This document shows, in pieces, positions 1-64,000 of a stretch of DNA of 64,000 nt. The stretch is from Spirochaetia bacterium. Lineage in GTDB: Bacteria > Spirochaetota > Spirochaetia > DSM-2461. The DNA lies in contig CAXXIA010000002.1 of assembly GCA_963666985.2 (NCBI GenBank), forward strand, positions 96,001-160,000, in the 5' to 3' direction. The translations under genes were made by a program, and so were the position numbers. The notes beneath the pieces were generated by a model that was not told the DNA's origin, made no database searches, and worked only from the letters and a program-made list of their open reading frames with translations. Within the stretch, counting starts at the first letter, position 1; each line of letters begins with the position of its first letter.

Positions 1-258
1 GAAGTATCGGTTTCGGGAAGCAGGGCCGCCGCGGCCTTCCTGTTCATTCTGGGATTGCCGCTGGTATCGGCCGCCGCCGGATGGCATGCGGTAAGGGTGA
101 TTGTTCAAATCATGACCGAGAGGGCCGATGCCGCCGAAGCCGCGGGCGTTCTCGGCGCGGCGGCCGGACTCCTGTTGGGAATAGGAATCCTCCTGGCCGC
201 CGGAAGCCGTAATAAAAGAAAGCGTCTTCCCGTAATCACCGCGGTGGTGAAGCCATGA
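1..258 (+). CDS. C-terminal part of a membrane protein, probably RseC/MucC (SoxR reducing system) family; truncated by window start
   Basis: Frame is open from base 1: EVSVSGSRAAAAFLFILGLPLV, then two hydrophobic helices, a basic patch and PVITAV at the end, a layout like RseC C-termini. The stop overlaps the next ATG (ATGA). Confidence 0.5.
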   Translation, partial: EVSVSGSRAAAAFLFILGLPLVSAAAGWHAVRVIVQIMTERADAAEAAGVLGAAAGLLLGIGILLAAGSRNKRKRLPVITAVVKP

Positions 259-1109
259 ATACGGCCGCGTCCACTTCCGGAGCAAAAGAAATCTTTCCTT
301 TCGGCCGTCATCATTCGGCCGGACTCATCCGATGCGGCTTTCCAAAATCTCTTTTTTTCACGGTGATTGCCGCGGCGGCAATCACGGTTCTCTTACCTGC
401 ATCGCTTAAGGCCGAATCACCGGCCGCTATTTTGGAGAAAGCGGCCGACCAGCTCGGTACGCCTTACCGATACGGCGGAAAATCTCCCGAAGGATTCGAC
501 TGTTCCGGCTTTGTTTTCTATCTGTACAATCCCACCCTGCCCTCGATTCCGCGAATGTCGCGCGATATGGCCCGCACGGGTTCTCCCGTATCTTCGGGGA
601 GCTGGAATCCGGGCGATCTGCTTTTCTACGCCACCGGTTCCGATCCCGAACGCATCAACCATGTGGCGATCTGGTACGGCGAAGGATACATTATCCACAG
701 CATTTCCAACGGTCCGGAAACCGGAGTCGTCATGACTCCCGCGAACTCCCGTTACTGGAAAAATCATTACATAGGCTCACGCCGAGTTCTGCCGTTCACG
801 GAGGAACGAACCGCACCGGAGGAAGAAGGCGAAATCGGCAATGCGAATAATGAAACCGGCTCCGGTTCGGTCTTTTCGGGACAAACCCAAGCCGACGAAC
901 AAAACGCGAACGATACCGGTAAAGGTTCGGGCGCATCGGAACCGCTCCCCTCTCCGCCGCCGGTAAAAGAAATCATCGGCGATAAAAAACCGGAGGACTC
1001 GCCCTGGAACGACTTCAACGGATTTCTGCGCGGGGACTGGGAAGAATGGAAACAATCCGACCGGGAGGCCTTCGAGGAATTTCTTCGCCGCGACGCCGCC
1101 GGGATCTGA
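255..1109 (+). CDS. NlpC/P60 (C40) cell-wall peptidase with signal peptide and acidic low-complexity C-terminal tail
   Basis: LGTPYRYGG, GFDCSGFV (catalytic Cys), PGDLLFY, HVAIWYG, IIHS. Confidence 0.93.
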   Translation: MNTAASTSGAKEIFPFGRHHSAGLIRCGFPKSLFFTVIAAAAITVLLPASLKAESPAAILEKAADQLGTPYRYGGKSPEGFDCSGFVFYLYNPTLPSIPRMSRDMARTGSPVSSGSWNPGDLLFYATGSDPERINHVAIWYGEGYIIHSISNGPETGVVMTPANSRYWKNHYIGSRRVLPFTEERTAPEEEGEIGNANNETGSGSVFSGQTQADEQNANDTGKGSGASEPLPSPPPVKEIIGDKKPEDSPWNDFNGFLRGDWEEWKQSDREAFEEFLRRDAAGI

Positions 1110-1190
1110 TCTCCGACTTATAACGGAACCGATAAAAGAGATCCGATTTTCAGCGGCGAACTCGAAAGGAAACCGGCAAAATCGATTGTC

Positions 1191-1475
1191 GGGCGCCGAA
1201 ACTTCCGCCCGGTGCCGAAAAGCACTCGGGGCGGGAGAATCCGTTCTCAGTCAACACGGCGGAACGGCGAAGTCTCCGCCCGATAAGCGCGCTGGCGTCG
1301 GATTCCGTTCTCAAAACCATATCGGCGGGGCGCCGAAACTTCCGCCCGGTGCCGAAAAGCACTCGGGGCGGGAGAATCCGTTCTCAGTCAACACGGCGGA
1401 ACGGTGAAGTCTCCGCCCGATAAGCGCGCTTGGCGTCGGATTCCGTTCTTAAAACCATATCGGCGGGACGCCGAA
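1191..1475. repeat. Intergenic tandem repeat: 2 copies of 137/138 bp plus a 10-bp start of a third; hairpin-rich
   Basis: Units 1191-1327 and 1328-1465 differ by two C>T substitutions and a 1-nt insertion. The repeat lies between convergent stop codons. Confidence 0.95.
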
Positions 1476-1494
1476 GCGCCCGTATAATCCCGTG

Positions 1495-2547
1495 TCAGAC
1501 CTTCTTCAGATACTTTCGTGCATCCAGCGATACTGCTGCAATGATAATCACACCCTTAATGATGTATTGGTAATACTGATCCAGTCCGACGAACGTCATG
1601 CCGTACGAAATGATGGTGAACATCAGCACTCCGGCGATGGCCCCGGAGACCTTCCCGATACCGCCGCTGAAGGAAATCCCGCCCACCACACAGGCCGCGA
1701 TGGCGTCCAGCTCGTATCCGAATCCCGTGCTGGGGTTGGCCGAACCGATACGCGCGGCCTCAAGATAGCCGCCGATTCCGTAAAGCACGCCGGCCATCAC
1801 GTAAACCAGAATGGTGGTGCTCATAACGTTCACGCCGGAAACTTTGGCCGCCTCGGGGTTTCCGCCCACGGCATACATGTTCTTCCCGAAAGTTGTTTTA
1901 TTCCAAATGAACCAGATAATAATCGAAACGGCGGCGGCTATAAGAACCAAATAGGGCAATCCCACGCGGGTACCGCCTACGGAGAACTCGATAAGACGCC
2001 CCGTGGCAATCTTCGTATAGGAGCGAAGATGGCCGCCTATGGGCTGCGCGCCGCCTTCCCCGAAGTCGAAATAAATCTGAATAACGCCGTAAAGAATGGT
2101 CATCATGCCCATGGTCGACAAAAAAGGATGGATCTGGAACTGAGCCGTTACCCAGCCGCTGATGGCGCTGAAGAGCACGCATGCGGCCATGGCGGCGAGC
2201 ATGGGTACCAGCAAGGGCATGTTCTCAATCCCCGGATAGAATCGGCCGGCATAATCGGCCCTCTGAAGCATGGAAGCCGAAACCACCGCGGCCAGTCCCA
2301 CCATGCGTCCCAGAGAGAGATCGGTTCCCTGTAAAATAATGATGCCCGCCACTCCCAAGGCCAGAATAAGCCTTACAGAGGATTGGGTAAGGACATTCTC
2401 AAGGACCCGCAAAGAAAGAAAGCGCGGATCAACGATAATAATGGCCGCGATCAGCACCAGGATAACCAGATAGATGGCGTTCCTAATAAGGAAGTCCGCC
2501 CAATCCTGCCGAGTCATCGTTTTCATGTTTTTAATGGAGTATTTCAT
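1495..2547 (-). CDS. mglC: Galactose/methyl-galactoside ABC transporter permease
   Basis: QSSVRLILALGVAGIIILQGTDLSLGR, FGKNMYAVGGNPEAAKVSGVNV, YELDAIAACVVGG. Confidence 0.92.
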   Translation of the reverse strand: MKYSIKNMKTMTRQDWADFLIRNAIYLVILVLIAAIIIVDPRFLSLRVLENVLTQSSVRLILALGVAGIIILQGTDLSLGRMVGLAAVVSASMLQRADYAGRFYPGIENMPLLVPMLAAMAACVLFSAISGWVTAQFQIHPFLSTMGMMTILYGVIQIYFDFGEGGAQPIGGHLRSYTKIATGRLIEFSVGGTRVGLPYLVLIAAAVSIIIWFIWNKTTFGKNMYAVGGNPEAAKVSGVNVMSTTILVYVMAGVLYGIGGYLEAARIGSANPSTGFGYELDAIAACVVGGISFSGGIGKVSGAIAGVLMFTIISYGMTFVGLDQYYQYIIKGVIIIAAVSLDARKYLKKV

Positions 2548-4067
2548 TAGACTTCCGCCTCTTTCGTATTGCTTAAGTACTTCATTGCGAGAGTAAAAAT
2601 CTCGGTCTGATCCGTTTTGTCCGTATCCACGATACCGGCCATGCGGCCGTTGGACATCACCATGATTCGATTGGTAACACCGATAAGCTCCGGCATTTCA
2701 GAAGACACCATTACGACTGATTTACCTGCCTCGGCCAACTTGATAATGAGCTGATAGATTTCATATTTCGCCCCCACGTCGATCCCGCGCGTGGGTTCGT
2801 CCAGAAGCAGAATGTCCGGATTGGTAATCAGCCAGCGTCCGATGATGACTTTCTGCTGATTGCCGCCGCTTAAGTTTCGAATCTGCTCCCGGCGGTTCGG
2901 CGTTTTAATACGCATGTTCCCAATCTGCTCATCGGTATCTGTTATCATCGCTTTGTCGTTCAGATATCCCAAGCGCGTTCTGTAAGCTTTAATGTTGGCG
3001 ATAGTGCTGTTGAAGGTGATGTCGCCCACCGGATAGATGCCGGTGCTTCGGCGTTCCTCGGTCAGAAGCGCGAAATGGTTGTTGATTGATTTCCGCGTTC
3101 GGCTGTTGTCGATTTTTTTACCGTCGACAAAAATTTCACCGCTCTCCAGAGTCCGGGCTCCGAATAGCGATTCAACCAATTCGGTTCGTCCGGCGCCCAC
3201 CAATCCCGCGATACCGAGAATCTCACCCCGCCTGATATCGAAATTCACGTTCGATACAATGGGCGGATATTTCGTGGTAACGTTCCGTACTTCCATGTGA
3301 ACTTTGCCGGGGAGGTTCGTCTTGGGCGGAAAACGATGATCCAAATCCCTGCCCACCATCATATTCACGATTTTGTCCATCGTGACATCCGCGATGGACT
3401 CGGTACCGATATACCTCCCGTCACGAAGCACGGTTACCTCATCGGCGATTTCAAAAATCTCGTCCATCTTGTGGGAGATATAGATAACACCGACACCCTG
3501 ATTTCGAAGAACGCGGATAATATCGAAAAGCATGTTCACTTCGTTCTCGGTCAGCGAAGAAGTGGGTTCATCGAGAACAATGATTTTTGCATCGTAAGAA
3601 ACGGCCTTGGCGATTTCAACCATTTGCCGCTGAGATACCGAGAGGCTTTCCAGAATAAAATCGGGATCCAAATGGATACCGAGTTTATCGAAAAGCGATT
3701 GGGAATCCCGATGCATCTTTTTCTCATCGATGAAGAGACCTTTTTTCGGGTATCTGCCGAGCCAGATATTATCGGAGATGCTCCGCTGGGTTACCTGGTT
3801 CAGCTCCTGGTGAACCATGGACACCCCGTTTTCCAGTGCATGCTTGGGATCGGTGAAGTTGAATTCCTTACCGTCCAGAAAGAACCTTCCCGTATCCTGG
3901 AAATAAATTCCAAACAGACATTTCATCAGTGTCGATTTGCCGGCGCCGTTTTCTCCCATCAGGGCGTGGACGGATCCCTGACGGACGTTCAGCCGTACGT
4001 TATCCAGCACTTTATTACCGGAAAACGACTTGCTGAGGTTTTCAATACTTAGCAGGTATTCCGCCAA
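2547..4067 (-). CDS. mglA: Sugar ABC transporter ATP-binding protein (two ATPase domains)
   Basis: [48 protein letters not shown]. Confidence 0.93.
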
Positions 4068-4140
4068 TTCTGAAGCCTCCGTTCATTAAGATGATGGCAT
4101 CAATTCTAAAAGCGCTCGGCCGAGTATGCCACATAAAGAA

Positions 4141-4174
4141 TCGCGGGAAGAATCCGAGCGAATTCCCCCCGCGA
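4141..4174 (-). terminator. Intercistronic hairpin between mglB and mglA (mRNA-stabilising or partial terminator)
   Basis: tcgcggg...cccgcga inverted repeat about 30 nt after the mglB stop. Confidence 0.5.
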
Positions 4175-4203
4175 CGATCAATTACTGTTCAAAAACGGAT
4201 AAA

Positions 4204-5226
4204 TCAGCGGAAGTCCTGATAATTTTCGGGAGTTACGGCCACATAAGCAACCCGAACGGCCTTGGTTTTCGGTCCGTCCAGCTTCCAGCTTGTTCCGGCC
4301 GTTACATCCTTGCCTTGGGCGGCGTTCACGGCCAAATCGATGGTGGCGCGCGCCTGATTGACGCCGTCGTTCAGAACGGTACCGTTCATCTCGCCGTCGG
4401 CGATATGAGTCAGAGCCTGATCCAAAGCATCAACACCATAAAGAGGAAGTTCCACTCCCGCGGCCTTAAGAGCATTGATGGCGCCGAAAGCCATGCCGTC
4501 GTTGTTGCAGATAACAAGTTCGATATCCTTTCCGAAGGACGAAGTGAGCCATGCCTGCATCTTGTCGTTGCCGTGCTGGGTGGACCAGTTGGGATCGGCT
4601 TCCAGGGCCAGCTGCTTTACCTTGATTCCGGCATCCACGAAGGACTGCACGGAGTACTTGGTTCGCGCTTCGGCATCGGGGTGTCCGGGCTCGCCCTTGA
4701 GCATAACGTATTGAACAACACCGTCGCCGTTCTTGTCCCATTCCGGATGAGCTTTCCAGTCGGCGACCATCATTTCACCTTGAATGATTCCTGATTCGGC
4801 GGAGTTGGTACCCACGTACCAAACCTTGTCGTAGCTGGTCATGGCGCCCGCTTCGGTGGCTTCCTTATTAAAAAGAATTAACGGGATGCCCGCCGCCGCC
4901 GCCTTGTCGATAATCGTGCCTGCCGAGGCCGGATCAACAAGATTGATGGCCAGAACATCGACGCCTTTGGTAATGAATACGTCGACCTGGTCGTTCAGTT
5001 TGGCCTGCTGACCTTCCGAATCCACGATGGTAATCTGAGCACCTTTCTCGGCGGCATAGCGCTCGAGTTCGGGCTTCATTACGCCGTTCATGAAGTTGTC
5101 GGCGAAGCTGTAGATGTTGGCACCGATAACGACGCTTCCGCCGCCGGCATCCGAACCGCCGCCGGCAAAAGCGGCGAAGGGCAGGATCGTCAAAGCGATT
5201 ACGACAAGAAGAAACGCTTTTTTCAT
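4204..5226 (-). CDS. mglB: Galactose/glucose-binding periplasmic protein
   Basis: Signal peptide, DNFM, LAINLVDP, Ca loop WDKNGDG, LKGEPGHPDAEART, NNDGMA; AAGGAG RBS. Confidence 0.92.
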   Translation of the reverse strand: MKKAFLLVVIALTILPFAAFAGGGSDAGGGSVVIGANIYSFADNFMNGVMKPELERYAAEKGAQITIVDSEGQQAKLNDQVDVFITKGVDVLAINLVDPASAGTIIDKAAAAGIPLILFNKEATEAGAMTSYDKVWYVGTNSAESGIIQGEMMVADWKAHPEWDKNGDGVVQYVMLKGEPGHPDAEARTKYSVQSFVDAGIKVKQLALEADPNWSTQHGNDKMQAWLTSSFGKDIELVICNNDGMAFGAINALKAAGVELPLYGVDALDQALTHIADGEMNGTVLNDGVNQARATIDLAVNAAQGKDVTAGTSWKLDGPKTKAVRVAYVAVTPENYQDFR

Positions 5227-5381
5227 AAGAGAACTCCTTTTAAGGTTTTACGGTGTCCGGCACCGTATGAGAATCAGGTTAAAGGAGTCCTGAAAAATTA
5301 AAATGGATTCATTTCCGCCGTTTTTGCAATTTCTTCTAAAAATGCGCTAAAACAATTCTTTCCGGGTTCGAATCGGGAAGA

Positions 5382-6440
5382 TTATTCTAAAGTGAACGTT
5401 TTGTAATCAATCCAGATGTACTTCCCATCCGTAACCGTATATGGAAAATCATCCCCGATGCCGCCGTCTAAAATCGCGAGAGAAAGTTCCGCAATGGCTT
5501 GGGCCATACTTGCCGAATCGTTCAGGACCGTACCGTAGAGATAGCCGTCTTTAATATGACCGACAGCGTCGGGAACACCGTCGATGCCCAGAACGGGAAT
5601 CCATTTCGCGTCGTCTTTATCGATGACTCGGTTGCCGTTTGTGTCTTTGAAGATGCCGCGCTGTCTCATAATGGATATCGCGCCGAGAGCCATCGCATCG
5701 TTGTTCGAGAGAACAAGTTCTATCCCTTCTCCGAAGCGGTCCAGAAGATCGTCCATCCGCTCGTATCCTTCGTCCCGATTCCAATTGGCGACTTCCGTGG
5801 AAAGAACATCCAAATTGTATCCTTCGTCGGCGAATGCCTTTATCACGGTGGCCGTCCGGATTTCCGCGTCCTGATGCCCCTGTTCCCCTTTGAGAATCAC
5901 CGCTTGAATGGCCCCGTCGCCGTTGCGGTCATACTCATTCAGATCATGGGGATTTTCTCCGAACAGCTCCATGGCGAGTTCGGCCTGCATTCGGCCCGAC
6001 TGCTCGGCCCTGGCACCGACATACCAAGCCTTATCCCAAATCCTCAAATCGTCCTCAAGAGGTTCTCTGTTGAAAAAAATCACGGGGATATCCAGCGCTT
6101 TCAGCTTATTCACCACGGCGTGAGCGCCAAGGCGATCCACGGGATTCACGATTAAAAGCGGCGCCCCGGACTTCAAAGAAGCCTCAATCTGCTCGTTTTG
6201 AATAATCTGCGAATCCAAAGAATAATAGGTAACAAGAGGAAAACGGCCTTCGGCCTCCTTTTGGATGTCCGCCGTCAAACTTCTCATGAAAAGATCCTCT
6301 TCCTTATAAATAAAAAGTCCGGCGGGAAGGGGAGTTTTCCGACAGGCCGTGAAGGAAAAAGCGGCCAGAAGAACAAAAAGGAAAGGGGCGGCGCGCCGCA
6401 TTTTCCCGTTAGCTTCGTTCAATTCGTTCAAGTGTTTCAT
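5382..6440 (-). CDS. Second MglB-like sugar-binding lipoprotein, probable sensor partner of the histidine kinase
   Basis: Lipobox FTAC, VNPVDR, FFNREP, DRNGDG, LKGEQGHQDAEIRT; overlaps the kinase stop. Confidence 0.85.
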   Translation of the reverse strand: MKHLNELNEANGKMRRAAPFLFVLLAAFSFTACRKTPLPAGLFIYKEEDLFMRSLTADIQKEAEGRFPLVTYYSLDSQIIQNEQIEASLKSGAPLLIVNPVDRLGAHAVVNKLKALDIPVIFFNREPLEDDLRIWDKAWYVGARAEQSGRMQAELAMELFGENPHDLNEYDRNGDGAIQAVILKGEQGHQDAEIRTATVIKAFADEGYNLDVLSTEVANWNRDEGYERMDDLLDRFGEGIELVLSNNDAMALGAISIMRQRGIFKDTNGNRVIDKDDAKWIPVLGIDGVPDAVGHIKDGYLYGTVLNDSASMAQAIAELSLAILDGGIGDDFPYTVTDGKYIWIDYKTFTLE

Positions 6441-8173
6441 GATGCGGAATCTTTCGCCAAAGGGATTATTACCGTCACGATGGTATCCTCATCGGAGTGA
6501 CCGGAAAACCGAAGTCCGGCGTTCTCCCCGTAATAAAGTTTCAGCCTCTGCTGAACATTCCGTAAGCCGACGCCGATGCCGGGACCGGCTTCCCCCATTC
6601 CTTCAAGATAATTCTGGATTTCTTCGATTCGCTTTTCGGTCAGTCCGTAGCCGTTGTTTCTCACATCGAAAAACATCCATCCGGGTTCCAGACGGCCGCG
6701 AATCTCGATAACGCCCCCGTCCTCATCCAATCCGTGATGGATGGCGTTTTCCACGAGGGGCTGAAGAATAAGCTTCATAACGTTCATGCTCATCAGTCTC
6801 TCGTCTATATCGAAAGAATACGTGAATTTATCGACATATCGTATGGACTGTATGGTCAGATAGTTTTTCACATGATCAATCTCATCACTGACGGGAATGA
6901 ACGTTGCGCCTTTTGAAATACTGATGCGGAAGAATCGGGCAAGCGCGATTACGGTTGTAACGACATCCTCGGACCTCTCATGCTCGGCGAGCCAGACGAT
7001 GGAATCCAGCGAATTGTAGAGAAAATGCGGATTAATCTGATTCTGAAGAGCCCGAAGCTCGGTTTTTCGCTTCTCCCTCTGCTCATTGACGACGCGATCC
7101 ATCAAAACACGGATTTTCTCAATCATGCTGTTGAAGGAATGCCCGAGCATCACGATTTCCTTCTGCCCCTTCACCGAAACTTCCGTATCAATCGCACCCT
7201 GCTCGATTTTGAGCATTATTCTTTGTAATTGCTTCACGGGAAGGGAAATACGGAGCGAAAGAATTATGGAAACAAGAGTAGTCGTTACCATGGTAATGGC
7301 GAAAATCAGAAGAAAGACGGGCAGCATGCTCCGACGAACCGCGTTGATTTCGTCAATGTTGATTAACGTTGCGATGCGCCACCGCGTATGCGCCAAAGTA
7401 TTAATGTTCAAAAAAAGATTCCGGCCTTCGATATTCGTCTTCAGGCCGCCCAGAACATGCTCCGCGGCGATATCGAGACTCCGATCCGTAAGTTCATAGG
7501 GATTCTCGGATGTGTAAATAAGAGCATCTCCGCCGTCGAGAATCAGAATGTGTCCGCCCGGGCCGAGGTTGGTCATTTCGGCCAAATCACGGATTACCTG
7601 GAAGTTCAGCTCAATCAGAAGAACACCGATTTCGGAAATGCCCCCGCGAATATAATTCACCTGCTTCGCCACGGAGATAACCTCATCCTTGCGGTCAATG
7701 GCCAACGATGATTTTCCCGAAGATAAAAAATGAAATATGGAAGGATCGGAAAGAGCGCCGGTGAACCACGGCTCCGACAAGATGTAATTCCTGGATAACG
7801 GACCGATTCTGTCGCCCAGAAGCTTTAGGCCCTCTTCATTGAAAAGAAAAATGGCCACCACATCCTTTTTCAGCTGGGAATTCAGCGTATAAAGATTTTG
7901 GAGCTGTTCATAATCCGTCTTCAGATCCAAGGGGAGAGAGAAACGCTGGATATAATTCGCGGTTTCGATGATGCTCTCGATATAACTCTCGTAATTCAAA
8001 ACAATCTGCTTGTTGATTTCCCGCGATTGGTTCTCCACCAGAACATTTGTCCGTGCCGAAAAGGCCATAAAGTAAACGAAACTCGAAACAAGAAGCACGA
8101 GGGAAACGATGCTCATCGTGGAAAGGAGAATACTCTGCCCGATGGAAAGACTAATCCGGTTTCTGATTTTCAC
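6437..8173 (-). CDS. YesM/LytS-type sensor histidine kinase (Cache, HAMP)
   Basis: Two TM helices, ELRALQNQINPHFLYNSLDSI, LQPLVENAIHHG, GVGLRNVQQRLKLYYG. Confidence 0.95.
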   Translation of the reverse strand: MKIRNRISLSIGQSILLSTMSIVSLVLLVSSFVYFMAFSARTNVLVENQSREINKQIVLNYESYIESIIETANYIQRFSLPLDLKTDYEQLQNLYTLNSQLKKDVVAIFLFNEEGLKLLGDRIGPLSRNYILSEPWFTGALSDPSIFHFLSSGKSSLAIDRKDEVISVAKQVNYIRGGISEIGVLLIELNFQVIRDLAEMTNLGPGGHILILDGGDALIYTSENPYELTDRSLDIAAEHVLGGLKTNIEGRNLFLNINTLAHTRWRIATLINIDEINAVRRSMLPVFLLIFAITMVTTTLVSIILSLRISLPVKQLQRIMLKIEQGAIDTEVSVKGQKEIVMLGHSFNSMIEKIRVLMDRVVNEQREKRKTELRALQNQINPHFLYNSLDSIVWLAEHERSEDVVTTVIALARFFRISISKGATFIPVSDEIDHVKNYLTIQSIRYVDKFTYSFDIDERLMSMNVMKLILQPLVENAIHHGLDEDGGVIEIRGRLEPGWMFFDVRNNGYGLTEKRIEEIQNYLEGMGEAGPGIGVGLRNVQQRLKLYYGENAGLRFSGHSDEDTIVTVIIPLAKDSAS

Positions 8174-9773
8174 GGTACTTCTTCGGGGGCATCCCTACAT
8201 GTTTTTTGAAGCTGTGACTGAAATAATACACATCCTTGTATCCGCACTTCTCCGCTATCTCGATAATCCGGTCGTCCGAATATTTCAGCAGTTCTTTCGC
8301 TTTATCTATGCGCAGTCCCGTCAGATAAGAAACGAACGTACCTCCCGTGTTTTTCTTAAACAGCAGACTCAAGTACGACACGCTTATTCCGGCGAACTCG
8401 CAAGCGCTTTCCATGCTTAATTCCGTATTCTGATAATTCGCCGCCAAATACGCGATGGCGTTCGCCAGCATTTTGTCCGAATTCGTTCTCTTCGATCGGC
8501 TGTTGTGTTCCCGGAGTTTTAACGCGATCTCTTCAAACCACGCGAAAAGAGGCTCAAGGGCGCTGAAATTGTTCACCGTGTCCAAAACATCACCGCCGTT
8601 CAGTTCCGTAATATCGACTCCGATGGCCGTGGAAAATCCAACGACGATATTCACCAAGCGAAGCATATACAGCCGGAAATCCGAAGGAACCCCTACCGAA
8701 AGGGAGATTTTCTTCTTTTCCGATGCAATCGCGTTCTTCAGTTCCGCATCGCCGCCGAAGCGGACGATATAATCGAGGGACTTCAATTCTTGTTCGCTCA
8801 TCAAAACCGATGAGGTTTCGGTTCCTTCAAGCTGTTCGATATAGACGATCCGGCCGGTGTTGAGAAACCTGCTGTCGTCCAAGGCGCGGCGCGCTTCCAG
8901 GTAAGCGTTCCGCATTTCTCCGAAACCCCGGAAGACCGCGCTCACCCCGATATCGATATCGGCGGCATGGTACATGCGGGATGTCTGCACCGCTTCCATC
9001 AGAGCCTCATCCAGAAGAGAAGAAAATCCTTCGCGGGATTCACGTACGAGAAAAACAATACCGCCGTGATACAGGAAGTGCCGATAGACCAAATGTCTCC
9101 GCTTCAGGATATCCCTGACCGCGGAACGAATTAAGAGCTTCCTGTTTTCCCACCGAAAAACATCCGTGTCACCGCCTTCTTCCACTTGGATAAGAATCAG
9201 TACAGCATTGCCCTCCAAAACGATTCCATGATTCTCAAGCGATCTGACGGAGGCATCCGCACCGGAAGGCGCGTCGGAAAGAATCGACGAGAAATAACTG
9301 TCGATAAGAAAGGGAAGACTTTCCCGATAGCGAAGATCCTGAGCTTCCTGAGCCGATGCCTGCCGAAATTCCTCATCAAGTTCGAGTTTCAGAGAATCGA
9401 GAAAGCGGGAGATATCTCCTTGAGTCAGCGGTTTTGTAAGATAACTCCGAACGCCCAATTCAACAGCTTCGCGGGCGTAATCGAATTCATCGTATCCGGT
9501 AATGAACGCCACGCGAATGGTGGGATATTCTCTTTTTAGAATCGAAGCGAGCTCAATGCCGTCGATAAACGGCATCCGGATGTCCGTGATTACAGCATGC
9601 GGGGCGTGTTTGTCGATAAGTTCAAGGGCGTCATGGCCGTTCCCGGCGGTGCCGACGACGATAAATCCGCTTTCTTCCGAAATCTTCGATGAAATCCGTC
9701 CTCTCACCTCGTCTTCATCGTCAACCAGAATAAGCCTGTAATAATCGTCCTTATCGTCCAAGTTCCCTTCCAT
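8151..9773 (-). CDS. YesN-type response regulator (receiver plus AraC HTH)
   Basis: LVDDE, ITDIRMPFIDG, TGYDEFDYAREA, YLTKP; C-terminal IAEKCGYKDVYYFSHSFKKHVGMPP. Confidence 0.95.
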   Translation of the reverse strand: MEGNLDDKDDYYRLILVDDEDEVRGRISSKISEESGFIVVGTAGNGHDALELIDKHAPHAVITDIRMPFIDGIELASILKREYPTIRVAFITGYDEFDYAREAVELGVRSYLTKPLTQGDISRFLDSLKLELDEEFRQASAQEAQDLRYRESLPFLIDSYFSSILSDAPSGADASVRSLENHGIVLEGNAVLILIQVEEGGDTDVFRWENRKLLIRSAVRDILKRRHLVYRHFLYHGGIVFLVRESREGFSSLLDEALMEAVQTSRMYHAADIDIGVSAVFRGFGEMRNAYLEARRALDDSRFLNTGRIVYIEQLEGTETSSVLMSEQELKSLDYIVRFGGDAELKNAIASEKKKISLSVGVPSDFRLYMLRLVNIVVGFSTAIGVDITELNGGDVLDTVNNFSALEPLFAWFEEIALKLREHNSRSKRTNSDKMLANAIAYLAANYQNTELSMESACEFAGISVSYLSLLFKKNTGGTFVSYLTGLRIDKAKELLKYSDDRIIEIAEKCGYKDVYYFSHSFKKHVGMPPKKYRENQKPD

Positions 9774-9846
9774 GTATTCCGTCAGGATATCAGAGGGGCC
9801 GGACGCGGGAAAGAAAATTTATTCAGGATGAGCCGCTATTCACTCA

Positions 9847-11370
9847 TCACCATGCCAGCCAGTCCCGCCGCTCATCGTTCCAATCGTTATGAAAGAACTC
9901 GCCGGATTTCGGATCGAACCGGTAATCCCGTCCCCAATCGGCGGCATTCGCAAGAGTCTTTGAAACGGCCTCCAGAACCGTTTCCAATTCCCAATCGGTC
10001 ATCGTGGGATGAAGCGACAGTCTCACCCAGCCGGGCTTATGCGTTAAATCGCCCTGACTGATTTCCTCGGTAATGGACGTGGAAAGTCCCCGGGTAACAT
10101 TCAAAAGATAATGACCGTAAGTACCGGCGCAGGAACATCCCCCGCGAACCTGGATTCCGAACCGATCGTTCAAAAGCCGCACCATCAAATTGTGATGAAC
10201 ACCCTCGGCATAAAACGACACAACACCGATACGTTCTTCCTCACCGTCGGCCAGGATATGGATTTGTTCAAAATCCCGAAGTCGGCCCATGGCGGCCGCC
10301 AGCAGTTCCTTCTCCCGCTTCGCTATGTTCTGTGTTCCCATCGCGTTCTTCAGCCGAACGCTCATCGCCGCGCGAATCGCTTGAAGGAATCCGGGAGTGC
10401 CGCCGTCCTCGCGCGCTTCAATATCCGTAACGTAGGAACGTTCGTTCCAGCGGTTGGTCCAGGCCACCGTTCCGCCGCCCGGATTATCGGGCACCCGGTT
10501 TCTGTAAAGCCTTTTATGGAAAACCACAACGCCCGAGCCGCCCGGACCGCCCAAAAACTTATGCGGAGAAAAATACACCGCATCCAGAGCGCCTTCGGGA
10601 TCACCTTCAGGATGCATATCGATATCGACATAAGGCGCCGAAGCGGCAAAATCCACGAAAGCCACACCGCCGCCGCGGTGCATGATGCGCGCAAGCTCCC
10701 TGTAATCGGGAATGATGCCGCTCACGTTGGAAGCCGCCGTGAACGCACCGATTTTCAGCTTTCTCTCGGCATATTTCTCCAGCTCGTCTTCCAGCAGGGC
10801 CGGTTCCACAAGATTGTTCCCGCCCGGAGGAATCACGATAACGTCGGCGATGGTTTCCAGCCAGGAAATGTGGTTGGAATGGTGCTCCATGTGCGTTACG
10901 AAAACCACGGGACGTTCTTTATCGTCCATTGCGCCGCCTCCGGCCTCTTCCCGCCGCCGGGGAAGTCCCAGTGAAAAATCCTGGCTTCGCTCGGGAACTC
11001 GGATTCCCATGATGCGCTGAAGCTTGTTCACCACGGCGGTCATGCCGAAACCGGCGGTGAGAATCACGTCCTCCGGACCGGCGTTCACATGTTTTTTCAG
11101 CTCCGAATGAGCCTGATGATAGGCCTCGGTCATGGCCCGGCCCGTGGTTGAAGATTCCGAATGAGTGTTGCCGACCATCGGTCCGACGGCTTTAAGCATG
11201 TGCTCTTCTATGGGTGTATAGAGACGGCCGGAGGCGATCCAATCCGCGTAAATCAGCGGCCGGAGGCCATAGGGCGTTTGAATCTCGGCGTTAATTCCAA
11301 TGATGCCGTTCCTGTATGGTTGAAAATAATCTTCCAGTGTACTCACTGCCTTTTTTCCTTTGGAAATCAT
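9847..11370 (-). CDS. Class V PLP-dependent aminotransferase / cysteine desulfurase-like
   Basis: YADWIASGR, MEHHSN, AASNVSG, SPHKFLGGPG (PLP Lys), RGGCSCAG. Confidence 0.9.
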   Translation of the reverse strand: MISKGKKAVSTLEDYFQPYRNGIIGINAEIQTPYGLRPLIYADWIASGRLYTPIEEHMLKAVGPMVGNTHSESSTTGRAMTEAYHQAHSELKKHVNAGPEDVILTAGFGMTAVVNKLQRIMGIRVPERSQDFSLGLPRRREEAGGGAMDDKERPVVFVTHMEHHSNHISWLETIADVIVIPPGGNNLVEPALLEDELEKYAERKLKIGAFTAASNVSGIIPDYRELARIMHRGGGVAFVDFAASAPYVDIDMHPEGDPEGALDAVYFSPHKFLGGPGGSGVVVFHKRLYRNRVPDNPGGGTVAWTNRWNERSYVTDIEAREDGGTPGFLQAIRAAMSVRLKNAMGTQNIAKREKELLAAAMGRLRDFEQIHILADGEEERIGVVSFYAEGVHHNLMVRLLNDRFGIQVRGGCSCAGTYGHYLLNVTRGLSTSITEEISQGDLTHKPGWVRLSLHPTMTDWELETVLEAVSKTLANAADWGRDYRFDPKSGEFFHNDWNDERRDWLAW

Positions 11371-11651
11371 CTCTTTATGGATGGCGGGTATTTTGATAAG
11401 AGCACTTTATGACGGTTGGCGCAATTCCGGAAGACCTTTGCGGATGTGTCCGCCGAAACCGACATTTTGGTAGTATTTTCAATATCAACCTTCAAAGATG
11501 TACGATAAATCATTTTCAAGCCCCGACAGAACTCCTTTCCCAACAAAAAATATGCTTTTGGCATAGTAAATGCTAAATCAATTATCAAAACGCAATAATC
11601 GTAAGAGTTCCTTGTTTCACAAACGGAACCCACAGCGAGAAGGAACATCAT

Positions 11652-12716
11652 GTGAACATTTCCATTCAGCCGTGCGGCACACCTCAGCAAAAACCGGATG
11701 AGAAAAATCTCGGTTTCGCCAAGACATTCTCGGACCATATGTTCCGAATGCAATACACCGAAGAGAAAGGATGGCATGATCATTCCATCGTTCCCTACGG
11801 TGATCTCCGCCTGGATCCGGCGTCCATGGTTCTCCACTATGCCCAGGAAGTTTTTGAAGGATTGAAGGCCTACCGCGGAAAGAACGGCAAGATTTTTCTG
11901 TTTCGCCCGGAAATGAACGCCCGAAGGATGAATGCCTCCAACCGCCGGATGTGCATGCCGGAAATTCCGGAAGAGATGTTTATCGAAGCGGTAAAGGCGC
12001 TGGTGGCTCATGATGCCGATTGGGTTCCGAGCGAACCTGAGACGTCCCTGTATATCCGGCCGTTCCTATTCGGCACCACAAAGACTCTGGCGGTGCACCC
12101 GGCCAAAGACTACACCTTTCTCATTATCACCACTCCGGTCGGCGCTTATTACGAATCCGGAGTCAATCCCGTGAAAATCTATGTGGAAGACACTTATGTG
12201 CGCGCCGTTGAAGGGGGAACCGGCTTTACCAAATGCGGCGGGAATTACGCGGCATCCCTGCTGGCTCAAAAAAAAGCGGAGGAAGCCGGTTTCGCCCAGG
12301 TGCTCTGGCTGGACGGTATTGAAAAGAAATACATCGAGGAAGTGGGAACCATGAACGTTATGTTCAAGGTGGATGATGAAATCATTACCGCTCCCGCCGG
12401 TGAATCCATCCTTCCCGGAGTAACGCGAGATTCCTGCATCACGATTCTTAAGGACTGGGGATACAAAGTTACCGAGCGCAAAATGCCCATTGACGAGCTG
12501 ATGGATCATGCCCGTTCAGGCAGACTGAAAGAAGTCTTCGGTACGGGAACCGCGGCCGTAATCTCTCCTGTCGGACTTCTTCGCTTCAAGGACGAGGAAG
12601 TAACCGTAAACAACTTTCAGAGCGGAGATCTCACGCTTCGGCTTTATAACCATCTGACCGGCATCCAATGGGAAAACATCGAAGATTCCTACGGCTGGAT
12701 GCGGGAAATCACCTGA
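11652..12716 (+). CDS. ilvE: Branched-chain amino acid aminotransferase
   Basis: LHYAQEVFEGLKAY, LYIRPF, KCGGNYA, EEVGTMN, ILPGVTR, GTGTAAVI; GTG start. Confidence 0.95.
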   Translation: MNISIQPCGTPQQKPDEKNLGFAKTFSDHMFRMQYTEEKGWHDHSIVPYGDLRLDPASMVLHYAQEVFEGLKAYRGKNGKIFLFRPEMNARRMNASNRRMCMPEIPEEMFIEAVKALVAHDADWVPSEPETSLYIRPFLFGTTKTLAVHPAKDYTFLIITTPVGAYYESGVNPVKIYVEDTYVRAVEGGTGFTKCGGNYAASLLAQKKAEEAGFAQVLWLDGIEKKYIEEVGTMNVMFKVDDEIITAPAGESILPGVTRDSCITILKDWGYKVTERKMPIDELMDHARSGRLKEVFGTGTAAVISPVGLLRFKDEEVTVNNFQSGDLTLRLYNHLTGIQWENIEDSYGWMREIT

Positions 12717-12779
12717 AAAAGCATTCAGCGCGGCGGCATGGCCGCCGGAAAACCATGTTCATAATTTTGGAGGGATATC

Positions 12780-13529
12780 ATGTCGTACGGGCTTTGGAAT
12801 CAATTAAAGGAACTGCAGTCACCGAAATACAAATGGGTGGATCTGACTCATGCCTTCGGTGCCGACACACCGCGCTGGCCGGGATTCAAACCTATGGATT
12901 ACACCATTCTTTTCGACCTGGACCAGGCGCCCATGAAAGTGCAGCAATTCACATTTCCCGGTCAGTACGGAACCCATGTGGATGCTCCGGGACATTTTCA
13001 TGCCGGAGGACGGCTTGTCGATGAAATCAAAGTGAATGAATTCATCTATCCGCTGTGCGTTATCGACGTGAGTAAAAAAGCCGAAGAAAATAATTCTTAC
13101 GCCCTGAGCGTGGAGGATATCAAGGAATTCGAAAAAGAATTCGGAACAATCCCCGAAGGATCGTTCGTGGCCATGCGGACCGACTGGTATAAGAGGTGGC
13201 CGAATCAGGATAAAGCTCAGAACTGGATAGCCGAAGGTCAGGCCTGCTATCCGGGCTGGAGCATGGAAGCCCTTGAGTTTCTCTTTGAAGAACGGAACGT
13301 TGGCGCGGTAGGCCATGAAGGGTTCGATACGGATCCTCCCACCTTGGAGAGTCAGGCGCCGTTTAAAGGCGAAGGCTATGTCCTTTCAAAGGATAAATTC
13401 CAGATTGAAGTGATGGCGAATCTTGATGCGGTTCCTCCGGTAGGCTCGGTGATTTTCTGCACCTTCCCCAAGGTGAAGGGTGCTACCGGTTTCCCGGCCC
13501 GCTGTTTCGCCGTGGCTCCCGCCGAATAA
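12780..13529 (+). CDS. Cyclase / kynurenine formamidase family metal-dependent hydrolase
   Basis: VDLTH, QYGTHVDAPGHF, GHEGFDTD, QIEVMANL, TGFPARCFA; GGAGG RBS. Confidence 0.9.
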   Translation: MSYGLWNQLKELQSPKYKWVDLTHAFGADTPRWPGFKPMDYTILFDLDQAPMKVQQFTFPGQYGTHVDAPGHFHAGGRLVDEIKVNEFIYPLCVIDVSKKAEENNSYALSVEDIKEFEKEFGTIPEGSFVAMRTDWYKRWPNQDKAQNWIAEGQACYPGWSMEALEFLFEERNVGAVGHEGFDTDPPTLESQAPFKGEGYVLSKDKFQIEVMANLDAVPPVGSVIFCTFPKVKGATGFPARCFAVAPAE

Positions 13530-13651
13530 AATATTCTAAACATCGATTGGGTAGCCCGGTCCGTTCCGGACTGGTAGTATGAAACTCATGCCGGTGATGA
13601 AAGCTCATATCGGCGCCGGCTTTTTATCAACGCATTTTTTTAGAGGACGCC

Positions 13652-14557
13652 ATGAACATCAATGACATTGCCGTTCTGGGTGCCGGAGCCATCGGCGCCT
13701 CGGTTATTCATCAATTAAGAAAATACAGCTCCACTTCAAACTTTAAAGGGAGCATATCCGTTATTGCCGAAGGAGAAAGAGCGGAGCGCTACAAACGCGA
13801 CGGTTTGAAAGTGAACGGTGAAATCCTGACTCCCCCCATTGTTTCGGAAGGGGATTTCGACCTGATTATCCTGGCGACGAAATCCTATCATCTGGATGCA
13901 GCCTTATCCCTTATGGATTCCTGTATCGGGGAAAAAACACTGCTGATGAGCTTGCTGAACGGCATCGCCAGCGAAGGAATCCTCGGTGAACGCTACGGGC
14001 ATGAGAGAGTTATCCCCGCAATGATTCTGGGTATCGACGCCCAAAATAATGAAAACGGGATTCATTACACCAACGACGGGGTGATTCATTACGGCCCCAA
14101 TCCGGTCTGTGAAAATCAGAAGCAGGCGGTTGAGGCCATCGACAGGTGGTTCATCGATTCGGGCCTTGCCTTCATAAAAAGCACCGATATAACCAAAACC
14201 CTCTGGCAAAAATTCATGATCAATGTCGGTGCCAATCAGGCTTCCGCCTATTATAAAGCGCCCTTTGGAGAACTGCAGAGAGATACAAAAGCCCGCAAGC
14301 TGATGCTTGATGCCATCAATGAAGTAATCGCTCTCTCACAGCTTGAAAAAACCGGACTGACTCGGGCCGACATTGACGATTGGGAAAAAATCCTTCAAAC
14401 ACTCAATCCCGAAAGCAAAACCTCCATGGCCCAGGATGCCACGGCCGGCAGAAAAACGGAGGTGGATCTCTTTGCCGGAACCGTCGTGGCCCTGGCGGAA
14501 AAACACGGACTGGAGGTTCCCGTAAACCGCATGCTTTTGGAAAAACTGGGAAATTAG
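13652..14557 (+). CDS. Ketopantoate reductase (PanE/ApbA) family 2-oxoacid reductase
   Basis: GAGAIG, ATKSY, LLNGI, LWQKFMIN, SMAQD, KTEVD. Confidence 0.9.
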   Translation: MNINDIAVLGAGAIGASVIHQLRKYSSTSNFKGSISVIAEGERAERYKRDGLKVNGEILTPPIVSEGDFDLIILATKSYHLDAALSLMDSCIGEKTLLMSLLNGIASEGILGERYGHERVIPAMILGIDAQNNENGIHYTNDGVIHYGPNPVCENQKQAVEAIDRWFIDSGLAFIKSTDITKTLWQKFMINVGANQASAYYKAPFGELQRDTKARKLMLDAINEVIALSQLEKTGLTRADIDDWEKILQTLNPESKTSMAQDATAGRKTEVDLFAGTVVALAEKHGLEVPVNRMLLEKLGN

Positions 14558-14711
14558 AAACTTTTTCCGTTCAAATCCTTTCAAAAACGGCAGGAACAAT
14601 CCGAACTCCATTTCGGTGAAGAAATATCTTGCCTCCCTTGGGAAACGGATTCCAAACGGATCAATCCGCTTCCCAACGAGTCTTTTTCGGAAGCTTCCGG
14701 CACGCGAAGAC

Positions 14712-14760
14712 TTGACATTTCAGTTCTATTTTACTACATATGAATATATGTTCATATGTA
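14712..14760 (+). promoter_or_regulatory. Sigma70 -35 plus SmtB/CzrA-type operator palindrome
   Basis: TTGACA at 14712-14717; perfect 10-bp inverted repeat TACATATGAA-tatatg-TTCATATGTA at 14735-14760 with the TGAA-N6-TTCA core. Confidence 0.85.
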
Positions 14761-14773
14761 CACGGGTAAAACG

Positions 14774-15127
14774 ATGACGGAACAAAACTGGTGCCGAATC
14801 AATTCGGAAACGGCCGATAAACTTCGAGAAGAGATGCCGATTGAAGAAGAAGTTCAAGATTTGGCCTCTTTATTCAAGGTTTTCGGCGATCCGACGCGAA
14901 TCCGCATCCTGAACATACTTCAGCATAAACCGCTCTGCGTTCACGATCTTTCCATACTGCTGGAGATGCAGCAGACCGCCGTTTCTCATCAGTTGAAAGT
15001 GCTGAGGCACAACCGGCTGGTTCGATTTTATAGGGAAGGAAAAATGGCGATCTACTCACTAAACGACGAGCATATTGAACGGCTGATGTCCATCGGCATC
15101 GAACATATTAAGGAAATCTATTCATGA
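14774..15127 (+). CDS. ArsR/SmtB metal-sensing repressor with alpha5 site
   Basis: LFKVFGDPTRIRIL, LCVHDL, AVSHQLKVLR, DEH-x10-H-x2-E. ATG 14774 is preferred because ATG 14756 lies inside the operator. Confidence 0.93.
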   Translation: MTEQNWCRINSETADKLREEMPIEEEVQDLASLFKVFGDPTRIRILNILQHKPLCVHDLSILLEMQQTAVSHQLKVLRHNRLVRFYREGKMAIYSLNDEHIERLMSIGIEHIKEIYS

Positions 15128-16407
15128 CGACATTTCTGACCGACCTCGGTCTTTCAACATTGAACCTCTTTGTAGAAATAGCGAAATATCTGATTTTAGG
15201 ACTCTCGGTCGCGGGGATTATGAGTGTTCTGATCAGCAAAGCCTTTGTGGCGCGCCATATCGGCAAAGATAATTTCGCATCCGTTTTAAAAGCCTCGCTG
15301 CTGGGAGTTCCCCTCCCCCTCTGTTCCTGCGGAGTGGTGCCCACCGCCGCTTATTTGCGCCGTTCCGGTGCTTCCCGCCCGGCGCTCATGGGGTTTCTCA
15401 TTTCCACGCCTCAAACAGGAATGGACAGCATTTTCGCCACATACGGCATGCTCGGACCTTTATTCGCGATTTTTCGTCCGCTTGCCGCCCTCTTAACGGG
15501 ACTTCTCGGCGGTGCGATATCGATGCTGGCCGGAGGTAAAGAATCCGAGGAAGGGAAACTCCGGGAAGAAAGCACGGAGGATCAGGAAACCCGAGGATTG
15601 CCGGAGAAAGTTCGCGCTGCCGTCACCTATGCATTCGGAGAAGCTGTGGACGACATCTCGGTGCATTTTCTGGTAGGACTCTTCATCGCCGGTCTCATTA
15701 CCGTTCTCATTCCGGACGATTTTTTCGCCGGACGCATGATCGGAAGCGGTCTGCCCGCCATGCTGCTGATGGTGGCTATCGGCATTCCGATGTATGTCTG
15801 CTCCACATCCAGCATTCCAATCGCCGTGGCTTTGATTGCCAAAGGAATCAGTCCCGGGGCGGCCTATGTTTTTCTGGTGGCCGGTCCTGCGACGAACGCG
15901 GCATCTCTTGCGATTTTGACGAAGGTGCTTGGAAAACGGCAGACGATTCTCTACGTGCTGAGCATTATCATCGGCAGTCTCATGTTCGGTCCGCTGATGG
16001 ATTTCATCATTCGCATCACGGGCGGAATGCCGCCTGTAATGAGTGCGCATATGCATTCGGCCGGATTCACATGGTTCGACTATACTCTGGCGGGCTTTCT
16101 GACCCTCCTGATTCTGATTTCATTAGCAAGGAGATTTATACACATGAACAAAACGAGAACCGACCGCGATGCTTCGCACCGGAATGCGGATGATTCCAGA
16201 GAGTTCACCATAGACGGGATGTCATGTCATCACTGCGCGGCCAATGTGGAAAGCGCGCTGAAAGAGATTCCGGGAATCAAGACCGTTCAGGTAGATCTTG
16301 AGGCCAAACGCGCCGTTCTTACCGGGGATGCGGAAGATGCGCTGATTCATCAGGCGATTCACAATGCCGGATATACGGTCGTAGAACACCCATCTTCGGG
16401 AAAATAG
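15124..16407 (+). CDS. DUF318/SO_0444-type metal efflux permease with C-terminal HMA domain
   Basis: GVPLPLCSCGVVP, FLISTPQTG, PMYVCSTSSIP, FLVAGPATN; C-terminal IDGMSCHHCAANVE. Confidence 0.9.
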   Translation: MTTFLTDLGLSTLNLFVEIAKYLILGLSVAGIMSVLISKAFVARHIGKDNFASVLKASLLGVPLPLCSCGVVPTAAYLRRSGASRPALMGFLISTPQTGMDSIFATYGMLGPLFAIFRPLAALLTGLLGGAISMLAGGKESEEGKLREESTEDQETRGLPEKVRAAVTYAFGEAVDDISVHFLVGLFIAGLITVLIPDDFFAGRMIGSGLPAMLLMVAIGIPMYVCSTSSIPIAVALIAKGISPGAAYVFLVAGPATNAASLAILTKVLGKRQTILYVLSIIIGSLMFGPLMDFIIRITGGMPPVMSAHMHSAGFTWFDYTLAGFLTLLILISLARRFIHMNKTRTDRDASHRNADDSREFTIDGMSCHHCAANVESALKEIPGIKTVQVDLEAKRAVLTGDAEDALIHQAIHNAGYTVVEHPSSGK

Positions 16408-16476
16408 CGGCGGTGATGCCAAGGACGCGGCGCCCAAACACTTTAATACGAGCCGGATTCCGCCGGACGCCGCATT

Positions 16477-17817
16477 TTACCGTCCCTGCCGTACTCCGCG
16501 GTAGGCCGCGAAATCGATCCAATCGATTGCAAGCGGAGAATCGGGCATTTCCCCTTTCCTGTATAAGAAACACTTGCCCGACTCCAGAACCTTATCAAGT
16601 ACATTCCAGGCAAGTTCCGTTTCCTGGGCACCGACATACAGGGTTCGATCACCGGCCAGAGCGTCGGTGAGAAGTCTTTGATAGGCGTCTTCCACCACCG
16701 GAGGGCCGAAAGCATCGGAAAGACTGAAATCCAAACGGCTCTGGGCGATGTCCCGATCGGTTCCCGGAACCTTCACCGTATAATCGATAATAATTCCCGT
16801 CGTGGGCTGAATCTGAAAAATAATCCGATTCGGGGATAAGCCGCCGGAAGCGTTATACAGCAGCTTGGGAAGATTTTTAAAGCGGATGCCGATTTCCGTT
16901 CCCTTTTCTCCCATGGCCTTCCCGGTTCTCACATAAATAGGAACGCCTTCCCACCGGAAATTCCGGATGCGCATTTCCATTTCCACAAAGGTCTCGGTTT
17001 TTGAATCCGGTGCCACATTGGGTTCCTTTCGGTAGCCTTCGTACTGTCCCCGGGCGAATCGGACAACTTCCAGTGCTTTGAGAACACTTGTCTTTTGAAT
17101 GCGGATTTCTTCCGGATCCAGACTTAAAGGGGCTTCCATGGTCATCAGCGCCAGCATCTGGATTAAATGATTCTGAACCATGTCCCTGATAACACCGGCC
17201 TCGTCGAAATACTCGCCCCGGCTCTCTACGCCCAGTACTTCGGATGCGTTAATCTGTATCGATTCGATATAACTGGAATTCCACGTCGGATAGAACAAAC
17301 TGTTCGCGAACCGAAAAACCAAGATGTTCTGTACCGCTTCCTTGGCCAGATAATGGTCGATGCGGAAAATCTTTTCTTCGGGGAAATTCTCGGCGAGGCG
17401 CCTGTTGAGTTCCAGGGCGCTCCGGGCGTCGTATCCGAAGGGCTTCTCCACGATTATTCGCGTTTCATCGCCGAAGCCTTCCTCCCGGAGAGCCGCGGCC
17501 GTGTCGGCATACACCTTCGGGGGAAGAGAGAAGAACACGATAATCGTCTTGAACTTCCCTAACGTATCCAGATAAGTACGCAGCCCTGTCATCCCGGTGT
17601 GATAATGAAGCAGCGGCGCGATCGAATCCGAAGCGCGGACATGCTTGCGAAATTCTTCGTCCGTGAATTCCCGGCGGCCGGATCCGACGATGAAACAGCC
17701 TTTCCCGATGTGACCGTTCTGTTTAAGGGAATCAAGCGCCGGAATCAGTTTACGGTGAGCCAGATCTCCCGAAGCGCCGAGGATGACAATGGCCGAATCC
17801 GTAACCGATGCTTTCAT
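16477..17817 (-). CDS. zwf: Glucose-6-phosphate 1-dehydrogenase
   Basis: GASGDLA, EKPFG, RIDHYLAKE, RDMVQNH, RWEGVPIYVRTGK. Confidence 0.95.
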   Translation of the reverse strand: MKASVTDSAIVILGASGDLAHRKLIPALDSLKQNGHIGKGCFIVGSGRREFTDEEFRKHVRASDSIAPLLHYHTGMTGLRTYLDTLGKFKTIIVFFSLPPKVYADTAAALREEGFGDETRIIVEKPFGYDARSALELNRRLAENFPEEKIFRIDHYLAKEAVQNILVFRFANSLFYPTWNSSYIESIQINASEVLGVESRGEYFDEAGVIRDMVQNHLIQMLALMTMEAPLSLDPEEIRIQKTSVLKALEVVRFARGQYEGYRKEPNVAPDSKTETFVEMEMRIRNFRWEGVPIYVRTGKAMGEKGTEIGIRFKNLPKLLYNASGGLSPNRIIFQIQPTTGIIIDYTVKVPGTDRDIAQSRLDFSLSDAFGPPVVEDAYQRLLTDALAGDRTLYVGAQETELAWNVLDKVLESGKCFLYRKGEMPDSPLAIDWIDFAAYRGVRQGR

Positions 17818-18100
17818 GAACACTCCCTAAGGCAGCACGGAATCCGGCGGCCCGACCGATAAGGTGAATTATAAGATCAGATTTTTTCCTGTTTGTGACA
17901 AGTGCCGTCTAAATTAAGTGTGTTTACCATAACCGGCCGCCGCCCGATTTCAAGGTGCAATTCCCGCAATATTCCCTATCGCCGGGTACCGCGGAGTCTG
18001 TCTGCATCAGGCATATGCCGAACCGGCGATGGGACCGCCGGCTCTTTTACCGTAAAAAAGGCACCCTGCCTTACCGGTTCACTCAGGCGGACAATGAAAT

Positions 18101-19456
18101 TTACTTTCGAATCAAAAAACGGCCGCGGCCCCGGGTTCCCGTAAATTCCTCTTCCTGAATGATGATTTCTCCCCGGCTGAGGGTGTAAAGGGGCCATCCT
18201 TTCACAGAAAGTCCGTCATAGGGTGTCCAGTCGGCCGCTTCATGGAGGGTTTCCGCCGATAAGATTTTTTCTTTCTCAGGATCAAAAATAACGATATCCG
18301 CATCGTATCCGGGAAGCAGCCGGCCTTTGTTTTTCATTCCGTAGAGGGCGGCCGGTGCGGTGCAGCACATGTCGACCCAATGGTTCTCCGTAATGATTCC
18401 GGCGGACACGCCGCCGGAGAAGAGGGAGGCAAATCGCATTTCGATGGAAGGCACCCCCCCGGGGATGGAATTATAGGCTCCCATTCCCTGCTTTTTCTCA
18501 TCAACGGTAAAGGGGCAGTGGTCCGTTGATATGGTTTGGAAAAAACCTTGGGAAAGCAGATTCCACATGCCTTTCCGGGATTCTTCACTTCGAAGGGGCG
18601 GTGAACAGACAGGGAGAGCTCCGAGAACGCCTTCCCGGTCGTACAAATCATGATTCAAAAAAAGATATTGCGGGCAGGTTTCCGCCGTAACCCTTTTGCC
18701 CCGGAATCGGGCTTGGGAGATAACTTTTGCCGCCGCGGGGCAGGAGACATGAAAAATGTGCAGGGGAACTTTTGCAAAGTCGGCAATCGTAATGATTCGT
18801 TCCGCCGCTTCGGCTTCGAAAATCTCCGGACGACTTCGCGGATGCCAGTGGGGGGAGGTTCGTCCATTGGCCAGATTGTCCTGAATGAGGGATGTAATCA
18901 GGTCCCAGTTCTCCGCGTGAACCACCGCCAGGCCACCGGTTTCCCCGATGCATTTCAGGCTGTTGTAAAGTTCTCCATCGGTCAGGCGAAGGCCGTATGC
19001 CATGTAGAGTTTGAAGCTCTGACAGCCGGCATCGTAGGCCTTGGGAATTTGGACTTCAAGATTCCGATCGTGAGGGGATACGGTCATATGCAGGCCGTAA
19101 TCGATGACGGAGCGTTCGGCGGCGGCGCTTTTTCTTTTCTCAAGTCCGTCCGTCATCGTTTCGTGTTCTTCGGTTTCGACAAAATCGATGATGGATGTGG
19201 TTCCCCCAAAGGCCGCGGCGACGGTTCCGGTGTAAAAATCATCGGTTGAGACATAGTCCCCAATAGGCATTTCCAAATGCAGATGGGTATCTACGGCTCC
19301 CGGGGTAACCAGTTTCCCTTCCGCGTTGATTTCCCGATTCCCCTCCAGGGAGGTTCCCACAGCCGCAATCAAACCGTCCCGTATGGCCAAATCCGCATAG
19401 TAGGATTCCGCCGATGTAACGATTTTTCCGTTTTTTATAACCAAGTCATATTTCAT
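18101..19456 (-). CDS. hydA: Dihydropyrimidinase / D-hydantoinase
   Basis: PGAVDTHLHL, GGTTSIIDF, SFKLYMAY, VHAEN, HSRP-like PRSRP, ETCPQYL, CSPPLR, STDHCPF. Confidence 0.9.
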   Translation of the reverse strand: MKYDLVIKNGKIVTSAESYYADLAIRDGLIAAVGTSLEGNREINAEGKLVTPGAVDTHLHLEMPIGDYVSTDDFYTGTVAAAFGGTTSIIDFVETEEHETMTDGLEKRKSAAAERSVIDYGLHMTVSPHDRNLEVQIPKAYDAGCQSFKLYMAYGLRLTDGELYNSLKCIGETGGLAVVHAENWDLITSLIQDNLANGRTSPHWHPRSRPEIFEAEAAERIITIADFAKVPLHIFHVSCPAAAKVISQARFRGKRVTAETCPQYLFLNHDLYDREGVLGALPVCSPPLRSEESRKGMWNLLSQGFFQTISTDHCPFTVDEKKQGMGAYNSIPGGVPSIEMRFASLFSGGVSAGIITENHWVDMCCTAPAALYGMKNKGRLLPGYDADIVIFDPEKEKILSAETLHEAADWTPYDGLSVKGWPLYTLSRGEIIIQEEEFTGTRGRGRFLIRK

Positions 19457-19759
19457 CTTTTTGCCCGCTTTGATTCAAAGAAGTAGGGAAATAGGATCTT
19501 TCCACTCTTAATTAATACATCGGAGCTTCGGAGAACTGCAAGAAAATAGAAAGGAGAAGATGATGCCGTCCCGGACTCCCGATGCTTGGAAACGGCCTAT
19601 GAGTCCAAGGAAGCGCTTGCCGTTCTCCTTGTTACACGGCAGCGCCGGGAAGGGTGCGATCCAGCCTTTCGGCCCGAAACGGGACGAAAGACCGAAGCGA
19701 AGCAAAAAGGCGTACACGGCGCCGGAGCCCAAGGAGCCGGGCCGCCCGATGAATACCGA

Positions 19760-20740
19760 TCAGCCGGCCAGAGCCTTGATTTCCCGATACTTGGAAAGGT
19801 CGCTGTAGAGCTCGCCTTTGTAGGGATTGCGGCCGGTTTTCTTGATTTTGATAATCATGTAAATCAGAACCGCCACGTTGACGGCCAGTGCGGCGATGCC
19901 CCAGGCCCAATAGATTCCGCTTTTGTAGGTGGATGTTACCGCCCAGCGTCCGGTGTCCTGGAAGGAGGGAAAGGTTTGAGCGAACATGCACCAGAGAGCC
20001 AGGGTTTGTGCGCGGTGCTGGAGCCAGGCGCCTTTTCCGATGGTAAACGCGCAGAGCGTGGGAGCCAGAAGCAGGGCGAATCCGCAGTACCATGAATGGG
20101 TGGGCAGGCAGTTGTAGGTGTAGGTGAAGTTCCACAAATCGTAGGCGATGATCCAGAACCAGAGCATGTCGGGCCAGAGCATGTCGCGGCTTGTATCCTT
20201 GGCGGTTTTCCGGCGGATAACAATGCCGAACCATCCGGTAATGGTGATGATATTGATGATGCCGGCGATGGCGTTCAGGTAGTTCCAGGGTCCGCCGAGA
20301 ACAAAAACGCCGTCATCGGCGGTGATGCCGCCTCCGGAATACTGCATTCCAACCTGGAAATCCCGCACACAGGCTTCCAGAATGTTGATGGCCAAAATCA
20401 GGGGCGGAAAAACCAGGGCCCATTTTTTCTCGTACAGGTGCCATTCGTTGCCGCCGACTTTGTCTTTTCCTTTCAGGTGGCGGATCAGCCAGAAACCGAT
20501 ACATCCGGCGGTGGAGGAATACACTTTGGCCAGGTGAAACCAGTCGGTGTAGGTGGTTTCACTGAATATGGTTATCCACAGAACCGTCAGGATAATCGGC
20601 AGAATAACGAAGGCGAAGAATCCGGCGTATTTGAAGCGCCGGGTTATTTCGTTGGCGATGAATAGTACGGCAAAGACCAAAAGCCACACGCCCCAAACGG
20701 ATGCGCCGGTTGCTCCTGCGGCATAATTGAATGTGAACAT
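19760..20740 (-). CDS. DUF5692 family polytopic membrane protein
   Basis: WFHLAKVYS, ILAINILEACVRDF, DMLWPDMLWFWIIAYDLWNF, WLQHRAQTLALW; many TM helices. Confidence 0.75.
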   Translation of the reverse strand: MFTFNYAAGATGASVWGVWLLVFAVLFIANEITRRFKYAGFFAFVILPIILTVLWITIFSETTYTDWFHLAKVYSSTAGCIGFWLIRHLKGKDKVGGNEWHLYEKKWALVFPPLILAINILEACVRDFQVGMQYSGGGITADDGVFVLGGPWNYLNAIAGIINIITITGWFGIVIRRKTAKDTSRDMLWPDMLWFWIIAYDLWNFTYTYNCLPTHSWYCGFALLLAPTLCAFTIGKGAWLQHRAQTLALWCMFAQTFPSFQDTGRWAVTSTYKSGIYWAWGIAALAVNVAVLIYMIIKIKKTGRNPYKGELYSDLSKYREIKALAG

Positions 20741-20903
20741 AGCGTTACCACTCTCTGGAAAAAGATTATCAACCTCAGAACATTAAGAACTTGGGTTGGT
20801 TTTTTTCTTTTTGAACTTTTTCTTTAAAAATTTGGATGGCTCGCGATCGGCGAATCCATGGCAAACCAAGGGCATTGTAATCCATCTTCACTTTTTTACA
20901 ATT

Positions 20904-20916
20904 GGAACACTGTTAA
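20904..20916. promoter_or_regulatory. Candidate TetR operator copy upstream of the DUF5692 gene
   Basis: gGAACACTGTTaa, which shares GAACACTGTT with the palindrome at 21683. Confidence 0.5.
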
Positions 20917-20967
20917 ATTCGTTATTTTTTTATTGTTTCTTTGAAGGATTAATCGAAAACAGTTTTT

Positions 20968-21555
20968 TTAGGAGGTTTCCCCGCAGAAGGAATCCAGAAT
21001 AAGGCTTAAGTCTTCCCGGAGTTTTTCATTAAGATTGTATCGGCCGCTAAGAAGGCACCATTCGAAGAGAACACCCCGCCCGCTTCTGATCAGCCGGTCG
21101 ATCAAAGCATCGATATCGGTTCCGGTCCGCAAATCCGACCGCCCGGCGTTCATCACTTTTCTCAACTGAACATAAATGGGCCGATCCGTTTGAATGGCAT
21201 ACTTTTGAGAGCTGGCGAGCAGATAAAGGTAGCTTTGGGTAACCACTTCCCATCCAAGGTCTTCCAATATTCCGCCGGCTTCTTCAAAAAGATAAAGAAC
21301 ATTCGCTTTGAGGTCTTCTCCGTAATGATGATGGAGTATTTTTTCCTCCCAGAGCAAATCCAGCTGCTGGTGGATTGTGTTGATGATTTCTTCCTTGGAT
21401 TTAAAGTAGTAGTAAAAACTGCCTATGGAAATTGAAGCGGCGCCGCAAATATCCCGAACCGACACGGCGGCAAAGCCGTATTTTTGAAACAGGGACATTG
21501 CGCTGAGGGTGATTTTCAATTTGGTGGCAATAGATTTTTTTTTCTTTTCATTCAT
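20968..21555 (-). CDS. TetR/AcrR family regulator
   Basis: AMSLFQKYGFAAVSVRDICGAASISIGSFYYYFKSKEEI. Start placed at MNEKKKKS; the longer ORF overlaps the hypB promoter. Confidence 0.92.
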   Translation of the reverse strand: MNEKKKKSIATKLKITLSAMSLFQKYGFAAVSVRDICGAASISIGSFYYYFKSKEEIINTIHQQLDLLWEEKILHHHYGEDLKANVLYLFEEAGGILEDLGWEVVTQSYLYLLASSQKYAIQTDRPIYVQLRKVMNAGRSDLRTGTDIDALIDRLIRSGRGVLFEWCLLSGRYNLNEKLREDLSLILDSFCGETS

Positions 21556-21682
21556 GGATTTGTGAAGATTCAGTAAAAATACACCAAAACTCTTCAGAAC
21601 GAACAGATTCCCGGTCATCTTAAGAACAAATAATAGATAATTAATTATTGAAAAGTCGCCGTTTCCATGAAATACTGATATT

Positions 21683-21695
21683 CGAACACTGTTCG
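21683..21695. promoter_or_regulatory. Candidate TetR operator immediately before the hypB RBS
   Basis: Perfect palindrome CGAACA-C-TGTTCG in the divergent tetR/hypB intergenic region. Confidence 0.6.
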
Positions 21696-21709
21696 GTTTG
21701 GAGCGTCCA

Positions 21710-22381
21710 ATGAACAAATTTAAGGTAATTGAAATTAAGAAAAGCGTTTATGAAAGCAATGACAAGAAGGCTGAGAAACTCCGGGCGGAGCTGAAATCCG
21801 ACGGAATTTTCCTCTTGAATCTCATGTCTTCACCCGGATCGGGGAAAACCACCACCGTGATGGGAACAATTGATGCTCTCAAAGAACACTTTGCGATTGC
21901 GGTGCTGGAAGCCGATTTGGATTCCGACGTGGACGCGGCCACCGTTTCCGCTTCGGGGGTGAAAGTAATTCAGCTCCACACCGGCGGAATGTGCCATCTG
22001 GATGCCGGCATGACCGAGCAGGGAATTAATGCGATCGGTTTGGAGGGAATCGATTTGGCGATTCTGGAAAACGTCGGGAATCTGATTTGCCCGGCCGAAT
22101 TTGATACCGGCGCTTCCAAAAGCGCCATGATTCTCAGTGTGCCCGAAGGCGATGATAAGCCTCTGAAATATCCGAACATGTTTACCAAAGTAGATGCCCT
22201 GATTGTAAACAAAATGGATGCCGCCGAGTTTTTTGAGTTTGATCTTGAAGCCGTGAAAAATCGGGTTGAAAAATTGAATCCGGGGGTAAAGATTTTCCCC
22301 ATGTCGGCGAAAACCGGCGAGGGAATGAAAGAATGGGCCGACTGGCTGGCTTCGGAAGTTATCAAATGGAAGGAGAACTGA
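21710..22381 (+). CDS. hypB: Nickel-incorporation GTPase HypB
   Basis: LNLMSSPGSGKTT, TGGMCHLDA, ENVGNLICPAEFDTG, SVPEGDDKPLKYP, NKMD, SAKTGEG. Confidence 0.95.
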   Translation: MNKFKVIEIKKSVYESNDKKAEKLRAELKSDGIFLLNLMSSPGSGKTTTVMGTIDALKEHFAIAVLEADLDSDVDAATVSASGVKVIQLHTGGMCHLDAGMTEQGINAIGLEGIDLAILENVGNLICPAEFDTGASKSAMILSVPEGDDKPLKYPNMFTKVDALIVNKMDAAEFFEFDLEAVKNRVEKLNPGVKIFPMSAKTGEGMKEWADWLASEVIKWKEN

Positions 22382-22384
22382 CAA

Positions 22385-25150
22385 ATGGATGTCTTTGCCG
22401 ATCTGAAAGCCGACACAACCGATCAATCAAAAATGTGGTTCCCGGAAGGGTATGAATGCAAGTACAACGAGAAGATTCTGGCTCTGGCGAATATTATCGG
22501 AAACCGCAAAAGCGCCAAGTCATCCTATACATGGGAAGATCCGGAATATGTCATCCTCGAAGCCGGTATCGATGATGAAATGGCGGATGTGGCTTTGGGG
22601 CTTAAACTGTATGAAAAACAGACCGCGGAGGATATCTCCAAAATCGTAAACAAGCCCGTGGATCACTGCCATGAGCAGCTGATGAAGCTGGCCGTGTACG
22701 GTGCCTGTTTTGTGAATACCGTTGACGGCAAGGATGTGTTCTGGGCGGAAACCTGGATTCCCGGCACCATGGAAGTAATTGTAAACAATCTTGATGTCGT
22801 GAAGAAATATCCGATTGTCGGTTATGCCATGGAAGCCTACGGCCGGGTTCGCGGACCCAAGAGTTCCGGTGCATTCCGTCCGGGGATGGGCCTGATGCGG
22901 GTGATTCCCATTGAGTCGGCCATCGACGGGAACAGCCATAGAGCATCCTACGAAGAGGTTTCCAAATATCTCAATGATAACGATGTTTTTACTGTAACCG
23001 ACTGTTCCTGCCGAACCGACCGTGAAGCCATGGGCGAAGGGTGCGGCCATTTAAAGGAAGATATGTGTATCCAGATGGGACACGCCGCCGAATACTACAT
23101 TAAAACCGGCCGCGGACGGCAGATTACCCGGGAAGAAGCCTTTGAAATTATTAAAAAAGCCGAAGAAAACGGGCTGATGCACCAGATTCCGAATCTGGAC
23201 GGCAGCGGAAAAACCCATGCCATCTGTAACTGCTGCGGCTGCAGCTGCCTATCGCTCCGAACGGCGGAAATGTTTAAAAACACCGACATGGTACGCTCCA
23301 ACTACGTGGCCCGGGTGGATACCTCGCAATGCGTGGCCTGCGGTCAGTGCGTGGAATACTGCCCTGTAAACGCTTTAAGATTGGGCCAAAAACTCTGTTC
23401 TTCCAAAGAAGTTGTTACGGATATCACCACCAAAGATACTCCCCGCGATCTGAAATGGACCGAGGAATACTGGAACACCGAGTACAGAACCAACCGGGAA
23501 AATGTGGTGGAGAGTGGAACCTCCCCCTGTAAAACCGCATGCCCGGCTCATATCGGGGTTCAGGGCTACATCAAGTTGGCCGCCCAGGGTAAATATATGG
23601 AAGCTCTGGAACTGATTCGCCATGAGAACCCGCTTCCGGCCGTTTGCGGCCGTATCTGCAATCGGCGCTGCGAGGATGCCTGCACCCGCGGAAGCATCGA
23701 TGATCCGATAGCCATTGATGAAATCAAGAAGTTCATCGCCGAAATCGAACTGGATAAATCCAAACGTTTTGTTCCGAGAATCCGTCATGATTACAGCGAC
23801 AAGAAGGTGGCCATTATCGGTTCGGGCCCGGCCGGATTATCCTGTGCCTACTATCTGGCTCTGGATGGTTATACCGTTACCGTTTTTGAAAAAGAGAGCC
23901 GCCTCGGCGGTATGCTGACCCTCGGACTTCCGAATTTCCGTTTGGAAAAAGATGTGGTGGAAGCGGAAATCGACATGATCCGCGACATGGGCGTGGAGTT
24001 TAAAACCGGAGTTGAAATCGGTAAGGATATTTCCATCGCCGAACTTCGCGATCAGGGATATAACGCCTTTTATGTGGCCATCGGTGCTCAGGGCGGAAGA
24101 ATGATTGGAGTTCCCGGAGAAGACGCCGAAGGCGTGATGAGCGGAATCGAATTCCTCCGTATCATTAATCAGGATCAAACTTACAAACTTTCGGGCAACA
24201 CGGTTGTGATCGGCGGCGGAAACGTGGCCATCGATGTTTCCCGGACGGCGGTTCGGGCCGGAGATGCAAAGGTGAGCCAGTTCTGTCTGGAATCCCGTGA
24301 GCAGATGCCGGCACTGGAAGAAGAAATTGTCGAGGCCGAAGAAGAAGGCATCACCATCAGTACCAGCTGGGGCCCGAAACAGATTCTTGTTGAAAACGGC
24401 AAAGTTAAAGGTATCGAGTTCAAAAAATGTACCGCCGTATTTGATGCGGAAGGAAAATTCAATCCCCAGTATGATGAAAATGACTGCATGAGCGTGGAAG
24501 CCGACAACATTCTTCTTTCCGTCGGACAGTCCATCGTATGGGGCGATCTCCTGAACGATTCCAAAGTGGAACTTCGCGGTAACGGCGGTATCATTGCCGA
24601 TGATTTTACCTTCCAGACGGCGGAGAAAGATATTTTTGCCGGAGGGGATGTCTATTCCGGTCCCCGTTTTGCCATCGATGCGATTGCGGCCGGCAAGCAG
24701 GCGGCCGTTTCCATTCACCGTTTTGTTCAGCCGGGACAGAGTTTGGTTCTCGGACGCGACCGCCGGGTGTACAAAGAGCTGGATAAAGAGGCCGCCGTTA
24801 TTGAGAATTATGATAATACTCCGCGCCAGCGTCCTTTGAATGTAACGAGCGAAGAAAAACAGTCCCGAAGTTTCAACGATCTCCGGGGTGTGTTTACGGA
24901 AGATCAGCTGAAGAAAGAAACGGAACGCTGTTTGGGATGCGGGGCTACCATCGTGGATTCTTATATGTGCGTGGGATGCGGTCAGTGTACAACCAAGTGT
25001 CAATTCGATGCCATTTCCCTTGAGCGTGTATACGACGGCGAGGGTGTTGAATACTTTGACTTAAAGCCGAATGTTGTAAAACAGATGGTAAAACGGCAGG
25101 CCAAGATTGCCATCCGGAAGGTGAAAGATTCATTTAAAGGTGATAAATAG
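22385..25150 (+). CDS. Multi-domain Fe-S flavoprotein oxidoreductase: Cys-rich N-terminal domain, split ferredoxin and GltD-like pyridine nucleotide-FAD module
   Basis: DCSCR, ICNCCGCSC, CVACGQCVEYCP, CKTACP, CGRICNRRCEDAC, GSGPAG, GGGNVA, CLGCG, CVGCGQCTTKC. Confidence 0.9.
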   Translation: MDVFADLKADTTDQSKMWFPEGYECKYNEKILALANIIGNRKSAKSSYTWEDPEYVILEAGIDDEMADVALGLKLYEKQTAEDISKIVNKPVDHCHEQLMKLAVYGACFVNTVDGKDVFWAETWIPGTMEVIVNNLDVVKKYPIVGYAMEAYGRVRGPKSSGAFRPGMGLMRVIPIESAIDGNSHRASYEEVSKYLNDNDVFTVTDCSCRTDREAMGEGCGHLKEDMCIQMGHAAEYYIKTGRGRQITREEAFEIIKKAEENGLMHQIPNLDGSGKTHAICNCCGCSCLSLRTAEMFKNTDMVRSNYVARVDTSQCVACGQCVEYCPVNALRLGQKLCSSKEVVTDITTKDTPRDLKWTEEYWNTEYRTNRENVVESGTSPCKTACPAHIGVQGYIKLAAQGKYMEALELIRHENPLPAVCGRICNRRCEDACTRGSIDDPIAIDEIKKFIAEIELDKSKRFVPRIRHDYSDKKVAIIGSGPAGLSCAYYLALDGYTVTVFEKESRLGGMLTLGLPNFRLEKDVVEAEIDMIRDMGVEFKTGVEIGKDISIAELRDQGYNAFYVAIGAQGGRMIGVPGEDAEGVMSGIEFLRIINQDQTYKLSGNTVVIGGGNVAIDVSRTAVRAGDAKVSQFCLESREQMPALEEEIVEAEEEGITISTSWGPKQILVENGKVKGIEFKKCTAVFDAEGKFNPQYDENDCMSVEADNILLSVGQSIVWGDLLNDSKVELRGNGGIIADDFTFQTAEKDIFAGGDVYSGPRFAIDAIAAGKQAAVSIHRFVQPGQSLVLGRDRRVYKELDKEAAVIENYDNTPRQRPLNVTSEEKQSRSFNDLRGVFTEDQLKKETERCLGCGATIVDSYMCVGCGQCTTKCQFDAISLERVYDGEGVEYFDLKPNVVKQMVKRQAKIAIRKVKDSFKGDK

Positions 25151-25155
25151 CTTCG

Positions 25156-25497
25156 ATGCATGAACTGGGTATCGTGATGCATATCGCAGAAACGGTTCTG
25201 GAATTGATGAAGGAAGAAGAGCTGACCGAGGTACGGAAAATCGTGCTTCAGGTTGGCGAACTTTCCGCCGTTATTCCCCGCTATCTGATGGAATGCTATC
25301 CGGCGGCCGTTGATGGAACGGCGCTGGAAAAAACCGAGCTGGAGATAGAGATTCTTCCCGGTAACGGTAAATGCCGCGCTTGCGGGGAAGTGTATAATCT
25401 TCTCAAAAATAAGCGAATCTGCCCCAAGTGTGGGGCGGATCATTTTGAATTCTTAAGTGGGGATGAATTCAATTTGAAAGAGATTCTCGCCTGTTGA
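25156..25497 (+). CDS. hypA: Nickel metallochaperone HypA
   Basis: N-terminal MHE Ni motif, VGELSAV, CRAC...CPKC zinc site, GDEF. Confidence 0.95.
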   Translation: MHELGIVMHIAETVLELMKEEELTEVRKIVLQVGELSAVIPRYLMECYPAAVDGTALEKTELEIEILPGNGKCRACGEVYNLLKNKRICPKCGADHFEFLSGDEFNLKEILAC

Positions 25498-25714
25498 GAG
25501 AATCTTTTAAGCCATGAAACGCCTTTGATATCTTTAAAAGACCGCGACGGGGGATGCCGCGATTTTGTCAATTTTCGGTGAGATTAGCCGACCTCGTCCG
25601 CTGTATTCGTTTTAAGCGGCCATTGGGCATCATCTGCAAGGAAAGGGACCCCGGGCGGAACATGCTGGGGGTGTATGGCACCTTGAGCGTCCGGCGCTCT
25701 GCCGGATGAGGTGC

Positions 25715-26344
25715 TTATACGCCCGATGCCGGTTTGACGGCCAATTCTCCGGCGGCGGCGAACCATCCGGGAGAATCTTCAACAGTGATGCCGCCAAATC
25801 CGTATTCCGCCAGTTTGGACCGGAAGTATTCCACCGGCGGCAGGATGTCTTCGGAGACTTCCCGGCCTCTCCCGATATGGTACTCATTCAATTCCCGCCG
25901 GCTTAATGAATGCGTGATGACTAAGGTTCCGCCGACCTTCAGATAAGAAGCCGCGTTTCTGAAGACGGGATCGAACCGATCAAAATGAGGAAATGTATTG
26001 AAAATGATGACCTTGTCGGCTGCAATTTGACGGTTTATCGGTTCCAGAAACGACTTATGGATGATGTCCAGGGAGGGAAACTTCCTTTTCAGGATTTTTA
26101 CCATTTCGGCGGAATTCTCCACCGCATAAATATGCTTCACCCCGGCGTTCCGATAATACGGTATGGCAATCCCGGTTCCCGAACCGACGTCCATCACCGT
26201 ATCGTTTACCCCAATATGGAACTCCGTGATTATCCGCTCAAGAGCCGCATGATCCTCTCGGCGAATTCGAGTATCCCAATCCGGAGCATTCCGGCAGAAG
26301 AATGTGTTTCGGTGTAACATAAACGGCTGCAGATTAAGGTTCAT
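25715..26344 (-). CDS. Class I SAM-dependent methyltransferase
   Basis: FF...APDWD, VMDVGSGTG, FPHF, LKVGGTLVITH. Start reassigned because the listed ORF extends into the upstream gene. Confidence 0.85.
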   Translation of the reverse strand: MNLNLQPFMLHRNTFFCRNAPDWDTRIRREDHAALERIITEFHIGVNDTVMDVGSGTGIAIPYYRNAGVKHIYAVENSAEMVKILKRKFPSLDIIHKSFLEPINRQIAADKVIIFNTFPHFDRFDPVFRNAASYLKVGGTLVITHSLSRRELNEYHIGRGREVSEDILPPVEYFRSKLAEYGFGGITVEDSPGWFAAAGELAVKPASGV

Positions 26345-26535
26345 GAGAACATACCCTTCAAGAGGATCTCGATACAACCCCTCCCGGCCGATCGAGAAAA
26401 CAATCTTGGCGAATCTCGCCCCTCTTTCGCCGAAACCAGCATAAACCCGAACTGCTCCAGGAACCCGCTCCCGTCCCATCGCCGGGTGCTGCGGCATGTG
26501 TTTGCACCCGGCATATTCCGAATCGGCTTCGGGGA

Positions 26536-27000
26536 TCAGCCCGCGGAAATCGCCCCTGTTTTCGTATACACAAAACTTGTCAGGATTCCCAGGATCAGCA
26601 TCGCGATAACAGAATTGATCAGCTGGACCATGATGAGCGGGACCGGATAGCGAAAGAGCATGAATTGATTGAAGGCCTCCGGAATTGTTTTGATAAGAAT
26701 GACGGCCAAAGCGAAGAGCACGCCCTTGGCAAGCCAATTTCCCGGCAGCAGGGAAAATGCAACAACGAAAAGAAAGATAAAGAGCGCCACAAAGTACACC
26801 CCGAGAGCCGCGTTGAGTCCGATATAAACCCCGAGACCTCCGAAATCGCTCGTCTCTTTCATCACCGCCGGGACATTCAGCTTCTTGAAAATCCCGGATA
26901 CAAGGGGATTTACGTACAGAAGATTACCGACAATCATGTTGGCGACAAGAATCACGGGACTCCAGGCGAACACCTTCCAGAGAACGATCGAATGATTCAT
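26536..27000 (-). CDS. Four-TM hypothetical membrane protein
   Basis: AGGAGG RBS; four hydrophobic segments. Confidence 0.75.
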   Translation of the reverse strand: MNHSIVLWKVFAWSPVILVANMIVGNLLYVNPLVSGIFKKLNVPAVMKETSDFGGLGVYIGLNAALGVYFVALFIFLFVVAFSLLPGNWLAKGVLFALAVILIKTIPEAFNQFMLFRYPVPLIMVQLINSVIAMLILGILTSFVYTKTGAISAG

Positions 27001-27011
27001 TTAAACCTCCT

Positions 27012-27081
27012 TTCAACAGCTGTTTCGCAGCGCGAAATAGCAAGCCTTCAACAGCTGAATCGCAGCGCGATTTAGCGAGCC
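27012..27081. repeat. 2 x 35-bp tandem repeat, each unit a 10-bp hairpin with compensatory changes
   Basis: ttcaacagctgTTtcgcagcgcgaAAtagcaagcc / ttcaacagctgAAtcgcagcgcgaTTtagcgagcc. Confidence 0.9.
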
Positions 27082-27084
27082 TCT

Positions 27085-27861
27085 TTATAGAATCACCGAC
27101 CAAAACGGCCGGGATTTTTCCGTCGCCCTTGCGTCAAAGTTCCGAAACTCCGCTCTGAGTTTCCCCGCCGCCCATCCTTCGGGCAGAAGGCACCGAGGAA
27201 GCAGCGGATCTTCCGCAAGAACCTTCACAATCATGTCGCCGGTTTGAAACTTGGCCGCGAAGGCCTCTTCCGGTCCGGCCGAATCCAGTAAAACCCGCGC
27301 TTTTTCCGCCCCTTCAACAGCGGCCTTCATCCGATCGTTTAATCTCCCAAGGTCCCACATCCGTATCGCATCCCCGGCTCCGATTTCCGGATGAACTTTG
27401 GAAACCATCCATCGGCAGGTTCCATCCTCAATCCATTCGCTGAAAACGCTCTCCAAACGCTCCTCCGATTGCCATGGCCGAACCCAAAGTCCCGGATTCA
27501 AAGGGCGCAGGGCCTGATCCGTCAGTGCTCTCCGGAGCCGATGCCTCTCAGAACCCGGCGCACCGGATTGGAAAAAGGAAAGAAGGAAATAATCGCCGTT
27601 CCATCCTTCCCATAACGGCTCTGAAAAACGCCTGCTTATCCGGCCGCCGTACCTGCGGGCCGATTCTGAAAACACATAGATCGCTGTTTTTCCCTCCTTA
27701 CGGACAGTCAGCATTCCTCGTGTACTCATACGGGAAAGAACGGACCGAAGATTTGTTTCGGAAACACCGATCGGCCGCAAAAGTTCTTTCAGCTGAGAGA
27801 AACGAAGGCCCGAATATCCCAAGGAAGCAAACACCGCGAAGACGGCTTCGGATTCCTTCAT
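27085..27861 (-). CDS. PaaX family transcriptional regulator
   Basis: wHTH GVSETNLRSVLSRMSTRGML, WEGWNG, RHRLRRAL, PGLWVRP, C-terminal DPLLPRCLLPEGW; TATAAT 6 nt before the ATG. Confidence 0.88.
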   Translation of the reverse strand: MKESEAVFAVFASLGYSGLRFSQLKELLRPIGVSETNLRSVLSRMSTRGMLTVRKEGKTAIYVFSESARRYGGRISRRFSEPLWEGWNGDYFLLSFFQSGAPGSERHRLRRALTDQALRPLNPGLWVRPWQSEERLESVFSEWIEDGTCRWMVSKVHPEIGAGDAIRMWDLGRLNDRMKAAVEGAEKARVLLDSAGPEEAFAAKFQTGDMIVKVLAEDPLLPRCLLPEGWAAGKLRAEFRNFDARATEKSRPFWSVIL

Positions 27862-28231
27862 AAATCCATTATATCTCATATTATTTTCATTTGCTGTTTT
27901 TTTGTGATTTTTAAATGGTTTTTTAATGCCTCTGCAAACGGAGATCTGCGGACACGGCATCAACGCCGGCTTCCCAAGCCGCCTGCCGCATAATCTTCAT
28001 CTTTATTTCCGCTGCAAAACCGGTCGCCGGAGATAAAATGCTGCCGACCGAGCTATCTTCCCAAACCGCCGGTCACGAAAAACAATACCGGACATCGAAA
28101 CCAAGATGCCGCCTGCCGCCTCTACTTCCCCATCCCCCGGCTTCCAAACTGGACGACGATCCTTTCACTATGTATCTTTTAAACTCAAAAGAGTGCTGTT
28201 CACGATAACATCGCTCCAACGGAGGAAAAAT

Positions 28232-28837
28232 ATGCAAACAAAACACCGAAAACCGGCCAGGGGACTCATTCTGCTCGCGATCGCGGCCCTGCCACTCCTT
28301 TTCAGCGGATGCGGATACAACCGTATGGTCACCCTTGAAGAAGGCGTCAGCGCGGCCTGGTCCCAAGTGGAAAACGTCTACCAGCGGAGAATGGACCTTA
28401 TCCCCAATCTGGTGGAAACCGTTAAAGGCTACGCGGCCCACGAAGAGGAAACCCTCACCGCCCTTGCCGAAGCGCGCAGCCGGGCCGGCGGCGTGATGGA
28501 TATCGATGAGGATCTTTTGAACGATCCCGAAGCCTTCGCCCGCTTCCAGGAGGCCCAAGACGGCCTGGGAAGCGCTCTTCAGCGGCTGCTCGTGGTTACC
28601 GAGAACTATCCCGAACTGAAAGCCAACCAGAACTTCCTGGCCCTTCAAGATCAGCTGGAAGGCACAGAGAACCGCATCGCCGTGGAGCGCAAGCATTACA
28701 ACGACGCGGTAAGGGCCTACAACACGACCATCCGCCGATTTCCGCAGCTCATCATGGCCCGGATGACCGGTTTTGAAGCCAAACCGTACTTTGAAGCCTC
28801 CGAAGGTGCGAATATCGCGCCGAAGGTGGAATTTTAA
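28232..28837 (+). CDS. lemA: LemA family protein
   Basis: SGCGYN, WSQVENVYQRRMDLIPNLVETVKGYA, ENYPELKANQNF, LEGTENRIAVER. Confidence 0.96.
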   Translation: MQTKHRKPARGLILLAIAALPLLFSGCGYNRMVTLEEGVSAAWSQVENVYQRRMDLIPNLVETVKGYAAHEEETLTALAEARSRAGGVMDIDEDLLNDPEAFARFQEAQDGLGSALQRLLVVTENYPELKANQNFLALQDQLEGTENRIAVERKHYNDAVRAYNTTIRRFPQLIMARMTGFEAKPYFEASEGANIAPKVEF

Positions 28838-29511
28838 TGAAATTGCTCACCCCTGACGCCAAAGAGCGGATTGCCTCCGCCGTTCAGGAGGCCGAAGCGA
28901 AAAGCGGCGGTGAAATCGTGGTGGCCGTTATCCCCGAAAGCGACGACTACGCCGCTCGGGAAATAACCTTCGGCATCATTCTGGGCCTGATGACCTTCGT
29001 GGTTCTGGCCTTTCTGGCCTCTCCCATCGCGGCTTTTCTGGACAGGCGGATCTGGCTGGAATCGGCCGCCCTTCTGCCGCTCACCCTGGCCGCCGGTTCG
29101 CTGATCATCGGCGCCGCCGGATACGCCCTCGCGCAAATACCGGCTTTCGACCGCCTCATAGTAGGAAAAAAGATCATGGCCGAAGCGGTCCGGCGCCGCG
29201 CGATGCGTCATTTTACCGAAAGCGCCGCCTACGATACCGTGGATCGAACCGGCGTCCTGCTCTTTGTCTCGGTGCTCGAACACCGCGTGGAACTCATCGC
29301 CGATAAGGGCATCAACGGCGTGGTTGCCCCGGATACCTGGGACAGAATCGTTTCGGCCCTGGTGCGGGGAATGAAGGAAGGCCGCCGCGAAGAGGCCATT
29401 GAAGCGGCGGTTACGGAAATCGGCGAAGTCTTAAGCGAACACGTATCACGGCGTTCGGACGACAAGAACGAACTGGACGACGGCCCGGTGGTACTGGGGA
29501 AGGGGTCGTGA
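28837..29511 (+). CDS. TPM-domain (DUF477-like) membrane protein
   Basis: AVQEAEAKSGGEIV, TGVLLFVSVLEHRVELIADKGI, NELDD. Confidence 0.9.
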   Translation: MKLLTPDAKERIASAVQEAEAKSGGEIVVAVIPESDDYAAREITFGIILGLMTFVVLAFLASPIAAFLDRRIWLESAALLPLTLAAGSLIIGAAGYALAQIPAFDRLIVGKKIMAEAVRRRAMRHFTESAAYDTVDRTGVLLFVSVLEHRVELIADKGINGVVAPDTWDRIVSALVRGMKEGRREEAIEAAVTEIGEVLSEHVSRRSDDKNELDDGPVVLGKGS

Positions 29512-30380
29512 CGATGAAAAGAAATCACAAAAAAACGCGGTTTATCGCGATTACCGGCGGTTTCCCGCACACCGTAAGTCCTTCTCTTCAATCCTCCGCC
29601 GGCGCCGGGAAAAGAGGACGTGTTATTTCACTCATCCTCCTGTTCGCTCTCTTGTCCGCATCAGCCGCGGCGGCATTGAATGTTCCGGCGCTGCAGGGAC
29701 GCATCAACGACCGCGCAGACATTCTTTCCGGAAATACGGAAGAAGAACTGGAAGCATACCTTGCCGGAGTTGAAAATGCCGTCGGCGCTCAAATCGCGGT
29801 CCTGACCATTGAATCCCTGGAAGGAGAAGACCTGGAATCCTACAGTCTTGAGGTCGCCGAAACCTGGGGGCTGGGCCAAAAGGGGAACGACAACGGCGCT
29901 CTTCTGCTTGTCTCCATGGCCGAGAAAAAAATTCGCATCGAGGTGGGCTACGGCCTGGAAGGGACTCTCACCGACGCGATGAGCGGGTACATCATCCGCG
30001 AAACCATTGTACCCGCTTTTAAACGCGGCGATTTTGAAGGCGGTATCGTCGCGGGAGTGAAAGCCATCGGCGGTCTTGTGACCGGCGATGTCGTCATCAC
30101 GCCGCAGCAGGCAAAAAAAGCCCAAAGCGGCGGCAGTGAAGGCGCCTCTCTCTTCATCGTTCTATTCATGTTCTTCTTCCTGCTCTCAAGGCTCGGAGGA
30201 TACCGCCGCTACCGCAGACGGGGTATGTCTCCGGGAGCCGCTCTTCTTATGGGCATGATGCTCGGCGGCGGCCGCTCCCGAGGCGGCGGAGGATTCAGCG
30301 GAGGAGGCTTTTCAGGCGGGGGCGGGTTCTCCGGCGGAGGAGGCGGATTCGGCGGCGGCGGCGCCAGCGGAAGCTGGTAA
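29508..30380 (+). CDS. TPM-domain protein (YgcG-like) with Gly-rich tail; start uncertain
   Basis: RINDRADILS, QIAVLTI, IRIEVGYGLEG, GGGGFGGGGASGSW. Confidence 0.92.
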   Translation: MTMKRNHKKTRFIAITGGFPHTVSPSLQSSAGAGKRGRVISLILLFALLSASAAAALNVPALQGRINDRADILSGNTEEELEAYLAGVENAVGAQIAVLTIESLEGEDLESYSLEVAETWGLGQKGNDNGALLLVSMAEKKIRIEVGYGLEGTLTDAMSGYIIRETIVPAFKRGDFEGGIVAGVKAIGGLVTGDVVITPQQAKKAQSGGSEGASLFIVLFMFFFLLSRLGGYRRYRRRGMSPGAALLMGMMLGGGRSRGGGGFSGGGFSGGGGFSGGGGGFGGGGASGSW

Positions 30381-30642
30381 TCTCATAGAGACTCTTTTTT
30401 AAAAGAGCCTCAGCCGTTCTCTTGAAACCTGAAGACATTCCAAAACCCCGGCGGAAATGCCGGGGCAGAACATCGGGGTACATTTGCAAACTGTTGTATA
30501 TGGCCCACAATCCAACGATGTAAAAACGGCAGCAGGGATAACCGATGAGGCGATTGCATAAAATCAGCGATTTTGAAATCAAAGACCTTCTCAAGCAAGT
30601 TCCGAGGGATTTCGGCTGTCGATTTAAGCAAGTTCATGCATT

Positions 30643-31218
30643 ATGAAATTGCCTCAGATGAAACCCGAATATCAGATAAAAACGGAGCGTCTCGGGCTTC
30701 GCCGATGGTATCAAGACGATGTACGGCCCTTTGCCGAGATGAATCAAAATCCGCAGGTGATGCGCTATTTCCCAAATCGATTGACAGCACCGCAAACAGA
30801 GCAGTTTATTCGATCCATAGAACATCATTTCGACACGTACGGATATGGACTCTATGCGGCTGATTTAATTACAACGGGTGCTTTCATCGGATTTATAGGA
30901 CTCTACACAGCCGTATTCAAATCCGATTTCACACCCTGTACGGAAATAGGATGGAGACTGGATTCACAATATTGGAAAAGCGGATATGCGACGGAAGGCG
31001 CCAAGGCATGCCTGCATCAGGCTTTTACCGAATACCATTTGGAAAACGTCTTTTCCTTTACATCGATTATAAACAAACCTTCGATTGCGGTCATGAAGCG
31101 GATCGGCCTTCGTTTAAACCGAGAATTCAACCATCCCAACATTCAAGCGGAACATGAGCTTTGCAAACATGTCCTTTACTCTCTTTCAAAGGCTGAATAT
31201 GCGCAGCACGATTTTTAA
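30643..31218 (+). CDS. GNAT (RimJ/RimL-like) N-acetyltransferase
   Basis: TERLGLRRW, VMRYFP, FIGFIGL, EIGWRL...YWKSGYATEGA, NKPSIAVMKRIG. Confidence 0.92.
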   Translation: MKLPQMKPEYQIKTERLGLRRWYQDDVRPFAEMNQNPQVMRYFPNRLTAPQTEQFIRSIEHHFDTYGYGLYAADLITTGAFIGFIGLYTAVFKSDFTPCTEIGWRLDSQYWKSGYATEGAKACLHQAFTEYHLENVFSFTSIINKPSIAVMKRIGLRLNREFNHPNIQAEHELCKHVLYSLSKAEYAQHDF

Positions 31219-31277
31219 TTCAAGTCCGCTTCCGCCCTTCCGGCTCACGAAGACATCACGAATCGCGCCGCCCCGAA

Positions 31278-32984
31278 TCAGCCCTTCTTGGCTATTTTCG
31301 CCCAGGAATCCCGCAGTCCGACGATGCGATTGAAAACAGCCCTTTTGCCCGGCTCATAATCAATCCGGTCGGCAGCAAAGTATCCGTTCCGGAGGAACTG
31401 ATATCGGTCTTCCGGAGCGGCGGACATCAGAGAGGGTTCCACTTTCGCCGATTGCAGAATCACTTCCGATTCCGGATTCAGGTAGTCCAGGAACTCCTTT
31501 CCTTCCTCCACTTTGCCGACATCTTCAAGGGTAATCAAATGATCATAAAGCCGCACCTCGGCGTCCGCGGCGTTATGCCGGGAAAGCCAATGCAGCGTTC
31601 CCTTCACCTTGCGTCCGTCGGGTGATTCCCCTCCTCGGCTCTCCGGATCGTAGGTACAGAGGATTTCCTCAACCTCGCCCTCGGCATCGCGCAGAACATC
31701 CTGAACGGTCACAAAGTATGTGTATTTGAGCCTGACCTCCCTGCCGGGTGCCATGCGGAACCATTTCTTCGGGGCATCGTCCATGTAATCATCCCGCTCC
31801 ACCCACAGTTCGCCCGTGAACTCGATTTCGCGGGTTCCGGCCGACGGATCTTCGGGATTGTTTTCGGCGGTAAAAACGTCCACTTTCCCTTGAGGCCAAT
31901 TGGTAATGGTCAGCTTCACGGGATTCAAAACGGCCATGCGTCTTTCCGCGCTGCGGTTCAGTTCCTCCCGGACATGGAAATTCAAGAACTCCATATCAAC
32001 CAGACTGTTGACCTTGCTCACGCCGATTTCTTCGATGAATCTCCGTATGGCCGCCGCGGGATACCCCCGCCGACGCATGCCGCGCAGAGTGGGCATCCTC
32101 GGATCGTCCCATCCCCGGACATGATGTTCTTCAACAAGCTTGCGCAAATAGCGCTTGCTCATAATGGTATGGGTCAGATTCAGCCGGGCGAATTCGTACT
32201 GATGAGGCCGGCAGGGAACGGAAACATTATTGATGAACCAGTCGTAGAGAGGACGGTGATTCTCAAACTCCAGGGAACACAAAGAATGGGTTACCCCTTC
32301 GATGGCGTCCTCAAACCCATGGGCGAAATCGTACATGGGGTAGATACACCATTCATCTCCCGTCTGATGGTGGGACTCTTTCCGGATTCGGTAAATCGTG
32401 GGATCGCGCATCAGGATATTGACATGATCCATGGCGATCTTAGCCCGAAGAACGCAAGAGCCCTCTTCCAGTTCGCCGGCTTTCATCCGCTCTAAAAGTT
32501 CCAGGTTTTCTTCGATACTTCGATTCCTGTACGGCGAATCCACGCCGGGCCGGGTGGGAGTTCCCCTGTTTTCGACAATCTCTTCCGGACTTTGATGATC
32601 CACGTAGGCTTTACCGGCTTTGATCAGCTCTACGGCCCATTCATAAAACTGATGGAAATAGGATGATGCATAACGGGGCTTTCCTTCCCAGTTAAAGCCC
32701 ATCCAGCGGATGTCGTCCTCAATGGCGCGAACAAACTCTTCATCTTCTTTCTCAGGGTTTGTATCGTCGTAGCGCAGCCGGCAGATTCCTCCGAACTCCT
32801 CGGCTACGGAGAAATTCAGCGTAAACGCTTTCGCATGACCAATATGAAGATATCCGTTGGGCTCAGGCGGGAAACGGGTAACCACCTGTTGGATTTTTCC
32901 GGACTCCAGATCGTCCTTAATAATCTGACGGATAAAATCCAGTCCCCGAACCTTGTCCTCTCCGGCCGCCTTCTCTTCGCCCAT
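31278..32984 (-). CDS. glnS: Glutamine--tRNA ligase
   Basis: TRFPPEPNGYLHIGHAK, WCIYPMYDFAH, QYEFARLN, MSKR, WDDPRMPT. Confidence 0.97.
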   Translation of the reverse strand: MGEEKAAGEDKVRGLDFIRQIIKDDLESGKIQQVVTRFPPEPNGYLHIGHAKAFTLNFSVAEEFGGICRLRYDDTNPEKEDEEFVRAIEDDIRWMGFNWEGKPRYASSYFHQFYEWAVELIKAGKAYVDHQSPEEIVENRGTPTRPGVDSPYRNRSIEENLELLERMKAGELEEGSCVLRAKIAMDHVNILMRDPTIYRIRKESHHQTGDEWCIYPMYDFAHGFEDAIEGVTHSLCSLEFENHRPLYDWFINNVSVPCRPHQYEFARLNLTHTIMSKRYLRKLVEEHHVRGWDDPRMPTLRGMRRRGYPAAAIRRFIEEIGVSKVNSLVDMEFLNFHVREELNRSAERRMAVLNPVKLTITNWPQGKVDVFTAENNPEDPSAGTREIEFTGELWVERDDYMDDAPKKWFRMAPGREVRLKYTYFVTVQDVLRDAEGEVEEILCTYDPESRGGESPDGRKVKGTLHWLSRHNAADAEVRLYDHLITLEDVGKVEEGKEFLDYLNPESEVILQSAKVEPSLMSAAPEDRYQFLRNGYFAADRIDYEPGKRAVFNRIVGLRDSWAKIAKKG

Positions 32985-33200
32985 TCTCTAATCGTCCTTT
33001 TGCTTCCGATTTACCCTATCTTCACTAAAAAAGATACGGCGCAACCGGCCCGCTAAGATGCGAAATACTATAGGGACGGCGACCCGGCGGGTCAATGGAC
33101 GGTACGTTCCGGCGAATCCCAAACAGCATCAAGAATTGACGATAGGTCCCCTCGGAACCGGTAATACCGCCCGAATGACTCACGAAACCGTTCCGGAGAA

Positions 33201-33485
33201 TCATATCCCCGGCCTGGTACTCCGCCTGTCCTGCCGGCCGTCAGGATCGCGCAAGAGGAGACCGGCGTTTTCAAATATCTTGCGCAGCCATGTTTCACCT
33301 TCCTCCCGCGAGGCGAAGGGACGGCTCTCAATCGGGAGCCAAAGAGTCGCGGGAGGTCCGGGCGAATGAGGCTCGCCGGCGCCGGCATGAAACACCCAAA
33401 GGCCGCGATTCTCATAGGCCTTCCAGGTGATATGGAAAACATTGTCAAGATTGACATAAACACCGTCGTCAATTTCCAAAAACAC
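33201..33485 (-). CDS. Small hypothetical protein (94 aa)
   Basis: AAGGAGG RBS before GTG; globular-looking sequence. Confidence 0.65.
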   Translation of the reverse strand: MFLEIDDGVYVNLDNVFHITWKAYENRGLWVFHAGAGEPHSPGPPATLWLPIESRPFASREEGETWLRKIFENAGLLLRDPDGRQDRRSTRPGI

Positions 33486-33614
33486 CTTGTGCCTCCTTAA
33501 ACACTCCCCGCGCCGCTTTCAAAACGAGGCGGCCCCTTTGCTCTTCCACCGCTTTTTGCACCGTTTTCAGCCGAAGCCGCTTCAGAAGCCGACAAAAAAA
33601 TAAGAACCCGCCGA

Positions 33615-34460
33615 CTATTTTCTTATTCCTTTAAACCGTTTCTCCAAAAAGGCGCGAAGAGCCGCGACGGCTTCTTCGCTTTGCTCATAAATCTTCGCCG
33701 CTTTATGGAAATCGAGAAGGCCGATATCCCGAATCGGAGGATCAACGAGATAATCCGGCGGAGAAAACCGCTTTTTTTCGGCAAGAATGCCGCGCTGCAC
33801 AATCTCAAACGATTCAAGAACCACTTTGGCGGCTTTCGGAGGCTTGGTGGAATCGGGCGTGCCGGAGCGGCCCAGAGCGTTCACGCCTATCACCACATCA
33901 CAATCGGAAACAAGATCCCACGGAACCGGATTCACGCAGGCCCCGTCCACCAAAACGTGGTTATCATACATCACGGGAGCAAACACACCCGGAACGCTCA
34001 TGCTGGCTTTCACCGCGGGAAGCACCGGACCTTTACTGAAAATCACCTGTGAAGAGTTCCATAAATCGGCCGCAACCACACTCAGCGGCGGATCCAAATC
34101 TTCGAACGTTTCACGGCTGAGCATATCGTAAAGAAAGTGGGAAAAACGATCGCCCTTAATCAGACCGGTGCCTGTGAAATCAATATCCAGAAGCTTCACC
34201 ATTTCCATCATTTTATGGCTGTCTTCTTTCCAGTTATGCACCCCGCCGCTGATTTTGATGTGACGATCCACAAAGTCCCTCAGTTCACCGGCCCCATGTC
34301 CGCTGCAGTAGAGGGCGCCGAAAACGGCCCCGATACTGGTTCCGCTGACGGCCGCCGGACGGATTCCGAACTCTTCGAGAACTTCCAGAACAAGGATGTG
34401 AACAAGTCCCCTGGCTCCGCCTCCGCCGAGGGCCAGACCGACCGTTTTTTTTCGTTTCAT
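33615..34460 (-). CDS. Patatin-like phospholipase (RssA-like)
   Basis: LALGGGGARG, GTSIG, ASMSVPGVF, LVDGA. Confidence 0.93.
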   Translation of the reverse strand: MKRKKTVGLALGGGGARGLVHILVLEVLEEFGIRPAAVSGTSIGAVFGALYCSGHGAGELRDFVDRHIKISGGVHNWKEDSHKMMEMVKLLDIDFTGTGLIKGDRFSHFLYDMLSRETFEDLDPPLSVVAADLWNSSQVIFSKGPVLPAVKASMSVPGVFAPVMYDNHVLVDGACVNPVPWDLVSDCDVVIGVNALGRSGTPDSTKPPKAAKVVLESFEIVQRGILAEKKRFSPPDYLVDPPIRDIGLLDFHKAAKIYEQSEEAVAALRAFLEKRFKGIRK

Positions 34461-34602
34461 CAAAAATACAATACCGCCCTACGGAGCCGCTCTCAAGATG
34501 AAAATTCATCACTCGGAATACGAACCGAATTCGATTCGATTATGAATTTTTATTTATATTCATTATATTTTATATAAAGGCACAATTTCATAGGAGGAAA
34601 AC

Positions 34603-35025
34603 ATGACCGAACATACGACCGATACCCAGTGGCTGAACGGCATGGCGTTTGAAAACTCCGTGGAAGGACACCGCTTCATCGTTGACGCGGACGCCCAATT
34701 CGGCGGAGAAGACAAGGGCCCGAGACCCAAACTCCTGCTCCTGAATTCTTTGGCCGGATGCACGGCCATGGATGTCGTCTCCATTCTGAAAAAAATGAAA
34801 CAGCCGTTCGGCTGGTTTAATGTCCGCACCGTCGGCGAACTCGGAGACGAGCATCCGAAAACCTACCGGTCCATTCACCTGATTTTCCAATTCAAAAAAG
34901 CCGACAACCTGGACGATGCCAAAGTCAGAAAAGCCATTACACTTTCGCAGGATAACTATTGCGGAGTCTCGGCGATGCTGAAGAAAGCATGCGAGGTTAC
35001 TTGGGAAGTGGAATATCTGGACTGA
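34603..35025 (+). CDS. OsmC/YhfA family protein
   Basis: GPRPKLLLLNSLAGCTAMDVVSILKKM, SQDNYCGV; AGGAGG RBS. Confidence 0.93.
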   Translation: MTEHTTDTQWLNGMAFENSVEGHRFIVDADAQFGGEDKGPRPKLLLLNSLAGCTAMDVVSILKKMKQPFGWFNVRTVGELGDEHPKTYRSIHLIFQFKKADNLDDAKVRKAITLSQDNYCGVSAMLKKACEVTWEVEYLD

Positions 35026-35129
35026 TTTTCGAAGCGGATAAGGGAACTTCCTCACCGATTCGGATACACCCCATTCCGCCGAATTCGAGAGGGACGCTCG
35101 GGAAGGCTACCTGCTATACTGACTCTTAC

Positions 35130-35843
35130 ATGAAATACCAACTGGAAACCATTCCCGTTACCGACGCCTGGACCTCACGGCCCCCCTGTCCTTTCTGCAC
35201 CTTAATGGACGACGCGGAAAAAAGGCATGTGGAGTATTACCTGGGGAACTCGGTTATGAATCCCGAAACCCGTGTCCTTGTTAATAAAACAGGATTCTGC
35301 GGCCGCCATTTCCCGCTGATGCGGGAAGCCGGACACGCGCATCATCTGGGGCTGGTGGCTCATACCCGGCTTCAGACCGTCCGAAGCACGCTTTCAGGCT
35401 CTCTCCACTCCATGGCGAAGGCGGGAACGGCCAAGTCGACCAAAGCCTTTGCCGAAAAGATTCGAAGCATCCTTGATGATTGTCTCATCTGCCGTTCCCT
35501 GAAGAAGGATGAAGAGAGGTACGCGTATACCACGGTTGTTCTTTTTGGAAAAGAACCGGAATTCCGCCGTCTCTTCGAAGAAGGCCGCGGTCCCTGTCTG
35601 CCGCACGCGGCTATCCTCGCGGAAATGGCCGCAAAAGCACTGAATAAAAAAGAAGCCGGAAATTTTCTAACCGCTCTTGCGGCCCATTTGGAAACAACCC
35701 TCGGCGAACTGGAGACGGATGTTCTGAAATTCACCCAAAAATTCGATGCGCAAAACGATTCCATGGAATGGGGAAACGCCCGGGACGCCCACGCAAGAAC
35801 CGTGCAGATGCTCAGCGGGCGAACCGTTCGCCTGACCGACTGA
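35130..35843 (+). CDS. DUF6062 family Cys-motif protein
   Basis: ETIPVTDA, CPFC, VMNPETR, GFCGRH, CLIC, CLPH (internal duplication of CxxC...CxxH). Confidence 0.75.
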   Translation: MKYQLETIPVTDAWTSRPPCPFCTLMDDAEKRHVEYYLGNSVMNPETRVLVNKTGFCGRHFPLMREAGHAHHLGLVAHTRLQTVRSTLSGSLHSMAKAGTAKSTKAFAEKIRSILDDCLICRSLKKDEERYAYTTVVLFGKEPEFRRLFEEGRGPCLPHAAILAEMAAKALNKKEAGNFLTALAAHLETTLGELETDVLKFTQKFDAQNDSMEWGNARDAHARTVQMLSGRTVRLTD

Positions 35844-35935
35844 TTTTTGGCAGAAGGCGGAAGGTTCAAAATCGACCGAACCGCCGCTGGAAGCATCCTC
35901 TTCCGGCGGTTCCTATGTCTGCCGGCACTGTTTTT

Positions 35936-36547
35936 TCAACTCTTGCGGGAAAGATACATCAGTTCGGTCCGCTGAGACTCCAACTGTGATTTGAATTCAT
36001 TAAATTCAATAAGATACCGGTTAAGCTCCACGCGGCTTTTGAACACATTGAAATCGTCTATAAGAATTTCACCGAGAAGCCGGTGACTCGTTCGCAGAGA
36101 ATCCTTGGTTTCCAGATTCTGAATATCCAGAGCTTTCTCCAGGATAACCTGATTGATTTTGCGCTTTTCAATCAGGAATTGGCCGAACAGCGAACGTTCG
36201 GCCGCCTCCTTAACAGGTCCTTTGGAAACCTTTTCGTGGGTATCGGCCTTTCTGGGTTTGGCAATAGGCGGCAACCCGTCTCCGAGCTTCAACTGATCTT
36301 TTCGTGCGGTGATTGCGGCTTTAACTTTTTCAAACTCCACCAGAGCGTGATTCAGCTCAACCCGGCTTCGAAAGACTTGAAAATCGTCCAACAGAATCTG
36401 ACCGAGAAGCCTCGGCGACGAACGAAGCGTGTCGCTTTTTTCAATGTTTTGGATTTCCAGGGCGGACTTGAGAACATTGGGATCCAGTGTTCCTTTTCGA
36501 ACCAGCCATTCACCGAAAACAAGCCTTTCATTCGCTACACTACTCAT
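35936..36547 (-). CDS. Stand-alone protein with two internal repeats resembling MshEN (GspE N-terminal) domains
   Basis: FGEWLVRKGTLDPNVLKSALEIQ...RLLGQILLDDF and FGQFLIEKRKINQVILEKALDIQ...RLLGEILIDDF. Confidence 0.7.
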   Translation of the reverse strand: MSSVANERLVFGEWLVRKGTLDPNVLKSALEIQNIEKSDTLRSSPRLLGQILLDDFQVFRSRVELNHALVEFEKVKAAITARKDQLKLGDGLPPIAKPRKADTHEKVSKGPVKEAAERSLFGQFLIEKRKINQVILEKALDIQNLETKDSLRTSHRLLGEILIDDFNVFKSRVELNRYLIEFNEFKSQLESQRTELMYLSRKS

Positions 36548-36933
36548 GAATTGTCGGCTCCACCCAAGTATTTCTCAAAAATGGCCTCATAATCCCGATC
36601 CGTTCTGCCGGCTTCATTCTCCAGATCTTTGCGAAAACGCTCAAGGTCCGCCGAATCAAGCTTCTCCAGAGCATCCTTGCCCCATCGTTCCAGCGATTGA
36701 TGAAACTCCGGATCGCTGAGCGCATCCCCAAGATCCTTGAACATTCGGTCGGCGGCTTTGCCGACGGCCCGGCCCGCATCCTTGATAATCTTCTCCGAAC
36801 CGGATTCCAAATCCACACCCGTGGAATCTTCAATGGTTCCGAGAAACCGTTCCTTCTTCTCCGGATCGGTAAAAACGGAATACAGTACAAACGCACCGGC
36901 CACGACCACGGCAAGCAGGAGGACTTTTCTCAT
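36544..36933 (-). CDS. Hypothetical membrane-anchored acidic helical protein
   Basis: GGAGG RBS, N-terminal TM helix; stop overlaps the next ATG (ATGA). Confidence 0.75.
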   Translation of the reverse strand: MRKVLLLAVVVAGAFVLYSVFTDPEKKERFLGTIEDSTGVDLESGSEKIIKDAGRAVGKAADRMFKDLGDALSDPEFHQSLERWGKDALEKLDSADLERFRKDLENEAGRTDRDYEAIFEKYLGGADNS

Positions 36934-37084
36934 TCTCAAACCTCCATAAGTGATCGATGACTTTATAATCATCGACTACCGGAACTCTCTTTTCCAGAGT
37001 GCCGAAAGATTATCGCACTCCGGCCGACTTCAGCTTTTCCCGGACCGCCGGAAACTCCCGGGGCGGCGGAATCACACTCGACAA

Positions 37085-39838
37085 TCAGCTTTCCAGCGCG
37101 GCCAGATACGCCGCGCTTCGCTCAAGAGCGTCTTCCATTTCGGCCAGGGATTCCTTCTCTTTCGCGATAATGTCCTCAGGCGCGCGGGAGACGAAATTCT
37201 CGTTGGAAAGCTTCTTTTTCTTGCCTTCAATCAGTCCCGCGGCTTTTTGAATGGATTTTCGAAACCGATCCGCCGCCGCTTCGATGTCGATAAGATTTTT
37301 AATGAACACATGGGCGGTAAAACCCCGTCCCACGGCGGCCAGAGAGCCTTCGAACGATTCGCCTTCGGCGGCCACGGCAAAGTCATCGGATTTTACCAGC
37401 ATCGCGGCAATCTCTTCGGTTCCCGCCAGAGCATCTCCGGCCTCGCCGGTGATTTCCACACGAACCTTTACGTCCTTGGAAGGCGGTATGGTAAATTCGC
37501 TGCGCATGGTCCTAACGGCGGTAACGAGTTCCTTGAGCACGCCGAAAGAGGCTTCGGCGGCGGGATTTTCCCGTGCGGCATCGGCCTCGGGATAAGGCGC
37601 CACGATAAGAGGCTCACGGTTCGGATTAATCTTGCCCCAGATTTCCTCGGTAATGAACGGAAGGAAGGGATGCAGGAGTTTTAACGATTCTTCCAGCACG
37701 TAAATAAGCATGGTTGCCGTACGGTCCTTTTCGGCGTCATCCTCACCGTAAAGCCCCAATTTGGCGCATTCCACGTACCAGTCGCAGTAGTCGTTCCAGA
37801 AGTATTCGTACACGGCATGAGCCATGTCGTCGAACCTGTAGGCCGCCATCGCGGCGTCGACCGCCTTTACCGCTTCGTTCAGCCTGTGGAGAATCCAGCG
37901 GTCGGCAATGCGCCTCTCCGCATCAGCGGGATCAGCCAAATTCCGTCCTTCCAGATTCATCAGGATGAACCGGGTGGCGTTCCAGATTTTATTGGCGAAT
38001 TTGGAGCCGAGTTTGCTCGTCTCCATGTCCATGGGAATATCTTCACCCTGAGCCGAAAGGTATGCCAGGGTGAACTTCATGGCATCCGCGCCGTAGGTAT
38101 TCACCACGTCCAGCGGGTCGATGCCGTTGCCGAGGCTCTTGGACATCTTGCGGCCCTGCTTGTCCCGCACCAGCCCGGTAATGTAAATGTCGCGGAAAGG
38201 CACATCGCCCATAAACTCAAGACCGGCCATAATCATCCGGGCCACCCAGAAAAAGATGATGTCGTAGCCGGTAACAAGAGCCGCGGTGGGATAAAATTTC
38301 GCCAAATCCGAACCGGGTTTCGGCTTACCGTTCGAATCCAGGACATCGGGCCAGCCGATTGTACTGAACGGCCAAAGCCAGGAAGAGAACCAGGTATCCA
38401 GCACATCCGGATCGCGCTCCAGCTCGGAAGATCCGCACTTGGGGCAGACTTCAGGATCTTCGCGGAGAACATGCAGAGCGCCGCAGTTTTTGCAGGTCCA
38501 TGCGGGAATCTGATGCCCCCACCAAATCTGGCGGCTCACGCACCAGTCCCGGATATTCTCCAGCCAGTGGCGGTAGGTGTTTTCCCATTTTTTCGGAAAA
38601 AACTGAAGTTCTCCAGCCTGCCAGGCGGCCAAGGCTTTATCCGCCAGAGGCTTCATCCGCACGAACCATTGCGTGGAAAGATAGGGTTCCACCACGGTGT
38701 TGCAGCGGTAGCAGTGGCCCACCTGATGGCTGTGTTCCTTATGGGAGGCGAGGAAACCTTCGGCTTCCAATTTCTCCACGGTCTTCTTTCGGGCCTCTTT
38801 GGCGGGAAGGCCCTGAACGAATTCGGGTGCGCTGCCGTTCATGCGACCGTCGTCGGTTAAAACGTTGATTCGCTCCAGATGATGGCGGTTGCCGATCTCA
38901 AAGTCGTTCGGATCGTGGGCCGGAGTAATTTTCAGACAGCCGGTGCCGAATTCCCGATCCACGTAGGCATCGGCAATCACGGGGATTTCCCTGTCGGTCA
39001 GGGGAAGTTTCACCTTGCGGCCGATATAGGATTTATAACGATCATCCTCGGGATGAACGGCCACGGCGGTGTCGCCGAACATGGTTTCCGGACGGGTTGT
39101 GGCCACCGTCAGGTGTCCCCCGCCGCCTGAAAGGGGATAGCGGATTTCCCAAAGTCCTCCCATGCGCTCCTCGTGATCAACCTCGTCGTCGGCCAAAGCG
39201 GTCCCGCAGGAAGGACACCAGTTCACAAGGTATTCGCCTTTGTACATCAAATCGCGTTCATAGAGGCCCACGAAAACTTCGCGTACCGCCCGGGAGCAGC
39301 CTTCGTCCATGGTGAAGCGTTCCCGGCTCCAGTCGCAGGAGGAACCGATTTTCTCCAGCTGTTTGGAAATGATGGCGTGATGTTCTTCCTTCACCTTCCA
39401 GGTTTCTTCAATGAACTTTTCCCGGCCCAAATCGTGACGGCCCAGGCCTTTTTCCTTCAGACGGCGTTCCACCACGTTCTGCGTGGCGATGCCCGCATGG
39501 TCGGTCCCCGGAACCCAGAGAGTGGGACGGCCCTTCATGCGCCAGTAGCGGATAAGAACGTCCTGCAGGCTGTTGTTCAGGCCGTGGCCCATATGAAGAA
39601 CGCCGGTTACGTTCGGCGGAGGAATAACGATAACGAAGGGATCTTGGCGGACGGCGCTTTCGCCGGAAGAGGCGGCCGCTGGAGATGCGGAGGTCGAGAC
39701 GGAGCCGGCCGGAGCGGCGGAGCCTTCGGCGGCCGCGTCCATACGCGGAGCAAAATAGCCTCCGCTTTTCCACATTGCATAAATTCGATCTTCAAAATCC
39801 TTCGGGTCGTAGGCTTTGGGGAGTTCAATGGCCTTCAC
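37085..39838 (-). CDS. valS: Valine--tRNA ligase
   Basis: PPPNVTGVLHMGH, PGTDHAGIATQ, DWCVSRQIWWGH, KMSKS, C-terminal coiled coil. Confidence 0.98.
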   Translation of the reverse strand: MKAIELPKAYDPKDFEDRIYAMWKSGGYFAPRMDAAAEGSAAPAGSVSTSASPAAASSGESAVRQDPFVIVIPPPNVTGVLHMGHGLNNSLQDVLIRYWRMKGRPTLWVPGTDHAGIATQNVVERRLKEKGLGRHDLGREKFIEETWKVKEEHHAIISKQLEKIGSSCDWSRERFTMDEGCSRAVREVFVGLYERDLMYKGEYLVNWCPSCGTALADDEVDHEERMGGLWEIRYPLSGGGGHLTVATTRPETMFGDTAVAVHPEDDRYKSYIGRKVKLPLTDREIPVIADAYVDREFGTGCLKITPAHDPNDFEIGNRHHLERINVLTDDGRMNGSAPEFVQGLPAKEARKKTVEKLEAEGFLASHKEHSHQVGHCYRCNTVVEPYLSTQWFVRMKPLADKALAAWQAGELQFFPKKWENTYRHWLENIRDWCVSRQIWWGHQIPAWTCKNCGALHVLREDPEVCPKCGSSELERDPDVLDTWFSSWLWPFSTIGWPDVLDSNGKPKPGSDLAKFYPTAALVTGYDIIFFWVARMIMAGLEFMGDVPFRDIYITGLVRDKQGRKMSKSLGNGIDPLDVVNTYGADAMKFTLAYLSAQGEDIPMDMETSKLGSKFANKIWNATRFILMNLEGRNLADPADAERRIADRWILHRLNEAVKAVDAAMAAYRFDDMAHAVYEYFWNDYCDWYVECAKLGLYGEDDAEKDRTATMLIYVLEESLKLLHPFLPFITEEIWGKINPNREPLIVAPYPEADAARENPAAEASFGVLKELVTAVRTMRSEFTIPPSKDVKVRVEITGEAGDALAGTEEIAAMLVKSDDFAVAAEGESFEGSLAAVGRGFTAHVFIKNLIDIEAAADRFRKSIQKAAGLIEGKKKKLSNENFVSRAPEDIIAKEKESLAEMEDALERSAAYLAALES

Positions 39839-40432
39839 AATTATTCAGTCCTTCTTAAGGTGCGTTTTAGGAACAGTTCGACGCCCTTCTTTCTAAAACG
39901 ACGCCGCTTTCCAAGTGCTTTTCGCCGGCGGTTTCCGCTTCCGGCGCACGCCCCGAGACAGGCTCGGGATGCCGTCCTCCATGATATAGAAGGAAGGCGG
40001 CCGGTTCAATGTGGCGAACATCCCGATACGTCTCCGTGCCGATGCGGGTCTGATGATTCAGTGTCCGGATTTTCCGTAAAAAAATCGATTCGGCAAAATG
40101 CACGCCGAAAACCTTTGCTGAGAAACCGATAACTCTTGCCGCATAATCCGCCGCCACTAGTGCGATATCAGGAAAAAGCCGATCGAATAAATGAAAATTA
40201 ACAAAAAGGAAACACGGAACCGAAGAGGTTTAGCTTCAAGGACTTGAATATACGTTTGTCCTCTCTTAAGTTTTATTCCAGCCGAAGCGGGAATCTCATA
40301 TTTTGACGAAATCGCCGGTACGCGCCGGCGGGGATTCCTCCGGATTCGCTTTCAAAGGGCTTCAGTTCGAAAATTGTCGACTTTTGAAATCGCCTTCGAA
40401 ATTATACTATTTGAGTAATTCAGGAGTGAAAC

Positions 40433-40621
40433 ATGAGTAATGAAAAGCAGAATAAAACGGCCGATAAAAGCACCTGGGCCATCGGAGGCGGGGTTCTTCT
40501 CGGTTTGGGTATGGGATTCTTCTTTCTTCAGACTTCCGTCTTCGCATTCATCGGGTCTCTGCTCGCGGGGCTTGGGCTGGGATTAATTATCACATCCATT
40601 ATCTCTTCAGCCGGAAAATAG
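40433..40621 (+). CDS. Small two-TM Gly-rich membrane protein (62 aa)
   Basis: AGGAG RBS, upstream TATACT; GGGVLLGLGMG and GLGLGL helices. Confidence 0.75.
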   Translation: MSNEKQNKTADKSTWAIGGGVLLGLGMGFFFLQTSVFAFIGSLLAGLGLGLIITSIISSAGK

Positions 40622-40790
40622 ATTTTTAGAAAACCAAGAAGCTTTTCTTCGGAAAAGCGGGGTCTTTACCGGCGGGATATAGCCCGTATAATAACTCCGC
40701 GCCGTAATGATGCGGCAAGATTCCCTCCGAGACCAAATTTCGGGGGATTCTTCCCGGAATGGAATCATGCGAATCACAAAAGGGAGAACA

Positions 40791-42131
40791 ATGAAATTCA
40801 CTTTTCCAAAAGACTTCACCTGGGGCGCGGCAACCGCCTCCTACCAAATCGAAGGCGCCGTTAATGAAGGCGGCCGGGGCGGAAGTACTTGGGATGTCTT
40901 CTGCGACGAACCCGGAAGAATCACCAACGGAGATTCGGGCGCTGTTGCCTGCGATCATTACCACAGGTGGAAAAACGACATCGGTCTGATGAAAGAGCTC
41001 AACCTGAACGCCTACCGGTTTTCCCTGGCGTGGCCCCGAATCTTCCCGAACGGCGACGGGAAGGTCAATGAAGAAGGCGCGGGATTTTATGACAAACTGA
41101 TCGACTCTCTTCTGGAAGCGGGCATCCAGCCGTGGATCACTCTCTTTCATTGGGATTTGCCCTCTTCTCTCCAGGAACGTTTCGGCGGCTGGCAAAGCCG
41201 TGAAACGGTGAAACGATTCGCCGACTACGCATCTTTCTGCGCCGAACGATTCGGCGACCGGGTGAAGAATTGGTTTACCATCAATGAAATCATCTGCTTC
41301 ACAACCCTGGCTCATACAATGGACAGACACGCACCGGGCGGACTGTTGTCACAAAAAGAATCCAACAGGACCGTCCACCATGCGCTTGTGGGCCACGGGC
41401 TTGCCCTGCGGGCCATCAAAGACGCATCTCCCGATTCCCGTGTGGGATTGGTGGAAAATCTGAACCCCGTCTGGCCTTTGTATGAACGGGATGATCACAT
41501 CGAAGCCGCCCGAAAAGCCTTCCGTGCGCGAAACCTGCAAAGGCTCTTCCCGGCGCTCACCGGCGAATATGACACGGCCGGATACGAGGGGCAGGACGGC
41601 GATTTTCCCGGTGTGGAAGACGGCGACATGGACATCATCGGAACGCCCTGCGACCTCATCGCGTATAACTACTACACCGGCGACCCGGTGGTTGCGGCGG
41701 ATAATGAAGCGGGCTACAGGCTGGTGAAGCATCCGGATGATTATCCGAAAACAGCCATAGGCTGGCCCGTCTCACCTCTTGGTTTGTACTGGACTTTAAG
41801 ATTCACGGAGGATTACTTTCCCGGCCTCGATGTGTACGTGGCCGAAAACGGCCAGGCCGCCGAGGATGTGATGGACCGCGACGGATCGGTCACGGATGTC
41901 GGCCGTCTTGAATATTACAGACGGCATCTGGAAATGTGTTCCCGCGCCATTGCCGACGGAGCGAACCTGAAAGGCTATTTCGCCTGGTCGCTGATGGACA
42001 ACTTCGAATGGTCGCACGGCTATTCCATGAGATTCGGCCTTATCCGGGTAAACTACAGAACACAGGAGAGGACCATCAAAGCCTCCGGCCGATACTACTC
42101 GGACGTGATTGCGGCGAACAGGGTGCTGTAG
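40791..42131 (+). CDS. GH1 beta-glucosidase
   Basis: FTWGAATASYQIEGA, YRFSLAWPRI, TLFHWDLP, TINE, VAENG, WSLMDNFEW. Confidence 0.96.
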   Translation: MKFTFPKDFTWGAATASYQIEGAVNEGGRGGSTWDVFCDEPGRITNGDSGAVACDHYHRWKNDIGLMKELNLNAYRFSLAWPRIFPNGDGKVNEEGAGFYDKLIDSLLEAGIQPWITLFHWDLPSSLQERFGGWQSRETVKRFADYASFCAERFGDRVKNWFTINEIICFTTLAHTMDRHAPGGLLSQKESNRTVHHALVGHGLALRAIKDASPDSRVGLVENLNPVWPLYERDDHIEAARKAFRARNLQRLFPALTGEYDTAGYEGQDGDFPGVEDGDMDIIGTPCDLIAYNYYTGDPVVAADNEAGYRLVKHPDDYPKTAIGWPVSPLGLYWTLRFTEDYFPGLDVYVAENGQAAEDVMDRDGSVTDVGRLEYYRRHLEMCSRAIADGANLKGYFAWSLMDNFEWSHGYSMRFGLIRVNYRTQERTIKASGRYYSDVIAANRVL

Positions 42132-42151
42132 TTCGCGATAAAGTAAGCATT

Positions 42152-42577
42152 ATGGATATTGAAGCGCTCAAAGCCGAGATTCGCGAATCAGCCGAGTTTT
42201 CCTACAGCCGCTCGGGCGGCCCGGGCGGACAGAACGTGAATAAACGGGACACAAAAGTGACGGTCAAACTTGCCGTTTCCTCTCTTCGGGTGCCCGATGA
42301 ACATGCCCTGAGACGTTTACGGCGAAGGCTCGCTTCCCGAATCAATTCGGAGGACTGCATCGTAATCCAGGTTATGACGCACCGGACTCAAGGCCGGAAC
42401 CGTGAAGAAGCTCTGCTGCGCCTGGAAGACATGGTGATTCGCTCTTTACGTCCCGATCCGAAACCCAGGCGCGCCACAGTCCCTTCCGGGGCGGCCAAGG
42501 AACGCCGGCTGGCATCTAAAAAACGGCGGAGTGCCGTTAAGGAAGGGCGGCGGCGAATCGGCGGCACTGAAGAATAA
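42152..42577 (+). CDS. arfB: Alternative ribosome rescue factor ArfB
   Basis: SRSGGPGGQNVNK, RTQGRNRE, basic tail RRATVPS...RRLASKKRRS. Confidence 0.93.
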   Translation: MDIEALKAEIRESAEFSYSRSGGPGGQNVNKRDTKVTVKLAVSSLRVPDEHALRRLRRRLASRINSEDCIVIQVMTHRTQGRNREEALLRLEDMVIRSLRPDPKPRRATVPSGAAKERRLASKKRRSAVKEGRRRIGGTEE

Positions 42578-42655
42578 CGGCCGGTTTTCACATGCATAAA
42601 AGCGGTCCGCGGATTGTTTTTTTCCGATTCCGCCGCAGCTTTCCGGCATGAACGT

Positions 42656-43498
42656 TTATGCCGAAAGCGCCTGTCCTCTTTCCCCCCATTCGGAATATCC
42701 GCTGACAAGAAGCTTTTCATCCGATTCCCGAACAACGTCATGATGCCATCCGCTGCCGCTTCTCCTGCTTAAAAAGGCCACTTTATCTCCAAGCTTCGCT
42801 TCACCGAAAAAACGGATTCCCAATCGCATCGGCTGAGAATCCCGATACAGACCGTCGGGAACCGCTTCCATCAGCCAATCGATATAGGTGGTATTATGCA
42901 GGTGGTTATAGAGATCCACATTACCGCGCCGAACCTCCAAATCGAGGCGTTCAACAACATCGATACCGGAAGAATCTCTGGGCTCTCCCGGATTCCGCGT
43001 TTTTCCCGAACCTTGCGGAATGCTCTTGCCGGCGGAAAATGAAATCATCGCCGGATCCTGAGACATCCGGCGATAGGGACTATCGCTTCGAAAATGCCAG
43101 CGTTCTTTAAACTGTTTGGGAACGGACTTGGGCCGGCGGGATTTCATGTCCCAGAACACCCAGCGTCCTCCGCCCTCGCCAAGCAGTCTTCCGTCGGCCG
43201 TTCTGATGGAATATTCCCGAATGCCTATGAATTCCTTCCATTCGGAAATCCAGGTATCAACAGTAAAAACATCACCGTAAGAAGGATATTCCCACATCCG
43301 AAGTCCGCCTCCGGTCAAAATCCATCCCTGACCATCCTCCAGCAAGGAAAAAATATCCTTGCCGACGGCACGGCAATGTTCCGCGGCGGCCTCTTCCATA
43401 GCCGCCATAAGAGCCGGCGCCCGTACGATGCGTCCGTTGAAAGAATCGGAATACCGGGCGGTTATCTCGTAACGAAAAGGCTGTTGTTCCATGTTCAT
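42656..43498 (-). CDS. Acyl-ACP thioesterase (FatA-like, double hot-dog)
   Basis: YPSYGD, WVFWDMKSRRP, VDLYNHLHNTTYIDWLMEAVP. Confidence 0.88.
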   Translation of the reverse strand: MNMEQQPFRYEITARYSDSFNGRIVRAPALMAAMEEAAAEHCRAVGKDIFSLLEDGQGWILTGGGLRMWEYPSYGDVFTVDTWISEWKEFIGIREYSIRTADGRLLGEGGGRWVFWDMKSRRPKSVPKQFKERWHFRSDSPYRRMSQDPAMISFSAGKSIPQGSGKTRNPGEPRDSSGIDVVERLDLEVRRGNVDLYNHLHNTTYIDWLMEAVPDGLYRDSQPMRLGIRFFGEAKLGDKVAFLSRRSGSGWHHDVVRESDEKLLVSGYSEWGERGQALSA

Positions 43499-43605
43499 GA
43501 ATCAAAAATATCCACGAAGCGGGCGAACCCCCAATGGATGATTCGAACCAATTCCAGGCTATGCGGCATGGTGTTTTATAACTGGTACAACCGTACCGAC
43601 CGGAA

Positions 43606-44559
43606 TCAGGTTCCCCGCAGAGCGTTTACCATCTCCACCTTGGAACGAGTCCCGGTTTTTCGGTAAATCGTGGCCACATGATTGCTGACCGTATTGGGAG
43701 AAATATCCAGTTCCGCGGCGATTTCCTTGTAAGTCAGCCCCTGGGCGATTAAACCGGCTATCTCGATCTCTCTGGGAGTAAGTCCGCTTCTGGCGCAGGA
43801 TTCGGAGAATACCGAACCGTCGGTTTCATCGGAAACGGCCGAATCGGAAAGCATGCGAAGAAAAAAGACATCCGCGGTTATTCCAATGGACAAATAATAA
43901 AGAGAGACGGCGAGAAATCGAATGCGTTCATATCCTTGGGCGACATAGGGCAGAATCTGCGTCAGCGGTAAAATAAGAAAGGTTAAGCCGTAAAGCAGAA
44001 ACAAAGCGATTCTCATTCTCTCATCCCGAACCATCGGAAGACTCCGCGAAGCGTCGACCAGAACAAACAGAACAATGAGCAGAAAGGCCACAACCGCCAA
44101 GCCGCCGGTAATAAAAGAACCGGCTGTGAGCAGACTTAAGGTTCCCGCGGTCAGATAAAACCCGGCGGCGGCGGCAACCTGAAAAAGACGCCGATGAGTC
44201 CAGCCTCGGCCAAGGATGTAGTTGATTGTCGCGGGAAGAAAGTAAATAAGCGACGCAAATGCGATCCGCTCCAAAATATCAAATACCAAAACGGCCACGG
44301 GTCCGTTCCATCCGGCGAATTCTCTCAATCCGAAACGGATGCCCGATAGAAAAAACAGCGCCGTCAGATACGCCAGAAAAAGGAAGGTTTTCATAAGCCT
44401 GACTTCCCGGCGCCGAACCCACAGGACTCCCGCGAGGCCGAGAACGGAGCCCATGGCACCGTAGGCGAGGATATAGACAGCTAAGACAAGAATGTCAATC
44501 ACGCTCCTAGTGTCCGGCCCCGGAGTGAATGAGTCAAGGGCGAAAGAATATCGGTACAT
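43606..44559 (-). CDS. Membrane-integral LuxR-type regulator (about 7 TM plus HTH)
   Basis: Hydrophobic N-terminal region; GLTPREIEIAGLIAQGLTYKEIAAELDISPNTVSNHVATIYRK. Confidence 0.9.
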   Translation of the reverse strand: MYRYSFALDSFTPGPDTRSVIDILVLAVYILAYGAMGSVLGLAGVLWVRRREVRLMKTFLFLAYLTALFFLSGIRFGLREFAGWNGPVAVLVFDILERIAFASLIYFLPATINYILGRGWTHRRLFQVAAAAGFYLTAGTLSLLTAGSFITGGLAVVAFLLIVLFVLVDASRSLPMVRDERMRIALFLLYGLTFLILPLTQILPYVAQGYERIRFLAVSLYYLSIGITADVFFLRMLSDSAVSDETDGSVFSESCARSGLTPREIEIAGLIAQGLTYKEIAAELDISPNTVSNHVATIYRKTGTRSKVEMVNALRGT

Positions 44560-44666
44560 TCGTCCGTACAGTGATTATCAGATGATGCGCCCATGCGGGT
44601 GAATCAGATTCATAATCCCTCATCGGCCATTTGAATTCGGCCCGCGGCGGCGATATGATTACCGAC

Positions 44667-45143
44667 ATGATCCGAAACAAACACTTGACGGCTAAAAAGG
44701 CCGTCCCCGTCCTGTTTATCGTGATCCTTTTCGCCGCTCTTGCGGGAGCCTGCGCGGGGGGACCGAGCTCAAAGTCCATCGTCCGCGAAGAATCCCGTCT
44801 CAGAGCTTACGAAAGATTCAAAACCGATCATAAGCTTTCCAACAAAAGCGATCTCGAGAGAAACGGAATGTACTACGACGGAAAGAAATTTTACGTCGTG
44901 ATGGGTCTCAGCGATTCGGGTACCGACCGTTATCCCGAGTGGGCCTGCAATACGCTGCTCACCAGCCTCTACGGCTACAAAGCCGTCCGGCAGGATCTTG
45001 TCTCCGACGAAGAGTTCTTCGCACTCGTTCTGGACTTCAAACTTGAAGAAATCGTCGAAGGCAAATATTCGAGCCGCGCCATTGTTACGGTGAAGGAAAG
45101 CCGCTTCCAAAGATTCCTGGATTCATACGCCGAAGAAGATTAA
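44667..45143 (+). CDS. Hypothetical lipoprotein
   Basis: Basic N-terminus, hydrophobic core, LAGAC lipobox; TATGAT 7 nt before the ATG. Confidence 0.75.
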   Translation: MIRNKHLTAKKAVPVLFIVILFAALAGACAGGPSSKSIVREESRLRAYERFKTDHKLSNKSDLERNGMYYDGKKFYVVMGLSDSGTDRYPEWACNTLLTSLYGYKAVRQDLVSDEEFFALVLDFKLEEIVEGKYSSRAIVTVKESRFQRFLDSYAEED

Positions 45144-45200
45144 AACACTCCGAACACAACTTTGCCGCAATCGGATAGAATTGGTTTTTAGGAGGTCACA

Positions 45201-47057
45201 ATGTCCGATACGGTGGAGAAGCGGGAGAAATCCCTCGGTTTGGCCGAGGTATTCAGCATCGCCTCGGGCGCCATGATCAGTTCGGGACTCTTTGTTCTGC
45301 CGGCGATCGTGTTCGCGAAATCGGGTCCGGCCGTGGTGGCCGCTTATTTGCTGGCGGGAGTCATGATGATTCCGCCCATGCTGGCCAAGGCGGAACTGGC
45401 CACGGCAATGCCGAAATCCGGCGGCACCTACTTCTTCGTGGAGCGAAGCCTGGGGCCTCTTCTCGGTTCCTTCGCCGGTTTCGCCGGATGGTTCAGCGTT
45501 GCCCTGAAAGGTGCTTTCGCCCTGGTGGGTATCGGTACGTTCTGGACTTTAATCAATCCCGACGCCGATCCGATTCTTTTCAAAGTCATCGCCCTCGCCT
45601 TTGTCGCGGTTTTTACTGTCGTGAACCTCTTCGGCGCCCATAATTCGGCGAAGTCCCAGGTTGTTATGGTGATTTTCCTGCTGGCCATCCTCGGCGCTTA
45701 CATCGTTTTGGGATTCTCAAGAACTTCCGTTCCTCATCTTTCCGAATTCATCCCGAAAAAAAACTCCTCTCTGTTTCAGGTCGCGGGTATGGTTTTCGTC
45801 TCCTTCGGAGGACTCACGAAGGTCGCCGCTGTGGCCCATGAGGTGAAAGATCCCGGAAAAACACTGCCGAAGGGTATGTTTCTGAGCTTTATCGTCGTAA
45901 TGCTGATCTACATCCTGGCCATCACCGTTACCGTGGGACTTCTGGACGCCGATAAATTCGCCGCGACGCTCACACCGCTCTCCGACGGAGGCGCCGTCCT
46001 GGCCGGAAGGGCCGGATCGATTGTCCTGGCCGTCGCCGCGCTTATCGCCTTCGCCACCACGGCGAACGCATCCATTCTTTCGGCCTCCCAAAACCCAGCG
46101 GCCATGGCGCGCGACGGACTTCTTCCCGCCTGGATTGGAAAAACCAACGCCAGAGGCGTTCCGGCCCGCGCCATTCTGATTACCGGAACGTTCATGGCCG
46201 TGGTTATCATCGCTCTCGATCTTCAAAACTTGGTCAAAGCGGCATCAACGATGATGCTCATCCTCTTTCTGCTGGTGAATCTTTCTCTTATCCTGATGAG
46301 GGAAAGCCGCATCGTCTCTTACCGCCCGCTTTATAAATCGCCGCTTTATCCCGTTCTGCCCATCGTCGGAATTCTTCTGTCGGCGTTTCTTATTTATTCC
46401 ATGGGCTCCATGCCCCTCATCCTGGCGGCCGGATTTTTCGTTCTGACCACGCTCTGGTCGGTTATCTATAAACCCGAAGGACGCCGCCGGGACTCGGCGA
46501 TTTTCCGGATCGTCGAACGCATGGCCGCCCGCGAAATCCGGGGAGCCAGGCTTTCGGAAGAACTCGGCGAAATACTTCTGGAACGCGACGGTGTTTCCGA
46601 AGACCGCTTCGACCGTCTCGTCCGCAAGGCGATCGTCCTGGATCTTCCTCGGCGGCTGACTCGGGACGAACTCTTTGAGAAGCTGGCCGGCGCGTTTTCC
46701 CTCCGTTTGGAAACCGGATATGAAGAGGTTCTCCGCAAACTGCGCGAAAGGGAAAAGGAATCCACAACGCTTGTATCGGACGATTTGGCCATTCCTCACA
46801 TTGTACTGGACGATGAAGAAGGCTTTGAAATCGTCATTGTCCGCGCAAAAGACGGTATTCTTTACGAAGAAGGACAAAAAGAACCGACGGTTGTCTTCGC
46901 TCTCGCCGGAGCGGCGGCGGAACGAAACTTCCATCTGAAAAGTCTGATGGCGATAGCTCAGATTACCCGAACGGCGGACTTTTTGGGGCGCTGGAAAGAA
47001 GCCTTCGACGAAGAGGAGCTTCGGCTTCTGGTGCTCCTGGCCGAACGCAGCCGATAG
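45201..47057 (+). CDS. APC amino acid permease fused to a PTS EIIA (Fru/Ntr-type) domain
   Basis: GAMISSGLFVLP, AELATAMPKSGGTY, HEVKDP, MARDG; C-terminal REKESTT...LAIPH...HLKSLMAI. Confidence 0.9.
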   Translation: MSDTVEKREKSLGLAEVFSIASGAMISSGLFVLPAIVFAKSGPAVVAAYLLAGVMMIPPMLAKAELATAMPKSGGTYFFVERSLGPLLGSFAGFAGWFSVALKGAFALVGIGTFWTLINPDADPILFKVIALAFVAVFTVVNLFGAHNSAKSQVVMVIFLLAILGAYIVLGFSRTSVPHLSEFIPKKNSSLFQVAGMVFVSFGGLTKVAAVAHEVKDPGKTLPKGMFLSFIVVMLIYILAITVTVGLLDADKFAATLTPLSDGGAVLAGRAGSIVLAVAALIAFATTANASILSASQNPAAMARDGLLPAWIGKTNARGVPARAILITGTFMAVVIIALDLQNLVKAASTMMLILFLLVNLSLILMRESRIVSYRPLYKSPLYPVLPIVGILLSAFLIYSMGSMPLILAAGFFVLTTLWSVIYKPEGRRRDSAIFRIVERMAAREIRGARLSEELGEILLERDGVSEDRFDRLVRKAIVLDLPRRLTRDELFEKLAGAFSLRLETGYEEVLRKLREREKESTTLVSDDLAIPHIVLDDEEGFEIVIVRAKDGILYEEGQKEPTVVFALAGAAAERNFHLKSLMAIAQITRTADFLGRWKEAFDEEELRLLVLLAERSR

Positions 47058-47219
47058 AAGCCGATAACGGCCGGCGAAGATTTTACCGAAAGGCACCTGT
47101 GAGATTAGGGCCGGCCGGATCGGCGTTTTATGCGTTTCCCCTATGTCCCCGGGCCGAACAAGTCTTGAGCGGCGCCTCCGATGCGGTTATTCCACCGGTT
47201 CCGGATAATACGATCCGGA

Positions 47220-47606
47220 CTAAAAAGTAACGATGGAATAACCTTCGGCAATATAAGAACTCATGGCCGGATGACCCGACATCTCGCCGGATAGCGGCAA
47301 TCCCGAATTCTCAACGGCTTCCAAGACGCCGAGCTGCTTGGAACACGCCCGGCAAACGGCGCTAATCATTCCCTCGCCGCGAACCATCTTAAAATTCGCC
47401 GCGAGTAAGTCGAACATCGCGGGTTTGGCCTTTTTAAGATCGTCCAAGCCGGGACCGCCGCTCAGCGGCCCCACAAGAGCGACTGCTCCGCCTTCGATCA
47501 CAAGAACCACGTCGTGTCCTTTGGCCTTTAAGTCCAGGGAATTCAGCAGAACATGAATGAAACAGAGAGGATCGCCGTTGAAGACGAAAAAAACATATTT
47601 GTTCAT
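47220..47606 (-). CDS. DsrE-like protein
   Basis: FVFNGDPLCFIHVLLN, LVIEGGAV, VCRACS, EMSGHP...GYSIVTF. Start reassigned. Confidence 0.8.
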   Translation of the reverse strand: MNKYVFFVFNGDPLCFIHVLLNSLDLKAKGHDVVLVIEGGAVALVGPLSGGPGLDDLKKAKPAMFDLLAANFKMVRGEGMISAVCRACSKQLGVLEAVENSGLPLSGEMSGHPAMSSYIAEGYSIVTF

Positions 47607-47748
47607 GGGTTTTCCTTTACCGACAGAGTACCGCTCGGCCGGAAGAGACACAACGGGAAAGAAACAGCGGTTGGCCGGGTTGCGAATCCTTAGATTCCGC
47701 CGCGGCCGAAAGAGGTTTTCCCGGCATTCTTCGCAAGCATCGGCCGAA

Positions 47749-48237
47749 TCAGCGGCCCCTCCCGCGGCGATGTCCTCCGGAACCGAAGGAAGCCGAAGAG
47801 TCGGAATCGGCGCAGCATTCCCCGTGACCGTACCCGTCGGCCAGATTGACAAGATCATGAGAACCGCAGACATCACACATTGCCGGCTCTCCGCCGATTT
47901 TCGAGGCGAGGATCCGGCCGCAGCCGCGGCATCTGAGCCGATTTTGCCTGAAATGAACCGGCCCGCCGCCGATGGAAAGCCTTCTGCCGTCCAAAAGGAA
48001 TTCCGCGCTTTTCTTCCTGGCCGATTCCACAAGCCGTGAAAACGTGGAGCGCGAGATGGACATCATTTCGGCGGCTTCATCTTGAGTCAGCCCCTCTTTG
48101 TCGGCCAAGCGAAGGGCTTCCAGTTCATCCAGACTCATTTCCAAATCCTGAAGATCTCTGGCCCGAACACCTACGGGTTTAAAACTGTCGAACAGCGGCG
48201 GCTCATGGATAAAACGGCGGGATTTGGGACGCGGCAC
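47749..48237 (-). CDS. DUF134 HTH protein with zinc ribbon and Gly/Arg tail
   Basis: MPRPK, FKPVG, DELEALRLADKEGLTQDEAAEMMSISRSTF, CRGC...CDVC; AGGAGG RBS. Confidence 0.9.
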   Translation of the reverse strand: MPRPKSRRFIHEPPLFDSFKPVGVRARDLQDLEMSLDELEALRLADKEGLTQDEAAEMMSISRSTFSRLVESARKKSAEFLLDGRRLSIGGGPVHFRQNRLRCRGCGRILASKIGGEPAMCDVCGSHDLVNLADGYGHGECCADSDSSASFGSGGHRRGRGR

Positions 48238-48435
48238 AAAAAACCTCCTGCGATTTTACGCTTCCTCGGAAATACGGCGGTAATACCGAGTATACAGCAA
48301 TTTAATTCGATATCGCCTGTCTCCTTATTTTTAATTCAATAAATTATCTATGGTATTTTTTAACTATGGCAATATTTATTTATAAAATTATCTATTTATG
48401 TTACAATGAGAATATTCCAACAATGAGGTATTCCA

Positions 48436-50130
48436 ATGAGCAAGAAGTATGTCATCATCGGCGGCTCGGCCGCCGGACCTAAAATCGCGTCGAAGATCCG
48501 AAGATTGGATCAGAATGCGGATATCATAATCATCCAAAAGAGTAAAAATCTTTCCATGGCCTCATGCGGCTATCCCTATTACGTGGGCGGTGTTTTCGAT
48601 AATCAGAACCTTCTGATAGGAAGCGCCTCAGGCGCCATTCGCGATCCTTCTTACTTTTCCAAAGTGAAAGGGATTAAGGCCTATGTGGAAACCGAAGCCG
48701 TTTCCATCGACAGAGAGAAAAAAACCGTAACGGTCCGCAATCTGAACGGCGGCGCGGAAGAAGTGATTCCGTACGATAAATTGGCCATAACCACGGGGGC
48801 CCAGGCCGTTAAACCTCCCATTGAAGGGATTGATTTGGAAGGCGTTACAAGCCTCCACAGCCTGGAAGACACCCTCGCGCTCAAAGAAAAGGTCAAGGGA
48901 GCCGAAGGAATGAAGGCCGTCGTCGTCGGCGGCGGTCTTATCGGCATTGAAACGTGTGAAGCGTTTCATTTGGCCGGGATTGAAACAACCGTCATTGAAA
49001 TGCTGGATCAGATTCTGCCCTTCCTGGATTGGGAAATGGCCAAACTGGTTGAAAATCATATTCGCGCCAAAGGCAATAATGTCCTTACCGGCGACGGCGT
49101 GAAGAGATTCAACGGAGAAAACGGCAAATTGGTTTCCGTGGAAACCATGAGCGGAAAAATCATCGAATGCAATCTGGCGGTCGTCTCCATCGGTGTGAGG
49201 CCGAGCAGCAAATTGGCCGCCGATTGCGGTCTTTCCATCGGAGATAAGAGAGGCATCAGGATCAACCGCTTCATGCAGACAAACGATCCCGATATCTACG
49301 CGGCGGGTGACTGCGTGGAGGTAACCAACCTCATCACTCACGAAAAACAGCACTGGCCGATGGGTGACGCGGCCAATCTCCAGGGACGCGTTGCGGCCCA
49401 GAACATGGTCTTCGGCAACATTGAGGAATACGAAGGATTCATCGGTACGGGAATCTGCAAAGTTTTCGATTTCACCGCCGGAAGTACGGGATTATCGGAA
49501 AAAGCGGCCCGTGCCGAGGGATATGAAAATATCATCAAAGTCGTCCATGCCGCTCCGGATAAGCCGGGATTCATGGACGGCAAACCGATTATTCTTAAAC
49601 TTCTGGCCGAAAAAACCACAGGCCGCTTCTTGGGATTACAAGCCGTGGGTCCGGGAGACGCCGCCAAAAGACTGTCCGTCGCGGCCATGGCTCTTTACGG
49701 CCGAATGTGCATTTCCCATCTGGTGAATCTCGATCTTCCCTATGCGCCGCCCTTCTCTCCGGCCATCGATAACTTTATCACCGCGGTTCATGTTCTTGAG
49801 AACAAATGGCGGGGCTACATGGACGGCATATCATCGCTGGAACTCAAGGCAATGCTCGATGCGGAAGAAAAGCCGTTCCTTCTGGATGTCCGCGGTCCCG
49901 AAGAATATGAAGCCATGCGCTTGGATATTGGAGAAACGCTGATTCCGCTGGGTGAACTGCGGACAAATGCCGATAAACTGCCTCAGGACAAATCAACCCC
50001 GATAATCGTTTGGTGCAAGATTTCCCTCCGCGGATATGAAGCATCCTGCTGGCTGAAAGGCCAAGGATACGAGAACGTTAAAGTGCTGGAAGGAGGCATA
50101 ACGGCCTGGCCGTTCCCGAAGATCGGCTGA
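48436..50130 (+). CDS. CoA-disulfide/persulfide reductase with C-terminal rhodanese domain (CoADR-RHD/Npsr-like)
   Basis: GGSAAG, SMASCGYPYY (redox Cys), GGGLIG, YAAGD, LPYAPPFS, LLDVR...WCKISLRG...LEGGI. Confidence 0.92.
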   Translation: MSKKYVIIGGSAAGPKIASKIRRLDQNADIIIIQKSKNLSMASCGYPYYVGGVFDNQNLLIGSASGAIRDPSYFSKVKGIKAYVETEAVSIDREKKTVTVRNLNGGAEEVIPYDKLAITTGAQAVKPPIEGIDLEGVTSLHSLEDTLALKEKVKGAEGMKAVVVGGGLIGIETCEAFHLAGIETTVIEMLDQILPFLDWEMAKLVENHIRAKGNNVLTGDGVKRFNGENGKLVSVETMSGKIIECNLAVVSIGVRPSSKLAADCGLSIGDKRGIRINRFMQTNDPDIYAAGDCVEVTNLITHEKQHWPMGDAANLQGRVAAQNMVFGNIEEYEGFIGTGICKVFDFTAGSTGLSEKAARAEGYENIIKVVHAAPDKPGFMDGKPIILKLLAEKTTGRFLGLQAVGPGDAAKRLSVAAMALYGRMCISHLVNLDLPYAPPFSPAIDNFITAVHVLENKWRGYMDGISSLELKAMLDAEEKPFLLDVRGPEEYEAMRLDIGETLIPLGELRTNADKLPQDKSTPIIVWCKISLRGYEASCWLKGQGYENVKVLEGGITAWPFPKIG

Positions 50131-50258
50131 ACGGGTTCTTAAAAAGCACTCTCTTGAGGTGATTTCTCAAATCAGCGGTTTTTGAAAGAAAGCCCTTCTA
50201 ACGCGGGTTTTGAGGGCTTTCGGCTTATCGGATAGAAACAATTTCATGAGAATCGTTC

Positions 50259-50289
50259 CGCCTCGGGTTTTCCCCGGGGCGTTTTTTTT
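50259..50289 (+). terminator. Rho-independent terminator after the reductase
   Basis: cgcctcggg-tttt-ccccggggcg followed by T8. Confidence 0.75.
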
Positions 50290-50434
50290 CAGACGCCGAA
50301 CCCTGCAATTGCCGGGATTCTTCCTCACTCCGCCGCGCCGCACCCCCTTCCCGGAGCAAAAGCGCATTTTTTAAATGAGCCCCGTTATTCTTTTTCCTTT
50401 TCACCGTGATTTTGCCGATCTTGCCGTATTGCTC

Positions 50435-50463
50435 TTGAGTTTTGCACATATTCTCATTATATT
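50435..50463 (+). promoter_or_regulatory. Candidate sigma70 promoter of the DUF5320 gene
   Basis: TTGAGT-N17-TATATT. Confidence 0.5.
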
Positions 50464-50531
50464 ATTCCAAAAACACGGAGGCGGGCCGTTTCGCGCCCAA
50501 TCGCGGAAAGCCTGCCTCAAAGGAGAACGAT

Positions 50532-50873
50532 ATGCCGAGAAGAGACCGAAGAGGTCCCGAAGGGATGGGCCCCATGAGCGGACGCGGAATGGGATTCTGT
50601 GCCGGTTATGAAGGATCGGAAGCCGTGAATCCAGGATTCGCGGCAAGAAGAGGGAGAGGACGCGGAGCGGCTTTTACGGGCTTGCGTTTCGGCCGCAAAG
50701 CCGGATTCGGCCCCGGACGGGGATTCGGCGGTTATGCTTTCATACCGGAAAACAACCGATCTTTTCCCGATAAAGAAGAAGAACAAAGTTACCTCAATCA
50801 GGAGATTTCCGGACTCAAAGAACACCTGAAAACCTTGGAAGAACGTCTGGAGAAACTGAAAGCGGACGAATAA
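50532..50873 (+). CDS. DUF5320 family protein
   Basis: MPRRDRRGPEGMGPMSGRGMGFC, Gly/Arg-rich middle, C-terminal coiled coil; AAGGAG RBS. Confidence 0.88.
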   Translation: MPRRDRRGPEGMGPMSGRGMGFCAGYEGSEAVNPGFAARRGRGRGAAFTGLRFGRKAGFGPGRGFGGYAFIPENNRSFPDKEEEQSYLNQEISGLKEHLKTLEERLEKLKADE

Positions 50874-51015
50874 TCCGCTCGGACGCGACCGCCTGTGAAG
50901 AGGGCCCTTCACGGCGGCTCGTTTTGCGTCCGTGCCGCAGAATCCGCACAGGATCGTCGATTTCCCGCGCTCATCGGTATTCCTCCCGAATCGGCGACGG
51001 CCTATAATGCTCGTC

Positions 51016-52692
51016 ATGGACGAAACGATTATTTTTTCACTGGTTCGCGCGGGTAAGAGATACGGAACCAAAACTCTTTTTTCAGATATCACCTTGAGTT
51101 TTTTTCTCGGCGCCAAGATTGGAATCATCGGCGCCAACGGTTCGGGGAAAACCACGCTGCTAAAAATCATGGCCGGACTGGATACCGATTTCGACGGCGA
51201 AAGGATGATGTCCGATGCCGTAAACGTCGGCTACCTTCCGCAGGAACCCGTACTCACTCCGGGCAAAACCGTGCGCGAGGTGGTTACCGAAGGAGTCGCC
51301 GAAACGGCTTCCCTCCTTGCCGAATACGATGAAATCAGCGCGCAATTCGCCGAACCGATGGATGACGAGGCCATGGAAGCCCTGCTGACGCGGCAGGGCG
51401 AAGTCCAGGAGGCCATCGAAGCCGCCGACGGATGGAATTTGGACTCAAGGCTGGATTTGGCGATGGAAGCCCTGCGCTGTCCTCCGGATGATCAGCCGGT
51501 CGATAACCTTTCGGGAGGAGAGCGGCGGCGGACGGCTCTCTGCCGGCTGCTCCTTTCAAGACCCGATGTTCTGCTTCTGGACGAACCGACCAACCATCTG
51601 GACGCCGAGTCGGTCGCCTGGCTGGAACATCATCTGCATGAATATCCCGGAACGGTTATTCTGGTTACCCACGACCGCTACTTTCTGGACAACGTGACCG
51701 GCTGGATTCTGGAACTGGACCGCGGCCGAGGCATCCCCTGGAAAGGGAACTATGCCTCCTGGCTGGAGCAGAAGGAAGAGAGGCTGCGCCTCGAAGGCAA
51801 GGCAGAATCCAAGCGCAGGAAAAATCTTGAGAAGGAATTGGAATGGGTTCGTCAGGCCGGACCGCAAAGGAGACTGCGTTCCAAGGCGCGCCTGAAAGGC
51901 CTGGACGCCCTTAGGGATCGCGAAGCTCAGGAAGAAGCCAGAGAAGCCGAACTCTGGATTCCCCCGGGTCCCCGCCTGGGAGAACTGATTCTGGAAACGA
52001 AGGGACTGACCAAGGCTTTTGACGGCAAACTCCTTTTCGAAAATCTGGACATGTCCGTTCCGCCCGGCGCCATCGTCGGAATCGTCGGCGCCAACGGTTC
52101 GGGAAAAACTACCCTTTTCCGGCTCATCACGGGTACCGAGAAGCCCGACGAAGGCGAAGTGCGCGTGGGAGAAACGGTAAAAATCGCCTGGGCGGACCAG
52201 CTTCGTGAACGGCTCGATCCTTCGCTTTCGGTCTGGCATCAGATATCCGGAGGGAAGGAGATGATTTCCCTCGGAGGGAAAGACATCAATTCCCGCGCCT
52301 GGCTGGGCCGCTTCGGCTTTCTCGGCAACGATCAGGGAAAAAAGGTCGGCGATCTTTCGGGCGGCGAACGCAACCGTCTGAACCTGGCCCTGGTTCTTCA
52401 GGAGGAAGGCAACCTGCTTCTTCTGGACGAACCGACAAACGACTTGGACGTGGCCACCATCCGGGGATTGGAAGAAGCCCTGGAGGTGTTCCCGGGAAGC
52501 GCCGTGGTTGTCAGCCACGACCGGTGGTTCCTGGACCGCGTCGCCACGCATGTCCTGGCGTTCGAGGGTGAAGGCGAGGTATTCTGGTATCCCGGCGGAT
52601 GGTCGGAATACAACGAGGACCGTCATAAACGGCTGGGAAGCGAAGCGGACATTCCGAAACGGCTGAAATATCGGAAGCTGACGAGGGACTAG
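51016..52692 (+). CDS. ettA: ABC-F translational throttle protein EttA
   Basis: DITLSFFLGAKIGIIGANGSGKT, AMEALRCPP, HLDAESVAWLE, GIPWKGNYASWLEQK, PPGPRLG, YRKLTR. Confidence 0.93.
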   Translation: MDETIIFSLVRAGKRYGTKTLFSDITLSFFLGAKIGIIGANGSGKTTLLKIMAGLDTDFDGERMMSDAVNVGYLPQEPVLTPGKTVREVVTEGVAETASLLAEYDEISAQFAEPMDDEAMEALLTRQGEVQEAIEAADGWNLDSRLDLAMEALRCPPDDQPVDNLSGGERRRTALCRLLLSRPDVLLLDEPTNHLDAESVAWLEHHLHEYPGTVILVTHDRYFLDNVTGWILELDRGRGIPWKGNYASWLEQKEERLRLEGKAESKRRKNLEKELEWVRQAGPQRRLRSKARLKGLDALRDREAQEEAREAELWIPPGPRLGELILETKGLTKAFDGKLLFENLDMSVPPGAIVGIVGANGSGKTTLFRLITGTEKPDEGEVRVGETVKIAWADQLRERLDPSLSVWHQISGGKEMISLGGKDINSRAWLGRFGFLGNDQGKKVGDLSGGERNRLNLALVLQEEGNLLLLDEPTNDLDVATIRGLEEALEVFPGSAVVVSHDRWFLDRVATHVLAFEGEGEVFWYPGGWSEYNEDRHKRLGSEADIPKRLKYRKLTRD

Positions 52693-52894
52693 TCACAACG
52701 ATGTGAACCGAATGCCCCCGCCCGCGGAAGCGCAGGCGGTGCAGGCGGCCGGCTGCTTTGCCGCGGGTTGCCTGCCGCAAACCGCCGGCCGCGGTCCGGG
52801 AATGAAATCGGCAACGCAGATAAAACCGGCCGCCGGTGAATGAACACATACCGGATAAGCGGCCGCAATTCAAACACGAAGGGACGGACAAAAC

Positions 52895-54583
52895 ATGCCG
52901 CAGCAGCTCAAGAGAGTCTTCTTAACCCCCAAAGGCGTCGTCAGACCCGCCGTCTTTTTCCTTGTTCCGGCGCTCTTTTACGGTTTCAGTGCGGCACGTT
53001 CGCCCCTTTGGCTGGATGCGACGCTCATTTTGGACTCGGCCCGAAACCTAACCTTGAGCGCCTGGGTGAATATTCACAATCTCTTCAATGTTCTGGGCTT
53101 TCTCTGGCTGAAAATCTTCTTTTGGGCAGATCCGTGTTATGCCCTGACACTGCTGGCCGCTCTTTTCGGAGCTCTGACGGTTCTCTTCTTTTACCTGATC
53201 TTTCTGGAATTCTCCAATAAACCTCTATTTCCGGCGGCCGCGGCGCTGGCGGTTATGATGTCCCACTCGCTGTGGTGGCATTCGTCCATCATCGAGGTCT
53301 ACACCCTCAACGCTTTTCTCATTTCTCTCATGGTGTTCGCCCTGGTTCGCTGGGAAGCAAGCGGGAAACCGGGTTATCTGCCTCTGGCTTTCGGCGCTCT
53401 GGGTCTGGGGGTGAGCAATCATGTTTTGATGGGCTTATTTGTTCCGGCCTTCATTCTGATGCTGCTGTGGAACCGATTTATTATGAAACGGCGAATCGGC
53501 ATCAAATTTTTTCTGATCTCGCTTCTGTGTCTTCTAGCCGGCGGAGGTCTCTATGCCTTCGTGTTCTTCAGGGATGTCGCCGGGAACATGAACTCGGCCG
53601 CAGCTTTCATGGAAGCCTTCGGCAGAACATGGCTGAAAGCCACCGGCGGCGAATTCAGGGACTATATGTTTACCGAAAACCTTTCGCCGCGGGAATTACG
53701 GTTCTGGCGATGGAATTACCCCTTCCTCTGGCTGATGAATTTTCCTTCGGCCGCGATTCTTCTGGGCTTCTATGGGCTGATTCGCTGGCTGCGAAACCGT
53801 GAAATGTCGGGTAATCTGATCTTTCTTTTAACCGCAATGGCGGCGCAGATTCTTTGGTCGGCGAATTATTTCATCTGGGATATGTTCGCTTTTTCCATGC
53901 CGGTTTATCTGATGTTCGGCGTATTTGCAGGCTACGGATTAATCAAGCTGACAGAAGCAGGCCGCCGCGGCACAATTTCGGCATACATTGCCGTGCCGAC
54001 ATTTTTCATTCCGCTTTTTCTCTATCCGGCACTCGGCCGCGCCGGAGGAGAAGGAACGGACGTTCGACAATATTTCAGTCATTACGAGGTTGTCCCCACC
54101 GTGAGACCCGTTTGGGATCCGGAGCCCTATATCATCAATCCCTGGAAAAGGAACTACGATAATGTGGAGCAGGTGATGCGGCCCCTTTTGGAAAAGCTTC
54201 CCGAAGACGCCGTCCTTCTCGCGGGCGATCCTACGGTGGACTTCCCTTTACGGTATTACTATCTGCCCGTTCTCGGGGAAAGGCCGGATATCGAGTTGCG
54301 ATCCGTTTTCCTTCCGTTCATGAATGAAAAACGGGCACTGAGTGAAGCACGGAGTCTGCTCAGGATTCTACAGTCGGGCCGCAGCATCTGGTTTGTCTCG
54401 CCGGCCTACCCGGAACGGGCCGTTCTTCTCGCTCTGGCGGCGCTGGCCGATTCATCAACGGATGTAAAACGATTGGCGGGTCTGGATGATGAGGCCTTCA
54501 TCGCGTCATACGATGCCTGGCCGCTGAGCGCGGAAAATCTTACCCCGGACGGGTCGGTGAAACTTTACCGACTGTCGCCTTAA
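52895..54583 (+). CDS. DUF2723/TMEM260-like GT-C fold glycosyltransferase
   Basis: WLD near the N-terminus, WWHSSIIEVYTLN, GLGVSNH, many TM helices, extracellular C-terminal domain. Confidence 0.75.
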   Translation: MPQQLKRVFLTPKGVVRPAVFFLVPALFYGFSAARSPLWLDATLILDSARNLTLSAWVNIHNLFNVLGFLWLKIFFWADPCYALTLLAALFGALTVLFFYLIFLEFSNKPLFPAAAALAVMMSHSLWWHSSIIEVYTLNAFLISLMVFALVRWEASGKPGYLPLAFGALGLGVSNHVLMGLFVPAFILMLLWNRFIMKRRIGIKFFLISLLCLLAGGGLYAFVFFRDVAGNMNSAAAFMEAFGRTWLKATGGEFRDYMFTENLSPRELRFWRWNYPFLWLMNFPSAAILLGFYGLIRWLRNREMSGNLIFLLTAMAAQILWSANYFIWDMFAFSMPVYLMFGVFAGYGLIKLTEAGRRGTISAYIAVPTFFIPLFLYPALGRAGGEGTDVRQYFSHYEVVPTVRPVWDPEPYIINPWKRNYDNVEQVMRPLLEKLPEDAVLLAGDPTVDFPLRYYYLPVLGERPDIELRSVFLPFMNEKRALSEARSLLRILQSGRSIWFVSPAYPERAVLLALAALADSSTDVKRLAGLDDEAFIASYDAWPLSAENLTPDGSVKLYRLSP

Positions 54584-54615
54584 TAACGGACTTTTTTCCG
54601 AAAGATCCGCAAAAA

Positions 54616-55839
54616 TCAGCGTCCGTGATCCCGCCGGGCTTCACGGCGGATTTCCATTTTCTTGTAGTATTCGGCCGATTTCTTTATTTGTGAGATATCG
54701 GATGAATACAATTTATTATCAACCACCGAGAGATCCTTGCTCTCCAGCAGCGTGGAGATGGCGCCGCGTCCGGTATCCTTGGGCAGCCCGACGGAATTCA
54801 GCAGATCGTTGGGGCCCAGTCGGAAGGTGTAGGACATGCGCGCGGTCAAATCCATTCTTTCTTTTTCAAGTTCCAGGACCAAACAGTCGTAAAGACGCCC
54901 GACGGGATCTTCAATAAGCGTGTTTTTCAGCTGCCGGTAGAGAGTCCAGATCCGCTCGGCGAGTGTCGATGTGAGGCGGGAAATAACCTTGGGCTGTTCC
55001 ACGACCATCCCTTTGAAATTGGCGCGGTTCACCGCCATGAGCACGGAATCCTCGTTGGCGATGGCCGAGGCGCTTCGCGGCTTATTCTCCAAAAGGGCCA
55101 TCTCACCGAAAATGTCGCCGGCCTTCAGCAAGGCTAAAAGCACTTCATTGTCGTTGACGATTTTGGTAATGCGGATGCTGCCCTTCTGAATAATGTAAAG
55201 CTCCGGGCCGCTTTCTCCCTCGGCGAAAAGCATGGTGTCTTTGGGATATTGACGAATGAACTGATCGGTCGCCGGCTTCAAATTGGCCGTTTTGGCATAG
55301 GGCTTTATTTTCGCCATCCGCTGTTTGGCCGTTTCAACGTTGGAACCGTAAGGATTGGCCAAACAGTATTTATAGTAAGCATAGAACGCCTGGTTGAACT
55401 GACTTTGGCGCGCGTAATACTCGCCCACCTGGAAAAGATGGCGTTCGTCGGCTTCAACCGAACTCTTAAAGGTCAGACGGGTTAAGGCCTGATCCAGCAG
55501 CCGTACCTGTTTGGAGAACCCGTTGATGATTTTCATCGCCACGGGGGTATTCCGTTCAATAAGAAGGGAATATTGATCGGAACGAACGGAGATAAGGGTA
55601 CAATCATCCAGAGCCACGGCATTGTCGATATGATTGTGGCTGGACATGGTGGAAACAACGCCGAAGAAATCACCCGGTTTCAGGACGGTTTCATCCTCTT
55701 CCTCAGGGATTTCCAAATCTTTTTCGATGCGTACGCGGCCCGAACGAATAATATAAAATTGATCGGCCCGCTTTCCCTCGATGGTGATGTATGCGCCTTT
55801 GTTGTAACTCACCAGCCCCAGCTGTAAAGGGTTGCTCAT
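54616..55839 (-). CDS. Double cNMP-binding domain protein with central TPR-like helix pair and Crp-like C-terminus
   Basis: FYIIRSG...PGDFFGV; LFQVGEYY...AFYAYYKY; LYIIQKG...GDIFGEMALLENKPRSASA; GGAG RBS. Confidence 0.88.
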   Translation of the reverse strand: MSNPLQLGLVSYNKGAYITIEGKRADQFYIIRSGRVRIEKDLEIPEEEDETVLKPGDFFGVVSTMSSHNHIDNAVALDDCTLISVRSDQYSLLIERNTPVAMKIINGFSKQVRLLDQALTRLTFKSSVEADERHLFQVGEYYARQSQFNQAFYAYYKYCLANPYGSNVETAKQRMAKIKPYAKTANLKPATDQFIRQYPKDTMLFAEGESGPELYIIQKGSIRITKIVNDNEVLLALLKAGDIFGEMALLENKPRSASAIANEDSVLMAVNRANFKGMVVEQPKVISRLTSTLAERIWTLYRQLKNTLIEDPVGRLYDCLVLELEKERMDLTARMSYTFRLGPNDLLNSVGLPKDTGRGAISTLLESKDLSVVDNKLYSSDISQIKKSAEYYKKMEIRREARRDHGR

Positions 55840-55959
55840 GCCGTCTCCAGAATACCGGTCCTTTTTTGTGCCCGGCCGATTCAATTATCGGCCGAAAACC
55901 ATCCTATTAAGGATAAACTATTCTAAGGATCGCAGGGAACCACCGTCAAGCGATTCAAC

Positions 55960-57261
55960 TTAGAGACCGGGATACAGAGGAAACTCATCGCAAAGCTTCT
56001 TCACCTGGGCGGATATGGACGCGAGTTTTTTCTCATCGCCGCCGCTTTTTAAAGCCTCAATCATATAACCGGCGATCAAAGGCATCTGAGCCTCGCCCAT
56101 TCCTCGGCTGGTTACCGCCGGTGTTCCCACCCTGATGCCCGATGAAATCCTGGGCGGCTGAGGATCGAAGGGAATAGCATTTTTATTCACCGTTATTCCG
56201 GCCAAATCCAGCCAGATTTCGGCATCTTTACCGGTAACGTTCAAAGAACCGAGGTCCACGAGCATCAAATGGTTGTCGGTTCCGCCGGAAACCAATCGCA
56301 CTCCGCCTGAAATTAAGGCTTTGGCCAGAACTTGGGCATTCACCCTTACTTGAGCCTGATAGGATTTGAAATCGGGCTGGAGAGCCTCTTTAAAGGCCAC
56401 GGCCTTGGCCGCGATGATATGCATCAGCGGACCGCCCTGGATGCCGGGGAAGATAACGCTGTCGATAAGCTCGCCGATACGCTTGGTTCTTCCGGATTTC
56501 GGGGCGACGATGCCCATGTCGTTTTCAAAGTCCTTTCCAGCGAGAATCATGCCGCCGCGAGGCCCTCGAAGTGTTTTATGGGTTGTTGTGGTGGTGATAT
56601 GGGAATAAGGCACAGGAGAGGGGTGCTCACCGGCGGCGACAAGTCCGGCGATGTGGGCCATGTCCGTTACGAGCAGGGAACCCGCCTCATCGGCCACGGA
56701 GCGGAATTTCGCGAAATCGATAATACGGGGATAGGCCGACGCGCCGGCGACGATCACTCTGGGCTTATGTTCCAGAGCCAGAGCTCTCAGCTCATCATAA
56801 TCGATCGTTTCCGATTCTTTATTCACGCCGTAACTGACGATCTTGTAATCCTTACCGGAAAAACTCGCCGGAGAACCGTGTGTCAGATGACCGCCGTGGG
56901 CCAAGTTCATGCCCATAAGGGTATCGCCGTGCTTCATAACCGCGCGGAAAGCTCCCATATTGGCCTGGCTGCCGGCATGGGGCTGAACGTTCACGTATTC
57001 GGCGCCGAAAAGCTCCTTGGCCCGCTCTTTGGCCAATGTTTCGGCAACGTCCACATATTCACAGCCGCCGTAATATCGTTTGGAAGGATATCCTTCGGCA
57101 TATTTATTTGTTAAAACCGATCCCGCGGCTTCCAAAACAGCCCGGGAAACAAGATTCTCCGAGGCGATGAGTTCAAGGCGATCGCGCTGCCTGGCAAGCT
57201 CGTCCGTCATGGCACCGTGAAGTTCGGGATCAAATTCGGCAATCGTTCGATTATCGGGCAT
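55960..57261 (-). CDS. glyA: Serine hydroxymethyltransferase
   Basis: [52 protein letters not shown]. Confidence 0.98.
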
Positions 57262-57352
57262 CTTTAAGAATCCTCCGGATGAGTCCGTCTTGGTTTTCGG
57301 TGCCCAAGAATATCCCGTGAAATCCGATGGTGACAAGGCCTATGGCCGTCTT

Positions 57353-57391
57353 AAAAAAACCGACGGGCCCATACAAATAGGCATCCGTCGG
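57353..57391 (-). terminator. Rho-independent terminator after the NUP gene
   Basis: Minus strand ccgacgg...ccgtcgg followed by T7. Confidence 0.8.
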
Positions 57392-57401
57392 AGATTCTTA
57401 T

Positions 57402-58394
57402 TTATTCACGGGGAGACTGAACGCTCAGAGTATCCCAGTTCTCCAAAATCCGATCCACGATGGCCGATCCCACAAGAAATCCGTTGGTCATTCCCATGGA
57501 GAAACCGCCGGAGCTGGTGTCCAGACTTTCAAGAACACTCTGGCCGGGATGCGGCCGATCAAAATTCACGACATCACGAATCACTAAAAGACGATCAAGA
57601 AGTCCGAACCGCTTGGCGACGACTCCGAAGCCGTTGTCTTCCATCTGCGTCACCATGTATCGGTCGGCACCGTACTCGGCGCAGACTTCATCGGCGCGGG
57701 CGGAAGATCCGGGACCGTGCCAGTAATTATCACCCGTTACGGAAGAACCGCTTTGAACGGAAGGTAACGAATTGGCCGCCTTTTCCGTATAAAGAGCCCG
57801 ATACTCGGCGGCTTTTTCGCTATCGGTCAGCTCAATGCCGGAAACTTGTTGTTCGGCCCATTCCACCAATCCGCCGTTTAGCGGGATCAATCCCGACTCG
57901 GTATAGCTGTCGCACTTCAAAAACGTCCCTTCAATACCTTCGGGGGTATCGGATTCACTCCAGCCATGACCCAATTCATAGTCCACCAGATAAGTGGCGA
58001 TAACGACATCTCCCAAGGTCGTGCGGTCGGGTCCGGCTCCGCTGCATCCGGAAACAACGATGTAAGTTTGTGAAAAATCAAACCGGCCGTCGGAAAGAAT
58101 CGCCGTTAAGGTGGAAGCCGCCTGAGCCTTCCCCATACCGGTTACGGTTCCCGCGACTCCGTCGTTATTAATAAAAAGCGGATGCGGTATTCCCTTAATC
58201 TCGTAGGAATCGGCGTCTGAGAAATAGGCTTCATACCAATGCTGGAATTCTCCCGCGAAATCGCCCTCATACTCTCCGACTTCAAACATGGAGAGTTCCA
58301 AAACCTTAACCGCAATGGGATCCGGCACTCCGGCTGCCGAGACGGAAGAAGCGGCCCAAATCAAAGCAAAAAGAACAAAAAGAGTTTTTTTCAT
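57402..58394 (-). CDS. Purine nucleoside permease (NUP) family secreted protein
   Basis: Signal peptide, SMFEVG...GEFQHW, GMGKAQAA, FDFSQTY, GDNYWHG, TQMEDNG, NFDRP. Confidence 0.88.
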   Translation of the reverse strand: MKKTLFVLFALIWAASSVSAAGVPDPIAVKVLELSMFEVGEYEGDFAGEFQHWYEAYFSDADSYEIKGIPHPLFINNDGVAGTVTGMGKAQAASTLTAILSDGRFDFSQTYIVVSGCSGAGPDRTTLGDVVIATYLVDYELGHGWSESDTPEGIEGTFLKCDSYTESGLIPLNGGLVEWAEQQVSGIELTDSEKAAEYRALYTEKAANSLPSVQSGSSVTGDNYWHGPGSSARADEVCAEYGADRYMVTQMEDNGFGVVAKRFGLLDRLLVIRDVVNFDRPHPGQSVLESLDTSSGGFSMGMTNGFLVGSAIVDRILENWDTLSVQSPRE

Positions 58395-58619
58395 TGTATG
58401 AATATCTCCTCCAAAAGAATTTCCATAGGAGAATCAATTCATAAAAAATCGAATTAATCACACGGTTCACGGCGTTAATGTCGATTAAACCTTCTTTGCC
58501 GCGCCGAAACGAATTTATTTTTCGGATTCCTACGGGAGCGTAGGAATCCACGGATCATCATCCGCTATAAGTGACTAAAAAGAAATGTGGATTCCCCAAT
58601 AAACGCACTAAGGCTCGGT

Positions 58620-60341
58620 TCAATAAACCGCCGTAGGCCGGGGAACAGGCCAAAGACTTTCATAACTCATTAAATTCCCGGTGGCTTCTTCATACGCCCC
58701 CTGAAGACTGTAATGATCGGACGGGATTGCCGGGCGCGAAGAAGGCTGCGTGGGCCCCGAGGAACGGATTCCGCGGGAGAAGGCGATATGATGATTATCC
58801 AAACCGCCGAAATAAAAATCGGCCGGACTTTGAATTTCCGTCTCTTCCGAGACTTCCGGAGCCTCATCATGACTCTTCGCGAAGTTCTCTGCGGCGCCGT
58901 CGCCGAGAGCCGGATCAACGGGCACCCATCCGAGTCCCTCAATCCAAACCTCGGCCCACCACCATTTCCTCGAATTGCCTTCGGCATCCATCAGGCAGCC
59001 TCCCACGGGCCGCGAAGGAACGCCGGCAGCCCGGGCTAAAGAACAAAAAAGAAAGCTGTAGCCTTCGCTGTCGGCGAGTTTGCTGGAAATGTAGTCGGAA
59101 ACAACCCGTGTCGGAGGATCGTCGCTCCAATCCAAGAGAGCGGCGACATAATCGTAAACGGCCCGGGATTTCAGCCAGTCGTTTCTGATATTTCCGACAA
59201 CGCGGGAAGCAACCCGGGCGACCGTTTCCGGCTTAATTTGGGAATCGGAGGCTAAAGCGGCCGCGATATCGGGATTCGACGGATCATAGGGCTCCAAGGC
59301 ATCGATGTTAACCGAAGCGCGAACACGGTCGACGGTAACAACAAGCTGACGCGATATGGTCCGAATCTCTTCCGGCTTAAGTTCCTCCAGGCGATAAAGG
59401 GAAAGACCGTCGGTTTCATGGATGAATTCAACGTCCTTTTCTTTTTCATTCCACTCACCGGCACTCATGTTCGGGCCGCTCAATTCCGGCGATTCGAGGA
59501 CAAGAGCCTCACCCTGCCCCGCTCCGGCCTCGGGTATCGGTATGTACATGTAAAGAGTATTCCCGGGGAAAGATCCGATTCTGCGAACGGAGACTTCTTG
59601 CCTTAGGGACCAGGTTACAGGATTATCTTTTATGAAGAATCCGGCTTCATCGGTAATATCGAATGATACGGGATTGCTGAAAGAACCGCCTTTACGGATG
59701 TAAATATTCCCCGTAGCGGCATTCTCCGGGATTCGGAAGCTGACGGCATCATCCGCCCACCTTTCAACCGATTGGATTTCCAAGTACTTTCCGACATCGG
59801 GCGGTTCGGAACCCACGGGCGCATCCGGATCGGAACGATTCACCAAAATCGCACCGCCGCCTCTTCTGCCGCCGAATCCCTCACCCCGCAGGGTTACCAA
59901 AGTCCCGGCGGCTCCCTCTTGCGGTTCGGCATACTCAACATAGGGAGCACCCGGGAGCCAGGAGCCGTATTCGACGCGAGGAAAACGGTTCGCGTCTCCG
60001 AGAACAACCCCCTCGGAAAGACCGGAGCGGGTTTTAACCTTTACAAGTATGGCTCCGTCGTTCCGGGGAACTCTGGCGAGAATGCGATTGTCGCTCCACT
60101 CCAGGAGGCCCGTCGAAGTCAGGGCATGAGAGCCGATAAAGAGTTTGGAACCGTCGCTTTCATTACCGAAATGCTCTCCCAGTATTTCAAGCTTGTCGCC
60201 GGATGACGCGGAGATTCTGTCCAATTCCCGAATAACGGGTTTCCGCTGATATCGAAAGAACAGGATAAAAAAAACGGCCAAAGCCGCTCCGAAGAGAATC
60301 GCGGGCAGCCATCTGAGAATCGCCTTTACGGAAAGTCCCAC
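58620..60341 (-). CDS. Membrane-anchored IPT/TIG-domain protein with a degenerate transglutaminase-like domain
   Basis: N-terminal TM; GDKLEILGEHFG...WSDNRI and GTLVTLRGEGFG...WADDAV; LFCSLARAAGVPSRPVGG...WWWAEVWIEGLGWVPVDP. GTG start inferred. Confidence 0.85.
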   Translation of the reverse strand: MGLSVKAILRWLPAILFGAALAVFFILFFRYQRKPVIRELDRISASSGDKLEILGEHFGNESDGSKLFIGSHALTSTGLLEWSDNRILARVPRNDGAILVKVKTRSGLSEGVVLGDANRFPRVEYGSWLPGAPYVEYAEPQEGAAGTLVTLRGEGFGGRRGGGAILVNRSDPDAPVGSEPPDVGKYLEIQSVERWADDAVSFRIPENAATGNIYIRKGGSFSNPVSFDITDEAGFFIKDNPVTWSLRQEVSVRRIGSFPGNTLYMYIPIPEAGAGQGEALVLESPELSGPNMSAGEWNEKEKDVEFIHETDGLSLYRLEELKPEEIRTISRQLVVTVDRVRASVNIDALEPYDPSNPDIAAALASDSQIKPETVARVASRVVGNIRNDWLKSRAVYDYVAALLDWSDDPPTRVVSDYISSKLADSEGYSFLFCSLARAAGVPSRPVGGCLMDAEGNSRKWWWAEVWIEGLGWVPVDPALGDGAAENFAKSHDEAPEVSEETEIQSPADFYFGGLDNHHIAFSRGIRSSGPTQPSSRPAIPSDHYSLQGAYEEATGNLMSYESLWPVPRPTAVY

Positions 60342-60345
60342 GAAG

Positions 60346-60939
60346 TCAGTCGCCCGCCGCCGACAAATCAAAAAGCGCCGAAGTTTCCAATGAGGATTCC
60401 AAGGTTGCCCTGGCATCATCATCCAGGGTTTCAAGATAAGGCACGACATCGATCGTCATGCGTATTTCAACACTGTTATCGGTCATAGGATCCGCCCGTC
60501 CCAACGGATAATAATACACCTCGTCCCGATACTCTATTCTCATGCTGGAAAGGTCGTTGGAATAGCCGTCCTTTGTCCGGGTTTCACTCTTGGCTACAAG
60601 GAAAAGGGAATCATCGTCCAGGGGATAAAGCGTAAAATGCACCTCAAGCTGCGAATCGTATCCTTCAAGACCGACGGTAATCGCCCGGCCCGGGATGGTA
60701 ATTTTCCGAACCGTCGTCGTCCAAGGCTCCGCGTCGCTTTCCGGCACCTCAACAACGACATCGCAATGAAAAAGCAGAGCGTCGGCAAGGAGTTTGGCGG
60801 CGGCAAGGCCGAGGTTTTCATCCTCCGCGGCATCTTGAGCCTGTACGGGAACATTAAGAAGCAGCGCCATCAACAGTGCGAATACGGTCTCGGCAAAGAA
60901 TGGAATACGCCGAAAGATTCCGAATGCTTTTCCGCTCAA
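60346..60939 (-). CDS. Hypothetical exported protein in the ECF operon
   Basis: Signal peptide (VQA-QD), KITIPGRAI, YYYPLG; overlaps the anti-sigma stop. Confidence 0.75.
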   Translation of the reverse strand: MSGKAFGIFRRIPFFAETVFALLMALLLNVPVQAQDAAEDENLGLAAAKLLADALLFHCDVVVEVPESDAEPWTTTVRKITIPGRAITVGLEGYDSQLEVHFTLYPLDDDSLFLVAKSETRTKDGYSNDLSSMRIEYRDEVYYYPLGRADPMTDNSVEIRMTIDVVPYLETLDDDARATLESSLETSALFDLSAAGD

Positions 60940-61484
60940 GGGGCCCCCTTGAGAACCGCGGGACGAACCATTTGCGGTTCGCCGATACGCGAAAGAGGCA
61001 ATTCGGCGGGCAGTGTATGAATGGCTTCGCTCTTGGATGCATCGCCGCCTTCCAAAAGAGCAAGAAACTGATCCAAGTCTCCGGGAGTAATGGTGAACGA
61101 AACAACCGTCGGAACCTGAGTGCGGGATTCCAGAAGAACCACATCGGGCATTTTGCTCCTGCCGACGGGAACAAAATTAAAAATCACGGCCGCAAGAAAT
61201 AAGGCGGCCGCGGCCGCGGCAAGAGGAAGCGGCAGCGAAATTCGACGGGGCGTATTGAGTCGATGCACCCGTGAACGGCCCACATAGTCCCAAAATTCCT
61301 CCAGAGTCGGCGCTTCGTTCAATACGGCCGCGTCGGAGTTCAGAAAGATTCGCTGAGAGGCAAAAAGCTCCAGCGTGGCACGGCAGGCCGGACAGGAAGC
61401 TACATGCTCGGCCGTTTGAGCGGCACGATCATCGGAGAGTTCTCCATCGAAATACTCGGAAAGTGTTGATGCATCAGGGCACAT
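60936..61484 (-). CDS. Zinc-binding anti-sigma factor (zf-HC2/ZAS)
   Basis: MCPD..LSEYFDGEL...HVASCPAC, single TM helix; GGGGG RBS. Confidence 0.9.
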   Translation of the reverse strand: MCPDASTLSEYFDGELSDDRAAQTAEHVASCPACRATLELFASQRIFLNSDAAVLNEAPTLEEFWDYVGRSRVHRLNTPRRISLPLPLAAAAAALFLAAVIFNFVPVGRSKMPDVVLLESRTQVPTVVSFTITPGDLDQFLALLEGGDASKSEAIHTLPAELPLSRIGEPQMVRPAVLKGAP

Positions 61485-62004
61485 AGATATCCCCCTTGCT
61501 AAGGACATTGGACAGATGCTGCCGAGCCCTAAAAACTCGGATCTTAACATTATTCTCCGAAATATGAAGGATACGGGCAATATCGGCATACTGGTAACCG
61601 GCGTATTCCTTCAAAATCAGAGCCACCCTCAGCTTATACGGCACGGAAAGCAAAGCTTCCCGAACCTGTTGTTTTGATTCCTCCGTAAGGACAAGACTCT
61701 CACCGTCGTTTTCCGCGTTTTCCCTCGGCTGATGGGAATAGACGCGATACGCTTCACGCTCGCGTCCCTGGCGCTTTTCGTAATTAAACGCCAGATTTTT
61801 TACAACTCTGATAAGCCAAAAACGCGCTTCTTCTCCGACGGGAAGCTTATCCCTACGCTCATAATACCTTAAAAAAGCTTCTTGGCAGAGTTCTTCGGCC
61901 ACCTCCCTCCGCCCGCAAATGCGGAAGGCCACTCTCAGGAGATCCGAATAAAAAACGTCAAACAGTTCGGCAAACGCCGACTCTCGGAATTCTCCGTCAC
62001 TCAT
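61474..62004 (-). CDS. ECF RNA polymerase sigma factor
   Basis: AEELCQEAF, WLIRVVKNLAFN, LILKEYAGYQYADIARILHISENNVKIRVFRAR. Confidence 0.93.
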   Translation of the reverse strand: MSDGEFRESAFAELFDVFYSDLLRVAFRICGRREVAEELCQEAFLRYYERRDKLPVGEEARFWLIRVVKNLAFNYEKRQGREREAYRVYSHQPRENAENDGESLVLTEESKQQVREALLSVPYKLRVALILKEYAGYQYADIARILHISENNVKIRVFRARQHLSNVLSKGDIYVP

Positions 62005-62083
62005 GATAACAACCGAAAGCCGGAGACGTTACCGCAATTCCGCGAAGATTTTCCGATTACGCTCGACTCGTTCAAAATGAGGC

Positions 62084-63505
62084 TCACGCTTTCTCCAACC
62101 TCGCGCCGTCCGGTGTATCCACGACCTTCCATCCGAGAGAGGCCAATTCGTCGCGAACCTCATCCGCCGCGGCCCAATCCTTGTTTTCCCGGGCAATCCG
62201 GCGGCGTTCCAACAGCTCAGTGAGTCCCGTATCTTCCTCGGCCGCTTTATCCTCATCTCCCGCAAGATCGAAATCGAGTCCGAGCACGCCGTCCATGTCC
62301 AAAAGAGCCGCAAGCCGTTCGGCCGCGGGAATGTTCCCATCCTTTGCCAGCTGCCAGGCTTCGGCCAGGGCGCGCGGTGTATTCAAATCATCCGAGAGGG
62401 CCTCGTCAAACGCTTCCAGGTAGGCCCGGGCGGCTTCGCCCAAGTCATTGAGAGCCGTATCCGCATCTCCGACTTCACGCTTCAAAGCAGCCACGCGGCC
62501 GAGAAGAGAACGGCGGGCCGAACGGGCCCCGTCCAAAGATTCTGAGGAAAACACAAGCTGGGAGCGATAATGCCCTCCCAGGAGAAAATAGCGGTAATCC
62601 AGGGGATCATACCCGTCGTCAACAAGACTTTGGAGCGTGAGAAATCCGCCCTTGCTCTTGGACATCTTGCCGCCCTTCATAATCAAAAATTCATTATGAA
62701 GCCAGTAATTCACCCATTTTTTGCCGAAAGCCGCCTCGCTCTGGGCAATTTCGTTCGTATGATGAACCGGAATATGGTCAATACCGCCGGTATGAATGTC
62801 GAACTGTTCGCCCAGGTATTTGGAACTCATGGCCGAGCATTCCAGATGCCACCCCGGATAGCCCCTGCCCCACGGTGAATCCCAAATCATGGCCTGGTTT
62901 TCATACTTGCTGTTGGTGAACCACAAAACGAAATCCAGGGGATTTTTCTTATTCTCATCCACATCCACCCGGGCGCCGTGCTGCAGATCCTGCCTGTCGA
63001 GCAGAGCCATGCGGCCGTAGTCGGGCAGCTTCGCCGTATCGAAATACACATTCCCGCCTGAAAGATAGGTAAAGCCGTTTTCTTCCAAACGCTTGACCAA
63101 AGCGATCATGTCGCCGATGTGTTCGGTGGCCTTGCAGGCGATGGTGGGCCGGCGAATATTCAGACTTTCGGTATCGGAGAAAAAGGCCTTTGTAAAGAAC
63201 TCGGCGATTTCCCAGACGCTCATGCCGCGCTCGCGCGCGCCTTTGATCATCTTGTCCTCGCCCTCATCCCCGTCGTCGGTCAGATGCCCCACATCCGTGA
63301 TGTTCATCACATGGGTTACCGAATAACCGAAACGCTCGAGAATCCGGTCAAGAAAATCCCAATGCGTATAGGCCCTTAAGTTCCCGATATGCGCATAATT
63401 ATAAACGGTCGGTCCGCAGCTGTAGAAACCCACTTTGCCTTCTTCCATGGGAACAAAATCCTGCAGATGCCTGCCGTCGGAATTATAAAGACGAAGAGAT
63501 TTCAC
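62084..63505 (-). CDS. cysS: Cysteine--tRNA ligase
   Basis: CGPTVYNYAHIGN, GYPGWHLECSAM, GGIDHIPVHHTNEIAQ, KMSKS. Confidence 0.98.
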   Translation of the reverse strand: MKSLRLYNSDGRHLQDFVPMEEGKVGFYSCGPTVYNYAHIGNLRAYTHWDFLDRILERFGYSVTHVMNITDVGHLTDDGDEGEDKMIKGARERGMSVWEIAEFFTKAFFSDTESLNIRRPTIACKATEHIGDMIALVKRLEENGFTYLSGGNVYFDTAKLPDYGRMALLDRQDLQHGARVDVDENKKNPLDFVLWFTNSKYENQAMIWDSPWGRGYPGWHLECSAMSSKYLGEQFDIHTGGIDHIPVHHTNEIAQSEAAFGKKWVNYWLHNEFLIMKGGKMSKSKGGFLTLQSLVDDGYDPLDYRYFLLGGHYRSQLVFSSESLDGARSARRSLLGRVAALKREVGDADTALNDLGEAARAYLEAFDEALSDDLNTPRALAEAWQLAKDGNIPAAERLAALLDMDGVLGLDFDLAGDEDKAAEEDTGLTELLERRRIARENKDWAAADEVRDELASLGWKVVDTPDGARLEKA

Positions 63506-63545
63506 ATCAGTGCTCCGGTTGCGGTACCTGCGCCGCGGGAATAAG

Positions 63546-64000
63546 ATGGTTCACGTGCAGAAGAAACTACCCGAATCGGATGACATATTCAATATAGAGG
63601 GAATTTTCCTCGTCTCCGAACCCATGTGGCGTCATACCACTTTCGCCGTCGGAGGACCGGCCGATTATTACGCGGTTCCTTCCGGAGCGGAAGACCTCCG
63701 AACCCTGCTGATCAGTGCAAAGCGTTCCGCTCTGGATCTTTTCGTGCTCGGAGGCGGCTCCAACCTTCTGGTATCCGACCGGGGCATCCGCGGTTTGGTC
63801 ATCGATACCCGCCGCTTCGACGAATATCGCACCGAAAACGGCCTTTTGGTTCTGGGGGGCGGCCTATCCGTTTCCGACGCCGCCTGGAAGGCCGGCTCGG
63901 CCGGACTTAAGGGACTTGATTTCCTTTTCGGCATGCCCGGAAGCGTCGGCGGCGCCCTGTGGATGAACGCCCGTTGCTATGATGAGGAGATGGCCGACGT
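63546..64000 (+). CDS. murB: UDP-N-acetylenolpyruvoylglucosamine reductase, 5' part (not in the ORF track; runs off the window). Start is ATG 63546 or GTG 63555.
   Basis: Manual translation: EPMWRHTTFAVGGPAD, LGGGSNLLVSDRG, GMPGSVGGALWMNARCY. Confidence 0.95.
   Translation, partial: MVHVQKKLPESDDIFNIEGIFLVSEPMWRHTTFAVGGPADYYAVPSGAEDLRTLLISAKRSALDLFVLGGGSNLLVSDRGIRGLVIDTRRFDEYRTENGLLVLGGGLSVSDAAWKAGSAGLKGLDFLFGMPGSVGGALWMNARCYDEEMAD

Follow-up and report, generated by a model that had tools for sequence, protein, structure and literature searches.

Which enzyme do the nickel chaperones HypA and HypB serve in an organism where neither a hydrogenase nor a urease is found? The question arises from a Spirochaetia genome, in a stretch of 64,000 nucleotides (the window) in which the two chaperone genes enclose that of a large oxidoreductase. 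The explanation that we favor as a whole, with somewhat better than even confidence, is a TetR-controlled operon encoding an IsrA-family reductase (clade 9 of Kronen et al.) and dedicated metallochaperones. Observed directly were the arrangement of its genes and domains, the conservation of residues, the shared inheritance and a HypA lineage of its own.

Layout and regulation of the locus

The unit comprises hypB (21710..22381, + strand), the gene of a 921-aa Fe-S flavoprotein (22385..25150, +) and hypA (25156..25497, +). The likely start of hypB is the ATG at 21710, which follows GGAG. The gaps of 3 and 5 nt that an earlier note on this DNA had claimed are borne out by the open reading frame coordinates. 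The same note had placed the genes of a TetR-family regulator and a DUF5692 membrane protein divergently. This holds for the TetR gene (20968..21555, − strand; ~195 aa; PF00440), which is divergent from hypB and whose likely ATG at 21555 was set by comparing L144 and L145, two relatives, whereas the DUF5692 gene (19760..20740, −) lies 227 nt downstream of it on the same strand. At the other end, a gene for a class I SAM methyltransferase of ~208 aa (25715..26341, −; Pfam) converges on hypA. A homolog recurs near the reductase gene in six loci of spirochaete relatives, and the gene is probably outside the operon unit. The GC content of the locus gave no sign of a recent island.

A neighborhood survey confirmed that the linkage is conserved. 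Wherever the sequence continues downstream of the reductase gene (71 related loci), hypA comes next, and hypB lies ahead of the reductase gene in 76 of 80 loci. With 66-85% identity, the 80 loci are closely related and not independent; the hyp-reductase linkage is far above chance. Reductase copies lacking an adjoining hypA, which speak against the favored explanation, occur in genome G337, and G258 and G270 each have a single such copy.

A perfect 13-bp palindrome (21683..21695) lies immediately ahead of the ribosome-binding site of hypB and is a putative TetR operator; the 4.86-Mb genome has no other perfect copy. Among relatives, the palindrome is perfect in L144, L145, L090 and L092, has one mismatch in L002 and is degenerate in L001. 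A degenerate copy with three mismatches to the 13-mer (20904..20916) lies upstream of the DUF5692 gene, beside a minus-strand promoter-like site (20901-20874), and its sequence hints weakly at a second operator. The remote DUF5692 genes of genomes G016, G022, G035 and G399 had no palindromic operator nearby. A sequence scan gave a sigma70-like promoter candidate for hypB-reductase-hypA (21648..21676, +), with a −35-like TTGA kept in five of five aligned intergenic regions; the scan overall gave 7 promoter candidates against 6.5 expected by chance, and terminator counts were likewise at chance level. No RNA holder is listed. The type of regulator varies, being GntR-like in 64 of the 80 related loci and TetR here.

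The reductase and its kinship with IsrA

In the reductase, Pfam and NCBIfam searches recognized Fer4, Fer4_20 and Pyr_redox_2, all from residue 308 onward, and nothing in residues 1-307. Ferredoxin motifs occupy 316-326 and 862-872, and residues 377-790 form an NfnB/GltD-like FAD-NAD(P)H module. With the large subunits of NfnABC and StnABC, and with NfnB, GltD and dihydropyrimidine dehydrogenase, the protein has this FAD-NAD(P)H and DPD-II two-cluster module in common at 35-37% identity (for 8oh5_C, Z 45.8 and rmsd 2.1 over 471 residues). The alignments start only at about residue 377, however, and none of these proteins covers the domain before it; we know of no hyp genes alongside them. Where the aligned NADPH enzymes have a YRR-type motif, our protein has CLE, so that the cofactor is probably NADH.

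The unnamed N-terminal domain (residues ~20-305) contains C207, C209, C228, H266, C281, C283 and C288. The six cysteines and H266 are kept in 26 of 26 long homologs and are invariant in a 76-row alignment. The domain has no characterized relative; ESM Atlas matches were to unnamed clusters, and the matches of whole-protein structure searches were taken up by the flavin module. Identical cysteines do occur in stand-alone proteins of ~360 aa; no second gene for a Cys6 domain was found in this genome.

The earlier note had presented the locus as a candidate new system. This does not hold: the family, its neighborhood and the nickel hypothesis were all published by Kronen et al. (2023; PMC10134865). 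IsrA (VUZ27132.1) is a putative isoprene reductase of Acetobacterium wieringae ISORED-2, and a nickel site has been proposed in the six-cysteine pocket of its family (PMC10134865). Among 988 homologs, HypA is a neighbor in 73%, HypB in 56%, DUF5692 in 40% and TetR in 21%, and in A. wieringae isoprene induces IsrA together with HypA and HypB (PMC10134865).

Our protein has the architecture of clade 9, with a Pfam-free N-terminus of ~270-300 aa followed by Fer4, PF14691, PF07992 and Fer4. Like IsrA, it is about 900 aa long, with an unnamed N-terminal domain and two ferredoxin motifs flanking the PF14691 and PF07992 core. Published positions C180-C182 and C254-C256 of IsrA correspond to C207-C209 and C281-C283, with a spacing of 74 in both, and the offset is constant at 27, first ferredoxin motif included. 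We infer that C228 and C288 are the remaining two cysteines of the six-cysteine site. Further likenesses are an operon with hypA and type-1 hypB, TetR and DUF5692 among the neighbors of the family, a host without NiFe hydrogenase, and Spirochaetes among the hosts of the family. On the other hand, the isr operon has five genes, including a second hypA and a stand-alone Cys6 ferredoxin, whereas one hypA and no such ferredoxin gene are present here, and DUF5692 and TetR at this locus set it apart from the operon of IsrA itself. The 26-residue insertion of IsrA near 756-782 is also absent, the segment 770-849 measuring 79 aa as in most homologs. K. alysoides has a single homolog, 76% identical to our reductase; the tree of Kronen et al. 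has one Kineothrix label, which may be the same protein.

A different kinship had been suggested in the earlier note, with the flavanone-cleaving reductase Fcr of Eubacterium ramulus (AGS82961) and hence polyphenol reduction. Both proteins are NAD(P)H/FAD/Fe-S enzymes of anaerobes, Fcr being an oxygen-sensitive NADH-dependent flavoenzyme, and nothing more specific linking them was found. OYE-type reductases have an N-terminal alpha/beta (TIM) barrel flavin domain. OYE-type families matched only residues 465-626 of our protein, with low scores, and OYE structures only 411-796, which is the Rossmann part; the modeled N-terminus does not have eight alternating strand-helix units. The one description of architecture that was found, for the predicted Fcr of C. 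butyricum, gives this FAD oxidoreductase an alpha/beta barrel and places it near flr/phy genes, whereas our reductase has neither a barrel match nor such neighbors. The phloretin hydrolase family has no match in this genome and occurs in 3 of 35 reductase-bearing genomes, and the published passages on Fcr at hand mention neither hyp genes nor nickel. Judged from these descriptions of Fcr, kinship with it is not supported, since the OYE barrel is lacking, and a polyphenol reductase of this kind is highly improbable.

The probable client of HypA and HypB

HypB is a nickel GTPase of the type without an N-terminal metal site (TIGR00073, 242 bits against a cut-off of 121). HypA exceeds the PF01155 cut-off and falls below that of TIGR00100 (70.6 vs 88.1). 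The metal-binding residues described earlier are present in the sequences: HypA has MHE and both CxxC motifs, and HypB has C95-H96 and C127, the latter the cysteine of ENVGNLxC. These families and residues are common to the HypA/HypB systems of NiFe hydrogenases and Helicobacter urease, but here the window has no hypCDEF, no HypD or urease client was found in the genome, and HypA belongs to a separate, reductase-linked lineage.

HypA is a single copy in the whole genome. The absence of hydrogenase-, urease- and CODH-type clients, noted before for the window, extends to the genome, where profile searches found no NiFe hydrogenase large subunit (PF00374), HypD (PF01924), urease (PF00449) or acetyl-CoA synthase (PF03598). 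Thus HypD and the large subunit, features of a NiFe hydrogenase maturation operon, were not found in a genome that is 93.1% complete. One prismane-family match was found, which from its N-terminus we take to be a hybrid cluster protein. Two LarA-like proteins are further probable nickel clients, and a larC/E/B-like cluster is separately present. Next to an ABC transporter, the genome encodes another CobW/HypB-type GTPase, which is divergent. Nickel permeases of the CbiM or UreH-like type were not found in this genome, which counts against the favored explanation. A UreH-like permease with an HxxxxDH motif is encoded upstream of hypB in three relatives.

The LarA-like proteins, and a client gene that could be missing from an incomplete assembly, would allow the hyp genes to serve a hydrogenase, urease or other nickel enzyme elsewhere, their linkage to the reductase being incidental. 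PF00374 has some match in 17 of 71 reductase-bearing genomes and none in the other 54. However, LarA has its own larC cluster, and both the phylogeny and the presence of HypA follow the reductase. In the HypA tree, 34 linked and two unlinked copies, all from reductase-bearing genomes, fall on one side of a branch with 100/100 support, and none of 12 hydrogenase-context HypAs does. Genomes G241, G313 and G331, which have both systems, keep separate HypA copies on opposite sides of the tree. The corresponding split in the HypB tree is weakly supported (64/81). The reductase is present in 18 of 301 genomes of the phylum, and each of the 18 also has HypA. Within families f26 (40 genomes) and f46 (34 genomes), the genomes with HypA are the very ones with the reductase, 11 and 2 respectively, and none of these 13 has a match to the NiFe large subunit. 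The possibility foreseen in the earlier note, that these chaperones group with hydrogenase-linked copies and serve a hydrogenase elsewhere in the genome, is therefore not what the tree and the genome search show, and an incidental linkage is very improbable.

The oxidoreductase as client of HypA and HypB, the central proposal of the note, thus gains from the conserved linkage and the separate HypAs, but not as a new system. Co-folding of HypA with reductase residues 15-345 scored 0.39, 0.01 and 0.00 in three runs and counts neither for nor against the proposal.

Does the client receive nickel? HypA and HypB may serve the reductase but handle another metal (Zn, Fe or Co), or may assist in building a fifth cluster of Fe and S only, for instance a double cubane. 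The stand-alone Cys6 proteins showed no association with HypA/HypB, so that the Cys6 site alone is no sign of nickel, and the site has been likened to the P-cluster and double-cubane sites besides the A-cluster of ACS (PMC10134865). The linked HypAs also stand on a long branch (1.41). Nevertheless, H2 and E3 at the nickel-binding N-terminus of HypA are invariant in 48 of 48 sequences, the Cys/His residues of the HypB G-domain are fully kept, and the UreH-like permease joins the operon in the three relatives. We consider another metal rather unlikely, and keep nickel as the likelier one.

Reaction, substrate and DUF5692

Our best inferred reading is a reductase that draws on NAD(P)H and acts on non-activated C=C bonds at a Ni/Fe-S site loaded by HypAB. 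NAD(P)H, probably NADH, would reduce FAD in the NfnB/GltD-like module, and electrons would pass over four [4Fe-4S] clusters to a fifth site formed by C207, C209, C228, C281, C283 and C288, in the same domain as the invariant H266. HypB, using GTP, would pass nickel to HypA for loading of this site, at which a hydrophobic substrate with a C=C bond, either non-activated or conjugated, could then be reduced. TetR would sit on the palindrome before hypB until the substrate releases it. DUF5692 would be an accessory in the membrane with a part in substrate handling, and the physiological role may be an electron sink or detoxification.

Alternatively, the enzyme might depend on nickel but catalyze a two-electron reduction of a different kind, for example a reductive cleavage or an NAD(P)H:acceptor reaction. 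The alkene assignment is based on proteomic co-induction in one species, the N-terminal domain is without a characterized relative, and the regulators differ between loci. Our literature search on the family, IsrA included, found no biochemistry: no paper reports a nickel content or shows a purified enzyme reducing a C=C bond. Yet the only experimental links, from two A. wieringae strains and from isoprene-fed Pelotomaculum enrichments in which hypA, hypB and an oxidoreductase increase, all favor diene reduction, which makes a non-alkene reaction distinctly unlikely.

For alkene reduction, the substrate is probably other than isoprene. Acetobacterium strains with homologs of 47-49% identity do not reduce isoprene (PMC10134865), so the activity cannot be transferred by homology. 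Our best guess is an unsaturated fatty acid or a terpenoid. The literature search found no fatty-acid link for the family, and homologs of the PlsY, FakA and DegV of this genome occurred in no other fetched reductase locus. Near the reductase gene, an acyl-CoA ligase with a thioesterase was seen only in L137 and a PlsC-like protein in four loci; direct neighborhood support for a lipid substrate is therefore weak. Oleate hydratase occurs in 8 of 35 reductase-bearing genomes, a count without a control set, and is absent here.

DUF5692 itself is an integral membrane protein of 326 aa with about nine long helices (PF18948, 395 bits) and invariant buried Asn, Asp, Lys, Arg, Tyr and Trp residues. 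Its AF2 model (pLDDT 91.9) had no clear structural match, the best being the 7TM receptor Ste2 (Z 8.9, rmsd 5.1, 198 aligned), and ESM Atlas features, a PDB profile search and Foldseek gave no usable match. VIA-align returned only generic 7TM bundles; these results speak for neither a receptor role nor a novel fold. DUF5692 might be a substrate transporter, as the earlier note proposed. A second genomic context of DUF5692, with a CrtISO/retinol-saturase-like flavoprotein and a ferredoxin reductase, hints at unsaturated lipids. The DUF5692-bearing IsrA branch could be the missing machinery by which unsaturated fatty acids or isoprenoid lipids undergo biohydrogenation in anaerobes, a speculative idea that we hold to be unlikely in its full form. 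DUF5692 would then be an isomerase-like membrane enzyme or presenter that supplies a conjugated diene, which the Ni-[Fe-S] Cys6/His site would saturate, and would be the common substrate-handling part for either the reductase or the CrtISO/retinol-saturase-like flavoprotein with its ferredoxin reductase.

Since the nickel-alkene idea is in print and the locus is one of hundreds, the locus alone adds little. New here are the split of the HypA lineages, the co-inheritance of HypA in two families, the invariance of the six cysteines and H266, and the conserved palindrome. As a test case the locus is clean: HypA is single, the searches gave no hydrogenase, urease or ACS, and the TetR with its candidate operator lends itself to inducer screening. 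To our knowledge, nickel enzyme classes make up only a short list. If HypA and HypB load nickel into the Cys6 site, the reductase would represent a new class with a new nickel active site, and a metal-centered hydrogenase of alkenes without an activating group, if true, would be relevant to biocatalysis and to the anaerobic turnover of lipids and terpenes.

Locus layout and linkage to hyp genes

The ORF map of the window agrees with the gene positions and gaps in the earlier note, and family scans supplied the names. hypB (stop at 22381, + strand) is separated by 3 nt from a 921-aa Fe-S flavoprotein (22385-25150, +), here called the reductase, which resembles IsrA, the putative isoprene reductase of Acetobacterium wieringae, and is separated by 5 nt from hypA (25156-25497, +). 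A TetR gene is divergent, and DUF5692 (19760-20740, minus strand) comes next after it. A Pfam scan gave no match for reductase residues 1-307, beyond which family scans identified, in order, a ferredoxin motif, a DPD-II cluster domain and a FAD/NAD(P)H domain. Both sequence and predicted structure (pLDDT 92.6) show residues 377-877 to resemble NfnABC/StnABC, NfnB, GltD and DPD, with no match reaching the first 370 residues. Elsewhere in the window are an ArsR regulator with an ArsP_1 permease that carries a fused HMA domain (14756-16407, 3 kb off the cluster), probably unrelated metal resistance, and, upstream of a methyltransferase, a PaaX-like regulator and after it a 154-aa membrane protein without Pfam match (26536-27963).

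The linkage on which the earlier note had staked its proposal of the reductase as a nickel client is conserved. Among the best 80 of 524 relatives, fetched as loci (66-85% identity), hypA lies directly downstream of the reductase in all 71 with downstream DNA (the other nine stop where the reductase match stops), hypB lies upstream in 76, and DUF5692 is present in 39; these loci are kin, and the counts do not come from independent cases. Restricting the count to loci flanked by 3 kb or more on each side leaves 51 loci, and the three numbers become 51, 47 and 27. Across 301 phylum genomes, the N-terminal domain (E ≤ 1e-30) was found in 18 and HypA in 112, including all 18 carriers. Domain and HypA occur in identical genomes of families f26 (11 of 40) and f46 (2 of 34), and no NiFe large-subunit match turned up in any of the 13. 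Such a match is absent from 54 of 71 reductase-bearing genomes, 40 of the 71 having no completeness figure, and 8 of the 17 genomes with a match have only a weak one, to the first 70-80 profile positions. Adjacent hypA is missing at the G337 copy and at a single copy in each of G258 and G270. A G258 locus has hypB and reductase without hypA, converging on larE/larB/larC-like genes (L198:2508-8947).

A HypA tree (65 rows, 114 columns; 18 of the 80 loci plus phylum copies) was labeled by context using motifs that we take to be diagnostic. It placed 34 reductase-linked copies and two unlinked ones from reductase-bearing genomes behind one branch (100/100, length 1.41). All 12 copies that neighbor hydrogenase genes fell on the opposite side, together with the 17 other, unlabelled copies; the earlier note had asked about such clustering. 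The HypB tree (48 rows, 2 skipped) divides in the same way, with weak branch support (64/81). Some relatives vary the unit: one has hypB-reductase-hypA twice in tandem with divergent members (L062:5298-13924), and another has two tandem hypB genes (L137:3768-5112). Three have a UreH-like membrane protein immediately upstream of hypB (L146:6476-7138, L093:3067-3741, L095:117-761), which was not found in the host genome; from its HxxxxDH motif we presume it to be a probable Ni permease.

A promoter-like site and the hypB ribosome-binding site flank a 13-bp perfect palindrome (21683-21695) that has no other perfect copy in the host genome. Four relatives with TetR keep it perfect, L002 has it with one mismatch, and in L001 it is degenerate; upstream of DUF5692 there is a copy with 3 mismatches (20904-20916). 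The shuffle test gave 2/100, which is optimistic because the pattern was picked after the data were seen. A GntR/FadR-like regulator replaces TetR in most Bacillota loci (64 of the best 80 of 524 relatives).

Possible nickel clients in the host genome

The host genome (4.86 Mb, 3 contigs) holds exactly one HypA, and the nearest named relatives of the locus are Spirochaetia records (84-85% identity). In this 93.1% complete genome, searches for the NiFe large subunit, urease alpha, HypD, ACS beta and CbiM gave no match, which extends to the whole genome the absence of NiFe large subunit and urease first noted for the window. Three ORF regions contain what we take to be FeFe-hydrogenase motifs, and the sole prismane match has an N-terminus presumably of hybrid cluster protein rather than CODH type. 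Two LarA-like proteins are encoded (C2:2001115 and C2:2940869), and a separate larC/larE/larB-like cluster (G000:C2:899401-906749) has its own FecCD-type ABC transporter. A second, divergent HypB/UreG-superfamily GTPase occurs with an ABC ATPase (G000:C2:2429386-2433374), a pair divergent from a FecCD-type ABC transporter at that locus and possibly a metal-uptake unit. The LarA-like proteins and this GTPase count against a clean claim that there is no other nickel client.

DUF5692 and the substrate

The earlier note's suggestion of an enzyme like Fcr, the flavanone-cleaving reductase of Eubacterium ramulus, is rejected on architecture, with Fcr compared by description. In the available text on C. 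butyricum, the predicted Fcr is a FAD oxidoreductase with an alpha/beta barrel, its gene grouped with flr and phy; OYE-type families align with the reductase only over residues 465-626, and OYE-type structures only from residue 411 onward. The phloretin-hydrolase family has no match in the host genome and is present in 3 of 35 reductase carriers.

DUF5692 has a confidently predicted fold with no clear match among solved structures, and numerous invariant polar residues inside the membrane protein. Of 301 phylum genomes, 31 encode DUF5692: 15 of the 18 reductase carriers and 16 non-carriers. In f41 genomes with neither HypA nor reductase it stands alone near a MarR gene (L117-L125, 63-69% identity); thus DUF5692 also works without the reductase. 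A CrtISO/phytoene-desaturase-like flavoprotein lies near DUF5692 in 10 of 30 other genomes, usually with a FAD/2Fe-2S reductase and often with a distant DUF5692 paralog; all four genes form a module in L129, L131, L134, L141, L147 and L148. The DUF5692 literature search found no description of this module.

A lipid substrate receives indirect support from these contexts. The module is back to back with hypB-reductase-hypA in G116 and G261 and is followed by an acyltransferase in G258. A 30% identical host module without DUF5692, outside the window, pairs a CrtISO/retinol-saturase-like flavoprotein with a FAD/2Fe-2S reductase and continues in the same orientation into genes for DegV, fatty-acid kinase A and PlsY; this set of five (G000:C1:519548-525537) looks like uptake and modification of exogenous fatty acids. 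Oleate hydratase occurs in two Acetobacterium clusters (Kronen et al., 2023). Against this, fatty-acid genes are not enriched around reductase loci, and only 8 of 35 reductase carriers have oleate hydratase. Lipid biohydrogenation, a bolder reading than an IsrA-like function, is unlikely.

Relation to IsrA and the candidate metal site

The earlier note regarded the system as a candidate new one, yet our DUF5692 literature match already describes the family (Kronen et al., 2023, mSystems, PMC10134865). In the available text of that paper, isoprene induces IsrA (901 aa), HypA and HypB in a strain of A. wieringae that lacks NiFe hydrogenase; IsrA is modeled with four [4Fe-4S] clusters and a fifth, Cys6 site, into which nickel insertion is proposed. 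Neighbors among 988 IsrA homologs are HypA (73%), HypB (56%), DUF5692 (40%) and TetR (21%). The layout is common to both proteins: the CxC motifs of IsrA (180-182, 254-256) correspond to 207-209 and 281-283 in the reductase at a constant offset of 27, which the first ferredoxin motif also fits.

The N-terminal domain was aligned using matches of at least 300 aa among 150 from a 50%-identity library. C207, C209, R210, C228, G263, H266, C281, N282, C283 and C288 are invariant in 26 homologs of at least 480 aa, and a 76-row alignment agrees on the site residues. The six cysteines are kept in 66 mostly stand-alone homologs of 320-445 aa, in which H266 falls under the 85% cut; in the fused, Hyp-linked form H266 may therefore act as a ligand or donate protons. 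A large family of stand-alone proteins of about 360 aa (P0183-P0270), annotated only as ferredoxin, has the same six-Cys domain and ferredoxin motifs without the flavin module. Because stand-alone proteins share the cysteine set and have no Hyp neighbors reported in the available text of Kronen et al. (2023), the site may possibly be purely Fe-S.

The literature search found no purified enzyme of the IsrA family and no fatty-acid link; two 2026 Pelotomaculum preprints, in their available parts, give transcript evidence but no biochemistry. Since the locus lacks the 26-residue insertion of IsrA, the second hypA and the stand-alone ferredoxin, it falls outside the strict definition of an isr operon. 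The hypB-reductase-hypA system is real, conserved and coherent and adds a new member to a family already in the literature, and we consider it fairly probable that the reductase works as proposed for IsrA.
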